DNA from: Lama glama
Taxonomy: Eukaryota
DNA length: 64,000 nucleotides
Assembly (NCBI GenBank): GCA_028534125.1
Contig: CM052816.1
Location: 30,816,001 to 30,880,000, forward strand
Direction of reading: 5' to 3'
The notes below the pieces were generated by a model, which was given only the letters and a program-made list of their open reading frames with translations, had not been told where the DNA came from and did not search any database. A program made the position numbers and the translations under genes. Positions 1 through 64,000 of the stretch are shown here, in pieces (position 1 is the first letter of the stretch; each line of letters starts with the position of its first letter).

Positions 1-112
1 GGACACAAATGAACTCATCTACAAAACAGAAATAGACTCACAGACATAGAGAACAAACTTATGGTTACCAGCAGGTAAAGGAAGTGGGAAGGAATAAGTT
101 GGGAATTCGAAA
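1..112 (+). mobile_element. LINE-1 3' UTR fragment (cetartiodactyl-type), cut by the window edge
   Basis: aatgaactcatctacaaaacagaaatagactcacagacatagagaacaaacttatggttacc is typical L1 3' UTR and parallels 62895-62940 and 30840-30885. Confidence 0.85.
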
Positions 113-124
113 ATCACACCTCTC

Positions 125-1112
125 AGGGAGTGATAGAAATGTTAGCTATCTTGATTGTAGTAGTGATTTCATTGGTGTGTTCATCTATCAAAATTCATTA
201 AATTGTACATTTGAAATATGTGTAGTTTATAGTACAGGAACCATATCATAATAAAGAAGTTAAAAAAAGAAATACAACTTAATACAAAAAGGGCAAAAAA
301 TTGGTTATGAGACTTCAACACAGACAATAAACAAATTGCTCATAAAGCACATGACACTGATGCTCAAATGTATTAGCTACCAAGAAAATGCAAATTGAAT
401 CCATGAAACATACCAGTAAACATCTACTAGAATGGCTAAAACCAAAAAGCTTGATGTTAGAAAACGATGTAAATGTGGAACTGGAACTCATATACTGCTA
501 GCAGGAATGCAAAATGGTGTGATCAGTTGGAAACCAGTTTAGCAATTTCTTATAAAGCTAAATATACATTTTTCATATGACCCAACTATTCAATTTCTGG
601 GTATTTACTCAAGAGAAATAAAAACATATGTTCACACAAATATCTGTATGCAAATGTTCATAGCAGCTTATTCAAAATTGCCCAGATCTGGAAACAACCC
701 AAATATCCATCAGTTGTGAAAGGATAAACACATTTTGGTTACAGCCCAATAAGAGAATATTACTCATCAGTACAAAGAACTGTTATTTTCATACCAGAAG
801 AATCTCAAAAACATGTTAAATGAAAGAATTCAGGAAAAAAAAACCCTACATAGAGTATGAATCCATTTTCCTAATATTCTAGAGTAGGCAAAACTACAAG
901 GACAGAAAATAAATCTTTGGTTGCTTAGGAATAAGCGTGATAGAGGGAATTAACTGCAAAGGAGCATAAGGAAATTTTGGGCAGATGGGTATTTGTGTAT
1001 CTTGATTATGGTTTTATTTACCTGACCAGAGAGGTTTATCAAAACCCATCAAATTGTATACTTAAAAAGGTAAAATTCAATGTATGTGAATTATTCCTCA
1101 ATAAACTTGACT
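125..1112 (+). mobile_element. Old LINE-1 (L1M class): a 3'-end fragment followed by ORF2 C-terminus and 3' UTR
   Basis: Recognisable L1 motifs (aaatgcaaattgaa, catatgacccaactattcaatttctgggtatttac, ggaaacaacccaaatatccatca), ending in aataaa near 250 and 1100. Confidence 0.85.
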
Positions 1113-1239
1113 AAACAAAGGTATACCCATGTTGCTATATATACCCCTAACTCATTGTTTCAAATTGCTGACAGATTCACCAGGTTACACATTTACTTAC
1201 TTTACCAGTGACGATCCCTAAATTGCCTCTAATTTCTGA

Positions 1240-1405
1240 CCACCATAAAAACTGCAGTAATTATCACCTTCATACATGTGTATGAAAACTTCTATGGAAC
1301 ATAAAAGGAATAAATGCCTGGCAACAGAATTACTGAGTCATAAGATAAATGCAATTAGTATGCCTTAATAAGATCAGTTTGCCCCCTCAAAGGACTATAC
1401 CAATG
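1240..1405 (-). mobile_element. Decayed L1 fragment
   Basis: agaattactgagtcataag...aaaggactataccaat resembles the antisense L1 ORF2 3' region. Confidence 0.5.
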
Positions 1406-3984
1406 TGTCTTTAGTGTTTCTATCTATGAGGGAGATTAAAAAGACTCATGGAAGACCATCAGCCTCTGTCCCAGGTTACATCCATGACCTTAGCCTCACA
1501 AGCTACCCAAGTGTCTTTACAAATGACTTTTTTCACTTCTGATTATTCCGATTTCACTTGCCTGTCCGTTTGGTCCATAATCATTGTGTTTGTTTTGTTT
1601 TTATCATCTTCCCATAGCTACATTATGCTTTCTGAAACCGGCCTTCCACAATAAATCGTACCGCATAGCAGTCTAACTTCTTCTTCAAATTATTTTATTT
1701 CTTCTCTCTTATTCCATTCAGTCTTGCTGCCTCTCTGAGAAATGATCTCTTTTCAAATTCCAGTTTCTTTCAACATTTTTCACATATACTCTGATCCATG
1801 ATTCTTATTCCCAGAGGGGGAAAATAACAAAACAAAACCCAGCCTAACTGCTCAGATTTTCAATGATGAGTTATCTTGAAAAATTCATACACTCAACTTC
1901 CAACCTAAACCTCTTCTTTGTCACATTTGGAAAGATTAATCGGAGGATTAACACGTACAGTGTACATATATCTGAATACGCAGTTGGGAGTTTCAGGCTC
2001 AAATTATTCTACGAGCAAAACTAAAGACACTGAATTTTTAAAATTAACAGTTACATAAGCACTTAGATTATCTACAACATGTCACAATCCTTACATTTAT
2101 GGCAATTCTTTGGTGACTTTCTCAAAGTTGTTTATCAAATGAATCATGATCTTTTTCTCCCAGCTGCTTAATCTATATTTTGAGCTGTTTCTTGCGTTGC
2201 ATAACACAAATATAGAATTAAATTCTTCTGCTTTTCTGTAATTAAACAGAAGAGTAATTTCAGTATTTATATTTGCCATACAATCTTAGGCATATTTAGG
2301 AATGCTTATGGAGAAGATGCTATACAACAGCTACTTTTATGATTAAAAGGGAAGACAGTTTCAGCACTCTCCATTCCACTGTAATGAAGTAAATACAGAG
2401 AAACCTAGCTTAATTCATTTTACGAATTTTGTTTTACATGGTTTTGTGTGAATTGGACTCTTATGATTATTCTATTTCCAATAATTAATATTAAGAGTCA
2501 TCATCAAAATCTGAAGTACTGAAGTATAAGGAGTTAACACAATAACCTATTTTCAGGCACTTGAGACGAATTTATTTACTTCCAAATACCTAATAATGTC
2601 TTTTTAATAAAAGCACCTTCAGTAATTTGTGTATCTTATAATCTACATTATCCTTTTTAAGTATTATAAATTTAATAAAATTTTACTTTTTTTGGCTTGA
2701 TTTTATATTAGTGTATTTCTGAGCAAGTATCATAGAATAACTTGAGCTGAGTTCCCTTCCTCTGACCCTGGGACAACACAAGAGTCCTACTTTCCCTAGA
2801 GTTGATTATGTGCAGAAGACATTAAACAATCAAGTATTTGGCTAGAACGCATAAGCATTTCTGTTTCTTTCAGCTTTGGTTAAAGCCCATGTGTTCTTTA
2901 ACCTGCTTGTCTAAACTTGTCCCCAATAATCCCAAATCTGCAAAAAGCAGAAGAAAAGCAATCCATAGAATAGCCACCCAGCGCATATTCAGCAAAAGAA
3001 ACCAAGCCAGCAGACAAGCTTTACTGTGCAGAGATTCCTGATAGATTGTTCAAAATCTGCCTTCTAGGCACAAGTGTGACTCGGACACCTCCTCCTCCTT
3101 ACAACTGCTGGACGCTCCTCCACTCCAGCATTGTTTTTTTTAAAGGCCCTAAGTTTTAAAGACACTCACTTTGTTATGCAGCAATCCATAACTGAGATCA
3201 AAAACAGGGAATCACTTAATCAAACATAAAATAACAAGCTCTATAATTTGGGGAGTTCTATTTTCTGAGAGTAGCAATGACAAAATCCAACAGAGAAGAG
3301 AGAAAAACAAACTGTAAAATCCTAAGAATCTGATTCAACATTTCATCCTTCTAAAGTCACTAACTCTAACAACTCATTTTAAATGTGTCCTTTAATTTTA
3401 CATTCACAAATCTAATCACAACAACAATATACTATAATGAATTTTGTTAGGTATTTTATCTTTTGTATGTGACAGGCTATGTACCTCCCTACACCAACCT
3501 AATTCTTTGGTCTGTCCAACAGAAACCATTTTTTGAGATCATTGTTAAAATGTTGTGGTCTTTCCCAACCTAACTGTAGCTGGGTTCAGGGGTAACCTGA
3601 TAGCAGTGTGTTCAAAGGCGTCCCTTATCTCCTCCTCAATCCTGGGGGTTCCCTGCCATACCTCATGGGACACCCTAAATGCCTGTTCAGTCGTTCCAAT
3701 GCAAGCAGAAACTTGACAGTACTTGCCAAGACAATAAAGCAAAACTATAAGAGTGTAAAATAGTTTATCAAAAGGTGATACGTACAACATAACACTGAAA
3801 GCCCATAGGATTTTAAGGTTAATTGGATAATTTACAGTATTTTCTTGGCATAAAACAATGAGCAGAAAACAATTTTTCTCAGACATGATTAAATCCCTTT
3901 TGATCTAAAAATTTGGCATTTACCTCACTACATTTTATGTCTCCCAAGTGGTTGTCAAAGGGGGAAAAAAGGTGCAACCTGTCA

Positions 3985-4146
3985 TCGATTGTACCAAGTA
4001 TGCCACACAGATGAGGGATGTCGAGGGTAGGGGAGTATATATGTGTGGGTGGGGAGGGCCTTGTGCAAACTCTATTATTTTCTGCTCAGTTTTGTGGTGA
4101 ACCTGAAACTGCTCCAAAAATTAAAGTCTATTAATAAAATAAAAAT
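3985..4146 (+). mobile_element. Old L1M 3' terminus
   Basis: tctgctcagttttgtggtgaacctgaaactgctccaaaaattaaagtctatta plus an A-rich tail matches L1M 3' ends. Confidence 0.8.
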
Positions 4147-4899
4147 TTTAAAGTGCAACCTAATTGGAAGAATGAAATGCTACCTGTATATTTCCAACAA
4201 GAACTTGCCCTCTCATTTTAATGTACATACATACATATGAATAAAAGTATTTATTTAATGCTTGCTAGTTTACTGTGACATCAATGCAACAAAAACCTCT
4301 TTCTCATAGCATCAGAGATGTTTTACTAGAGGAAATTAGCATCTGGGTCTTGACATTCCCACAACATTATATCCAGTGGATAAAAAATTTCAGGCTCTTT
4401 TTTTTAAATACTTGAATACTCCCCAAAGAAGTTCATCAACTTTAGTTCTCCAAAGTAACATACACAGTTATTTGTCTAAGTCAAACACGTGTACACAAAC
4501 ACACTCCCCAAGATACACACACACAGCTGTAATGCTGGTCTGCTGATTATGCTGTCTATTTAGTTAAGAAAGGGCATTATTCAGTCAGCAGAAGTGAAGG
4601 AGCCATGGGGTAAACACCATGCGCTTGGACTTCAGTTTCTGACAGTGAAGGAGGTAGTACACTAGCTAATCTAAAAGCCTTCCTATTATAAAATGACTAA
4701 AACCTGAACAAGACATGGTTTGAAAGGTGTTAATGGGTTCATGACAATTAAGGAAAATCATCAAGATTAAAAATTAAGCCAAAACAACAGCTATGAACTT
4801 TAACCAGAGAAGGCAGCTGCAAATGGTGTATGATTGCTCTGAATGGTATATGATTGGATCTGAACTGTTTGAATTATGATGGAAACCCTGAGGAGGTTT

Positions 4900-6160
4900 A
4901 ATTGGCCCCACCAGGGTAACCGCAGGTTCTGGGCCACAGTAGAAGCAAATTAAATCCTCCCTAGAGGAAAACATCCCTACATCAGAGCCACAGCGTTCTC
5001 ACAAATTAAATTCAACATAATACAACCATTTTTTTAAATTACAAAAAACACATCTATAGAGTAACATGAGAGACAGTAGAAAGTAAAAGACAACTTATAT
5101 CTCCAAGGACAGTGGATAATGGAATTAGAAAAACTATAAAATAATGTAAAATATTCAAGAAAAATGTGGTTTTTTTTAATAAATAATCAATAAGAAACTA
5201 CCACAGTGAAGAGATTGATCTGGAAAATAACCAAATAAAATTCTAGAATAAAAATGTACAATGAATGAATAGGTAACAAAATAATCAAAAGGTTATTAGA
5301 GAATTAGAAGAAAGATCTGAAGGAAGGATCCACATCACAGTTCAGAGATATCAGTTAACAGAAAATATGAGAAAAACATTAAGAGAAGTAAGGAATAAAT
5401 GACAAGGTCTTAACTCTGGAAGGAAAGATAGAGAGACTGAATGAGGCTAATGGTGTCCGTGGAAAAAAGTATCAATTTTATAAAAAGATATGTAAAAGAC
5501 AAATAAGTGAAGAAACATACTATATTCATGGATTTAGAAGGCTCCTTATTTTAAATATCTACCAGCCATGATCTAAAATTTATCCTCTAATATGACTCAT
5601 AATAAAAAGCCTGAATTTTAGAGAAATTCTTGCCTATGTACATCAGGAAAGATGTTCAGAACAGTATTGTTCACGGTACCAAAAAACTAAAAACAATGCA
5701 CTGACAAGAGTATGGGTAACTTTCTGCAACAGTCACAGTAGAATGTTAGGGAAGAGTGCGAAAAATTACAATTACATAGAACAACATGGATGAGTCCGAG
5801 AAATACAATGAGGGAAAAATTCAGTTCATAATGGATAATATAATGTTTGCTACTTTTATAAATCTAAAAAATAACAAAACTAAGCAACATATTGTCTACC
5901 TCTTAAATATGTAGTAGTAGTAGTTAAAAAAAGACAACAAAGGAATGATATGCATACAATTCAGAGCAGTAGTTCTGGTAAGGAAATCAGAATATGAAAC
6001 TGGGAAAGAACAAATAGTACCAATCTTACTAGTATTTAATAGCTCGTAACCTTGATAGCTTATAGTTAATACTTATAATTAAATGTTTAAATTTACCTAT
6101 ATGTAGCATATATTACTTAACCATAGATCAAATATTACATTAATATAAAATATACATTGC
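4900..6160 (+). mobile_element. Highly decayed L1 (L1ME-like) fragments
   Basis: A-rich, with ORF1-like and 3'-region motifs (gaagaaacatactatattcatgga; acaacatggatgagt). Confidence 0.55.
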
Positions 6161-6568
6161 ACTTTAAAAATAGTTCTGTTAGCTTGCTTAAATCTATTTT
6201 TAGATTTTATGCAAAATGTTATGACAAGTTCCAAAAAAACCATTTATTCAGAGTCCTCGGCCACAACCAATCAGAAGAAGCAGATCGAAAGAAAGAAGAA
6301 AAAGTGCCCAAGAGGCTGATATGGACCAGTATCTACACGGTAAATGACAAATTAAATAATTTATACACTACAGACTCAAGAGCCTCAAAGTTATTGCCAT
6401 TTAACATAGGAGTTTTTTAATATTGCAAAGAAACTGGCCAGCACCCTCCCAGTTTTAGCACTGCTGTGCAGTATAATTATTGACTCTCCTTTGACAACCA
6501 GGAGTCACGATGCTCAAGAAGCACTGTAAAATTGGCAAAGGAGAATGCAGCACATTTCAGAATAAATC

Positions 6569-7010
6569 TTTTTTTTAATTAATCAATCAATTCATTAATT
6601 TTTAATTTTTTCCCCAGTTTTATTATGTGGGATTATTAGAGTTTGACTGCATGTACACATTATATTGCATATAAATACATCTAAACAGTATACTGCACAT
6701 TTTTTTAGTTTATATATATGTAATTACTGTTTCTAAGAACAGATAAGAGCTTTAGCTTTTGAACTTACATAGTTATCAAAGGAATAAAGCCAACTACAAA
6801 GTAAGAAATAACAGAATGCAGCAATCCAATCATAAAGGACAGTCAAATGGGCTTACACATATTCAAGAAGTCAAAATAATAATTAGTTCATTTGTGAATA
6901 AATAAAACTCAATTCAAGTTGTTACAGTAGATGTTGAACATTCAGTGTCTGGAGTGGCGCCCCCTTTCAGTCTTCACAGAGTAATACTGTCTGCTTAACT
7001 TTTCAGGTTA
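6569..7010 (-). pseudogene. Unidentified polyadenylated retroposed sequence (3'-UTR-like); 5' boundary uncertain
   Basis: Minus strand reads cccacatAATAAAactgggg then a degenerate A tail (6569-6611). Its 6692-6807 part aligns by eye with 47100-47220. Confidence 0.55.
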
Positions 7011-8054
7011 CCTGCCTGCTTCCTGAAGGTATTTGCATTTTTGAACCCACAAATTAGTCACCTTTGGAAAGTTTGGTACCAGGCTGACAACTCTGTTTTT
7101 CTGGTGAGGGCTGGCTGTGGGGAGTGGGATTTGACAGATAGAAACAAGATGGAAGGATGTCCCAGGAAGAGAAAAAAGCGTGAGAAAGGCAACGTTGTAA
7201 TTTCTGTTCCTCATTCACTATTCCTCAGGGTCCCAGTGGTTTGTTATTTATTAGGGATGCTCCCCATCTGTCCCTCGTTCCACGTGGAATGCAGTGCCAG
7301 GTCCCTTGGAAAAATGAACACGTAGCTGAAAAAAAACACAGTGTCTTTTCCATTCCTTTTAGAAGGTTTTGTAGTTTCTGATTGTGCATTTACCCCGTCT
7401 CCTTGAGCTTGGGGTATCATCCTACATTTTTTTTTCCAGAAGCTCATGCAGATTTATTCTATACAAATTGCCTCGAGTATTAAAATCAAGTCTTTCTCTT
7501 CCTAAGTCACTCCACTACACCATTCAAAAATTAATTGATTCCACAATTAATAGTGGCCGATACATTTCTATGCTTTCCATGCAATTAAACCTAGCTAGAT
7601 ATTAAAAGGAGAATAATTGAATTACCCCGCTAAAATAAACCATCCTAAGTTGCAGATGACTCGTTTATCACTGAGTAATTCTCTCAAGGGCTTGCCATAG
7701 ATTTTTGGTAGAATATGTGGGAGAAATGTTTATGAGGGCCCTTTTCAGCAACAGTGGGCAAAATTACAAAGTTGATCACTGAAATAATAAAACTTTATTT
7801 TTTTATTGTTTCTATATAATGATATCAACTATGTGAGAGCTACAAATACACTATTCATGTGGTAAGATGGTATAACATATCTTATTCAAATAAATTTAAT
7901 ATTTTTTTCATGTAGTAAAAACGTATCAATGATTGAGTTAGGGGATTCTAGTCTCCGTTCTTGCTTGGTCATTAGGCAGATCAGTGACCTTAGCATGCTT
8001 GGCTGTGACTGTGACTCTTTAACATTGACTTCTTTGTTTTCCATCACTCAGTAG

Positions 8055-8290
8055 AAATGCAGTATAATCATGTTGAAGAGGTAGACGTACAGTGGGATCT
8101 AACTCCCTGTTCCACCATTTACAAGCTGTGGGTTATTTTCCTAACTTATTTAGGTGTCAGTTTTCTCATTCACAAAACTGGTGTTGGGTTAATCGACTCA
8201 AATCTGAAGGATTCTTAAGATGGTTGAAGTAATTATAAAACCCTTAGCATGGTATTTACCTAGGACATGGTAAGTGCTCAAAAAATTGTC
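8055..8290 (+). mobile_element. MIR SINE
   Basis: ttccaccatttacaagctgtg...tcagttttctcattcacaaaactgg...catggtaagtgctcaaaaaat matches the MIR core and tail. Confidence 0.7.
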
Positions 8291-11200
8291 TTGTGTTAAC
8301 TGAGAAGACACTTCTATTTTTTTAAATCTCCAATGTTTCAGTTTGATTATCCTATAGTCTTGACTTCCCCTATTTTTCATAATCATTTCTCAATCATTTC
8401 TAAGACATATAAGTATAAAATACTAAATTGTATAAAATGTATCATGCGTCTCTAGGAACATGATACTAGAGTTGATAACATTTCAATACTCATATTTTAA
8501 AATAGAGATGTCTCTGTCTAAATCCCCTCAGATCTAGCCTGGTTTATTTTGGGCTGAGTTAGATTTCTAACGGCCAGGATAAATGCCTGCTCTAAGATGA
8601 GTAGGATGAGCTTTGTTCCTAAAAATGCTTGAGTGACTTGGGAACAGAATTAAGAAACATCAATGACAGGTTTAGCTTTAAAGCTTATTGAGCGGATTTT
8701 GAGTACTTCAGTCTCCAAAGTTTTTCTAGAATTTTCATGCCATGAAGAACTAAATGAGATGTTTCACATAATTAATATTCTAACAGATGTCCTTATAGGA
8801 GGAGCTGCTTTATGTGGACGTTCTCAGTTTTCTTTTATATTTATATTCTATGAGGATCATATAAATATAATTTTATAACAAGTATGTTTTTGGTTACCAA
8901 GAGGAATGATAAAAGTTCCTTATTTGCCCTGGGAAAAGAGGCAACTGGGCCAAAGGGATACATCTGAGAAGGGAAAGCTTCCAGGGACCTATTAGGGAGT
9001 TTCCATCAAGATTCCAAAATTCCTAGGGGAAGCCAGAGTGACACAATGATGTTCAGCAGGAACATTTTCTTGTTTGGGTTTAGTGGGTGTGCTTGGAGAT
9101 CATTCAGAGGGATGGAGAGTAGGAGCGGGATAAGAATTTCAGGAGGTGAAAACATATCTCATTCACTGTGCAAACAAAAAGGAGGGGAGCTGGGGTTAAT
9201 GGGCCAGAATTGGCCACAGCCAAAATATTCACAACTTTGCCGAAATACCCATTTCCTTCATGCAGATTATGTCTATTCCACAGTTCCCTCTGCTACTCTG
9301 GACTCTAACATTGACAAAATGTACATCCATATACTGGAATCGAAACAGGGTTCTGTACATTTTTCTAAATGCTGCTCAACGTAATCCCTTTTTGTTTGCG
9401 CATAGTCCATAAAGATGTCAATACAGCTCTGTAATTTATTGAGATGTCAGCTCCACAAACTTAGCTGGAGCCTAGAAAGACAGGCTACAGCTTCTTTCCC
9501 CCTTCTGAAAGATGCACTGACCTCATGCAGGGAACACTTCAAGGAGTTTTGTTCGTATGATCAATACACTTCTATATTTATAAGCCTAATCAGAGCCCAT
9601 CTGCTTTTCTGCTAAAGCCCTGCTCAATGAGAGAGTCACATAATCAAAACTATAAACTTTATTGCATTGATTTTTTTTTGTTCTACTTGGTACTGGGACC
9701 ACAAAAATAATTAAATATTTTCATTTTAATAACAGCAACTTGACACAAAATCATTTATTTGGGAAATATTTCCCTAATGTCAGGACTATGGCATCTTCTA
9801 CCCCCAGTCCAGCCATTTTTATTCTGATTACTAGACTTTAACAAGTCTAAGACTTGTTTTAAATGTTCTAGTCTCAAAACTGAACAGCTGTTCCCCAGGC
9901 CATATATAGAAAACCCGTCAGCTGCCTTGCACTGCCCTCAACCGCGCAGTCGCCCAGAGCCAGATCTCCACTGGAGACTCCAGCCTCGCAGTATAAATTC
10001 TGCAGGGTCATCTATAAATATATGCATTTCACCACGTCTCACCTGCTCTTGTTTTGCTGAGACAAGGGCCTGCTGTCCTTATTCATGTAGCAGCAAGCAC
10101 CTTTGGAACTTAAACCATGTTTTTTTCATTCTGAGGGGATAAAAGAGCCAGTAATTACTTAACTGGTTCCATCAAAGTGTGGGGAGAGCTTTCAAAGGCA
10201 AGAAATGAGGGCTATCTTTGAGGAAATGTAACCAAATGGAAAGGACACCTCACAGTGAAGATGGTGGGCTGACCTTTAATTTTCTATGTGTTAAGCCCAC
10301 AAGCCAATGTATCTTTCTTCAGTATATGGCTAATCTTTTCACTTGGCACTGGCATACGCACGTTTATTACATGGTTTGTAGAGAGGGTGTATATGGGGAT
10401 GGAATCAGATCACTTCGGCCTGTCGCATCCAAGCCACTGCCTCTGACGCCCAGGATTTTCTCCAGGGCTCCTCCATTTAGGGAGATGAAATATACCTGAA
10501 GGCACCTATGCGATTAGCATCTTCACTTTGCATTTGAATATGCTCTTGGGTTAACTTCAGCCATATGGTGTCTTCACTTGGCAATAAATATGCCCTTTCT
10601 GACTTTTGAGCTTTCTCAGCTGTGGGATTTCTGAATCAAAAACTGTAGGTCTACCTGGCTTGCTTAAATTCTTCAAAGGTAAAAATCAGCCTTCATTTTC
10701 TCATGACTGAATTAGTCCGCAGAAAATCAAAAGAGGTGGTGAACATCAGTAGCTTAATTTTGATTTTCAAAAGGTAAAGTTAATCATAAGTGCTTTATAA
10801 CTTCAGTTAAGCACCTTTATCATTTTAGCAGATACTTAAAATAGCCACCTATTTTGGACAATATCAAAATTTACAAAGATTTTCCTGTGTGTTTTTCTAG
10901 TCAACATTCTTTGCATCTTTTGTTATATACCAACATGTAAAATGTAGATTTTAAAAACATAAAACACACTTGCTATTATAAGTAAGCTTATAAATGGTGA
11001 CCAACTCTATAAAGCTAGAAAAGTACTGTCAACCTTCCAGATGCCAAAAACTATCTTATTTGTTTTTCTTTATGGAATGTGTGTGCAAAATCTTCCCACC
11101 AAGTCAGTCTTTGACGCCCTAACAGTGAAACAAAATGAATGCCAGTAACAGCACACCACAGTGGTGAGTTTCCAGTAAACAGAGCTTAAATTTTGATTAT

Positions 11201-12167
11201 GAAGACATGCCTAAAGATAGCTAGCATAGACCTGGAGGCTTAATATGCAGTATTATTTTCAAAAATGAGGTAAATTATCAGTTTACGGAAAGTCTTCTTG
11301 TACCAAGCATTGAAGATACGAAATACTGTCTAGACACACAGGGTGACAAAGAAAGCAGTGACCTCTGAAGGAATCAAGAGTCTGAATGGTCATTTAGGCC
11401 AAAATATACATTTGATTACTTTGATATCATCTTCACTATCTACAGCACTCGACTAGCCTGCAGTAGGATGGCTCCAATATCTCCTAAGATAGCCTACTTC
11501 ATAATGAAATAGCTTTCACTGTTCAATATAAAACATCAATCTGGGATCTGCCTTTGTGGCACATGGTTATTGGTCATAGGCACTGAACAGATTCCTTGAA
11601 GCCAAGTCTAATCCATTTCCCCATGAACAGACAAAACATTTGCCTCAACTTGTATGTCCCTTAGGTGTTAGACTCAGAGAAAAGGTTGGGCTTAGAGAAT
11701 CAGACCTGGGAATATCACATACAGTACTGGGACTTGAAGTCCTATGAATTAATGAGTTCCTGAAGACAAAGCATTAAACAGGAATGGAACATACCACGTT
11801 GCCATGCTATAGAATGTTATGTGGGGCAAAAATAAATATCTTAGCATCATTTAATTACCCTGCACATAATATATTTGTACCTTAGAAACCCCAAATATCA
11901 TCACTAGGCAAACGATTTCCAAGCATTGTCAATTTTTAGTCCTGTTACAACTTGGTGTGTTAACTGCTAGAAATGACATTATATAATGTTAACTGTGGAA
12001 TAATACTGTTTTTTCCACCTGGAAGTACAGAATATGCAATCCCCCATGCCCTAAACCCTTAAACGTTCAAGTCTAATATGTAATTAATGTTATATATTAC
12101 TCAATTGCTATATATACATATGTATCACTTAATGGTATCACGTAACATTATTTTATTTGATCTCTCC

Positions 12168-12605
12168 TATATTAGAAGGTGCTAATATAAGCTGCCATAA
12201 GGAGGACCAAGACTGTAACAGTTCCAATACAATTTAAATATATTTCTCTTTTACACTAATAGTCTGGCCAGTCCCGGCTGCAAGAGCAGATCTGCTTCAC
12301 GAGGTCATTCAGGGCCCAGGCTCCTTCTATCTTGTTACTCTGCCATAACCTACAGCACAGTGCCCTCATTGACATGATTTAAACTGGCTCACTAATATCA
12401 CATCTACACTCCCACTCTCAGGATAGAAAAGAGGGAAGTGGAGTGCCAGCAATTTCATTTTAAGTGCGAAGACTCAAAAATGGAACACGTCCATTTTAGT
12501 CACATACCACTGGCCACAATTTCATCACATGGGCACATCTTGCTGTGAGGTGAGCTAGGAAAAGCAATTTCTCTCTTTGTGGCTACGTAGTCAGCTAAAA
12601 GTAGT
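12168..12605. mobile_element. MLT1-family MaLR solo LTR
   Basis: gtcattcagggcccaggctccttctatcttgttactctgccat and cacataccactggccacaatttcatcacatgggcaca are MLT1 hallmarks. Confidence 0.7.
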
Positions 12606-13074
12606 GGTCTGCGGGAGGGAGAATAAGGGGTCGTATCGTTTGAATTAAAAAGATGATAGTTGACAACGGAAGGGTGTTAAACTCTTCCATTATTCCCTTG
12701 GAACGTTAAGGTGAATCCTAATTTCTTTTACTATTGATATTCATCCTAAAACCAGAATTTCTATCTTTTGTTAAAGCACTAATTACATGCAAACAAGAAT
12801 GGATATTTTAAATGATTACAAGTAAACAATTTTTTTTGTTTTCAACAACCAAAAGATCCATGCTGACATGGAACTATTTTGCTGAACTATTGTGTGTATC
12901 AATTTCTTAATTATTTTCTGATGACAAAATTTCAGAAATGCAATTGCTGTGTCATACAGAATGTAATCTTCCAGCTGTGATACATACTACCAACGTTTCC
13001 TAAAATACCCTGTATGAATTTACACTCCAATTGAAAATGCACTCGGATAGATGTGTTTGTTTCAATCTTGTTGT

Positions 13075-13605
13075 AAAGAGCTTTACTGAGGTGTAATTTA
13101 TATACTATAAAAGTCACCCATTGACATTTATATTTCAATGACTTTTAGTAGATTTATACATTTGTGCAACCATCACCACAATAATAGAGCATTTCTATCA
13201 CCCTAAAAGATTCATTTCTGGCCATTTGCAGTCAATCCCTGATCCCAGCCCTAATCTCAGACAAACATTGCTTTCTGTCTCTTAGAGATTTGTTTTTTGG
13301 TTTTTTTTTTTTTTTGGCTTCTTTTTTAGCAATTTCATATAAATGGAATCATCTACTATGTAGTCTTTTATGTCTGGTTTCTTTCATAATTTTGTAACAG
13401 TTTTTAGATTTATCTGTGTCATAGCTTGTCTCCGTAGTCTTTTCATTATTACTGCTGAATAATATTCCACTGTGTAAACATGATACATTTTCTTTACTGT
13501 TCCACTAGCTGATGGGTATTTTGATTGTCAGCAGCTTTTTTGCAATTATGAATAAATACCTATGTACATTTTCATTTAAGTCTGTGTATGGGACATAGGT
13601 TTTTG
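13075..13605 (-). mobile_element. L1MB-like 3' UTR
   Basis: agctttactgaggtgtaattta...tgtgcaaccatcaccacaat...tttcatataaatggaatcat is the antisense L1MB 3' end. Confidence 0.85.
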
Positions 13606-13944
13606 CAGGTTCTCTCAGTCTTGCCAGAACCATTTTAACTGGGAGATGATGTAAATTCCCTTGTGATATGAAAAATCAACAATTCCATTATTGCTAAGAG
13701 TAGTAGAGTTTTTCCAAAAATGGTATTCACTAAAAGTGACAGTTCACACGATGAAGTCATTTCTGTATCATATTTTTTTTCCTAATTGTGTTCTATTGGA
13801 AGGAGGGACGCTCTATCATTCAGATTGAGAAGAGGTGGGATTGTCTTTCCTAAGTTCTTGGCATGCACTGTTATTCAACAATGTACTAGAAAACATTGTA
13901 CTCTGATTCTGATGTGCAACTTGTATTTTATTTTTATATTTTAA

Positions 13945-14410
13945 ATTCACTTACCCATTCAACTAATGTTTACTGACCACCTGCAATGTACCAGGGACTG
14001 TGTTCAGAACTAAGGAAACAAAGAGTAGAGCTTTACAAACTAAGGAGGCCATCATAGTTCAATGAACTTATGAAAAGGGAGATACTATCTACCAAAAACA
14101 AAACATCTAATTTAAAAAACCTAGATCCACAAAAGAAAACCTAGTTCAACTTCAGGAGGTCTAGGAAGCATTGCCAGAAGAAGAAATATGCAAGCTGGGT
14201 CCTGAAGAAAGGGGGAGTTATCTAAGAAAGAGAATGAGAAAAATTAGTCCAAGGGGAGAGAATAATATATGCAAAGGCAATGGGTCAAAAGAATCTGGTA
14301 TCTTTGGGAAAATATAGATAATTTTTATGGCTTAAGCAAAGCTTTTGAAAGGGCAACAATAGAAGGAGCCAACTTGGGAAAATCATGAAAGGATTCGTAA
14401 GCTGCATTAA
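13945..14410 (-). mobile_element. L2 LINE 3' fragment
   Basis: cattcaactaatgtttactgaccacctgcaatgtaccagggactgtg is the antisense L2 terminus. Confidence 0.7.
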
Positions 14411-14419
14411 AGACCTGAT

Positions 14420-14730
14420 AGTCAAATCTCCTTTCACTGAAGACACCCAAGTCCTTCTTGCTAATTTCTATTCATACTATGAGGCTCAGCTGAAACTTAA
14501 CTTCCCTAAGGAATCTAGTTCTGGGACTTGAAACCATGAGGGTCTAAGGTACAGTTTTCACCGTTCCACAGAATTTAAGGGAGTCAGACATGAATGACAG
14601 GTCTGTCTCCCCTGACAGGATGTAAACTCTTTAAGGTAGTGTATTGCATGTGTTTAGTTCACTGCGATCTTAGTATTATTCTGCACAGTAACTTGCTTAT
14701 AAAAGGCTCTCAACAAGTAAGTGCTGAATG
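14420..14730 (+). mobile_element. L2 LINE 3' fragment
   Basis: gtctgtctcccctgacaggatgtaaactctttaagg...ctctcaacaagtaagtgctgaatg. Confidence 0.6.
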
Positions 14731-14899
14731 CAGAAAGAAAGGTATATGCTCTTTATTAGATAGATACTGAATAAACCTTGGTGATATTTACACATATTTT
14801 TACTTTGAACAGCTCACTGTTTTGTAGAAAATTGCCTGAAGAAAGGGGTCATGACTGAACCTAAGAGGACAAATTAATATGAACCATGTATTTACAGCC

Positions 14900-15680
14900 A
14901 GACGATGTCCAATGAGTTTCATGTATGTTTTACCTCCTTAATTATCACAACTCTATAAAGAAGTAGATCCTATCACTCTTTTCATTTAAATAAGGAACTG
15001 AGACTCAGATTACTTAAGAAATTGCCTAAGATCACACAGTGTGTGACCTGGATACCTTGGGAGCCCACAAAGTGTAACTAGGATTAGAGCCAGATTAGGC
15101 TGGCAAGGTAGATGAGCCAGAATGCACAGGCTTCTTCTTGTAAGCCAGGGTCAGGAGTCTGACCTTCATTCCAAAAGCAATGGGAACCAAACAAAGAATT
15201 TTTAGCAAGTGTAACAATTAAATATGCAGTTGAACAAGAACACTGTAAATGAAAATCGGTCAATGGACTTGGGGAGAGTTAGGGAAATTGACACAAAAAG
15301 AGACATGCAGATTGGTGAGAAAGTTGATCCAAATATTCCTGGACAAAGGATGTCAATATTCTATACAATAATGATGGTAGTGTAGGATATGTCTGAAAAT
15401 ACATAGAGAAAATATTTAGCTATTCAAGGCAATGGACAGTTCACTCTGAAGAGCAAGAATAGATGGATGCAGATAACAAATAATGCATACCTCAGGAGAA
15501 AAGAACCTTTTTTTTGTTTGTTTTTTGTTTGTCTTCTGAAAGAAAGGGGGAAAATGTGGCCAAGATTCTAGTAAGTATGAATACTATTGAACACTGAAAG
15601 AAATTTCATTGGGTTTGATTTACTCTGTGAAGTAGAGAGACAGGTCATCTACTCAGAGTGAAGGGCAGATGAAGTTCTTT
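14900..15680 (-). mobile_element. MIR fragment (~14900-15090) followed by L2 fragments
   Basis: aataaggaactgagactcagattacttaagaaattgcctaagatcacacag (MIR); ggagtctgaccttcattccaaaagcaatgggaacc (L2). Confidence 0.6.
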
Positions 15681-15712
15681 GTAAATCACAAGGGTCAAGA
15701 ATAGGAGTACAA

Positions 15713-15953
15713 GGATGTGAGAGCAATCTGGCTGCGACATCTGTCACCCCACTGATCTCCAGGGTTGATTCGGCTGATCTGGCTGGCTACGCTGGTGTCC
15801 CCTTCCTTCCTCACCACTCCACGTGCATCCCTCCCGAACCTGCGCACTTGGTCAAAGAGGACGACCTTCCCCGACAGAGCAGGACCATTCTTCTTGGTCA
15901 AGGGTATACGAGTAGCTACGCTCCCCTGCTAGAACCTCCAAAAAGCTCTCAAG
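15713..15953 (+). pseudogene. RN7SK: 7SK snRNA retropseudogene, 3'-truncated (about the first 240 nt), no poly(A) tail
   Basis: Starts ggatgtgag, contains ctgcgacatctgtcacccc, ccagggttgattcggctgatctggctggct and agggtatacgagtagct, and ends agctctcaag. Flanked by the direct repeat tcaagaataggagtacaag (15695-15713 and 15949-15967). Confidence 0.96.
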
Positions 15954-16149
15954 AATAGGAGTACAAGTGTCACACAACAGATTATGTATGTGTTAAACAA
16001 TCAACTTCATTATGATGAAGTTAAAAAAAAAGATATATACTAAAGAAAAAGCTAAGTCACTTGATAGGCCATTCTTGAAGGAACAGTCAGTATCATAAAT
16101 ACGCCAACTCTTACACCACATGTTACTTAATAAAGTCACAATAAAAATG

Positions 16150-17815
16150 CTAATAGGACTTTGATCTTTGATGCAGAAAGAGAGATCTAAATTCATATGA
16201 AAAGCTAGATGTCAAAAATAGAAGAAAGCACTTTATCGGATTTAAAACCTAAAGCAATATTTACTAACGCATGGGTAGAATAAAATAAAAGAGTACAAAA
16301 GAGATTATCTGTGTATATATGTATATATGAATGTAGTATCTATTTAAAAGCAATTTTGCAAATAAATGGTAAAAATTGATTTTTCAATACATCATTTTAC
16401 AATAGCTGCAAGGACAACTGTCACTTTGGAAAATAAATGCATCAAACCACTATTTAATTCACAACACTGAAATAAATTAAAAATGGTGTATAAATGTATA
16501 CAAAATTATATATGAACTAAAAATTTTAAAAAATACTTATTGGAGAATGGACGATTTTCTAAATCTGATATAAAACCTAGAAACCATAAAAGTTTAATTA
16601 ATTTAACTATGTTAAACTAATGTGAGTTGATACAATGGAGGTCAAAGGGCAAAGGAGTGGTATCTCTAACATACCAAAAGAAAAATTAATAAAAGTGTTT
16701 ACCAAAATTCTATGGTAGGTAAAATCATTTTTCAAAAGTGAAACCAAAATAAAGACATACTTAAACAAATAAAAGCTGATATAATTTGTATAAAGAAAAC
16801 ATTTTATAAGAAAAGGATATTCTCTAAGCCAAAGATAAATTAAACTGGACAAAAACTAAGATTTAAAAGAGGAAATATAGAATATGAGAAATAGTAAATA
16901 AGTGGATATTATGATCTTAACTACTTTGAAAAGTATTTAATCTCTAAAACGAGAATTCTATTGTGTGGCTTGGGATTTACAAGATCCCATGAGGGAAAAC
17001 ATGAGGGGAAAATGCCTTATATTTTCACACCTTCCTTACATTTTAAATGAAATGCAACAATATTTATTCTAAGTAAAGAGTTACAAGATACTAATGTGTG
17101 CTGTTAATCCTAGAGGAACATTAAATGTAGAGTGATAACTAAAAATCCTAAGAGGAATTAAAATGAGATACTAGAAAGTATTCAAGCAAAACAAATGGCG
17201 GTTGTAAAGAAGCAACACAGGAAAAAGACCGGAACGGACAATTACGAAACAATCTCAAAATAGTAGACCCCCAGAAACTATGTCAATAATAATATTAAAC
17301 ACTACAGGAAAAAAGTAATCCAAATAGAAGAGAGATATTGTCAGATTGGACCCAAGAATGAGACCCAACTATTTGTTTTAGAAAATATACACTTTCAATT
17401 TAAAGACATAGCAAATAAAATGATAGGGAAAGATCATTCACTCACTAAACATAAGAAATCTCATGTGAAGAGACTTTCCACTAGAGAAAAATTAAGGTTC
17501 AAAGCAAACAATATTACGAGAGATAAACAGTGAATTTTTGGAATGACAAAAAGGTAAATTTATCATGAAGCTCATAATCATTAATGTATACACACCAAAT
17601 AATAGAGCTTCAGTGTACATAAAATAAAATTTGGTAATACTAAAATGAGAGAGAGACAAATCACCATCACATTGCAAATTTCAGTAATGGAATAAGGGCA
17701 TATACAATTTGAATCACATCATCAATCACTTTGATCTAACAGATCAAAATGCAATATTCAACACCCACAGAATACTTTTTAAGTGTACATGAAACATACA
17801 CCAACTTAGACCACT
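16150..17815 (+). mobile_element. Decayed L1 (ORF2 3' piece, then ORF1 end and ORF2 endonuclease region)
   Basis: agagatattgtcagattgga, tgtatacacaccaaataatagagcttca and atcaatcactttgatctaacaga are endonuclease-region motifs. Confidence 0.75.
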
Positions 17816-17819
17816 CTGG

Positions 17820-18135
17820 ATCTCCAGATCGGAAAGGTAAGACTTCTCTTGGAGTTCCTTCTGTCTGTACTCAGTGCACAGTTCCAGGACTCAGGTTGTT
17901 TTTGAGTCCAGGATGGGAGATATGGTAAGAAAACAAAAACAAAAGCAAACAGAACAGAAAACAAGAGATTCACCACCAGATGAAGCTCACTTCAAATTCT
18001 GGTTTTCTTTTTCAATTTGCCTGTTATCATTTATTTTTTCAAAATTCAACAAGCTGCCCCATGAATTCTCTCTAGGGAGACATGTAAACACTATCAAATG
18101 TTATTATTCCACCTTAACCAAAAGCAGAAGTCACT
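17820..18135 (-). mobile_element. Old L1 5'-end fragment
   Basis: Ends tattccaccttaaccaaaagcagaagtc, as antisense 5' termini of old L1M elements do. Confidence 0.45.
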
Positions 18136-18215
18136 GAATTATTTTTTTAAATACCTTTCAAAGTTTCAGATGTTTAAAAAAAAAACTTGTACTGGGATTT
18201 TAAATGTTCATGTGT

Positions 18216-18348
18216 GAGGGGAGGAAACAGCTCAAGTGGTAGCATGGTTAGCATGTAGGAGGTTTTGGGTTCAATCCCCAGTACTTCCTCTAAAAATAAG
18301 TAAGTGAATAAACCTAGTTACCTACCCCCCTCAAAAAAAAATAAAGTA
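18216..18348 (+). mobile_element. tRNA-derived SINE, camelid Vic-1-like
   Basis: A-box cagctcaagtgg, B-box gggttcaatccc, A-rich tail; perfect 14-bp TSD aaatgttcatgtgt (18202-18215, 18349-18362). Confidence 0.9.
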
Positions 18349-21300
18349 AAATGTTCATGTGTTGTCTTGTTTTCCATTATACTTAATTTTCAAGATTTAT
18401 TCATATACTTTTAAATTAAAATGATGGTGTTTGACTATTAATAAAGTAAAGTATCCAATTATGGTAAATAATCTCTTTTCCTTTTGGATAAGGAAGCTCT
18501 GTAGTAGACTTTGATCAGGACTCATTAATTTTGCTATGATAATTTAGTCAATTAATAATTTATATTTATTGTTAAATTCCAGAGATAACTAGCAAAGTTA
18601 TCTGGTCCTTTCAGAGTAGCTTCTTTTGCAGCAGGCAAAATTCTATTAAATGCCACTGGAAATATGTCAGATTACAAAAGTAAATATGAACTCTGAGACA
18701 AGGAGTTTAAGAACCTCAAGATTTTCTAACTTTCCCTGGCTGTCATCTTCATCTTGCCTTTCTTTTACTGTAATGATCAGCAGTGAAAAACTTTAAAGGA
18801 ACATCTTGGATTAACTGTCTTCAGGAGCAGCTATGTTGGTGGGGCTGGAGGGTGGGTATCTGGGTAGATTCTGTCTGTCATTGTGGCAAAACTTAACAGA
18901 GAAATCCCTTAAAGGCAATTGTGAGTGACAGCAATTTCTGAAGAAGCAGAAATCAAACTGAGTGTCTGTAGCAAAGGAAGAAAGAAAAATACAGAGAGTA
19001 GGCAGGGTTTGGAAAGAAGGCCTGGGGCTTAGCCATTGGAAATCTCTCCATGAGTTTCTCTCACTAGTCACTAGTCCAGAAATACATGGTTCATTCTTAG
19101 CATATTCAACTGCATGGTACTGAAGAAGAAGAAACTTAAGCATGCAAAAGGACAAAGAAAAAAGGAGGGAAAGTACTTCATTGATTTGAAAAATGTTAGT
19201 TTATTCTAAAACTTTTGACTACTAGCTTTCTTCTGCCTTAATATTTTAGATTATGCATGGCTTATACCAATGAAAGCCAAAACAATACAAAATCAAGGGT
19301 GGTTTGACTTTTATAAAATTACCAATACAGTTTACTTGCAAAGACAGTACTTAAAGTGACACCTGAAACTAGCTTATTTGGCTCAGCTTATTTGTTAATA
19401 TTAAAGAAAGAGAAAGACATCAAGATTCTTTTTTGAATAAGCCTCCAGTCTAGAGAGTAAAGTTAAAGCTGCATGTATTTTTAGAAGGTCTTCTTTCTTT
19501 CTGCACAATGAACAGAAAACAGTTCCTTGCAAGGCTCTATGACATTTATCCAGCCTCTCAAATCTGCTCCAGGTATCTGCCTGAAACTTTGTGATATGAC
19601 TGGAGAACTATGCTTATTCAAATGTATTGTCATATTGCTGTATTAAGTATTCTTCTTGCTTTATGTTTTGAAAAGAAAAATACTTAACTTGCCATTGCCT
19701 TTTTGCTTTCTTTTTTGCCACTCATGCTAAATTTTATTTAATGATTTCTTAAACTATTTAAAGAATTTAATTTCAATGGTGAATAATTTTAGTTTTCTTC
19801 GAAAACTTTCATTTTAGTTTCGTCAAGTTACTGATGTCAACATCAAACCCATTTTGATCACATTTCATTAGTAATGAGTAGGCCTCTCAAATTCTCCAAA
19901 CTGTCCTTTAATTGCTCAGTGGAAGGGAAAGCATGCATGACATCCTTCCTGCCTTAACAAGTAGGCGGGGAAGTCTGGGCAATAGCCATCATGAGCCCAG
20001 AAAGAAACTCCTTCAGAACCCCCAAACAACCACGTATCAAGAAATACAAAGGCTGATTACCCCAGTTCCGTGCACAGAACAAAGCTAATTCATTTTGCGT
20101 AAAAAAAAATTTTTTTAAAATGACAAATATTATACTATTATCCAACACAGGCTTTTCTATTATCTAGCGTGACTTTATATTGCTGAAATGAATATAACTA
20201 GAATCAACTTAATATTGGCCTAGAAAACAATAGGCAAACTGCTTGCAACCATTTTCATCCAGTGTCAATCACAGTGAAATATCTGCCTAAAGGGGCTATG
20301 TTTTTAATCCTGTGGTTTAATTGTCTATAAAGTTATCATAGACATTGTTCATGGAAACTGATGATTTTACTAACCATTTGATGCTCGATAATCAATGAAG
20401 CCTATGAAACCAAGGATAAACTGAAATTAATTAGACAAGAAAAGTATTTTCCTTGACGATTTCAAGAATGGGTTATGGAATTTTGAAATTATTTATCACA
20501 TCAAAATTGAATTAAAATTACTCAAGTGTATGTTGTTTTCTTATTTAGTGTTGATGGGCTTGGAGTAGAAATGGGGAGTTACTTGGCAATAACAGAATCA
20601 GAATATACTAGGATTGGAAGAAATACTAAATTCATTCAGTCTGAAAATCCACAGGATCATACACCATATGAGAATGCCATGTGCTCGCCCAGATGCCAAA
20701 AGTTAATAACCATGTTTTTTAAAAGAAACTTTTCTTATATACGTGCATTCCTCTGGTTGACCTATATACTGAGAATTCTTTTATTTTTAAAAGGCTATGT
20801 GCATTGGATTTCTGAGTTTTAGAAGGCCACAATATACTTGGAAGTCTAGATATCTGATCCTGTTTATGTGATTTTAATTAGCCAGTTGACTCCAGCCGAA
20901 ATATTAGTTTTCTAACCTTTGTTGGATTGCTATCATTAAACATCCTGACTGTTGTATTGATGTAAAGATGACATGGGCTGACTGAATTGTTTTCCAGGAC
21001 ATTTATTTTAAGATGTGAAGGTTAATGTGCAGTTCCTGTTCGATAAAAATTTCTCTCTAAAACTAAAATTAGCATATGTGCCCACATAAATAAGAAGATG
21101 ATTTGTTTTAGCAAAATTAGATTTGGATTTGAGGGACAGAATTTTTTGTTTCATTGATAATAATTAGCAATAAGCTAATAACTATTTGAAAGAGACAACT
21201 TATGCAAATCAAAATAATATTTAACAAATGGAGCTATAAATCAGATTACTTCACTGCTGCAAATATTTGGCCAATAAAAAAATGTTTAATATACACTGAG

Positions 21301-22284
21301 GAATGAATGCATGATGACCTTTGAACATTTTTCAATCTAATATGTACTGCTCTTTCATTTGACCATCTAAGGTAGTATAGTGGAACTTAAATCACATTAA
21401 ATCATATACTAATCAATGATCACATTTGTTATTCTTTTCTTTATTCATTCACATATGCCATAAATTCATTACCATACACACTGATTTAAAGTATTTTATG
21501 AAATGACTTTATGCATGGCATGTGTGTTAATTAAAAGAAGAGAAAGTAGCTTCAAAGCCTATTGCTCATTTAATCTTCTAGTTTAAGACCTATTTTTATG
21601 GATGTGTGAAAAAATAGCACATGTGCTGAATTCAATTGTAGATGGCTAATCTGGTGAGGCAGAAATGCACAACTGCCCTCGTTGAATTTCTAAGAAAATT
21701 CATGTCCAAACAGATGAAGCTCAGCCAGAGCTCCTTCCTGCCTGCCCTCTTCGCAAATGAAGCTACAAGTGGTGCATCTCTCCCCGAAGGGCTTGCTTTA
21801 GCCCTTCCGCGAGACCCACTGAACCGCTGACTTAGTTTTAAATTACTATCTCAATAGAATTTATCTGTTACTACCAAAGTAGCTTTTGATTAGCAACAAG
21901 TATGTGCATTTTAATCTTTCACCATCAGATTAACTTTTGGAATAAAAGTCAACATGTAAACAAATAATTTGAACGGCTATCTTCAGATTTGTTCTGTTTT
22001 TTGAGCAAAATATTGAGACAGTTACTCTGTAAATGATTACTTTAAGGCCACAAAATAGGTGTTTGTTTATAGATTTTAGAAACGTTCATATAAGTAAGAT
22101 CCCAGGGTTCCTGTGAACTAATGCACCTGAAAGTGCCTCACCCACATATGCTGTATTACTGCTACAAGGCTTTTATGATTTTAGTTAAGAACTGTCCGTA
22201 TTTTATCAGATTATTTTCTATTTTTTTTTAGAAAACAAAAAACTACTTAGAAATGAAGAGGAAAAATCTACTTAAATTATTAAT

Positions 22285-22820
22285 CTTTTAAATGATGTCC
22301 TAGTTCTATGCTCTATCAAAACAGCTCTTACTGAAATCAACAGAAATCTCAATTTTCCAAAATCTCAAGGTCCTCATTTTACTTAAACTTTTATCACCAT
22401 GAACATTACGGAACAAATCTTCAGACTCTTTCCTTGGCTTTTAGTATGCAATACTGCCTTAATTTTACTTCTATACGTTTTCTCTATTACTCCTTCAGTA
22501 TCTACTTTGTAAGCATTTTATTTGTACAATAAACATTACTATTTTTAAACTTTTTACCTTAAAGCCTATCCTCCACCATCTTTCTTTCTCTCTCCAATTC
22601 ATTCATGCACATGACTTCAATTATCGCACATACAGGTAGTTCACAAATGTATATGCAAATCCAGACCTCAGCTTTGAAGTCCAGACTTTTCTATGGAATT
22701 AGTATCTTGGTATTTGCTCTTTGATGTCTCAGAGGTGATTCTGAGTGAACATGTCCAAACATGAACTTAACAGTTTTTATTCAAAACATTGGTTCCCTGT
22801 CAATGTTTCTTTTCTCAGTG
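22285..22820 (+). mobile_element. L2 LINE fragment
   Basis: catgacttcaattatc...tcacaaatgtatatgcaaatccagacctc...aacatgtccaaacatgaact matches L2. Confidence 0.7.
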
Positions 22821-22989
22821 GCCAATGTTCTGGACTTAACTCCGTTAAGAACACTTAAATTTATAAATGGGCTGTTTAACACAGAGGTTCCACCCAACTT
22901 TGAAATTCTTACATAGTTTACTGATTTTGGACCACAGTGTCTTTATCTGTAATTAAAAACAAACAACAAAAACTGTTCTTTTACGCATT

Positions 22990-23372
22990 TCAGGATAGCC
23001 TAGGTTTTGATTGGTCAAAAAACTCCAAAATCTCAGTGATGCAAAACGATACGGTTTACTTTCAATTTCTGCTGCATGTCTATCTTAGGTGGCTGAGGAT
23101 TCCATTGTGCATCACTCATATTCTAGAGTCAAACAGATGAATCAGTCATGATTAAGTATGATGTGAGAAAGGAAAGAAACTCTGAATCAAAAGTCAAAAG
23201 AAATCTCTGTATCAGTCACCAAATATTGTGGCCCAGAAGGAACATACATCATTCCTGCTCACAAACTCATTGGCCACATGTCCCTCCCCGTCATGAAAGA
23301 CCCAAGAAGTACATGCCTAGAAGGCAAAGAACTGGGAATATTTTTGCTAAGTAGTACTAATGACTTCTATAT
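22990..23372. mobile_element. MLT1-family MaLR solo LTR
   Basis: tcaggatagcctaggttttg...aactccaaaatctcagtg...cattcctgctcacaaactcattggcca. Confidence 0.65.
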
Positions 23373-26300
23373 TACTTAAAAAATTGTTGTTTTAAAACAT
23401 GATTAATAAGCACAAGCTGAAAATTCAAACTCTTTGGATGTACTCGTTATGAACCTACCGATGATCAAATCATTTTCCCACCTGAAATACCGTATATGGA
23501 AACCAGTATTTTCTTTTTTTACGATTTTAATCAAATTATAATTGTTAAAGATACTTCTATTTTCTTAGCTCTTAAAATGTAAGCCTTCAATCAATTACCA
23601 ACTCATCAACCATTTAGACCTAATTACCTGAGTTCTCAATTCCCATGGACAACTCCTTAGGGACATCTCATAAAAAGTAGCGCTTACCCACAAAGAGAAA
23701 CATCTTCCTTGGGCTCTCATCATTAACTCTTTCCTCCAGAACAGACAAAGTCCTCCTTCTTTGGAACTATGGTCCCATGAAATATCCTAAATCCTCACGA
23801 CTCTCTGGTAGCATATCCTCACCTGTAGGTGTTGGACAGATACTATAACTTTGAGTTTCTCTTGAAGTTCTTTAGTTCTAACTATTCTGCTTTTCATTCA
23901 CTGTTTTGTTTTCGGTTATACTGGAAGATTCTTTTGCCCTTTTTAGTGAGTGGCAGGAGGCAGAAGAACTATTTCCTCTACAAAGTGTTATTTTCTTAAA
24001 AATCCAACAAGCTTGAAAGAAGAAATGATGCACAGGATTTCAAAAGTACTTTAGTTTCAGTCACAGTTCCCATCTTCTCCTTCTCAGGATAACAAGGAGC
24101 AACTATGCCAAGAATACACTGCTCCTACCCAGCACTTTTACTGAGACTGTGGTTGCACAGTCATTTCTAACTTGGTTTGCAAACTGTGTCAGAAAAAATT
24201 TCCTTCCATTCAACATCCAGGACCCTTCTTCCCAGCCATGTGAGTTTCCTGACAAGAAGATTTTTAATGCTGTCTGCAAGTGTAACACGGAGTAACTGCA
24301 GTTTCATGATCAGAGTACAGTATGCCTGACTGGCCAAGATGACGGGTACTTTAGTTAAATTCTTCACCAAGGAAAAACAGGCACTTACATTCTTTTTCCA
24401 CAGCTGGAGCTAAATCAAGTAATATGACTTGGCAAGTGTAGATGACATCCCATTGTGGTATGTCTGGGCTGCAAGTTCTGTAAAAAATTGTCATGAGCAT
24501 CTTACGCCAATCACAGGAATTTAGACACAGAATTAATTGTAATGGAAGGAATTAATTCTAATTCAAAGTGCAAAATAGTAGTTCTCCAACTTTGTGAACT
24601 AAACTATGTTTAGCCTTATAAAAAGCACCCATTTTCCATGCCTATTAACTATCACTGAAATTTTCAGAAGATTTTATAGAATAAACCCGCATGTTTTTCT
24701 TGAGGTGTACACCCTCAAGATGTTTTATACACATAATTACTAAGACTTGACTGATATTCATAAAAAAAGAATAGGTAACATTTCCTCCAGGAAATATTCC
24801 AGAAGAAAATATTTTGGAAAGTAAGATGGTAGCCAGGAGCAACGAATTAATAGCTGAGACCTAAGTCTACAGTCCATTCCTAAATCATTAATCGATAACT
24901 GGTGTATAGAGAATTTATATATAGTGTCTGGGTTTTTATCCTCTTCCTGTTTTTCATGGGTTTAAAAAGAAACAGCTTGGAAGTTAGCTGACAGAGGGAC
25001 TGGGCTCTCAAGTAGTGAAAGCAGGCAGAGGAAAAACATCAGGAAAGCATGTCTGTTGTGCGCTAGTAACTCCTCAATTGCACGTCTGCCACTGGTCTTT
25101 CACAGAACCCTGTGATGGTGGTCTTGTTTCTGTAGGTCATCTAGATCGTTCCGATTTGAAAGATTTCACCTCTCACTCTGATAAAACGTTAAAAAGCAGA
25201 GTGGGGAAAATCATTTATTTGAAATCCCACGTTTTCTAGTTGTGTTTATAAAGTATTACAAGTCTGTGAACACTCTGATTACTGACACAGATTCTGGAAC
25301 AGCCCTGTTACAATTCACTGTTACTATCTGTCCAATCACAGGATAAAGGCAGAGTGAGCTCTGCCTGTAGGCAAACTTCTCCTTAGGCACACTATCTGCT
25401 TCCATGTGCATCGGTTTAGTGCACTGCCCTGGTTTCTGATTTCTTGAAGCCTGACAATCTCAGGCTGAAACTCACCTTTTCTGGGCCTCTGTCAGCACTG
25501 TGCAGACCTACTGTGCCGTCTCACTGGTACTCGGGAGCCTTCAGGGAGAAGCTTTGCCATACAGCATGTCCCGTCGCCTCCCCGAGCCCTGGGCGCCCTC
25601 ACAGCTGCTCACACCACAGCCAGCCACTGAATGAACCTTGCAGGTGCTGCGTGTGATGTAAAAACAGATGATCGTTGGTTTTTTCTTATGAAAATACTTC
25701 TAGCTCTACCATTTGAAAATATTTACCAAAGCAAATTGGTGAAGCTGGATGTAACTTTGAAAGGTCATCCAGTCTTCAAGGAGTGTTGTACTATTGAGGG
25801 TGTTCTTTGTATGTTTCTTTGCAGTTGGGGGATTGCTTAGAACGGGACCATTATTGCTCAAGTTCTCTACAAACATAACTATCATTTATTAACAATGATA
25901 ACATTTAAAACACTGATTCTAATGTGGGACTCCGTATGTTCAAGGAACTTGTGAGTATTACAGAAGGGAACCGGAGGCTGAAATGATAAGAAAGAATGAA
26001 AAGAGATATGTATCTGTAAGCAAAGAAATACTAATTATTTGGGTTTACATACTGCCCCCCCTAAATGATTAAATGTTGAATTCAGTCATGCCTATAAAAA
26101 TGTTATCTAATGGTGAGCAACAGCTTTCCATTTGCACTGGAATGACACTTTTAGCAAAAGCTGGTTTATTACCTGAGTTATCTCAATAATTGCCAGAACG
26201 CTGTAATTTGTCTGTGGAACACATGTCAAAACAAGGAAATAAACAGTCACTAAAGTGACTGTTAGGCTGAGGGACACCAACCTTCTGTAAGCACTGAGGC

Positions 26301-26437
26301 TTTGTGCCTATTGCTAACAAAGCAATGTAAGGACTAACGACTTTTATGAAGAGGATCCAGCCCACTCTTTGGAAATGACTATAGTTGTGCCCAAAGGCAG
26401 GAAGATGAGCAGAGGAATCTGCATTTGCTTCTGGCTT

Positions 26438-26720
26438 CATTCTTTCATTTATTCACTTAGGCATTTAGCAGTGTCCTGTCCCGCATGTCAGGCTTAGCAC
26501 AAGGCCTGAGTACCTGAGTTACTAAAATAACTGAGTACTAGTGATGTGCAGAGCAGAGATACAGATTCCGTCTTCACAGGGATTTCAGTAAGGAGATGTG
26601 ATGCCAGTAGATGGAAGGATTTACTTAGAACCATGGAACATTTTGAGCAAAAGCAGGGCTGGGGTTTATGATGCAACATAATCATAATCAAAGGGCTAGT
26701 GCAAGAGTTTACTGTGGGCA
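26438..26720 (-). mobile_element. L2 3' fragment
   Basis: cattctttcatttattcacttaggcatttagcagtgtcctg matches the antisense L2 tail. Confidence 0.5.
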
Positions 26721-27814
26721 AGTGAGCATCAGGGATTTCTGCTCTATTCCTCTGCCTCCCTCTGACCCCTACCTCTTCTTATTCCAAGTAACATTATAGA
26801 AATAATTTAGGAATTGAAAGAGTGAACAGAGAGTAGCTTTCTGAAAGAAAATTCTCTCAAATAGAATATCCTTTGTAAGTGAAAAGATATTTGAACCACA
26901 GTCATTCAAAGAAACTTGGATTTTGGGGGGTTGATGTATTTTTCAGAAGGCACAGTCTCAGACTTTAAAGATGTATTATTTTGTAGAGAAAGCTCTAAGA
27001 AAGCTCTTTGCAAGTTAACATTTCCTACTCTTTAGCTAGGAGTTAAATTAAAGTAAGTCTTAATGAATTGTTTTTATCTTTAAAACTAAACTATAAATTC
27101 TGCATTTAATAATATGCTATTAGTTAGGCAATAAAGGAGAAAGTCACAGCAGTATTGCTAATTTCAGTGAAAATTTTCAATTGATATATCATAGTCAACA
27201 TATATAGTCAAATTATAAGTCTGTAACTGATGATTATATATTTGAATACAATTTTTTTCTACTTAACAAATGTTTAGTGAACATCTACTATATGCTAGTA
27301 GTCTAAATGCTTAGGACGAAAAGTAAGAAAACCAGAAAAAAAAAATCACTTCTTTCATGAAGCACACATTCTAGAGGTAAGGGGACATGTATTTTACATT
27401 ATGTATCCATTTGCATTTTATATCACATACTTGATTATCAGAAAAAATGAGTAACTACTTCAAACTTAAGTCAGTTTCATGGATTCCTGAGGGTGAGCAA
27501 GAAAATCTTAAAACATAGCATTATCATACAAAATATACAATAATGGTCAAGTAAATATAGCGTATTTCCCCACCATGAAGATGTTACAATGCTCTATAGT
27601 ATATTAAAATAAGACAATAGTTAAGACAAAAAATGAATTTAAATGATTTCCAATGAGTTTCACAGTTACGTGGAATCTTGAGAATCATGTAGCCCAAACT
27701 TCTATTTTGCATAATGTAAAAGCAAATATAAAAGCAAAAAAAACTCCAAACCTAAAAGATCCAAAAAAGCATGAGGTCAAGTAGGCATTAAGATGTAATT
27801 AAAAATTAGGGATT

Positions 27815-29908
27815 ATAAAAAGAATTATACACCCTAAACAAGTGAAATTTATGCAAGACTGGTACAACATCAGAAAATGGATTAATGCAATCCATCATAT
27901 CAATAGGTTGAAAAATCAAAATCATATGATTTCAAACATAAATGCGAGAAAATCATTTGACAAAGTCCAGCACCCATTCATGATAAAAACTCTCAATAAA
28001 CTAGGAACAGAGCGGAATCACCTCAACTTAATAACGAATCTCTAGAAAAACTTAGAACTGACATCATAATTAATAATGAGAAACTAAAAATTTCCTAAGA
28101 TCAGGTAAAAGGCAAGGATGTCCTTTCTCACCACTCCTTTTCAACAGTTTACCGGAATTATAAGCTAATGCAGTAAGAAAGGGAAATAAAAATACACAGA
28201 TTGGGAAGGAAAAACTAGTACTGTCTTTGTTCACAGATGACATGATCATCTATATAGAAGCCTCCTGCAAAAAAATCAACCAAAAAACTCCCAGAATGAA
28301 TAAGTGATTATAGAAAGCTTGAAATATACAAGGTTAACATACAGAGGTCAAACCTTTTCTATGTAACTTCAATGACCAAGTGGAATTTGAAATTAAAAAT
28401 ACCACATTTACAATAACAATCAAAAAATAAAATACTTGGGTATAATCCTAAAGCAATGTATAAGATATCTATGAGGAGAACTGCAAAAATCTAATGAATG
28501 AAATCAAAGAACTAAATAAAAGGACAGATATTGTATAGTATTATGTTTAGGAAGACTCAATATTGTCAAGATGTCAGTTCTTCCCAACTTGATCTGCAGA
28601 TTCAAAATAATTCCAATCAAACTTCCTGCAAGTTATTTCATGGACATTGAAATATTGATTCTAAAGTTTATATGGAGAGATAAAGACACAGAATAGCTAA
28701 TGCAATATTGAAGGAGAAGAGTAAGTCGGAAGGCTGCTGTTACTCAACTTTAAGAATTACTGGGGAAAGAGGGTAGGAAGGGATAAATCTGGGAGTTTGA
28801 TACTTATAAATGTTAGCCACTATACATAAAAACAGATTTTTTTAAAAAAGTTTCTTTTGTATAGCACAGGAAACTATGCTCAATATCTTGTAATAACCTT
28901 TAATTGAAAAACTATGAAAACAAATATATGTATGTATATGCAAGACTGGGACATTGTGCTGTAACACCAGAAATGGACACATTGCAATTGACTCTAATTT
29001 AAAAAAAAAAAGAGGAAAAAAAAAAGAGTTACTATAGACTTAGAGTAATCAGTACAGTGTGGTACTGCCAAAGGATAGATGAATAGATCAATAGTTTCAA
29101 ATAAAGAATCCAGAAACAGACCCACAAGAGTACAGACAATTGATCTCTGACAAAGGAGCAAAGGCCATACAATGGAACAAAGACAGTCCCTTCAACAGAT
29201 GGTGACGCAGCAACTGGACATCTACATGCAAAACCATGAATGTAGACACAAATCTTACACCCTTCACGTCAATTAACTCAAAATGGATCACTGGCCTAAA
29301 TGTAAAACACAAACATACAAAGATAGATAACAGAACACAGAAGATAACACAGGCGAAAACCTAGATGACCAATAGTATGGTTATGACTTTTTAAATACAG
29401 CACACCCAAAGCCATGACTCATGACAAAAATAACTGAAAATCCATACTTCATCAAAATTTAAAAATCCTGCTCTGTAGAAGACACCATCAAGAGAATGAG
29501 AAGACAAGCCACACTGGAAAAAAATAAAATACTTGCAGAAGGCAGATATGATAAAGAACTGTTATCCAAAATATACAAAGAACTTTTTAAATGCAGCAAT
29601 AAAACAACCTGATTAAAAGTGGGAAAATGATCTTCAAAGACCTCTCACCAAAGAAGATAGACGAATGGCAAATAAGCATTTTGAAAAGATGGCCCACATC
29701 TTATGTCATCAGGAAAATGGAAATTAAAACAATAATGAGGCAGCACTACACACTTACTGGAATGACCACAATCTGGAACACTGATGACACCAAATTCGAG
29801 GAGGACTTGAAACAGGAATTTTCATTCATTGCTGGAGGCAATGCAAAATGGTATAGCTATTTCGGAAGACAGTTTGGTGGTTTCTTACAAAACTAAACAC
29901 ACTCCTTA
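27815..29908 (+). mobile_element. L1 ORF2 (reverse transcriptase to C-terminal region), pseudogenised and interrupted by a younger L1 at 28762-29023
   Basis: ORF 27842-28045 ([26 protein letters not shown]...[17 protein letters not shown]) matches the L1 RT. ORF 29627-29896 (IRKMEIKTIMRQHYT) matches the ORF2 C-terminal IREMQIKTTMRYH motif. Confidence 0.95.
28762..29023 (+). mobile_element. Young 5'-truncated L1 3' end nested in an older L1
   Basis: gggataaatctgggagtttga...tgtatagcacaggaaactat...poly(A); TSD aagaattact (28752-28761) / aagagttact (29024-29033). Confidence 0.9.
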
Positions 29909-30019
29909 AGAATAAAAAGGGAATCTAAGACCTAAATCTAACAATTAATTCATCAAGTTAATATCTATCTCAAGGCTGAATCTGTGAAGTGCAACTATGA
30001 AAAACCATCAAAAAATAAT

Positions 30020-30230
30020 GCTTACAATTTATTGGGCACCTACTATATGCCAGTTAACATGCAGGACTTTGCTACAGTCGTATGATCCACATATTTTATC
30101 CTCATTTTTTACAAATGAGAAGAGTGAAACTAAGAGATGTTACACAGCCCACAGTAACACCTAGTAAGCAGACCATCCATACCCAAACCAAGGTCTGTCT
30201 AAAACCGCCACCCATGTTCTCAATAGTTCT
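30020..30230 (-). mobile_element. MIR SINE
   Basis: tttattgggcacctactatatgcca...ttatcctcattttttacaaatgagaagagtgaaac. Confidence 0.65.
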
Positions 30231-30393
30231 AGGTCAAAAGTCAGGTAAGTGAGCTCTAGCACCATCTCTTCTTCTGTCACCAATTGTTTTCTGACTCAAA
30301 TTTGTAAATTACACATAAGAAAATCAAACAAATAATCAATGTATAAGGACATTAAGTAAAAGGCTATATAATTTAAATTAGGAAGTTTTAAGC

Positions 30394-30435
30394 CAGAGAG
30401 AGAGAGAGAGAGAAAAAACAGAGAGAGAGAGAGAA
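30394..30435. repeat. Interrupted (GA)n microsatellite
   Basis: Directly visible. Confidence 0.9.
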
Positions 30436-30694
30436 GATAGAGTATGCGAGAAAAGAAAATACATATATATATAAATGTGAGCAGAGAAGCATAATGAGAT
30501 TAACCAGAAATGGAAACAGACAAAAAAGGTAATTGAGAAGTAAAAAGGGAAATCAACTCTTACATAAGCATCTCTTGAAAGTAAAGGAAGCAAAATAAAA
30601 GCTCAAGCCTACTGAAATGAAAAGGGAAAATGGTAACGGTTGGGAAAAAACAGAACGGCAAGCCAAGAGAGTTAATGTTTTAAGAGATACGTAA

Positions 30695-31098
30695 AATAAG
30701 AAATCTTGTCATTTGCAATAACATATATGGACTTGGAGGGTATCATGCTTAGTGAAGTAAGTCAGACAGAAAAAGAAATATTGTATGTTATCACTTGTAT
30801 GTGGAATCTAAAAAATAAAACTAATTAGTGAATATAAAGAAAAAGAAACAGGTTTGCACATATGGAGAACAAACTAGTGGTTACAGTTGGGAGAAGGAAG
30901 CGGGGAAGGGAAAGAGAGGTGTGGGATTCAGAGATACCAACTACTGTGCATAAAATAAATAAGCTACAGGGATATATTGTACAGCACAGAGAACACATCA
31001 ATATTTTGTAATAACTATAAATGGAATATAATCTAGAAAAGTTTTGAATCACTATGTTGTATACCTGAAATATTGTAAATCAACTGTATTTCAATAAA
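30695..31098 (+). mobile_element. L1 3' end (cetartiodactyl-type), followed by (TACA)n at ~31109-31140
   Basis: gaaatcttgtcatttgcaataaca...atgcttagtgaagtaagtcagacaga...gaatcactatgttgtatacctgaaa...aataaa; parallels 62760-63160. Confidence 0.92.
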
Positions 31099-33739
31099 CA
31101 TTCTTATAAATACATATACACATACATACATACATACATAGGAGGAGGAAGCCAAAAGGAAGGGAGAAAAGCAGCAATGGGAAACATTTGTAGGTGGACA
31201 CTGGAAAGACTGAGAATAGATATAAAATGAAATGCATTGAGTATAGTTGGCATTACCTTAGACATAATCAAAGAGAGAAAAATATGACAATGATGATTGA
31301 ACACGTGTATATAATTTTTTAAATAAAATAAGTTAAATATTGTAACTGGATCTAATGTAAGGCACAAAAAATAAATAGAAACCCCACTGTCATATATTGG
31401 TGCTAGGATGATTTTGATAAGCCAAACATCTGCTGAAGGAATTACTTCTTGACATTACTAAATTGTTAATACAGTAAAACACTGAGTACTCTTATAAAAC
31501 TGGCTTCTTTTGAGTTGGCCAAATTCAATTTCTGTGCATAATTGAGTATATAAAGTTATGAAAACAATACGAATCTTTACATGCTTCTTTGTTTTATATG
31601 CCTGTATATCCTCTACAACAGTCTTTTTTTTTTTTTTGGCTGGTAAAATTGAAATTGAAAAAGGAAATAGTTTATAAATGAAGTATTTATTATTGCTGTA
31701 AGAATAAAGATGTGTGGATGATACGTACATGAAGTCCACTAGCTCCTGAAACCTGCACAGATGAACTCTAAGCTTTCCTGCTCTTAAGGGAGGACACCCA
31801 GGAAGTTACCCCCTTTCAGGAGAGGCTCAGTTGTTACTGAGAGCAAACGTGCTGGGGCAGCAGTCTGTCACAGTAAGTACTGGTATTATCCCTTCTGGAG
31901 AATGTCTGAGGTTTAATTTCAGATCTATAACTTTTTGCCATTGGTGTACTATCAAATATTTCTGGAGAGATGGAGGGGAAAAATTACCTTTAAAAGCCAC
32001 AGAGTATAGTCTAAACTATTTTTGTGTCTCAGAATTCTGAAGTGAGACCAAAGAAACTGGAACATAAAAAGTGTATGTTTTAAACTTGTCTTTTAAGTTC
32101 TAATATCACAAATCATCACTTAGGTTCACTCAACTTTCATAGCTGAATATTTTTAAGAAATATTAATATTTGCCAGTACACACACTCTCTCAAATACTCT
32201 GCTAAGTAGCTCTCCAAAAATATTACAGATACTTGTTTTTTTTAAAAAATGAAATGATGGTAATAAAGTAAGTGTCAGAGAAACTGAGTAACTTGCCTCC
32301 GTCTACCCAACTAGCAATTTTCATAGCTAGGAATCAATCTGGATATTAAAAACTGTAACTTTACAATTCAGTTTCCTGAATCAGGCTGTTGGGAAGTGAA
32401 GCTCACCTTTTTAAGGATATCCTGATGCACAACCAGGATAAGCAATCACTACCTTGTACCTACAGTGTCCACAAACATACCTGCAAACGCCTTGGGAAGT
32501 TGAATCATCACCAAAATAAACATAGCTAAAAATCAAAATGAAACAAAACAAAAATCCACCTCATTATCTGGGCCCTGAACTCAAATCAGTATTTCTGTAA
32601 ACACTGTCAATGACCCTGGTTACATAATTCGGCAGGCTTATGCATATATGTCTATCCAAGCTCAGTCTGATACGCATGGCACTCTAGCGAAGAGTCAGAT
32701 AGTAGCCCTTTCTCTCCTTTGAGACGTCTGCATTTCTCCGCTATTTACTCATTTAAATGCTTGTGTCTCCAAGTCAGAGCCAGTAAAACAATAGAAGAGC
32801 ACAAAAGAAAATGCATTTGAAATCAGAATGTATTACAAACACACACAAAAAACTAAATACGAGGGAGAAATATAAGAGTAACAAAAGTAGGGAGAAGACC
32901 CATATTAAGTGCAGTTATCTTACAAAGGTTGTCTAAAAGTGGAACTTTCAACCTCCACCCACGTTGTCTCAATCTTTATTTTGTCCTCATGTACAGCACT
33001 GGTACTTTTCAAGAACACTTTTAAGCATACCTCTTATTTTTGGCAGTAATTCAGAGAGGAGCAACCGTTTAGCATGTAAGGAATTTTGCCTTATTGAAAA
33101 AAATCACAAAAGTGATAGAAATAAAATTGTAGGAAATAATAAAAAGAGAAGGTAAATTTGGGTTACAGAAGCAAGAACACATATGAATACATAATGAAAG
33201 ACATACAAACTGAATTACCAGCGAAAATATGGAATTACAGAGTTAAAAGAAAATGGCATTTCCTCATTACTAAAAAGCAGTGGTTGAGCATTTTTACTGA
33301 GGAGATTTATTCTTATATCAAGTTTGTAGAATAATAACAAAAGTTAACAATTACTTACAGAGTGAGACACTGTGTTAGACATTTGCATTCATTCACTTCT
33401 TAAAACAATTCTCTAAAGTATGTATAACCCCCATTTAACTGAGGAGAACACTAAGACTCAAAAGTCATGTGTCTGAAATGGGCTGCCAAAAATAGCAAAA
33501 GCAAGACCAGATCAGATCAGGCATGTAGGGACAGAACCTTATAAGACGGACCAATAACTTCCTGGTAAGACCCATCAAGTAGATATCACAAGGCAGGTAG
33601 TAGGTGGACTGAAATACTTTGTTTAATATCCATAGCACATGCTCAGTATCTGCTTTGGCTCAGGCTCTCAGTAGAAATGGCCTCTTTCAGGTCATTCATA
33701 TTGATCTAGACTAGGCTGAGACACATGGATAAATCAAAG

Positions 33740-34600
33740 GATCACTGTAGCTGCATCTTTCAAAATGAGCTAAAAATATTTTTTTAAATAACAAATTACT
33801 TGAAAGAGCAAAATAAACCAGAAACGGAAAAATAAAAACGGAAATTAAAGAAATTAACAATTCAAACAATAGAACTGAGCAAAGAATGAGAAAATATGTT
33901 CTAGAAATGAAGACAAAACTACAAAAAACACATATAGGCATATAAGCACAACAGATAATGTTCTAAAAAGAACAGAAGGTAAAAGAAAGAAATGTTTAAA
34001 AATCAAAGAGAAGTGAAAAAGGATATATAAAAAATTTTTTAAAAAGGTAACAGATGTAGGACACGGACAAAAATGATCCAAAACACCTACATTATGTGAT
34101 TCTCTGAAAAAGAAATCTAAATCAGAGACCAAAAACTACTAAAAGTTAAAATACAAGAAGACTCTGAAAAAAAAACAAAAAAAAGACTTGAAACTAGAAA
34201 CTCAAGGAATAGAACACAAATCTAGACAAATAGACCAAAAATTGCCATTAGTGAGACATACTCTGGTAAAACTACTGAAATTAAAACAAAAAATCCTCTA
34301 GACACTCAACAAAAATGAAAACACAAGGGGAAGGAAATTAGACTGTCGGACTTTTCTTTAACCGTCCTTTAGGTTAGAAGACACGAGAGTAACATACCTG
34401 ATACTTAAGGTGAGCTTAGGAGCTGATCCAGCCAAACTTTCAACTATAAAGTCTTCAGATTAACTGTTATGACAACCAACTACATAGGACATTCTGTTCC
34501 TAGTAGCCCTTTATGAAAATATTACTAGAGAAAGAGCTTTAGACAACAAAATGAATGAAGAACTGTAACAAGAGACCTGGTGGCGAGCATTCAATACATA
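33740..34600 (+). mobile_element. Decayed L1/HAL1 ORF1-like region
   Basis: Very A-rich, with ORF1 motifs (gagacatactctggtaaaactactgaa; aaattagactgtcggacttttc). Confidence 0.55.
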
Positions 34601-35239
34601 CTTACCTGTAGGACTGTAAAAACTATGGTTTTTAGAGATGTATTATAACAGGTAGCAGCTGTGTGTTCTGACAATATAGGTAATTTGTCAAAAAGGGGTG
34701 GGGGATGAAAAGAATACATAAAAATTAGAATAAACAGCTTTTACATATTAGCTGGGAGAAAAGGGTTATTACTGCAAATCATTTCCTGGGAGATTAATGA
34801 CAGGGTCTACTCTCCAGGGGAAAAGATTTTTCCAGAGTCTAATCCCACCTGAGGAAACAAAACTCCCGTGACACTGATACTGTTCTAACCTTTCTTTCTG
34901 TTGTAAAATAGCCAATGGGGGCCAGTTTGATTTTAAAAAGTAGACTGAGAATGCTGCAGTCAGGGAAGGAGGTAGGAAGTGGTGTGAAAAAAGAAAAACA
35001 GGAAAATCCCTTTGGAAAGCCAGTGCTGGGACACCAGTACCCTAACAGACTGAGACTGAACCCCAAAAATCATAGAATACTTCCCCCTGCCCCACACTTC
35101 AGACTCTAGTATAATAACACTGATAGACTTCAGAACAGTAACAGTGGATCACAGCTGGAAGAGCTCAAGACAGATGATCTCAGAGGAGGAATGCTTAGGG
35201 AAGAACACAGTCAAGAGAAATAAAAGCAAGAACCAGGTC

Positions 35240-35487
35240 ATTTGGGAGTTTGAGATTTAAAGATACTAACTAGTATATATAAAATAAACAGCAAGTTTAT
35301 ACTGTACAGCTTAGGGAACTATATTTATCAATACCTTATAGTAACCTATAATGAAAAAGAATATGAAAACAAATAAATGAATGTATATGTATGACTGAAC
35401 TATTATGCTGTACACCAGAAATTGATACAACATTGAAAACTGACTATACTTCAATAAAAATAAATAAGTTAAAAAAATAAATAAAAA
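35240..35487 (+). mobile_element. Young 5'-truncated L1 3' end
   Basis: tttgggagtttgagattt...ctataatgaaaaagaatatgaaaac...tgctgtacaccagaaattgatacaacattg...aataaa and A tail; same family as 28762-29023. Confidence 0.9.
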
Positions 35488-35940
35488 GAATACTAGAGGA
35501 ACTTGAAACCTCTGGCACCTGTAGCTACAACTCCTAGCTAGGCCACCATAAATGCTTACACTATAGGTCTATGTACTTCAGTTCCTATTATCCTAACATC
35601 ACGTATGGACGACCAAAAAAACTAAAAGGCATGACAAAGGACAAGAAATACAGTCTAGCGACAAGCATCAGAATCAGGTATGACACAAATGCTAAAGACA
35701 GTAGGTAAGGAATTTGAAATAACCATAATTAATATGTCAACAACTGTAATAAAAATGTAGGCAGCATGCAAAATCAAATGAGTAATATACACAAAAAGAA
35801 ACTCCAAGAATAAAGCACAAGAAATTCTAGGAGGAAAAAAAAAAACCTAGCAAAAAAATGAGGAATGCCTTCAATTAGCTCATGAGTAGATGTAACATGG
35901 CCAAGCAAAGAATTAGTGAGCTTAAAAATAGGCCAAGAGA

Positions 35941-36032
35941 TAGCTCAGTGGTAGAGTGCATGCCTACCATGCCTAAGGTCCTGGGTTCAATCCCCAGTAC
36001 CTCCACTAAAAAAGAAAAAAAAAAAAGAAAAG
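35941..36032 (+). mobile_element. Short tRNA-derived SINE, camelid Vic-1-like
   Basis: tagctcagtggtagagtgcatgcct...ggtcctgggttcaatccccagtacctcca plus A tail; perfect 16-bp TSD aaaataggccaagaga (35925-35940, 36033-36048). Confidence 0.92.
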
Positions 36033-36390
36033 AAAATAGGCCAAGAGAAATTTCATAATCTGAAATGCATGAAACAAAGAATGAACAAGAACACAGTATC
36101 AAAGAACCAGGAAGCAATTTCAGTAGGTATAACAAGCACACCATTGTAATTCCAGAAGAAGAAGGAGAGAACAGAGCAGAATAAATATTGGACGTAATAA
36201 TGACATTGTCGTATTTTGTATGGGATTTGCAACAGGAAAAGAACAATAGATAAGACTAAGAAAATCTGAATAAAGTATACTCTTTGGTTAATAATATGTC
36301 ATCAATATTGGGTCATTTATTTTTGACAAACTATCATACTAATGTAAGATGTTAATCAATGGGGAAATGGCATATAAAGCATTTAAGCAT

Positions 36391-36837
36391 TGTGTTAGTT
36401 TTCCAGAGAAATAGAAAACAAATTGTTCTGAGGAATTGGCTCACATGATTATGGGGGCTGAGAGGTCCCCCTACCTGCCATCTACAAACTAGAGACCCAG
36501 GAAAGCTGGTGTTATAATTCAGTCTGAGTCCAAAGGATGGGGGCAGGGAGTGGAGGATGGTGTAAATCCCAGTCTAAGGGCAAGAGATGAGATATCCCAG
36601 CTTCACTAGCGAGAAAGGGAAAAAAAAAAAGTGAAATCCTCCTTCCTCCACTTTTTATTCTATTCAAGGCACTCAAAGGACTAGATGGTGCCTACCCTCA
36701 CTGGGCAGGGTCAGCTACTGAGTCCGCTGATTGAAACACTAATCTCTTCTAGACACCCTCACAGACACACACAGAAATAACTTTTAACCTGGGCATCTCT
36801 TAGCCAGTCAAGTTGACACACAAATTTAACCATCACA
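36391..36837 (-). mobile_element. MLT2 (ERVL) solo LTR inserted in an old L1 3' region
   Basis: gaggaattggctcacatgattatgggggctgag; ends ccagtcaagttgacacacaaatttaaccatcaca, the reverse complement of the MLT2 start. Confidence 0.92.
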
Positions 36838-37069
36838 GAAGCTCTCAGTAATATCTTGGCAATTTTCAATAAATCTAAAACTATTCTAAAATTAAACGTT
36901 TTTTTTTTTAAGAATTCAAAAATATATCAGCCAATTAAAATGTATGGATTTTGATTCTGATCATTTTAAAACAGTAACATTTATGAGACAATTAGAATTT
37001 TGAACAAAGATTGGCTATTTAATGTTAATAAGTACTATGTTCATTTTTGGATAATATTTTATTTAAAAA

Positions 37070-37236
37070 AGTTTCTTCTGTATAGCACAGGGAACTATCT
37101 TCAGTATCTTGCAATGACCTCTAATGAAAAAGAATATGAAAATGAATATATGTATGTATATGCATGACTGACCTTGGGCTGTACACCAGAAATTGACACA
37201 TTGTAGCTGACCACTTCAATTAAAGAAAAAAAGAAA
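37070..37236 (+). mobile_element. Young 5'-truncated L1 3' end inside an old L1MC-like 3' region (~36930-37450)
   Basis: tgtatagcacagggaactat...aatgaaaaagaatatgaaaatgaatatatgtatgtatatgcatgactg...tgtacaccagaaattgacacattg plus A tail. Confidence 0.88.
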
Positions 37237-39596
37237 ACTTCTCCTATAGCAATGCAAACTGAAATATCTGTTGATGAGATAATGTATGTTAGGGACTTGC
37301 CGTAGATTAAGAGTAAAAGAGGGGAAGTAGGTAAGTTATGGATAAAGCCAGACTGACAGAAGTTAAAGGTTGCTTGCAATGGGGTACAGGTGCCCACGTC
37401 TCACTGTACTGTTCTGTCTGCTTTGTATATGGTAGACATTTATCTAATGAAGTATTTTAAGAAGTTTCATACGGAAACATGCACCACTTCTCAACTGCTG
37501 GTGTGGGCAATTAAGAGTAAACAAAATCAAAAAACAGACTAAATTTCTCTCAAAGCTAACCAAGGGCAGTTCAGCAAAAACATTTTAAAATACACAAACT
37601 TGGATTCTTTAAATACACTAATTTCATTTTCTTTAACAGCAACAACAAAATGCCCTTCAGTAACAGACCATCTGGGTGCTATGTGTGCCACCATACCTTG
37701 CATTCCTATTTGTTTGACACACAGATACGTAGATAAAGAATAGCAATGCACACAGATAAAAAAAAAAAAGGGGGCAAGGCTGCCTCTGAGCTAATATTGA
37801 ATTAAACTAGTAGACGGCAAGCAGCTGGGAGAAGCCCAGGCTGACACACCAAGTGAGACGGCGCAAGGGCTGCACGTGAGTGAAGCCATCATAGCATATT
37901 GGGCACAGGCTTTCTGCCTCTTCAGAAGCATTGTAAACAATTAGTAATGCGTTGCTTTAAAAAAAAAAAAAAAGAGTAAGAGTTGTAGTACAAATAAGAT
38001 GAAAGTCTAAACTGGTATGCAAAATAAATTCCATCTTACCTTTTCCTCACTAGCAAAGCCACTCTTTAAAGATAATTATACTTATTTACCTATCTAGGAA
38101 ACTACAAATAAATGCACGGTGTGCACACACACTATTTTGCATTCAAAGTCAGTATGACATATGAAATGTAAATCTTATTAAATAAGGGGCATGAGATTTT
38201 GGGAGGGAAAATAGAGCCTTTATGAAACAGTAAAGAAGGCTTTCAGAAGTAACTGAGACTCAAGTTGCATAATAAAAGAGGTTTAAAACTATTCTGGCTT
38301 AAGGCTTTATACACGTCATTAACATCTACCACTTCAAGTCACTTAAAATTAGGCATCCCAGCACTTAAGTTCATAGTTTCCTTGCTTCAAGAAAGAATAG
38401 GAGACCAAAAAAAAAAAAAAAAAAAAAGGAAAAGGTTAAAATACAGCATTTCAGTGCTGAAATATGGGAATACGGGCAAGAAACCTAAGGGAATATAGAA
38501 AGATACTAAATTGAATTTCTGTGCCTCACCAGATGTCATCTCACTTCTAGAATTTTCAGCCCTGTGAAAATTAGTAATGGTTGAAGAGGTGTAAAATTGT
38601 AAACCATGTTGAAAAAACGGGACAAGCTTCTATATGCTGGTGACAAGGACTCAAGAGAAACACAGCAGTCGCTAGCTGAGTCTGAATTAGGGTTTTTGAA
38701 AGGAGGCATCTCCACGTCCAAATGAGCCGCTCTTACAATAATTTTTTCTACTGAAACTTTGGGGGTAGTCTGTAATTTGAATTCATATGGGACATATGTT
38801 ATATTTGGTTCTGCATTAGCTATATGCACACAGATTTCCATGCTATGTGTTGTTATTTATGAGTACGGAGAAATTTAAGCCCAAGTCCTGATAACCGAAA
38901 TTGTTTCCAGCGTGAATTCTCCATCTCAAAAAATGTATAATTATGTGGCCCAAAATTTGGCACTGGGTATAGATCATTTTGAGCTGTGGAGGTTAAGGGA
39001 AGGAAAAGTTTTCAGAAACATTTGGAAGTCCAGGATACAATCACTATCATTACTGTGATATAAATTGTGGAAATTCATATTATCAGAAAGATACAGGGAG
39101 ATTTGTTTGGGAACACCTGGAGGATAACTAAGCAATCAAGCAAAAAGAGAGAGAGGAAAATGGCGAAAGGAGAATTTATTTCCTCAATGTTGATTCTGTT
39201 GCCAAGTGTCTCAATTAGGGAAGAAAATGCAACTAACAGACTTAGTGATTGGTGAAGTTTTTAATACATTGCCTCAACCCATGTTACTCAATATATAACT
39301 CAAATGGGCTTGAAAATGAACACTTTCACCTCACAGAAACTGTAAGCTTGGCTGAGAGAAGACAAACTAAAAACGCCGATCAAATCAAGGTAAATGAAGT
39401 GACTAGAACTGTAGAAACACTGAAGTCAATATGTGGCTGAATGTTTTTTTTCCCACAAATGTAGTCTCTAAGTTGTCCACGTGGGTGATGTCCACCCCCC
39501 CTTTAATATGAAAGCCTCGGAAGAGGTTAGTATGCAAACTCACCAAAGAAGACGCAGTCAGTCTCCCGCTGTAGTGACAACGATGAAGGTAAGAGC

Positions 39597-39654
39597 AGAA
39601 GGCAAAGAGCATGCGCCTTTGTAGCAAGAAGGCAAGGAGCATGCGCATTTGTAG
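39597..39654. repeat. Tandem duplication (two 28-bp units, period 30), each with an NRF1-like GAGCATGCGC
   Basis: agaaggcaaagagcatgcgcctttgtag / agaaggcaaggagcatgcgcatttgtag, 2 mismatches. Confidence 0.85.
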
Positions 39655-39830
39655 GCATACATAGGAACGAAAACTCCTCCCTAAAAAGGTGTGGATACTT
39701 TATCAGGATAAATACTGACCCTCATGTGAAATGTATCAACAAGAGTTAGGAGTAGAATTGGCGGCTCCTATCTTGTCTGCAAGTGGGACCAAATCAAATC
39801 TCTAAATTCAAAAAACATAACCAAACAGGA

Positions 39831-40293
39831 TATTACGGGGCCTTCTTGGCATGGATCCCTCCCCCATCTCCTCTGCTGAAGCTCCTGTCTGAGGTACCCA
39901 GATAACAAGTATCTGATGCACGTTTCCTGAGTTGTTTTCAAGGTGCTAAAATCCCCACCAAATGGAAGTCATTAACTACTTGATGACCATGTGCAAGTAG
40001 CCCCCAGGCCTACTGAGGCCTAACTCCTATGACACCACCCTGTTACCTCACCATTAACCAATCACAGAACTGTGCACGAGCTGATCACGTACCAGGTGCC
40101 CCGTCTCCCTCACCTGGCCTTTAAAAACATTTTCCTGAAACTGATCTGGGAATCCAGGCTTTTGGAGCACCAGCTGTCCTGCACTCCTGGTACAGTGCCC
40201 TACCGTACACAGTGAACTTTCCTTCACAACCCAGTGTCAGTAGACTGGCCTTACTGCACATGGGTGAGCAGACCCAAGTTTGGTTTGGTGACA
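39831..40293 (+). mobile_element. ERV1-like solo LTR
   Basis: Termini t(a)ttac...gtgaca resemble TGTTAC...GTAACA; internal aaccaatca and tttaaaa; U5-like end gagcagacccaagtttggtttggtgaca. Confidence 0.75.
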
Positions 40294-40899
40294 AAAATAG
40301 CTGCATTCAAATGTATTTGGAATATTTTAGGAGGCCAAAAATCGTAATTGCTTAACGTACTAGGATTCAGTCCAGGGAAAAGTCTGTTAATAATGAACTC
40401 AGAGAGGAAATAAATGCATCTTGAAAGAGGGGGGGTAGAAATGACATCAGCAGAGTTGAATGAGAAGCCTTTTCTGGTTGAAGCACGGGGTTATATCCCA
40501 TGAATATCCATGCTGCATAGCTCCAAACCCTTTTCTCGTTGCCAAGCTGCTTAGAGCAAGGAAAGATTTATCTCCATTCAGAGCAGGCATGCTGGGGATG
40601 GTATTGAAGAGAATGTTGCAGAGAAAGCTGAGTAAGAAATTCAGTTTTGACTGCCATTTAGGAAGGTTCAGCAGACATACACTGCCCTTTCTCTAATAAG
40701 GGCAAAATGAAATTATGGTCCAGAGTTAAGTTCCCCTAAAAGGGTATTTCATAGTACTTTTTATTTTTTAATATCATAAAAACAAATGAGGAAATACTAA
40801 AGGAGTTACTTGAAGTAACTCATATTTTTCACCCTAGAAGTTAGGTTATAAATAGTAATTTCAAAATCTAACTTGTTTTCCCCATCTGCCTTTAGGATA

Positions 40900-41170
40900 A
40901 AGGTCATAAACTGGCAGCTCATGAGTAAGTCTGACCCATCTGATATGCCACCAGCTTTAAAAAAAATAGTTTTATAATATTAACATTTATTTGGAAAAAA
41001 TTTTTAAAAAACCAAAAAGACAACCAGTCATAGGGCCAAATCAGCTACAGCTGAGTTGCCTCCGCCAGCTTTCAAATAAAGAGGCCTCTTTATCTCCCAA
41101 CAACTCCCACCTGAGTCACTTTTCTTTCATTTCTACTGCCTGCCCTCACAGGTATCTGAGATCTTGAGTA
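40900..41170. mobile_element. hAT-Charlie DNA transposon fossil (MER102-like)
   Basis: ggtcataaactggcagctcatgagtaagtctgaccca...tgcctgccctcacaggtatctgag. Confidence 0.45.
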
Positions 41171-43844
41171 GTGCAAACTCATACCCTTTTTGATGAATTA
41201 CATTCTTTAACTAGAAAATACTTTTTTCACTTATATTTGATACGTAATCTTTTAAAAAAAATGTTTTAGCTGCAAAGAAAGGGGAAATAAGCCACAGTAA
41301 GTTTTCTGTATGGTCAGCAACTACTGGCTGGAGACATTATCAGAATGCACCCACCTGAGCTGAAGGTTTAGGACCTAGCAAAGAGGACCTAGGTTCCATG
41401 GTCTTTCCAGAACTTAAAATAGAAAAAAATTAAAAATCTCACTGAATCAATCAACAGGCAAAACGGTGTACTCTTCTCAAGATAGGGATGGGCATCAATT
41501 TTCTACACTGCTCGACCGAATTTTTAGGAATTTCTTTTATTTGTTACATGTAAGTGGCTTTAGAGCCTAAAAGACTGAGAAAACTAAGTTTCTTGCCTAA
41601 GGGGGAGACTTTGGCAAGAAGCGAAATATGTCTAGAGAATGCAAAAGCCAGTAGGTGTAAAAAGAACAACAGCCCGGACAGTAAAGCTGAACTCCGAGAA
41701 TTCACTTAGCAGTAAATGCCCCCGTTTCTGCTCCGAGCTAACAGCCAAGCCCTGCCCCTCAGAGGCAATTAAAATTATACGTGGTCTACCTGGCTATTTC
41801 CCCTTCTTAGATCTACATCAGGCCCTGCTGCTCTGCATAACAAGACCTAACCTGTCCACCCCGAGTCTACCCCTAACTGAGGAGCAGGCCCAGAGAGGGA
41901 GAGACTGATTTGGGTTTCCAGCTCCAAGATGCTGGCGCTCTGCAACTCCTGCAGTAACTTCTGAGATCATTTGGGAGATTGCAACCTTAAGACAAATCCA
42001 TCACTGAAGTTGCCAGAGGGCAACAAAAACTTCACCGGCTTGACTCTAGGAGCACTCCTGGCAGCTTTCCATAAGGCAGAGGGTAACAAGGCAAGTGTGA
42101 CCGAATCCTGAGCTACAAGCTGCCTGGAAAGCTCGGGCCAGAGGTCCCAATCAGGGCCGTGCAGCACCCACTCCGTCGCAGGCCCACATGCCCCAATTAG
42201 GCTCGAACAAAGAGCAAGCTGAGCAATTACATCAGTCAGAGGGCTCCCGTGGGGAAAGAGGCACATTCAAATTGACGCAAGCCCTGGAGCTGTTGAAGTC
42301 AAGCGCTAGTTACACTCATAGCAAGGATTCCTGGAGGAAATGGGGCTGGTTGAGCATGTGTGAGGACTGCCAAAAGGATCAGGGCACCAGGTTATTCCAC
42401 AAACTCCAGAGGATCATCCTCTCTGATCTGCCAGAGGGCCAGGAATCACTGAGAGAAAACTGATGACAGACAGCCCAGGGCACAGAGGTAGTTTGACAGG
42501 GGAGAAAATGAAATCACAAGTCACTCAGTCTGCCAGCAATTCACTCCTCTGCTCATTTAGAACAAAGTGCAAAATACAATAACTGGGGAAATAATGCAAT
42601 AATGTTAACTAATGCAGTCTGATGTATTTGTTACATCATCAGTTTTTGTTAGAGTGAGTTTTTTTTTTAATTTACTTTATTTGTTCTCACAACATGGCTT
42701 CATATTTCTGCGCAAATACCATTATTTATCAGCCAAACAGGAAAAAAAAGTTAATATATCAAGAAGAGTAACTCCAAGGCAAATAATCACATTTTCCCTT
42801 GTCTATAGAAAGTTTTAGCAATTATTCAATTATCTGATGCTGACTGGAAACATAAAATATGCTGTATACTTAAATAATGGATAAAAAGGAAGTATTAGGA
42901 AAACTCAGATGTTTTATAGCAAAACCAACTTGAGTCAAACTTTCCTTTAGATACGAAACTATTCGGGTGATTTCTTTTCTTCTTTGGAATTTCTACAATT
43001 AACTTGTCCAATACTTGATGTTTATAGAGTACTTTAAATTTCCTAGTGTTTTACAACCACTGGTTAGTTTTTCTTTACAACATTCCCGAAAGGTGTGAGC
43101 AGTAAAACTTCCCACCAGGAACAGAACAGGAAATTCTAAACTGCCATTAGAAAAGATATTCTTGTAAGGCGTTCTGGGTGGCAAACAGACTAAGGAAGTC
43201 AGCTGCTTATTCATTTTACCAATTTAGTTTGGAGTAAAGTCTTCCAAAATGTATTTGAACTCAGCTATGTCATTAACCTTCCATGGTATAATTATGATTC
43301 ATTATCGCAGATCCTGGCAAGGAACTAAAGGTTAACATCGGGGCCCTGAGATCAAGCCTAGAGTTGGAAGGACTTAGAGAGCTCAGAAATTCCAGAATAG
43401 CTCTGAAAGGCAGGCCATCTCTGACAGATGGAAATTGATTTTCAAGTTCTCCAAATACGCCCTTTCTTCAAAGCTGTCCTGTTTAATGTCTTTTGGTACA
43501 GAAATATTACTTTCTTATAGGCAACCGAAATCCAGACTTTAAGCCTATTTCCACTGGCTCACATCTCACTGAAAAAGGAGAAATACGGTGACAAACTACT
43601 TATACTAAACTTAAAAAAGAAATGTGGTAATTTCACAACTATGTTTCACAACTACTTAGTTTTTCAATAGATGTGCTTGGTTCTTAGACCACATGATCTT
43701 GATTGAGCTTTGCACTCTGCACTTCTAGGCTCAGTGGGGACTGATCAGAACAGTCGTCTTTAGAAAGTATGGCAAAGGTGACTGACAAGTTTAATAAATA
43801 TTCAACTCAAAAACAGTCACAGCACCTTTATAAAGCAAATGATT

Positions 43845-44530
43845 TCAACAATCATTTAATGAGTCTCTGCTATGTCCTGAAATACTGAGCAGTGGGTGCT
43901 TCTTGTTAAAAAAAAAAAGTATTATCTACCTATAGGAAGATTGAAATATGTTATGGAAATAAAAGCACATTTTAAGTAGTCAAACAACTGAAAAATCAAT
44001 ATAAGGAAAATGCAAACTGTGTAGTTTAGACAGAATTAAGAGACAGGTCAATGTAAAGTAAGAAATATTCTAATGGAAGAGATAGGACTTGAACTGAAAC
44101 TTGAAGGAGTGTATTTAAACGAGAGAAACAGAAGGAAAGCACATTCTCAAGAAAGGAAGCAACGAGTGTAAAAACTACCTAATTAGAATGGCCAATTCTT
44201 AGATTAATGATAAAAAATGCTTACAGTAAACAGTTGATTGCACAGTAAAACAACAAAGATTAAGTTGAGTAACATACAGAAAATTATCCTTCAATCTCAT
44301 GTAAAAGATGTAATTGTTCCAGGTGTGAATTTTGATCTGGCTTGGAGATTACTACAGGAAGACAAGACAGTGAGCAATGATGGGATATCAGTAATTTAAT
44401 GGATAATAAAGACAAAAATAGGTCCGCTGGGACACAGAGATGGCATAATATGAAGGAAGGGGTTTGATGGAACAGTATTTTAAGACACAAGAGAGGAACA
44501 TAAAATTAGATTTTAAAAAGTCCATTAAAG
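43845..44530 (-). mobile_element. L2 fragments
   Basis: ttcaacaatcatttaatgagtctctgctatgtcctgaaatactg; ggacttgaactgaaacttgaagga. Confidence 0.6.
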
Positions 44531-44639
44531 GTAAGTCTTCTAATAAACAGAAATGAAGGCAAAGATGATCATAATTAAGGAATTCTTATTATAGAATAAG
44601 TACACCCTTTGCACCTGTTGTGGAAGTACCTCTTTAAGC

Positions 44640-45500
44640 TTCTTTCTAAGACTGATCTGTTTCTTGACCCTCTTCCTTTCTTAGCATCTCTACAAACTCT
44701 CCCTGATTTTGCTTATTCATCACTGGTTTCAACTCTTTTGAACATACACACTTATTAAAACAAACATGGGCCCCACATTTACTTTTCTGTTTTCAAACCC
44801 TTGGCTGATGGTTGTCAACAGATGTTCCATAGACCATCCCCAATATTTGCGGATCAAATCTACATCAAAAACAGAATTCCTACATTTCCCCCAAACTCAA
44901 ACCTTCTACAGCCAACGTCCATGTCCTCTGTTCTGAGGCAATCAAATAATTTTAGTCTTTATTTTCTCTCCCCACATTCCTTATAGCAGCCTCTCACTTA
45001 ACCTCTCTGCCTCCAACTTTCCCTATCTTTAATCTCTAATTTAAAACATGTTTGATAAAGTTACTCCACTGCTACAAAAGTATAATGAGTTTTTTGAGAG
45101 CTCTAGAACATGTTCCATATTTGATAGCATCCAAAACCCCATTCTATCTTTTCCAGTCTTTCTTTCCAGACATCATACCACTTAGTGTCTTTCTATTTCC
45201 AGAATATTATCTGGAAATATATCTCCAATATGGAGCCATGACTACAGATATTTATCCATATCTGAAAACCTTCAACTCTGTTCTCTTGGAAAATTTTCCA
45301 TTGCACACAGGGCATCTTCTCCTCTGATCTCTCACCCACATTGAATTAGTAACTCCTCTAAGTGACAACTAACCCCACTTTTTGCTCTACTGGCAATTTA
45401 CAGAGTGACCGCTATGCTTACATATCATTTTACTGTCAATTTGTCAAACTATCAGATTGCTGGTCCACAAGCTGCAGACACATAGCTGCCCAATAAATGC
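44640..45500 (+). mobile_element. L2 fragments
   Basis: Pyrimidine-rich; caaatctacatcaaaaacagaattc, agcctctcacttaacctctctgcctcca; ends caataaatgc. Confidence 0.55.
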
Positions 45501-46717
45501 TACAAGATTTTAATTGTGACCTTTTCTGTAACCTAAAGAAAGATTATCTTCTGAGAGTATTTTCTAAAGTAAGGAGTTGTAAGTACTTGTCCAGTTTCTT
45601 TTATAAGCACATACATTTCTTTGTAAGATATTCTTTCTATCATGCTCTGAATAGTGCCAGATCATTAGGCACCAAAAAACAAACAAAAACACATTCCAAT
45701 TACATGGCTTCTATGACAGAGACAGAAAACATAGAACTGAGCACGACTGCAGTGCGATGCACACAGAAGCTGCTCTACACATGTTGCTTACAAGGATTTC
45801 TAATATAATTAGTTAATAGAATTACATTGGAAAGAATATTCGGATAAGCAGAATATCAGACTCCAATATAGTTTAGGGTTTTTACAAAAACTGGACGTTA
45901 CATAGTAAGAGTTCAGGCACTGGACTGAGACAGAACAGCTGACATCTAACTTTTCAGCACTTATATATGTCATATGGCTGTTACAAAGATAAATGAAATA
46001 ACACATGCAGAAAAGCTGGCATAAAGGTACCTATTTTGATCATTAAAATGATTGAAATTGCATTATCTATATAAACTGTGGAAAACAGAGGCAAGAAGAT
46101 GAGCTGGAGAATCAGATAGCGCTGTTTCAGTATTTGTCAGACCTATGACGTAGGATAGTTAATTAACTCCACTAAGTGTCCTTTCTTTTTTCTTAATTGC
46201 ATCTATAACATGAGACACAAATTCATGCTTTTAAACTGAGATGGACATTGCAACTAGCATGAAAACTGGCACACAGAACATACTAAAAAAACATGCTTCT
46301 TTTCACTTCCGCTCATGTACAATGCCAATTTTTCACTTATCTTTTTAACAGTGTCAGTTTTTAAAGACAAAAGAATATTTTCTACTAATTACATCAGAAT
46401 TTAATAGCCTATTTACTCGTAAGGGAGATTTCTCAGTGTTAGCTTTGGCCAAAGGTCCTTCACTGAAATAGTATTTAGGTGCTGATTTTTCTAAAATCAG
46501 TGATAAAAAACAAAAATTTAGAGGACACAGAATTATGCCACTACAGTATGAGATTTCAAAGTACAGTCTCTGATTTTATCCAGGTAGCTCAAAAGTCCTT
46601 AAAACTCCAGTGCTTTTTGTCCCCATCCACAAAATTTAAAAAATAAAAACAAACGTCCATGAATCCCTATTATCACCTAACTGCCAATATATTTCCACTA
46701 ATACCTAGATTTAGTTT

Positions 46718-47424
46718 GAGAGAAGTCTTTTTTTTTTTTTTTATCAACCAAAGTCCACAGTTTACATTGGGGTTCACTCTTGATGTTGTACTTCTATGGG
46801 TTTTGACAAATGCATAATGACATGTAGCCACCACTATAATATCATACAGAATAATTTCATTGCCCTAAAAAATCGCTTGTGCTCCATCTATTCATTCCTC
46901 CTTCCCTCCCTCTCCATAAACCCCTGGAAACCATGATCTTTTCATTGTTTTTGTAGCTGTGCCTTTTCCAGAATGTCATTTGGTTGGAATCACAGAGTTT
47001 GTAGCCTTTTCAGACTGGCTTCTTTCATTTAGTAATATGTCTTTTAAGTTTCTTCCATGTCTTTCATGGCTTGATAGCTCATTTCTTTTTTTTTTTTTAA
47101 CTGCCCATCTATTTTAAATTTACATATATGTACTGTTCATTGTTTCTAAGGATGTTTAGAGCTTTAGCTTTTTAAACTTACATAGTTATCAAAGGAAAAA
47201 AGCCAAACACAAAATAAGAATTAATTCAAAAAGACACATACATCCTGCTATTAGCAGCAACGCTATTTTCAATTACCAAGACATGGAAGCATCCTAAGTG
47301 CGTATGAATAGTTAGATAATGAAGATGCAGTATGTATGCATATATGTATGTGTGTGTATATACATATATGAAAACAACTCACCCTAAAAAAGAAGGATAT
47401 TTTGCGATTGGAGAGAAGTCTTTT
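46718..47424 (-). mobile_element. Composite L1-mediated retro-insertion with two poly(A) tracts inside one TSD
   Basis: TSD gagagaagtctttt at 46718-46731 and 47411-47424; T15 at 46728-46742; minus-strand L1MC-like piece 46743-47085; T13 at 47086-47098; unknown sequence 47099-47220; plus-strand L1 piece 47221-47410. Confidence 0.85.
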
Positions 47425-48359
47425 AAACAACAAATTTTCATTGTTCTAATCCTGCTCTTGGTAATTTAGACTTACAGCCCTGATATTTTTCATCAATTCT
47501 AAAGGAATATAGAGACCAGTGAGAAATATTAGATGCAGTGAGAAAGAGGGAAAAGAAATTTTTCCTTTGTTAAACTTCACTTACTTTACCAATGTTCTGT
47601 TAAATTTATTTGCATGATCTATAAATTTCTAGTTATCACATTATTTGTAGTAGAGTGGAAACAATGGTTAACTATGCATTTTTCTTCATGATTTTAGGTG
47701 TAACCAAGAACTCAGAATATCTTAAATAATAAGCCATTCATGTCTACCCTCAGTAAAATCAGTGCTTTGAAATGAATAAATAGCGATTTTTTTTAACCAA
47801 TTTTGGAGGTACATGAATGTTTAATTCCTAGAGAGCCTAATGGAGACCTCACTCTCACTGATTTTTGCTTTTTAAATAGATGTCAATTTACTAGCAAAAA
47901 TGGAAAAGGACAGAGTTTTTCATTTCTCCCACCAGGATTTATTTTCTTCAGCATCTCCTCTCCTGCACATCTCATTTATTACAGCTGGAAAAAAATAATT
48001 GTGATTAATGACCTAATTTGAAGCAAAATGAGTTTGATTAATCAACATTTTCTTATAAAGTGTCACTTTTGGAGCAAGAATTTTTTGTGACAGTTTATGG
48101 GTATTTGTAATCTCTAAGAACCTGTTAAGCTTCTTGAATACACTGCCTATAAGTTTGTCACAATTCACTGATTTAAAAGTGTTTTGCACAGTTTACAGAG
48201 GAGTAATTTAATACAAAATATATCAGTAATACTGCCTTTGTCACAAGGCATAACTTTTGTAGAGTTGAATCAGAGTCTGTTTCCTCTATGCATATTGAGT
48301 ATTACTAGCATACATGTCATTAGATCCAACTGAAAGATGCCATTTGCTGCCTAACCACA

Positions 48360-49345
48360 AATTCCCATCCTCTTGTTGCTTTCAACTTATTCTCTTTGTG
48401 TTTGGATTTCAACAGTTTGGCTATAATATGTTTACTTGTGATCAACAAATAATGGATAAAAATTACCTTAAGTACTGTAAACTATTAAGTCTCTCAGCCT
48501 TTGCCAAAGGGTTTATATGTGCATATTGAAACACATCTTCAACACCCATCAGACTGTTTGCAACTCCACCTTAGCCTTCACTTTCTCCTTGCACAGGACA
48601 TCAAAATGAGCCAGAAGTGAAAGATTAGTGTCTTTCCAAGTCTTTCCTGGGCATGAGCACAGCTCTACCTATGTAATTGTCCTTCCAGTATCCCAGGTAT
48701 ACGTCAGAAGAGCTTTCCCCAAAACCATGAAAAATTTTTTTGCCAGTTTTCCCAGTAAGGTTTTTTTTGTTGTTGTTAGCATCTTGTTAATCCCAGCTGG
48801 TGTCACCTCTGTAGGCAACTGCAATATCAACTAGCTGCTGCTGATTGTTTATGAAAAACACCTAATGAGAATGGCTGAAAAAAGAATAGACTGTTTGCAC
48901 ACATGGAAAGTACTGAATCAGGCTAAACAGAGAAAAGTCCTGACAATGGAGCTTTTCAGGGAACTGCCAGATGGGTCAAATAGTGACGGTTCTCCGGGGA
49001 TGAGGCATTTAGTAAGCTCCCAACCTGTTCTGCCCCTTCAGTGGCTATCAGGCTACCGGTTTTCACAGCTACATGCCTGCAGTCCTTTTGGTTTCAAAAT
49101 CAATGTAGATCTTAGAAGAGGGAATTGGGAAAAGGGAAAATCAAAACATCAGAAAGTTTGATAGTCTTACTGAGATTCCACTCCTTTTCTTGAATACATA
49201 CTCTCTGGATTGTTGCAAGTCTTTGATTATTTTCCAGAATTCTAAAAGAGTAAATTTTGACAGTCTTTGTCACTCTTATCATTTCTTTTATTGGGGAATG
49301 GATCTGGGGGAATCCTTACTCCATTATTCTGGAGAGTACCAGTCT
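48360..49345 (-). mobile_element. Old L1 5' UTR region
   Basis: ttagccttcactttctccttgcacagg, gtctttcctgggcatgagcacagc and tctggattgttgcaagtctttgattattttccagaattctaaaagag resemble antisense L1M 5' sequence. Confidence 0.65.
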
Positions 49346-50139
49346 AGAGAATGTTTTTTGTTTTTTTTTCTTTTTTTTTACTTTTAGTTCAATGTAATTC
49401 TTCTTCCCTTACTCAACTATTCATAGGGAGCCTACTAAACTGTTCTTAGCTTTGTGGTTTGAATACAAAAATCAGTAAAAGCAAGGTCTTTTTTGTCTCA
49501 AATCGTTTATAATCTCATCATAAATCTCCATGGGTGGGGCGTGCTCTTTGTTGCAAAAAAAAAAAAAAAAGCCTTAGTAGTTGTAAAAATATAGAAATGG
49601 TAGAGATCATTAAATTATCTACCCAACTTTACATTTTAAAGATGTGAGCACAAAGGAAGTTTTTAAATATAAATAAATAAACAAATAAAGAAAGGAAGAA
49701 AGAGAGAGAAAGAAAGAAAGAAAGGTGTGAGCACAGTGGATTCCATGATTTTGTTCAAATCACAACACAGAAACTACTGGAGCTGCTAGCAGAAAATGGG
49801 ATTTTTTACTCTCAACCAAGTAATTATTTCTCTCCATCTCTCATCCCAATTTCAAAATCACTGAGTTAATTCACACTTTTTATTAAGTGCAGGAGACATC
49901 TTAAATTAACTGTCTTAGAGCACACAGAAGGAAAATATAACTGGAAAACAATGTAACTTTTGCCAAGAAATTTATAATGTAAGAAATACTTAGGATTTAC
50001 ACACATGAAAGATAGAAATGTACAATTAGATTTCCCCCAATCTATTTATATAGAGACTCTATTTAAATTAGTGGGATTTTTCTCCCCAAGTGATTGGCAT
50101 CATGAGCCTAGTCACAATGAGGCCCTCAGGAAAATATAC

Positions 50140-50430
50140 ATACAACTAAGTTATGAATTTCAACTATAAAGGACAACTTCCATCTAATTCATGACAGCCA
50201 TCGTCTCCAAAGTAAGTCTTCCCCAACTTCGTTAGTCAGAGTCATGCTCCCACAGCACTTTAATTATAGTTTCCCTGTAGTATTTACTGATATAATTCAT
50301 CTTCTTTATCTGCCTGCCTTTCCCACTAGACACGCTCACATCTCTGAAAACATATATTGCCACTCTGAATCAGCAAAATCTAAGAGACACATAGTATTTA
50401 TTTAACAACTGTTTCAATGAATGGATTAAA
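50140..50430 (+). mobile_element. L2 3' fragment
   Basis: tctgcctgcctttcccactagac...acacatagtatttatttaacaactgtttcaatgaatg. Confidence 0.55.
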
Positions 50431-52486
50431 TCATGCTTGCATTTTTCCTTCCACTTCGCTTGGGCAAATAGAGACTCAGAATGGATACAATCCCAGAAAC
50501 ATCATCCTGGAGTTGAATGTGGGTGGATTTAAGTCAATGGATTTGTCTGTTGACACTCGCAAGGGGAAAAGCTGAGTTCAGCTACTTGAAGTACAGGGAT
50601 AACTGGGAAAAAAAAAAAAAAAGAGAAATTGTTTCCTCAGCTGAACACAAGTACCAAAACTATGCCTGGGAATAAATAAACTCTATTCACATCAGGTAAC
50701 TCAACTCCCACCTTGGCAGAAAGAGCAAATCAGGAAAAGCCAGCATGGATTAAGAACAATCTTCTTTCCTGTTATGCTGCCATGAGATGTGCCTTGAAGA
50801 GTTCTCAGGCCATTTGCTTTGATACAAAAAAACAGGAAAAAGGGTAATCTCAGGGGATGGTACATAACCACTTTTCCCTATTATGTTTAAATTTAGTGTT
50901 ACCAGCAGTAGATGAAAAGTCTTCCCTCTTGACAGAAATAAGGCCAAAGAGTTTCATTGTTGTGAATTACCCACCACAGAAACTCTTCTGTTCACATCCA
51001 GAATTTACCATGATATAAAAAAGATATATCCCTAAGTAGCAAAAGCAGACATAAAATATATGAAGCTAGATATAATAGATATTTTAGGTACAATGAAAAG
51101 GAAAGGTTAAAAAGAAGATGTTCCTTATCAAGAATAGAATTATTCACCCAGTGAGTGAGTGAACCTCATTTTCAAAACTAAGGCTGGATTGTAAAACTAA
51201 TACTTTTACTTCTATGATAAGAAGAGTCCTTTAAGAAATCAGAGTTTCTTGTGAAAAGTCCATGAGGACTGTACATTCATAAAACTTAAGCACATTGTAT
51301 TGTGTATATGTTATATCCATTATTCCAAAAAAACTCCCCATTATCTATTTTGAACTCTAGGCTATCTTATTAAAATTAAACAATCATAAATTATTTGATA
51401 TTGCTTTGGGAGTACATACCATCCCATTCTTGCTATTGAATACAATCAAGTTTTATTATTATTATAATTATTATTTTTATATTACCGGCATTCTGTCCTC
51501 AGTCACTGACTTGTTTTTACTTTAACTTTCATGTTATCCAATAACTGCAACAGTCCACGGGGAAAAACGGGTTCCAAAGTGTTCTCTACTGTTCTTTATG
51601 CACATTTTGATGGAAAAAAATGAGTTTGTTGCTTTGCATTCAGTCAAAATAGCTCCAATTTTGTCAATTTTTTTCACATATATATGTATGTGTGATTCCT
51701 GGGAATGGTAAACACAGTTGCACATATATTTAGGCCAACATTTTCACCTTGATACTAACATAGAGAAGTGTAAAATCAGAACACTTTCATTTGTAATGCA
51801 TGTTGTGTCATGGCCACAGGGTTCCAAAATATTTTTTTAAAAACTCAAACTTATTCTTAATTTCCTTTAAGGCCTTGTTATGTTGCTTTGATTCATTCTT
51901 AAACTAATCTTTTTCCCAAATGTACCTATGAACATAAATGATGAAAGGGTCATCTGATAAACCGTTATCTAGAGACAGCTAAGCAAAATACAATGTGATT
52001 AGAAGCATGACACTACAAATGAGGGAATATCAAAATTAAAGTCCTGTCAAAATTGAATTGGCTCCTTGGAAATTTTCATTCTTTCATGAATTAAAAATCT
52101 AAATGTTTCTTCCCTAATTCTCCGTATAATGTTACCTGTAGCTGAAATCACACCAGACAGACTATAATAAGTCACTCTAGAGGAGTGCTTTGCATTAGAT
52201 AGGAAAGGGAGGGATGGAGGGAGGAAGAGAGGAAAACAGAAGGGACTAAGGAAAGAAAGAAGGAAGCAAACAAGCAAGGAAATTTTCAGGAAGCTATGAT
52301 AGTCAGCAGAAATGTGCAGAGCTACAGAGCAGCAAAAATTGATTCTTTATGCCAGTTTTGTCCCAAAGCATAATAAATAACAACAACAAAAAAATTACTC
52401 TTCCAGAATTTCAAGATTTGAAACACTAAGGAGTTGGACAGACATGTTACTTTTAGTGTATTATATTTTTAATATATCTTTAAAAG

Positions 52487-52522
52487 TTATATATATATAT
52501 ATTTATTTATTTATATATATAT
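52487..52522. repeat. (TA)n/(TTTA)n microsatellite
   Basis: Directly visible. Confidence 0.9.
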
Positions 52523-55500
52523 AACTACAACCTCCCAAACCCCTCCCACCATCACCATCATGACCACTTCTGAGATTCTCCTGCAGATTTAAGGGCACCT
52601 AGAAACAAAGATTCTGCTCAATGTTGGCGCTACTTAATTTGCATTTTGTATCCATCTGTGACCCTGACATCAAGATCAAACTGCACACAGAAAATCAGAA
52701 ATTGCATTCGTTCAGTCTCTTTTATTAGTCATCAAAATGGTGGTGGTGGGGTAGGTAGGTATATGCATGTGCAGAGGAGAGAAAGAGGAAGAAAGAGGGA
52801 AAGAAAAAGAGAAACTGAAATGTTTGAATACTGGGAAATTTGGTTGTTAGGAGCTTTATGCATTTGCCTGCTAATATAAAAAGCAATAAGGAAATGTGTA
52901 AACTTGGAAAAACAAAATAGAATGGCCTTACTCAGATAAGAGACATCTGTGGAAATCTGGAATGTTAAAAGAAGCTTTTCCAATTGTTGCCTTTGCATTT
53001 TTACAAAAGAATTTGTCTTATTTCTCCCTGAATTTTACTAAGAACTAAGCAATAACATGTATGTAATTTAGCCAGAATAATTTCTCTTTCCATTTCTGTT
53101 AGAGCTTCAAGTCTTTAACAGTCTATTTTCCCCCCTTATGTCACCTCTGTGCTGATTTCTCTCTTTTAAACAAGAACACACCTGATTAAGGAGCAGATGT
53201 CTTGCCCCTGGGTGGCTGGTTTATTTTTACATAACTATGATATTACAGAAAAGAGACTAAGTTTGCTAATGAGATAACTGCACTTTAGTTAAGTAAGTCT
53301 TTGATCGGGTCTTTTCCATTTCTTACAAGCCAAAGTGTCATATTCCATATACAAAACCATAATGCTGCTATTACCAACATCAGCTAGAGTTTTATAGGAA
53401 AAAGCTCTGAGCTCAAACACAGAAATTCTTACCAGCTGATTAACCTTGGAAAGGTCCCTTAACTGCTCCTACTCTGGGGTTCCTAATCTGTGATACACAA
53501 GAGTTTGATAATATTTTTCAGGGTTGCTAAGGAGGGAAGGCTATACTGGGCTGTGGTGGCCATGAAAATAAATTTAAGAGTATTATAGTATTATAATGTT
53601 ATGGCTCAAAATTTCATGGTGTGAGGTAATGATTTCAGCTTGGACTCAAGAAGGGACTGGCTCTTCCCGTCCAAAAGTAGTTAAAAAAAACTCCCTGCTT
53701 TATTCTCCTCAAAACACACAGGGAGAACAATCACTTTAAAGAACCCAATGATAGGATCCATTACTGCATTTATAAAGCAGTGGAGTTGTAGCAATGCAGA
53801 GTTATTCTTACCTCTAAGTTTATTAAATCAGCTGGTAGGAATGTCTTCTAAATGTAGGAAAAAACACTCAAGGTTTAAAGAATGTAAGTCAAATATATAT
53901 GTAAGCCATAATAGAAAAACTATTTAGTATTTGAGTTTTTTTCACAAAGCGAAACAAAACAAACAAACGAACAAAAAACATTGTCCCACAGCAAAAAATG
54001 AAGAAATAATTCAGATACCTTGAGGCTGTATAAACTGTATAAAACACTGATCTGGCCTTTATAAAATGTAAAAGTTGGTTGCAGAATATCAAGTTGGCAA
54101 AAGCCAAGTGCCTATTGTGTTATGAACATACATACAGTGGTCTGAAAGTTGAAACATACTCTCATGTCAAAAAAGAAGAACCTTATTATCAGAGAGCTAA
54201 GAAATATTTTTAATTCCCTAATTATAGTACCTCCAGACATGACCTCCAGTGGCTTCCACTACTGGTAAGAATTGAGAATTAAATTATCATTAGAGAAAAA
54301 AGTCAGCTATCAGTACAAGAGAAGAGGGCCAGGTTGTTATGCATTCTGTTGGCCTGAGGACCAGAGAACTGAGCTAGACACCTCCTCTTCATTCAGCACT
54401 GTACTACCCCTGTCACCTCTTCAGGACAAAAGTGAGGTGTCTAGCCATCATAGGACACCTGTCTGGAAGGGCAGGGATTGAGTACATGGGGTCTTGTACA
54501 ACTGTCCACATTACATGTTATTGATTGAAAATTTCAGTAGGTAAAGTAGCTATTGATTATATTCTTCTTCAAAAGTAAAAGGTTTCAAAGGTAAGAACAA
54601 AATGATTCAAAATATAATTTGGATTTTGCTGAACACAAAGCTTTTAAGAAATATGTTTGAATTAATGAATCTGGGAATTTTCTCCACTCCATGGAAGAAA
54701 TAATTGAGTCAAGGCTAACAGCAAGCAATCTCTTCAAAGAGCACCATGCAGACAAGTGTTAGAGTCTTAGGAATAATGATGCTAAATTACAAAATGATAC
54801 CATGGCCTTATAATCTGTCATCATAGCTTTCCTCTTAAAGGCAAGAGAAGGCATTTAAGTGTGCAAAACAGATAAGATACAAGGTAACACGCTGCCATCC
54901 ATCTGTGAAGGTTTATGCTGGCAGAAGGAAATGGAGCTTGGGAGAACCAGTCCAGGGGTAGACATGCAAAATTGACCAAGACTGATTTTTGGGTGTGATG
55001 TTAAATGATTCAGGGACAGAATAGCAAGATCTTTCTGACAGATATACTACCAAATGTATAAAACTATTCTTGTACTTTTGACACTTGAGCTTCTTCACTG
55101 TGCATTGATAAAACCAAAATGCTTCATCCCATTAAAGATTTGTTCTATGGGGCTTAAACAGTGTTGTGGAAAGAGTTTCTTTACCAGTTTATTTACACTG
55201 TTTTGATAGTGGCACAATCATTTGTGACTTATGAGAATGCACTTTTAAACTAGGCCAGCAAGTTAACCTTTTGTAGTTTTTTTTTTTTTTTTTGCTCTTC
55301 AATAACTTGTATGTACCCTGTTTCCTCAGTTAATTGTAATGTTGGGCCACTGCAGTAATAAAATGGTTATGTATCAAGTAGCTGGGATGCACCACTCTGC
55401 ACTGTTATATTGTAACTGTTTATAACTTTGTAATGCCTTCATAAATGTGATTCATTACACTAATAAACAGGTAAGACAACTGCAGCATCGCGCTGTTTAT

Positions 55501-58276
55501 TTGCCCAAGTAGCTTGGCCTTGATGCTTAGACATGACTTTTACCTCCACCTTGAACAGAACCTCAGAAAGTCTGTGATTTGATTTCACATAGTTATTTTG
55601 GCTTATATTTGTTTTCAATATGTAAAAATCTCATCAAAAATGTACATTATAATAGGATAAGTTAGAATGACTTGTAATTAAAGAAAAATATTCCTTGTGG
55701 GAGAGTCTAAAAATTATTAATAGGTGAGAAAACAGAACCTCCAGTTAAAAGTTTAGAAAAAATAGAAATTATTTAGACTGTGGTCAATAAGACTGATAGC
55801 GAATTACTTGCTTTTCATTAAATAAAGGATGTTAGGAGGGGCCAGAGGAAGACAAGGAGCATTTTTTAACTCCATTTCTGGTGGAGGCAGAACTAAAACT
55901 GGAAAGTAGCTTTTGGTAAGGAAGAGAAAGACATACTTTCTGCTTTCAGTGTTTGTAACTACTTGTACTATTAGAAGCACTGTAAAAAGGGACACTCTGC
56001 AAATACTTGGTGGATATCTTTAAAAAATAAACTTGAGTTTCATTAGTGAAGAATTACCCACCAAACTTTTTTTTCTAAAATAGAGAATAACTGAAAGGTC
56101 TGTGTTTGGCTTCAGCCATCTGTTTTGTGGCAATTCCCAGCTTTACACAATCCTACAAGTTACAAGCTCTGATGTCTCCAATTAGTGCCAATGAGTTTCA
56201 AGTACAGATCCGAAAAAATAAAGCAAGACATCAGAAGTCTCATCTTCACTCACAAAGGAAATTAACTTGCAATGTCTAGTCTAGCCCTGGACAACTGTGA
56301 CTCCTGAGCTATGGCTTTATTCTAGCCCCACTGTTCATGTGTCAAGTGTATGGGATGGTGTGGGGTAGAGACTCACTGGATTTCTTAATTGGTCTGCAGT
56401 CTGGTCTACCTGACGAGGGTCTTGATATTCTACTCTGTTCCATCTCATAATTCAGGATCTGGATCACATTTCTTCCACTCCTAATTGCCAGGTGGGGTCC
56501 TCCCTAATCATATGAACTATTATAAATTCAGCACCAGGTGAGTGACCCCTCTGTTTGTGAAATAACAATGATAAAACTTGCTCTGCATAGGTTTTCTGAG
56601 AACTAAATGAGGTTTTGTGAGATAAGGTATATACAACTTATTTATACATAGCAGATACTCTAATCATTAGTTCTTTCCTTCTTATGCTGCCAAGCACAAT
56701 CACTTACTATAAGCTCTAGCATGCCCTTACCAGTACAACTGACCCCACTTAGTCAATAACAATGGCTAAAATATATACTACAGCCGTCTGAACTTAGATA
56801 TTAGGTCATTTCAGTTACTGTTATAGCTTGCTAATTCCTTCTACTTTTAGCTCTGTGTTCTGAGTTTTCTCAATCACTTCCCTAAGGGCTCAGTGTTGAC
56901 TACAACTGAATCAGGCTGAGCTAAGATAACATTATTCTATGATAATAAAGTATAAAGTTCTGCATCCAATTAGGATGTGAAAGGATGAGCAAGAGCTGCT
57001 TTACACAAGATAATAAAGGAAGTTCTCCAGGCTAAAAAGTAATAAAAGCATTATGTATATGTAGTTGTAAATATATCACAAAAATAGAAAGAAGATGGGG
57101 TGCTGAATGAAATCATACTGTGAGAGGTTTTTACGTTGTGTGAAATGACAGATTATGCTTGTTTAAGCATACATATTCTGATCTATAGAGCAAACTACTA
57201 AAAAATAAATAAAACAAAGACGAACATATAGAACCTTAAAAAATATATAAAATCAAATACTAAAAAATGCACAATTAATGCAAAAGAAAGCAGAAAATGA
57301 GAATCTCAAGAACAAAGAATAACTGGGATAGATAAAAATCAAAGAGCCAGATGATAGACTTAAACCAAATTATACCAATATTTAACATTAAATGTAAATG
57401 GGTCAAATATTCTAATTAGAAAGCAAGCATTTTCAGAATGAAATATTAAGATCAAGCAATCTAGCAAGACCTATCTACATTGTATTTAAGAGAGATACAC
57501 TTAATATATAGACAGGAAGATACAGAGAAGCTAAAAACAAAGTTTGGAATAAGGTGTATTATGACAACATCAATCAAAAGAAAGCAAGTGGCTATATTTA
57601 CATCAGAAAAAAATAGACCTGAGAACAAGAAATATTACCAGAGATAGCAAAGAGCTACTTACAATAGTAAAGTACCAATTTACTAAGGAGTCATGAAAAC
57701 ATTGAATCTGCATGGATCTAATTATAGAGTTTGAAAGTACATAAAGCAAAAATTGACAGCTGTAAATGGAAAAAAAGACAAATGCACAATTATATTTGCA
57801 TATTTTAATACTCTCCTCTAAGTAATTGATAGACTAATAAGACAAAAAGTAAGCGTATAGAAAATATAAATCATAATATCAACCAACTTAATCTAGTTAT
57901 ACTATAAGTATAGCAACTATACTTAGCAGCTACAAAACACACATTAAAGTGCATATACATCAAGATAGACATTATGGCATGTCGCATGTCATTTAATGTC
58001 TCAATACATTTCAAAGAATTGGAATCATAGAACATAACATATCTAAGTAAAACATAAAATTACAAATCAAGAACAAAATATTAACAAAATCCTTACTTAT
58101 TTTAAATTAAGCAACTTGGGTCTACATTGCCTACATATTCTGATAGTTACAGAACGGACAAAAGAAACTAGAAAATACTTTGATGTGAAGAAAAATGAAA
58201 GCACAGCATAAAATTTAGAGGATGTAGCTATAGTGATTTATATTAGAAAATAAAAATCTAAAATAGTGATATAAGC

Positions 58277-58474
58277 CAGAGATTGGCAAACTTTTTCCTT
58301 TAGGAGCTAGAGAATAAATGCTTGAGTCTTATGGACAATAGTCTGTATAGCAACTACTCAACTCTGCCACTGTAACACAAAAGCAGCCATCAACAGTACA
58401 TAAATTTGTGTTCCAATAAAGGTTTATTTACAAAAACAGACATCTGTCCTGTGGATTCTAGTTTGCGGAACATG
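58277..58474. mobile_element. MER58A hAT-Charlie MITE
   Basis: cagagattggcaaacttttt...caactactcaactctgccactgtaacacaaaagcagccat...tgtgttccaataaa...tagtttgc; 8-bp TSD atataagc / atctaagc. Confidence 0.9.
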
Positions 58475-59400
58475 ATCTAAGCTTCCACAAAAAGATGTTA
58501 GGAAAAAAATAAAAGAGCAAAACAAACCCTCAGGAAGTAGAAGAAAAGAAGTAAATATAAGAGTAGGAAACAGACAACTGAGAAAACCAGCAAAGCCAAA
58601 AATAAGTTCTTAATAATATTTAATGTAATTGATAAACCTAGCAAAAATTAAGAAATAAAGAGAGAAAATATACAGTACCAACATCAAGAATAAAAAAAAT
58701 AGCTCATCACTACAGATCCTATAGTCATTAAAAGAAAAATAAATATTAGCAATACTTTCATAGCATAAATTAACAATGTAGAAGACATGAAATTGTTGTT
58801 GACCTTAAGAAAAAAGAATTTATAAAATAAACATATAAGAGGTAGAAATGAATTGAACTTGTAATTGAAAGGCGTCTTACAAAAATAATTATGGGCAGAT
58901 AGATGGGCATAGTATTTCCCATGATTACTGTTAAACATACAAATTAAAAATAATGCCAGTATTACACAAACATCTTTAGAAAATAGAGGATGGAAGTAAA
59001 CACTATTCAACTAATTTTATGAAGTTGGAATAATCCTAAAACCAAAGCATGACAAGGACACTTCAGGGAAAAAAATATATAAATCAATATTCCTCATGAA
59101 AAAAATTCCTTACTAAGTCTAAACAAATTAAGTTCAGAAATATACAAAACAAGATAATAAATCATGGACAGTGGAGTGTATCCAGGAAGGCAAACTTGAT
59201 TTTATAGTTAAATATTAATAAATGTAATTTATCACATTTTAGAATAAAGGAGAGAAATTGTGTTATAATCTCAATAGGTATAGAAAAAGTAATTTGACAA
59301 AATTCAGCATCTATTTATAATAAAATCACTAAGCCATCTAGCCAAAGAAGGAAACTTTCTGAAGGTGCTAATGGGTACCTAGCAAAAACTTACAGCTAAC

Positions 59401-59469
59401 TTTTTTTTTAATTGAAGTATGGTCTATTTAAAATGTTGTGTTAGTTTCTGGTGTACAACACAGTGATTC
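59401..59469 (-). mobile_element. Very short 5'-truncated young L1 3' end
   Basis: T tract followed by aattgaagtatggtctatttaaaatgttgtgttagtttctggtgtacaacacagtgattc; flanks cagctaac / cagcttaac. Confidence 0.8.
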
Positions 59470-60070
59470 CAGCTTAACATTTGATAGAGTTCAAAAAGGA
59501 AACAGGTGGACAAGGATTAAACACACACATCTATACACATAGAAAATCTACTTGTGTTAAAATATATGTACAAGGAATTTATTTGAATAAATAAATCTAG
59601 AAAACACAACTAAACACACTGGGAGAAGACTGTAAAAGGGCCTCAGTACACATAAAATATACCATTCAAAACTTGGAAGAAGAGCTTTCTTCTAAAAATA
59701 ATTCATTATTATTCATTACTGAATGGATTTAGAAAGGTATTAGAAGAAAATTCAACATCCATCCCTAAGTTTTAAAAATTATAAGAAACCAACTTGCAAT
59801 AGAAAAAAAAATTTTCTAGAAGAAAAATTTAAAATATGTTCACAATATTGGTATAAACAGATTTCCTGCATAGGGCACAAAAAGCACTAATAATGAAAGG
59901 GAAAAAAAGGATATATTAGACTTCATCAAGATTTTTAAAATTTGCTCATTAAAAGACACAAAATGAAAAGGCAAACTACAGATTAGATGACTTATCTCTT
60001 AAATACATACGTGATAAAAGACTTGTATGTAAGATACAGAAAGACATTTTACAACTCCATATAAAGATAA

Positions 60071-63000
60071 TGTACACATGGCCAACAGGAACATAAAAAG
60101 ATGTTCAATATTACCAATCATCAGGGAAACATGAAATCAAAATCACTGTAAGATACAACTTCACACATGTCTGACGAGAAATAACAAGTGTTGGTGAGAA
60201 TGTGGAGGAAAGGGAGCATTAGTACACTGCTGGTAGGAATGCAAATTGGTGCAACCACTATGGAAAACAGTGAAGGTTCCTCAAAAAATTAAAAACAGAA
60301 CTATCATATGATCTAGCAATTCCACTCCTGGGTATTTATATGAAGAAAATGAGAACATTTATTTGAAAAAAATATGCACTTCAACATTCAATGCAGCATT
60401 ATTTACAATAACCAAGATATTGAAGCTGTAGCATTCACATCATAAGGGTTTCAGAAGAAGAGAGAGAGAAAAGGGTCAAAGCATATTTGATCAAATTAAG
60501 GCTGAAAAATTCCCAGACACACAGAAGAAAACAGATACCTAGATACAGGAAGCACAGAGAGTCCCGAACAAGATGAATCCAGAGAGACTCACATCAACAC
60601 ATATGATAATTGAAATGGCAAAATTTAACCATAATAAGAGAATTTTAAAGGCACCAAGAGAAAAACAGAGTCATATACAAGGGAATCCACATCACACTGT
60701 TGGCTGAATCTCCTGCAGAAACTTTGCAGAACAGAAGGGAGTGGAATAATACACTTAAAGTATTGAAAGGGAAAATCTACAATCCAGGATACTTCACCCA
60801 GCAACATTATCATTAAAAAGTGATGGACAGGTAAAAATCTCAGAAAAACAAAAACCAAAAGAGTTCATCAATACTAATCCAACCTGTAAAGAAATGTTAA
60901 AGGGTCTTCTCTAAGTGGAAAAGAAAAGGCTAGAACAAGAAAAAATGATAAGAAGGCTGGGGTAATTATGCTCACATCAGACAAAGTAGACTTTAAAACA
61001 AAGTCTATAACAAAGGACAAAGAAAGACATTATATAATGATAAATATATTAATGCAAGAAGAAGATATTTAACACATATGTACCTATTGTAGGAGAACCT
61101 AAATAGATAAAACAAATACTAACAGATACAAAAGGAGAAATTGACAATAACAAAATAATAGTAGGGAACTTTAACATCCCACTTAAATTAATGGACAGAT
61201 CATCCAAACAGAAAATTAATAAGGAAACAGTGGTCTTACATGGCACATTAGACCAGTTGGGCTTAACAGTTATCTCAGGATATTCACCCAAGAGCAGTGT
61301 ATTACACATTCTTTACAAGTGCACACAGTAATCTCCAGGATAGATCACATGCTCAGCCACAAAACAAGTCTCAAATTTAAGAGAAAAGAAATCATATCAA
61401 GTGTTTTTTTCTGACCAAAATGGTATGAAATAAGAAATCAACTACAGAAAGAAAAGTGGTAAAAGCATAAACACATAGAGAATAAGCAGCATGCCTCTAA
61501 AAAGCCAAGGAGTCAATGAAGGAGTAAAGACGAAATCAGTAAATACTTTGAGACAACTGAAAATAAAAACACAACTTTGCAAAATCTGTGAGACTCAGGA
61601 AAAAGTTATAAGAGAAAAATTTATAGTGTTATAGGCATACCTCAAGAAATAAAAAAACAATTTCAAATAAACAACCTAAGCTATCTAAAGAAGTTAGAAA
61701 AAGCAAAACAAAGATCAAAGTCAGCAGAAGGAAGAAAATAATGAAGATCAGACAGGAAATAAACAAAATAGAGTTCAAAAAAAGAAAGAAAGGAAAGAAA
61801 AAGAAAAACAGTAGAAAAGATCAATAAAACCAAAGGCTGGGTTTTTGAAAAGATAAACCAAACTGATAAGCTTTTAGTCAGGCTCAGCGAGGAAAAAAGA
61901 ATAAAAGAAAAAAAGGAAGAGCACCCAAATAAAATAAGATGTGAGAGAGAAGAAATAACAGATATTTCAAAGATACACACACAAAAAATCATGTGAGAAT
62001 ACTACGAACAGTTATATGTCAACAAACTGGATAACCTAGAAGAAATGGGTAGATTTACATTAATCCACATTCTTCCAAGACTGCATCAGGAAGACATAGA
62101 CAATCTGAAGAGACAAATCACTAGAAATTAAATTGAACAAGTAATCAAGAAGCTCCCACCAAACAAAAGTCCAAGACCATACAACTTCGCAGTAGAATTC
62201 CACCAAACATAAGAAGAGAATCTCATTCTTCTCAAACTCTCAGAAATTTAGAGAGGAGGGAGTATTCCTAAATCCATTCTACAAGGCCACTATTATATGG
62301 ATATCAAAATCAGACAAAGATCTCCAAAAATATTACAGGCCAATATCTCTGATGAACATTGATGAAAAATGTTCAACAAAATAATAATAGTAAACCAAAT
62401 TCAATAATACATAAAAAGGATCATACACCACAAACAAGTGGGATTTATTCCAAAGTTGGAAAGATGGTTGATTATCCACAAATCAAAGTGTTATATACCA
62501 CATTAATTAATAACAATATGGATTTTTCCTTAAAAACTAAAACTATTATATGATCCAACAATTCCACTCTAGGGTATGTATCTAAAGAAAATGAAAACAT
62601 TAATTTGAAAAGATGCATGAACCCTAATGTTCATAGCAGCATTTTTACAATAGCCAAGATATGGAAGCAATCTAAGTGTCTGTAAATAGAAATATGAGTA
62701 AAGAACATGTGGTATATAAATACACACACACAACGGACTATTACTCAGCCACAAAAAAGAATGAAATTCTGCCATTTGCACTAACATGGATGAACCTAGA
62801 GAATATATGCTTAGTGAAATAAGTCAGAGACAGATAAATACTCTATGTTATTACTTATGTAATCTAAAAAATAAGCTAATTAATAAACATAACAATACAG
62901 AAACAGACTCACAAATACAGAGAACGAACTAGTGGTTACTAGTCAGGAGAGTAAAGGGGAGGGGCAAAATAGGGGCAGGGGCTTAAAAAGTGGAAACTAC

Positions 63001-63160
63001 AATGTATAAAATACTTAAACTACAAGGATATATTGTATAGCATAGGGAATATGTTTTTAATAACTTTCGGTGGAGTATAATCTGTAAAAATACTGAATCA
63101 CTAAACTGTACAACTGAAACTGATGTAATATTATACATTAATTATATTTCAATTAAAAAA
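60071..63160 (+). mobile_element. Younger L1 block: ORF2 C-terminal piece, ORF1, ORF2 endonuclease to RT start, then 3' UTR with A tail
   Basis: ORF1 motifs (gatacaggaagcacagagagtcccgaacaagatgaatcc), endonuclease motifs (aaaataatagtagggaactttaacatcccact; ggatagatcacatgct) and 3' UTR at 62760-63160. Confidence 0.92.
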
Positions 63161-64000
63161 ATCTGTCAAGTAATGGGCAAAACATTTGAAAAGACACTTA
63201 AAAAAGTAGATCTGTGGGGTAGAAGTAGGTGTCACAGTAAGGAAGATCTATAAAATAAAACTAATAAAAATGAGGAAATGACTGAAACTAGGGGAGAAGG
63301 CAAAAGTTGAGAAGGTTAAAATATACGAATTTCTGGATCTTCTGATTCTCAAGTCAAAGGAAGCTATTTAAAGTTAGTAAATTAAAAAAAAAGTGTGAAA
63401 ATTTTTCCTAAAGTAGAAAAATAGGCTCCAGAATACTTAAAACATGCAATAAACTTTCAAAATTATGTGCACAATCATGTACAGACACAACATAAAAAGT
63501 GTAAGTTCATATTACAAAGAAAGAACATCAAATCAATGAAGCTTCAAAAAACAAAATATGTAACATAAGAAAGTAGAATTCAGATCAATGACATGAATCA
63601 TTTAACAGATAAGTGTTAAAACTCAAACCTTTAATTTATTGAAAAAAATACTCTCAGAAGTGATCCATGAGATAAATAATTGAATTATTTACAAATAGCA
63701 CGTATTTCAAAGAAAAAGATAGGAAAATTGGTAAACTAGAAAGGCAGGTGAAATATGTTTAGGCCCTTGTATACTAACAAATAAGAAAATTAAGAATCCC
63801 AAGAGGAAAACTGATCAAGGTTTAGTTCCTCAGTGAAAACCATAAACAATCAAAAGCAGACAGACCAACTTAGTTTCATTACTGAAGGCATTTCCATTTC
63901 AAGAGCCACATCGTTCTTTTTAGTTACTGTGAAGACTGTCACACTGTGTAAAGCATTAACCTCTAGAGCCAAATCCTAACTCCTCCCTTTCTTACTATGA

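Follow-up and report, generated by a model that had tools for sequence, protein, structure and literature searches.

A composite L1-mediated insertion in the llama genome that may hold a piece copied from the neighbourhood of its target site

L1 insertions that carry sequence from around their target within a single target-site duplication (TSD) have been described, and the closest cases are considered here. In one somatic adenoma clone with expression data, a TSD-bounded somatic L1 insert also contains pre-mRNA that had been transcribed close by, an event ascribed to a strand switch of the reverse transcriptase (Nam et al., 2023; PMC10191854, Ext. Data Fig. 9g). In cell lines over-expressing L1, two or more templates were joined within one TSD and extra cDNA was present at the inversion junction (Mendez-Dorantes et al., PMC11702581). 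Nine inserts made from two RNAs were reported there, as was one with two extra cDNAs at an inversion junction; pieces in the same orientation were attributed to template switch and those in opposite orientation to end-joining. The genomic templates near the site were located within about 1 kb (Fig. S10B), and pieces from other chromosomes were found too (Fig. S10A and C). Templated insertions at somatic L1 (10.1101/2024.08.27.596794) contain a non-L1 template of less than 250 bp which is copied in during integration; as a rule these templates are found no more than 15 bp from the site, and annealing of DNA is given as the cause. In the tripartite chimeric retrogenes of Gogvadze et al. (2007; PMC2104539), three unrelated pieces share one TSD of 14–16 bp, and double template jumps between abundant RNAs (U6, B2, SINE, LINE) are invoked to account for them. 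Finally, 3' transductions, either partnered or orphan (PMC13009371), can combine two A-tracts with flank-like content, and the second tail of a partnered transduction usually starts 10–30 nt after a poly(A) signal. In the accessible part of a catalogue of human L1 chimeras (10.1101/2025.02.02.635956, PMC13174262) near-target capture is not described, and a literature search weighted to open-access papers revealed no germline capture at tens of kilobases.

The insert analysed here is located in a window of 64,000 nucleotides (64 kb) of the genome of Lama glama (GCA_028534125.1, contig CM052816.1, positions 30,816,001 to 30,880,000), and it resembles each of these systems in part. With the case of Nam et al. 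it shares the TSD and the neighbourhood-like sequence; in contrast to that somatic event, it is an old germline insert probably present in five coded organisms, with three pieces, an internal A-run and a presumed RNA origin. The number of templates and the extra piece at the inversion junction recall the cell-line inserts, and the short non-L1 module recalls the templated insertions, whereas its candidate source lies 40.4 kb away. Like the tripartite retrogenes it comprises three unrelated pieces, of which, unlike in those, one is inverted and one appears to be local. With transductions it has in common the two A-tracts, the flank-like content and a tail placed where an old repeat does not naturally end. 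It differs in that its first A-tract is not preceded by the 3' end of an L1, that no canonical signal was seen ahead of the last tail, and that the captured sequence would derive from beside the target and not from beside a known source L1. The locus represents a real complex insertion made by L1, most likely a one-off of a known kind rather than a member of a retroposon family. The features of the insert are collected in Table 1.

Table 1. Features of the composite insert and of the candidate source of its middle module (positions within the 64-kb window)
Feature	Position	Strand	Remarks
5' (upstream) TSD copy	47408..47424	-	exact over 14 bp (47411-47424), one mismatch over 17 bp; TTT ahead of it
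Inverted L1 ORF2 C-terminal fragment	47220..47410	+	131/182 sites identical to window L1 62588-62776; PDB match
Middle module	47100..47224	-	probable copy of window 6692-6811; overlaps L1 piece by ~5 nt
Internal A13	47086..47098	-	T13 on + strand; in register with native A-run of L1
L1M-type 3'-region fragment, sense	46743..47085	-	215/315 sites identical to window L1 13114-13455
Terminal poly(A)	46732..46742	-	11 A plus 4 common to TSD; T15 at 46728-46742 on + strand
3' (downstream) TSD copy	46715..46731	-	exact 14 bp at 46718-46731
Candidate local source of module	6692..6811	-	at a distance of 40.4 kb; lacks a tail and a neighbouring L1
TATAAA poly(A)-signal variant, candidate cryptic site	6709..6714	-	23 nt before similarity to insert ends

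The insert is flanked by a direct repeat of exactly 14 bp, the extension of which to 17 bp costs one mismatch. An exact 14-mer repeat alone is weak evidence, since 12 such pairs spaced within 7 kb exist in the window. The repeat was nevertheless accepted as a true TSD because the tail adjoins it on one side and an L1 end on the other, and because an endonuclease site marks its start: TTT precedes the upstream copy on the minus strand, giving TT/AAAA, the site of the L1 endonuclease. The terminal poly(A) abuts the TSD, the length of which falls in the range of 10–20 bp of TPRT insertions. In a by-eye reading of the insert, neither AATAAA nor ATTAAA was seen ahead of this tail. An earlier note, made from the letters of the window, had proposed a single L1-mediated insertion of several unrelated pieces, and the TSD, the TT/AAAA site, the tail and the three distinct modules that were found bear this out. 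The same holds for its endonuclease site, its internal A13, its stretch of about 190 bp of antisense L1 ORF2 3' region and its stretch of about 343 bp of old L1 sequence, presumably L1MC-like. Its 'perfect 14-bp TSD' is right for the exact 14 bp, yet the full repeat is longer and imperfect; likewise, the run of 15 A in its 'A15' tail exists, but 4 of the 15 belong to the TSD.

Next to the upstream TSD copy lies the inverted L1 piece, which has the orientation opposite to both A-tracts. Its top PDB matches correspond to residues ~1188–1213 of human L1 ORF2p (E 0.029). The piece is decayed, with stops in all three frames, and contains a (TA/TG)n expansion. At the other end of the insert, the sense L1M-type piece, presumably L1MC-like, comprises 343 bp and presumably stops short of the natural L1 3' end. 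The inverted piece scores 100 against the L1 at 62 kb and 41 against the one at 0.5 kb, while the tested part of the sense piece scores 86 against the L1s at 13 and 0.6 kb and 44 near 62 kb. By these alignments the two pieces belong to different subfamilies, and an origin of both from one element was rejected on the same ground, the best in-window matches belonging to different subfamilies. No close donor of either piece was detected within the 64-kb window, where the best matches reach 68–77%. The TSD-side end of the inverted piece (47385–47410) overlaps, in L1 coordinates, by ~25 nt with the start of the sense L1M piece (47060–47098), both being located at the A-run of L1. Classic twin priming gives such an arrangement, yet the pieces are of different subfamilies; the overlap may be due to chance or to pausing at the A-run. 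Separately, an element at 3975–4145 (+), presumably an L1MC-like 3' end, starts on the opposite strand about where the L1M piece of the insert stops, a correspondence that is probably due to chance.

The piece in the middle, which the earlier note had left as about 120 bp of unidentified sequence, has a homologue in the window. It aligns on the same strand to 6692–6811 with 80% identity over 126 columns (E 3e-24), 101 of the 119 aligned sites being identical (K2P 0.17), and the similarity ends sharply at both module junctions. The local (SW) score of this match is 143; the 99th percentile is 43, and the second-best match in the window also scores 43. As the earlier note had stated, the module is unlike the ordinary L1 3' ends of the window, its best score among them lying at that 99th percentile of the background. 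Neither a tail nor an L1 was present beside 6692–6811, and its flanks gave no other match in the 64-kb window at E below 1e-5. The Rfam search of the insert gave no match, and no second copy of either internal junction was found within the window. An 18-base motif common to both module copies was detected at 29 metagenome loci, in a collection that possibly holds no camelid DNA; none of the 29 extends beyond 31 columns, as expected from chance. The substitutions between both copies comprise 8 transitions and 10 transversions, a ratio low for neutral mammalian divergence in a small sample from an indel-rich alignment.

The module is taken as captured at this site chiefly because of the odds of the alternative. 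Were the source single-copy, an element inserting at random would fall within 40.5 kb of 6692–6811 with a probability of 3–4e-5, and for a repeat family to place a second member in 64 kb with a chance of 5%, ~1,700 copies would be required. A dispersed family is still compatible with the divergence of the module, since ordinary repeat pairs in the window are 78–85% identical and thus fall in the same band. Like a local co-insertion, the insert has a non-L1 piece that maps 40.4 kb away on the same strand. Like a twin-primed L1, it has an inverted 5' segment with microhomology at both ends, whereas the sense neighbour of this segment is local non-L1 DNA and the distal sense L1 piece is of another subfamily. 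Ordinary twin priming is thus insufficient, as had been suspected, given that the module adjoining the inverted piece matches no L1 3' end of the window. For the same reason the insert departs from a partnered 3' transduction, in which the internal poly(A) would follow an L1 3' end and not such a module.

The junctions were inspected for traces of the joining steps. At the 5' junction, CAAA is common to the target and to the in-window homologue of the L1 piece, corresponding to a microhomology of ~4 nt if one later substitution in the insert is assumed. At the junction between L1 and module, the two alignments overlap by ~5 nt. Short microhomologies are usual at both places in inverted inserts and also common in truncated ones (PMC2912911, PMC11702581), and for this reason they fit twin priming but do not prove it. 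The internal A13 follows the non-L1 module and no L1 3' end. It is at the same time in register with the native A-run of L1, the same hexamer being located 25 nt after the run in the insert and in the 62-kb L1, and part of it may be L1-derived on this alignment. It may be a native run lengthened by slippage, of the kind reported for ORF2p at A-tails (PMC3415434), the tail of a donor that had inserted at this run, which resembles an endonuclease site, or the tail belonging to a second RNA to which a T-ended cDNA had jumped. The claim that double tails establish a 3' transduction is not supported for this insert, since A13 follows non-L1 DNA in register with the L1 A-run and since switches between RNA templates in the same orientation are also described (PMC11702581). 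On the side of the local source, the TATAAA variant before the end of similarity gives modest support to a polyadenylated local RNA; it was noticed post hoc and amounts to about 1 in 12, as 8% of random positions show such a placement for the four strongest hexamers and 21% for any of 13 variants.

The base composition of the host region was considered with respect to transcription. Intronic L1 elements are biased towards the antisense orientation, and the sense strand of introns has an excess of T over A and of G over C. In the window, 12 L1-like blocks were picked by hand; 11 of them show an excess of A on the plus strand, one of these barely (skew 0.03). In the 46,424 bases that remain once the blocks are masked, the AT skew is +0.044 ± 0.006 and the GC skew -0.017 ± 0.008. 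Taken together, the L1 strand bias and the base skews indirectly suggest a minus-strand transcription unit, and the source of the module would then be situated within this unit, at 40 kb on the downstream side of the insertion. A skew of this kind could also arise from old repeats that were not recognised. A Pfam scan of 56 of the 187 ORFs yielded three sub-threshold matches and no convincing trace of a host gene, and a rough splice scan for host exons delivered 10 weak candidates and no clear exon. With no coding exon found in the 64 kb despite the skews, the region would correspond to a large intron or to a long non-coding transcript. Stretches rich in Lys, Glu and Arg with an exon-like appearance lie on the plus strand at 6203–6339 and 2940–3120, near the module source, and have no Pfam match. 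An exon-like segment of 25 nt with a GTAAGT donor was noticed at 6769–6793 (-), inside the local source. It is ordinary, an equal being held by 3.6% of minus-strand 120-mers by a rough score. An origin of the module by splicing was rejected, since this segment is not rare and the insert retains sequence upstream of its acceptor.

The reading preferred here, with a probability of about 0.55, is that of one old L1-mediated (TPRT) insertion in which at least two templates were joined at the site, one of them local; this one was probably a host pre-mRNA of the minus strand, cleaved at a cryptic poly(A) site. In this reconstruction, for which we infer a single event, an RNA template and an order of steps, ORF2p would have nicked the target at TT/AAAA, begun cDNA synthesis at the poly(A) of an RNA with an old L1M fragment at its end, and copied 343 nt. 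The priming RNA could have been a read-through L1 transcript or another RNA. At the A-run of L1M, the T-ended cDNA would have switched to another template of this locus, from which 120 nt would have been copied. That template would most likely have been a host pre-mRNA of the minus strand with cleavage and polyadenylation near 6691, local DNA being less likely. The other end of the target would have primed on L1 RNA via the microhomology of ~4 nt, as in the twin priming reportedly described by Ostertag and Kazazian in 2001; alternatively, the inverted piece could stem from a further jump of the enzyme to antisense L1 within the same pre-mRNA. Both ends would then have been joined through the microhomology of ~5 nt, and the product would be a dead single-copy fossil without evident function. 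The more specific proposal of a capture in the germline, in which ORF2p passed from its original RNA to a nascent pre-mRNA of the host and the T-run of the cDNA paired with the tail which this pre-mRNA had gained by cleavage at a cryptic intronic poly(A) site, 40 kb further down the same transcription unit, is put forward tentatively, with odds clearly below even. Against the preferred reading stands the distance itself, since templated inserts are described mostly within 15 bp of the site, compared with 40.4 kb here. Furthermore, the copying between 6.7 and 47.1 kb could in principle have run in either direction, and the 8:10 ratio of transitions to transversions counts against this reading too.

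An orphan 3' transduction is the first of the alternatives to be weighed, and it is considered unlikely. According to it, an L1 elsewhere was read into an old mosaic flank composed of antisense L1, a repeat or paralogous piece and L1M, and the match at 6.7 kb is another member of the same family. All three pieces are indeed old, with 68–85% identity to their best in-window matches, the repeat pairs of the window show the same range of identity as the module, and A13 could be an expansion of the native A-run of L1. Orphan transductions are also common, accounting for 705 of 6,418 somatic events; their median length is 335 bp (PMC13009371). However, the model requires ~1,700 or more copies of the repeat, and the copy at 6.7 kb shows no tail or obvious repeat ends and has flanks that match nowhere else in the 64 kb. 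If the donor was paralogous instead, the L1M piece must postdate the duplication; the identity of 85% speaks against this, as judged from the age that we presume for L1MC.

The earlier note had favoured a second-generation copy: a chimeric donor made of inverted L1, module and poly(A) would have resided in an L1MC elsewhere, been read through and re-retroposed, possibly as a composite family. This is rated as less likely still. Two A-tracts within one TSD are what it predicts, and two tails are usual in partnered transductions (PMC13009371). A donor inserted at the native T/AAAAA of L1, which is an endonuclease site, would also give an A-run in register. Against it stands the return to within 40 kb of the origin of the module, with a probability of ~4e-5 if the module is single-copy, unless the donor was also local. 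In addition, a remnant of the first-generation TSD is absent at the 5' end, a promoter-bearing part was not seen, neither junction recurs within the 64-kb window, and a search of the same window for a donor of the insert was negative.

Lower again in probability is a model with a lost allele, in which an unfixed, 5'-truncated plus-strand L1 at ~6811 was transcribed on the minus strand into an RNA comprising antisense L1, module and poly(A). One jump from the L1M-ended RNA would then suffice. On the plus strand, an endonuclease-like AC/AAAA is found ~15 nt before the junction of L1 and module, against a background of 8.8% and with a list of motifs drawn up post hoc; the local copy, on the other hand, reads AC/AAAG at this spot, neither an L1 nor a TSD scar exists at 6811 today, and the loss of the allele is required. 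An ordinary 5'-inverted L1, with the 3' UTR end of a camelid L1 subfamily as the module and a short transduction behind it, is scarcely credible: about 30% of L1 inserts are 5'-inverted (PMC2912911) and the geometry and microhomologies fit, but no L1 3' end of the window aligns to the module above background (43; 99th percentile 43), the L1 closest to the inverted piece reaches a normal 3' end at ~63156 without the module, and the sole in-window homologue of the module has no tail.

The age of the insert was estimated from the divergence of the module from 6692–6811. At an alternative rate of 2e-9 per year, the K2P of 0.17 (rough error ± 0.04) would correspond to ~40 Myr. It becomes ~17 Myr at 5e-9 per year, the rate implied by a survey of camelid repeats (PMC8605555). 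At an identity of 85%, a match of 14/14 in the TSD has a P of 0.10 and one of 16/17 a P of 0.25, and with these values the clean TSD is compatible with one old event and does not require two generations. The spread of the insert was assessed by words sampled from 46300–47850, of which the insert makes up 45%. Fourteen DNA runs (five coded organisms and seven studies, with 24 runs listed) share 0.76–0.82 of the 148 sampled words, while six RNA runs, sharing 0.05–0.13, were left out of the inference. A genome free of the insert could share at most ~0.55 of the words; since the observed shares exceed this ceiling, the insert is probably present in all five coded organisms.

A single dead insert by itself changes little; the two tails within its TSD caution that such a structure need not mean 3' transduction. 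If local capture is true, the locus would show, in the germline and over tens of kilobases, a process that we found described only as rare events in somatic tissue or cell lines, mostly near the site. TSD-bounded inserts with a non-repeat part from within ~100 kb would then be expected to be biased to the sense orientation of the host gene and to end at poly(A) signals. If the captured template was a pre-mRNA, inserts of this kind would constitute a minable record of the reach of local RNA capture and of ancestral germline intronic poly(A) sites, and some double-tailed 'transductions' would have been built at the target.

Several other elements were noticed in the window. A retrocopy of 7SK is located at 15695–15967 (Rfam RF00100, 205 bits), with an exact direct repeat of 19 bp at 15695 and 15949. 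The 7SK copy between the repeats measures ~235 nt, is truncated at its 3' end and lacks a poly(A), and in this it resembles a tailless retropseudogene. A tRNA-derived SINE with an exact TSD of 16 bp was found at 35925–36048 (Rfam tRNA match at 35936–36005, which we take to be Vic-1-like), and a second copy, 84% identical, at 18229–18296. An older L1 at 27.8–29.9 kb, with an RVT_1 match at 27803–28042 (E 1.3e-5), harbours a nested short L1 3'-end copy at 28760–29030, to which the short L1 3' ends at 35240–35480, 37040–37240 and 59397–59460 are related.
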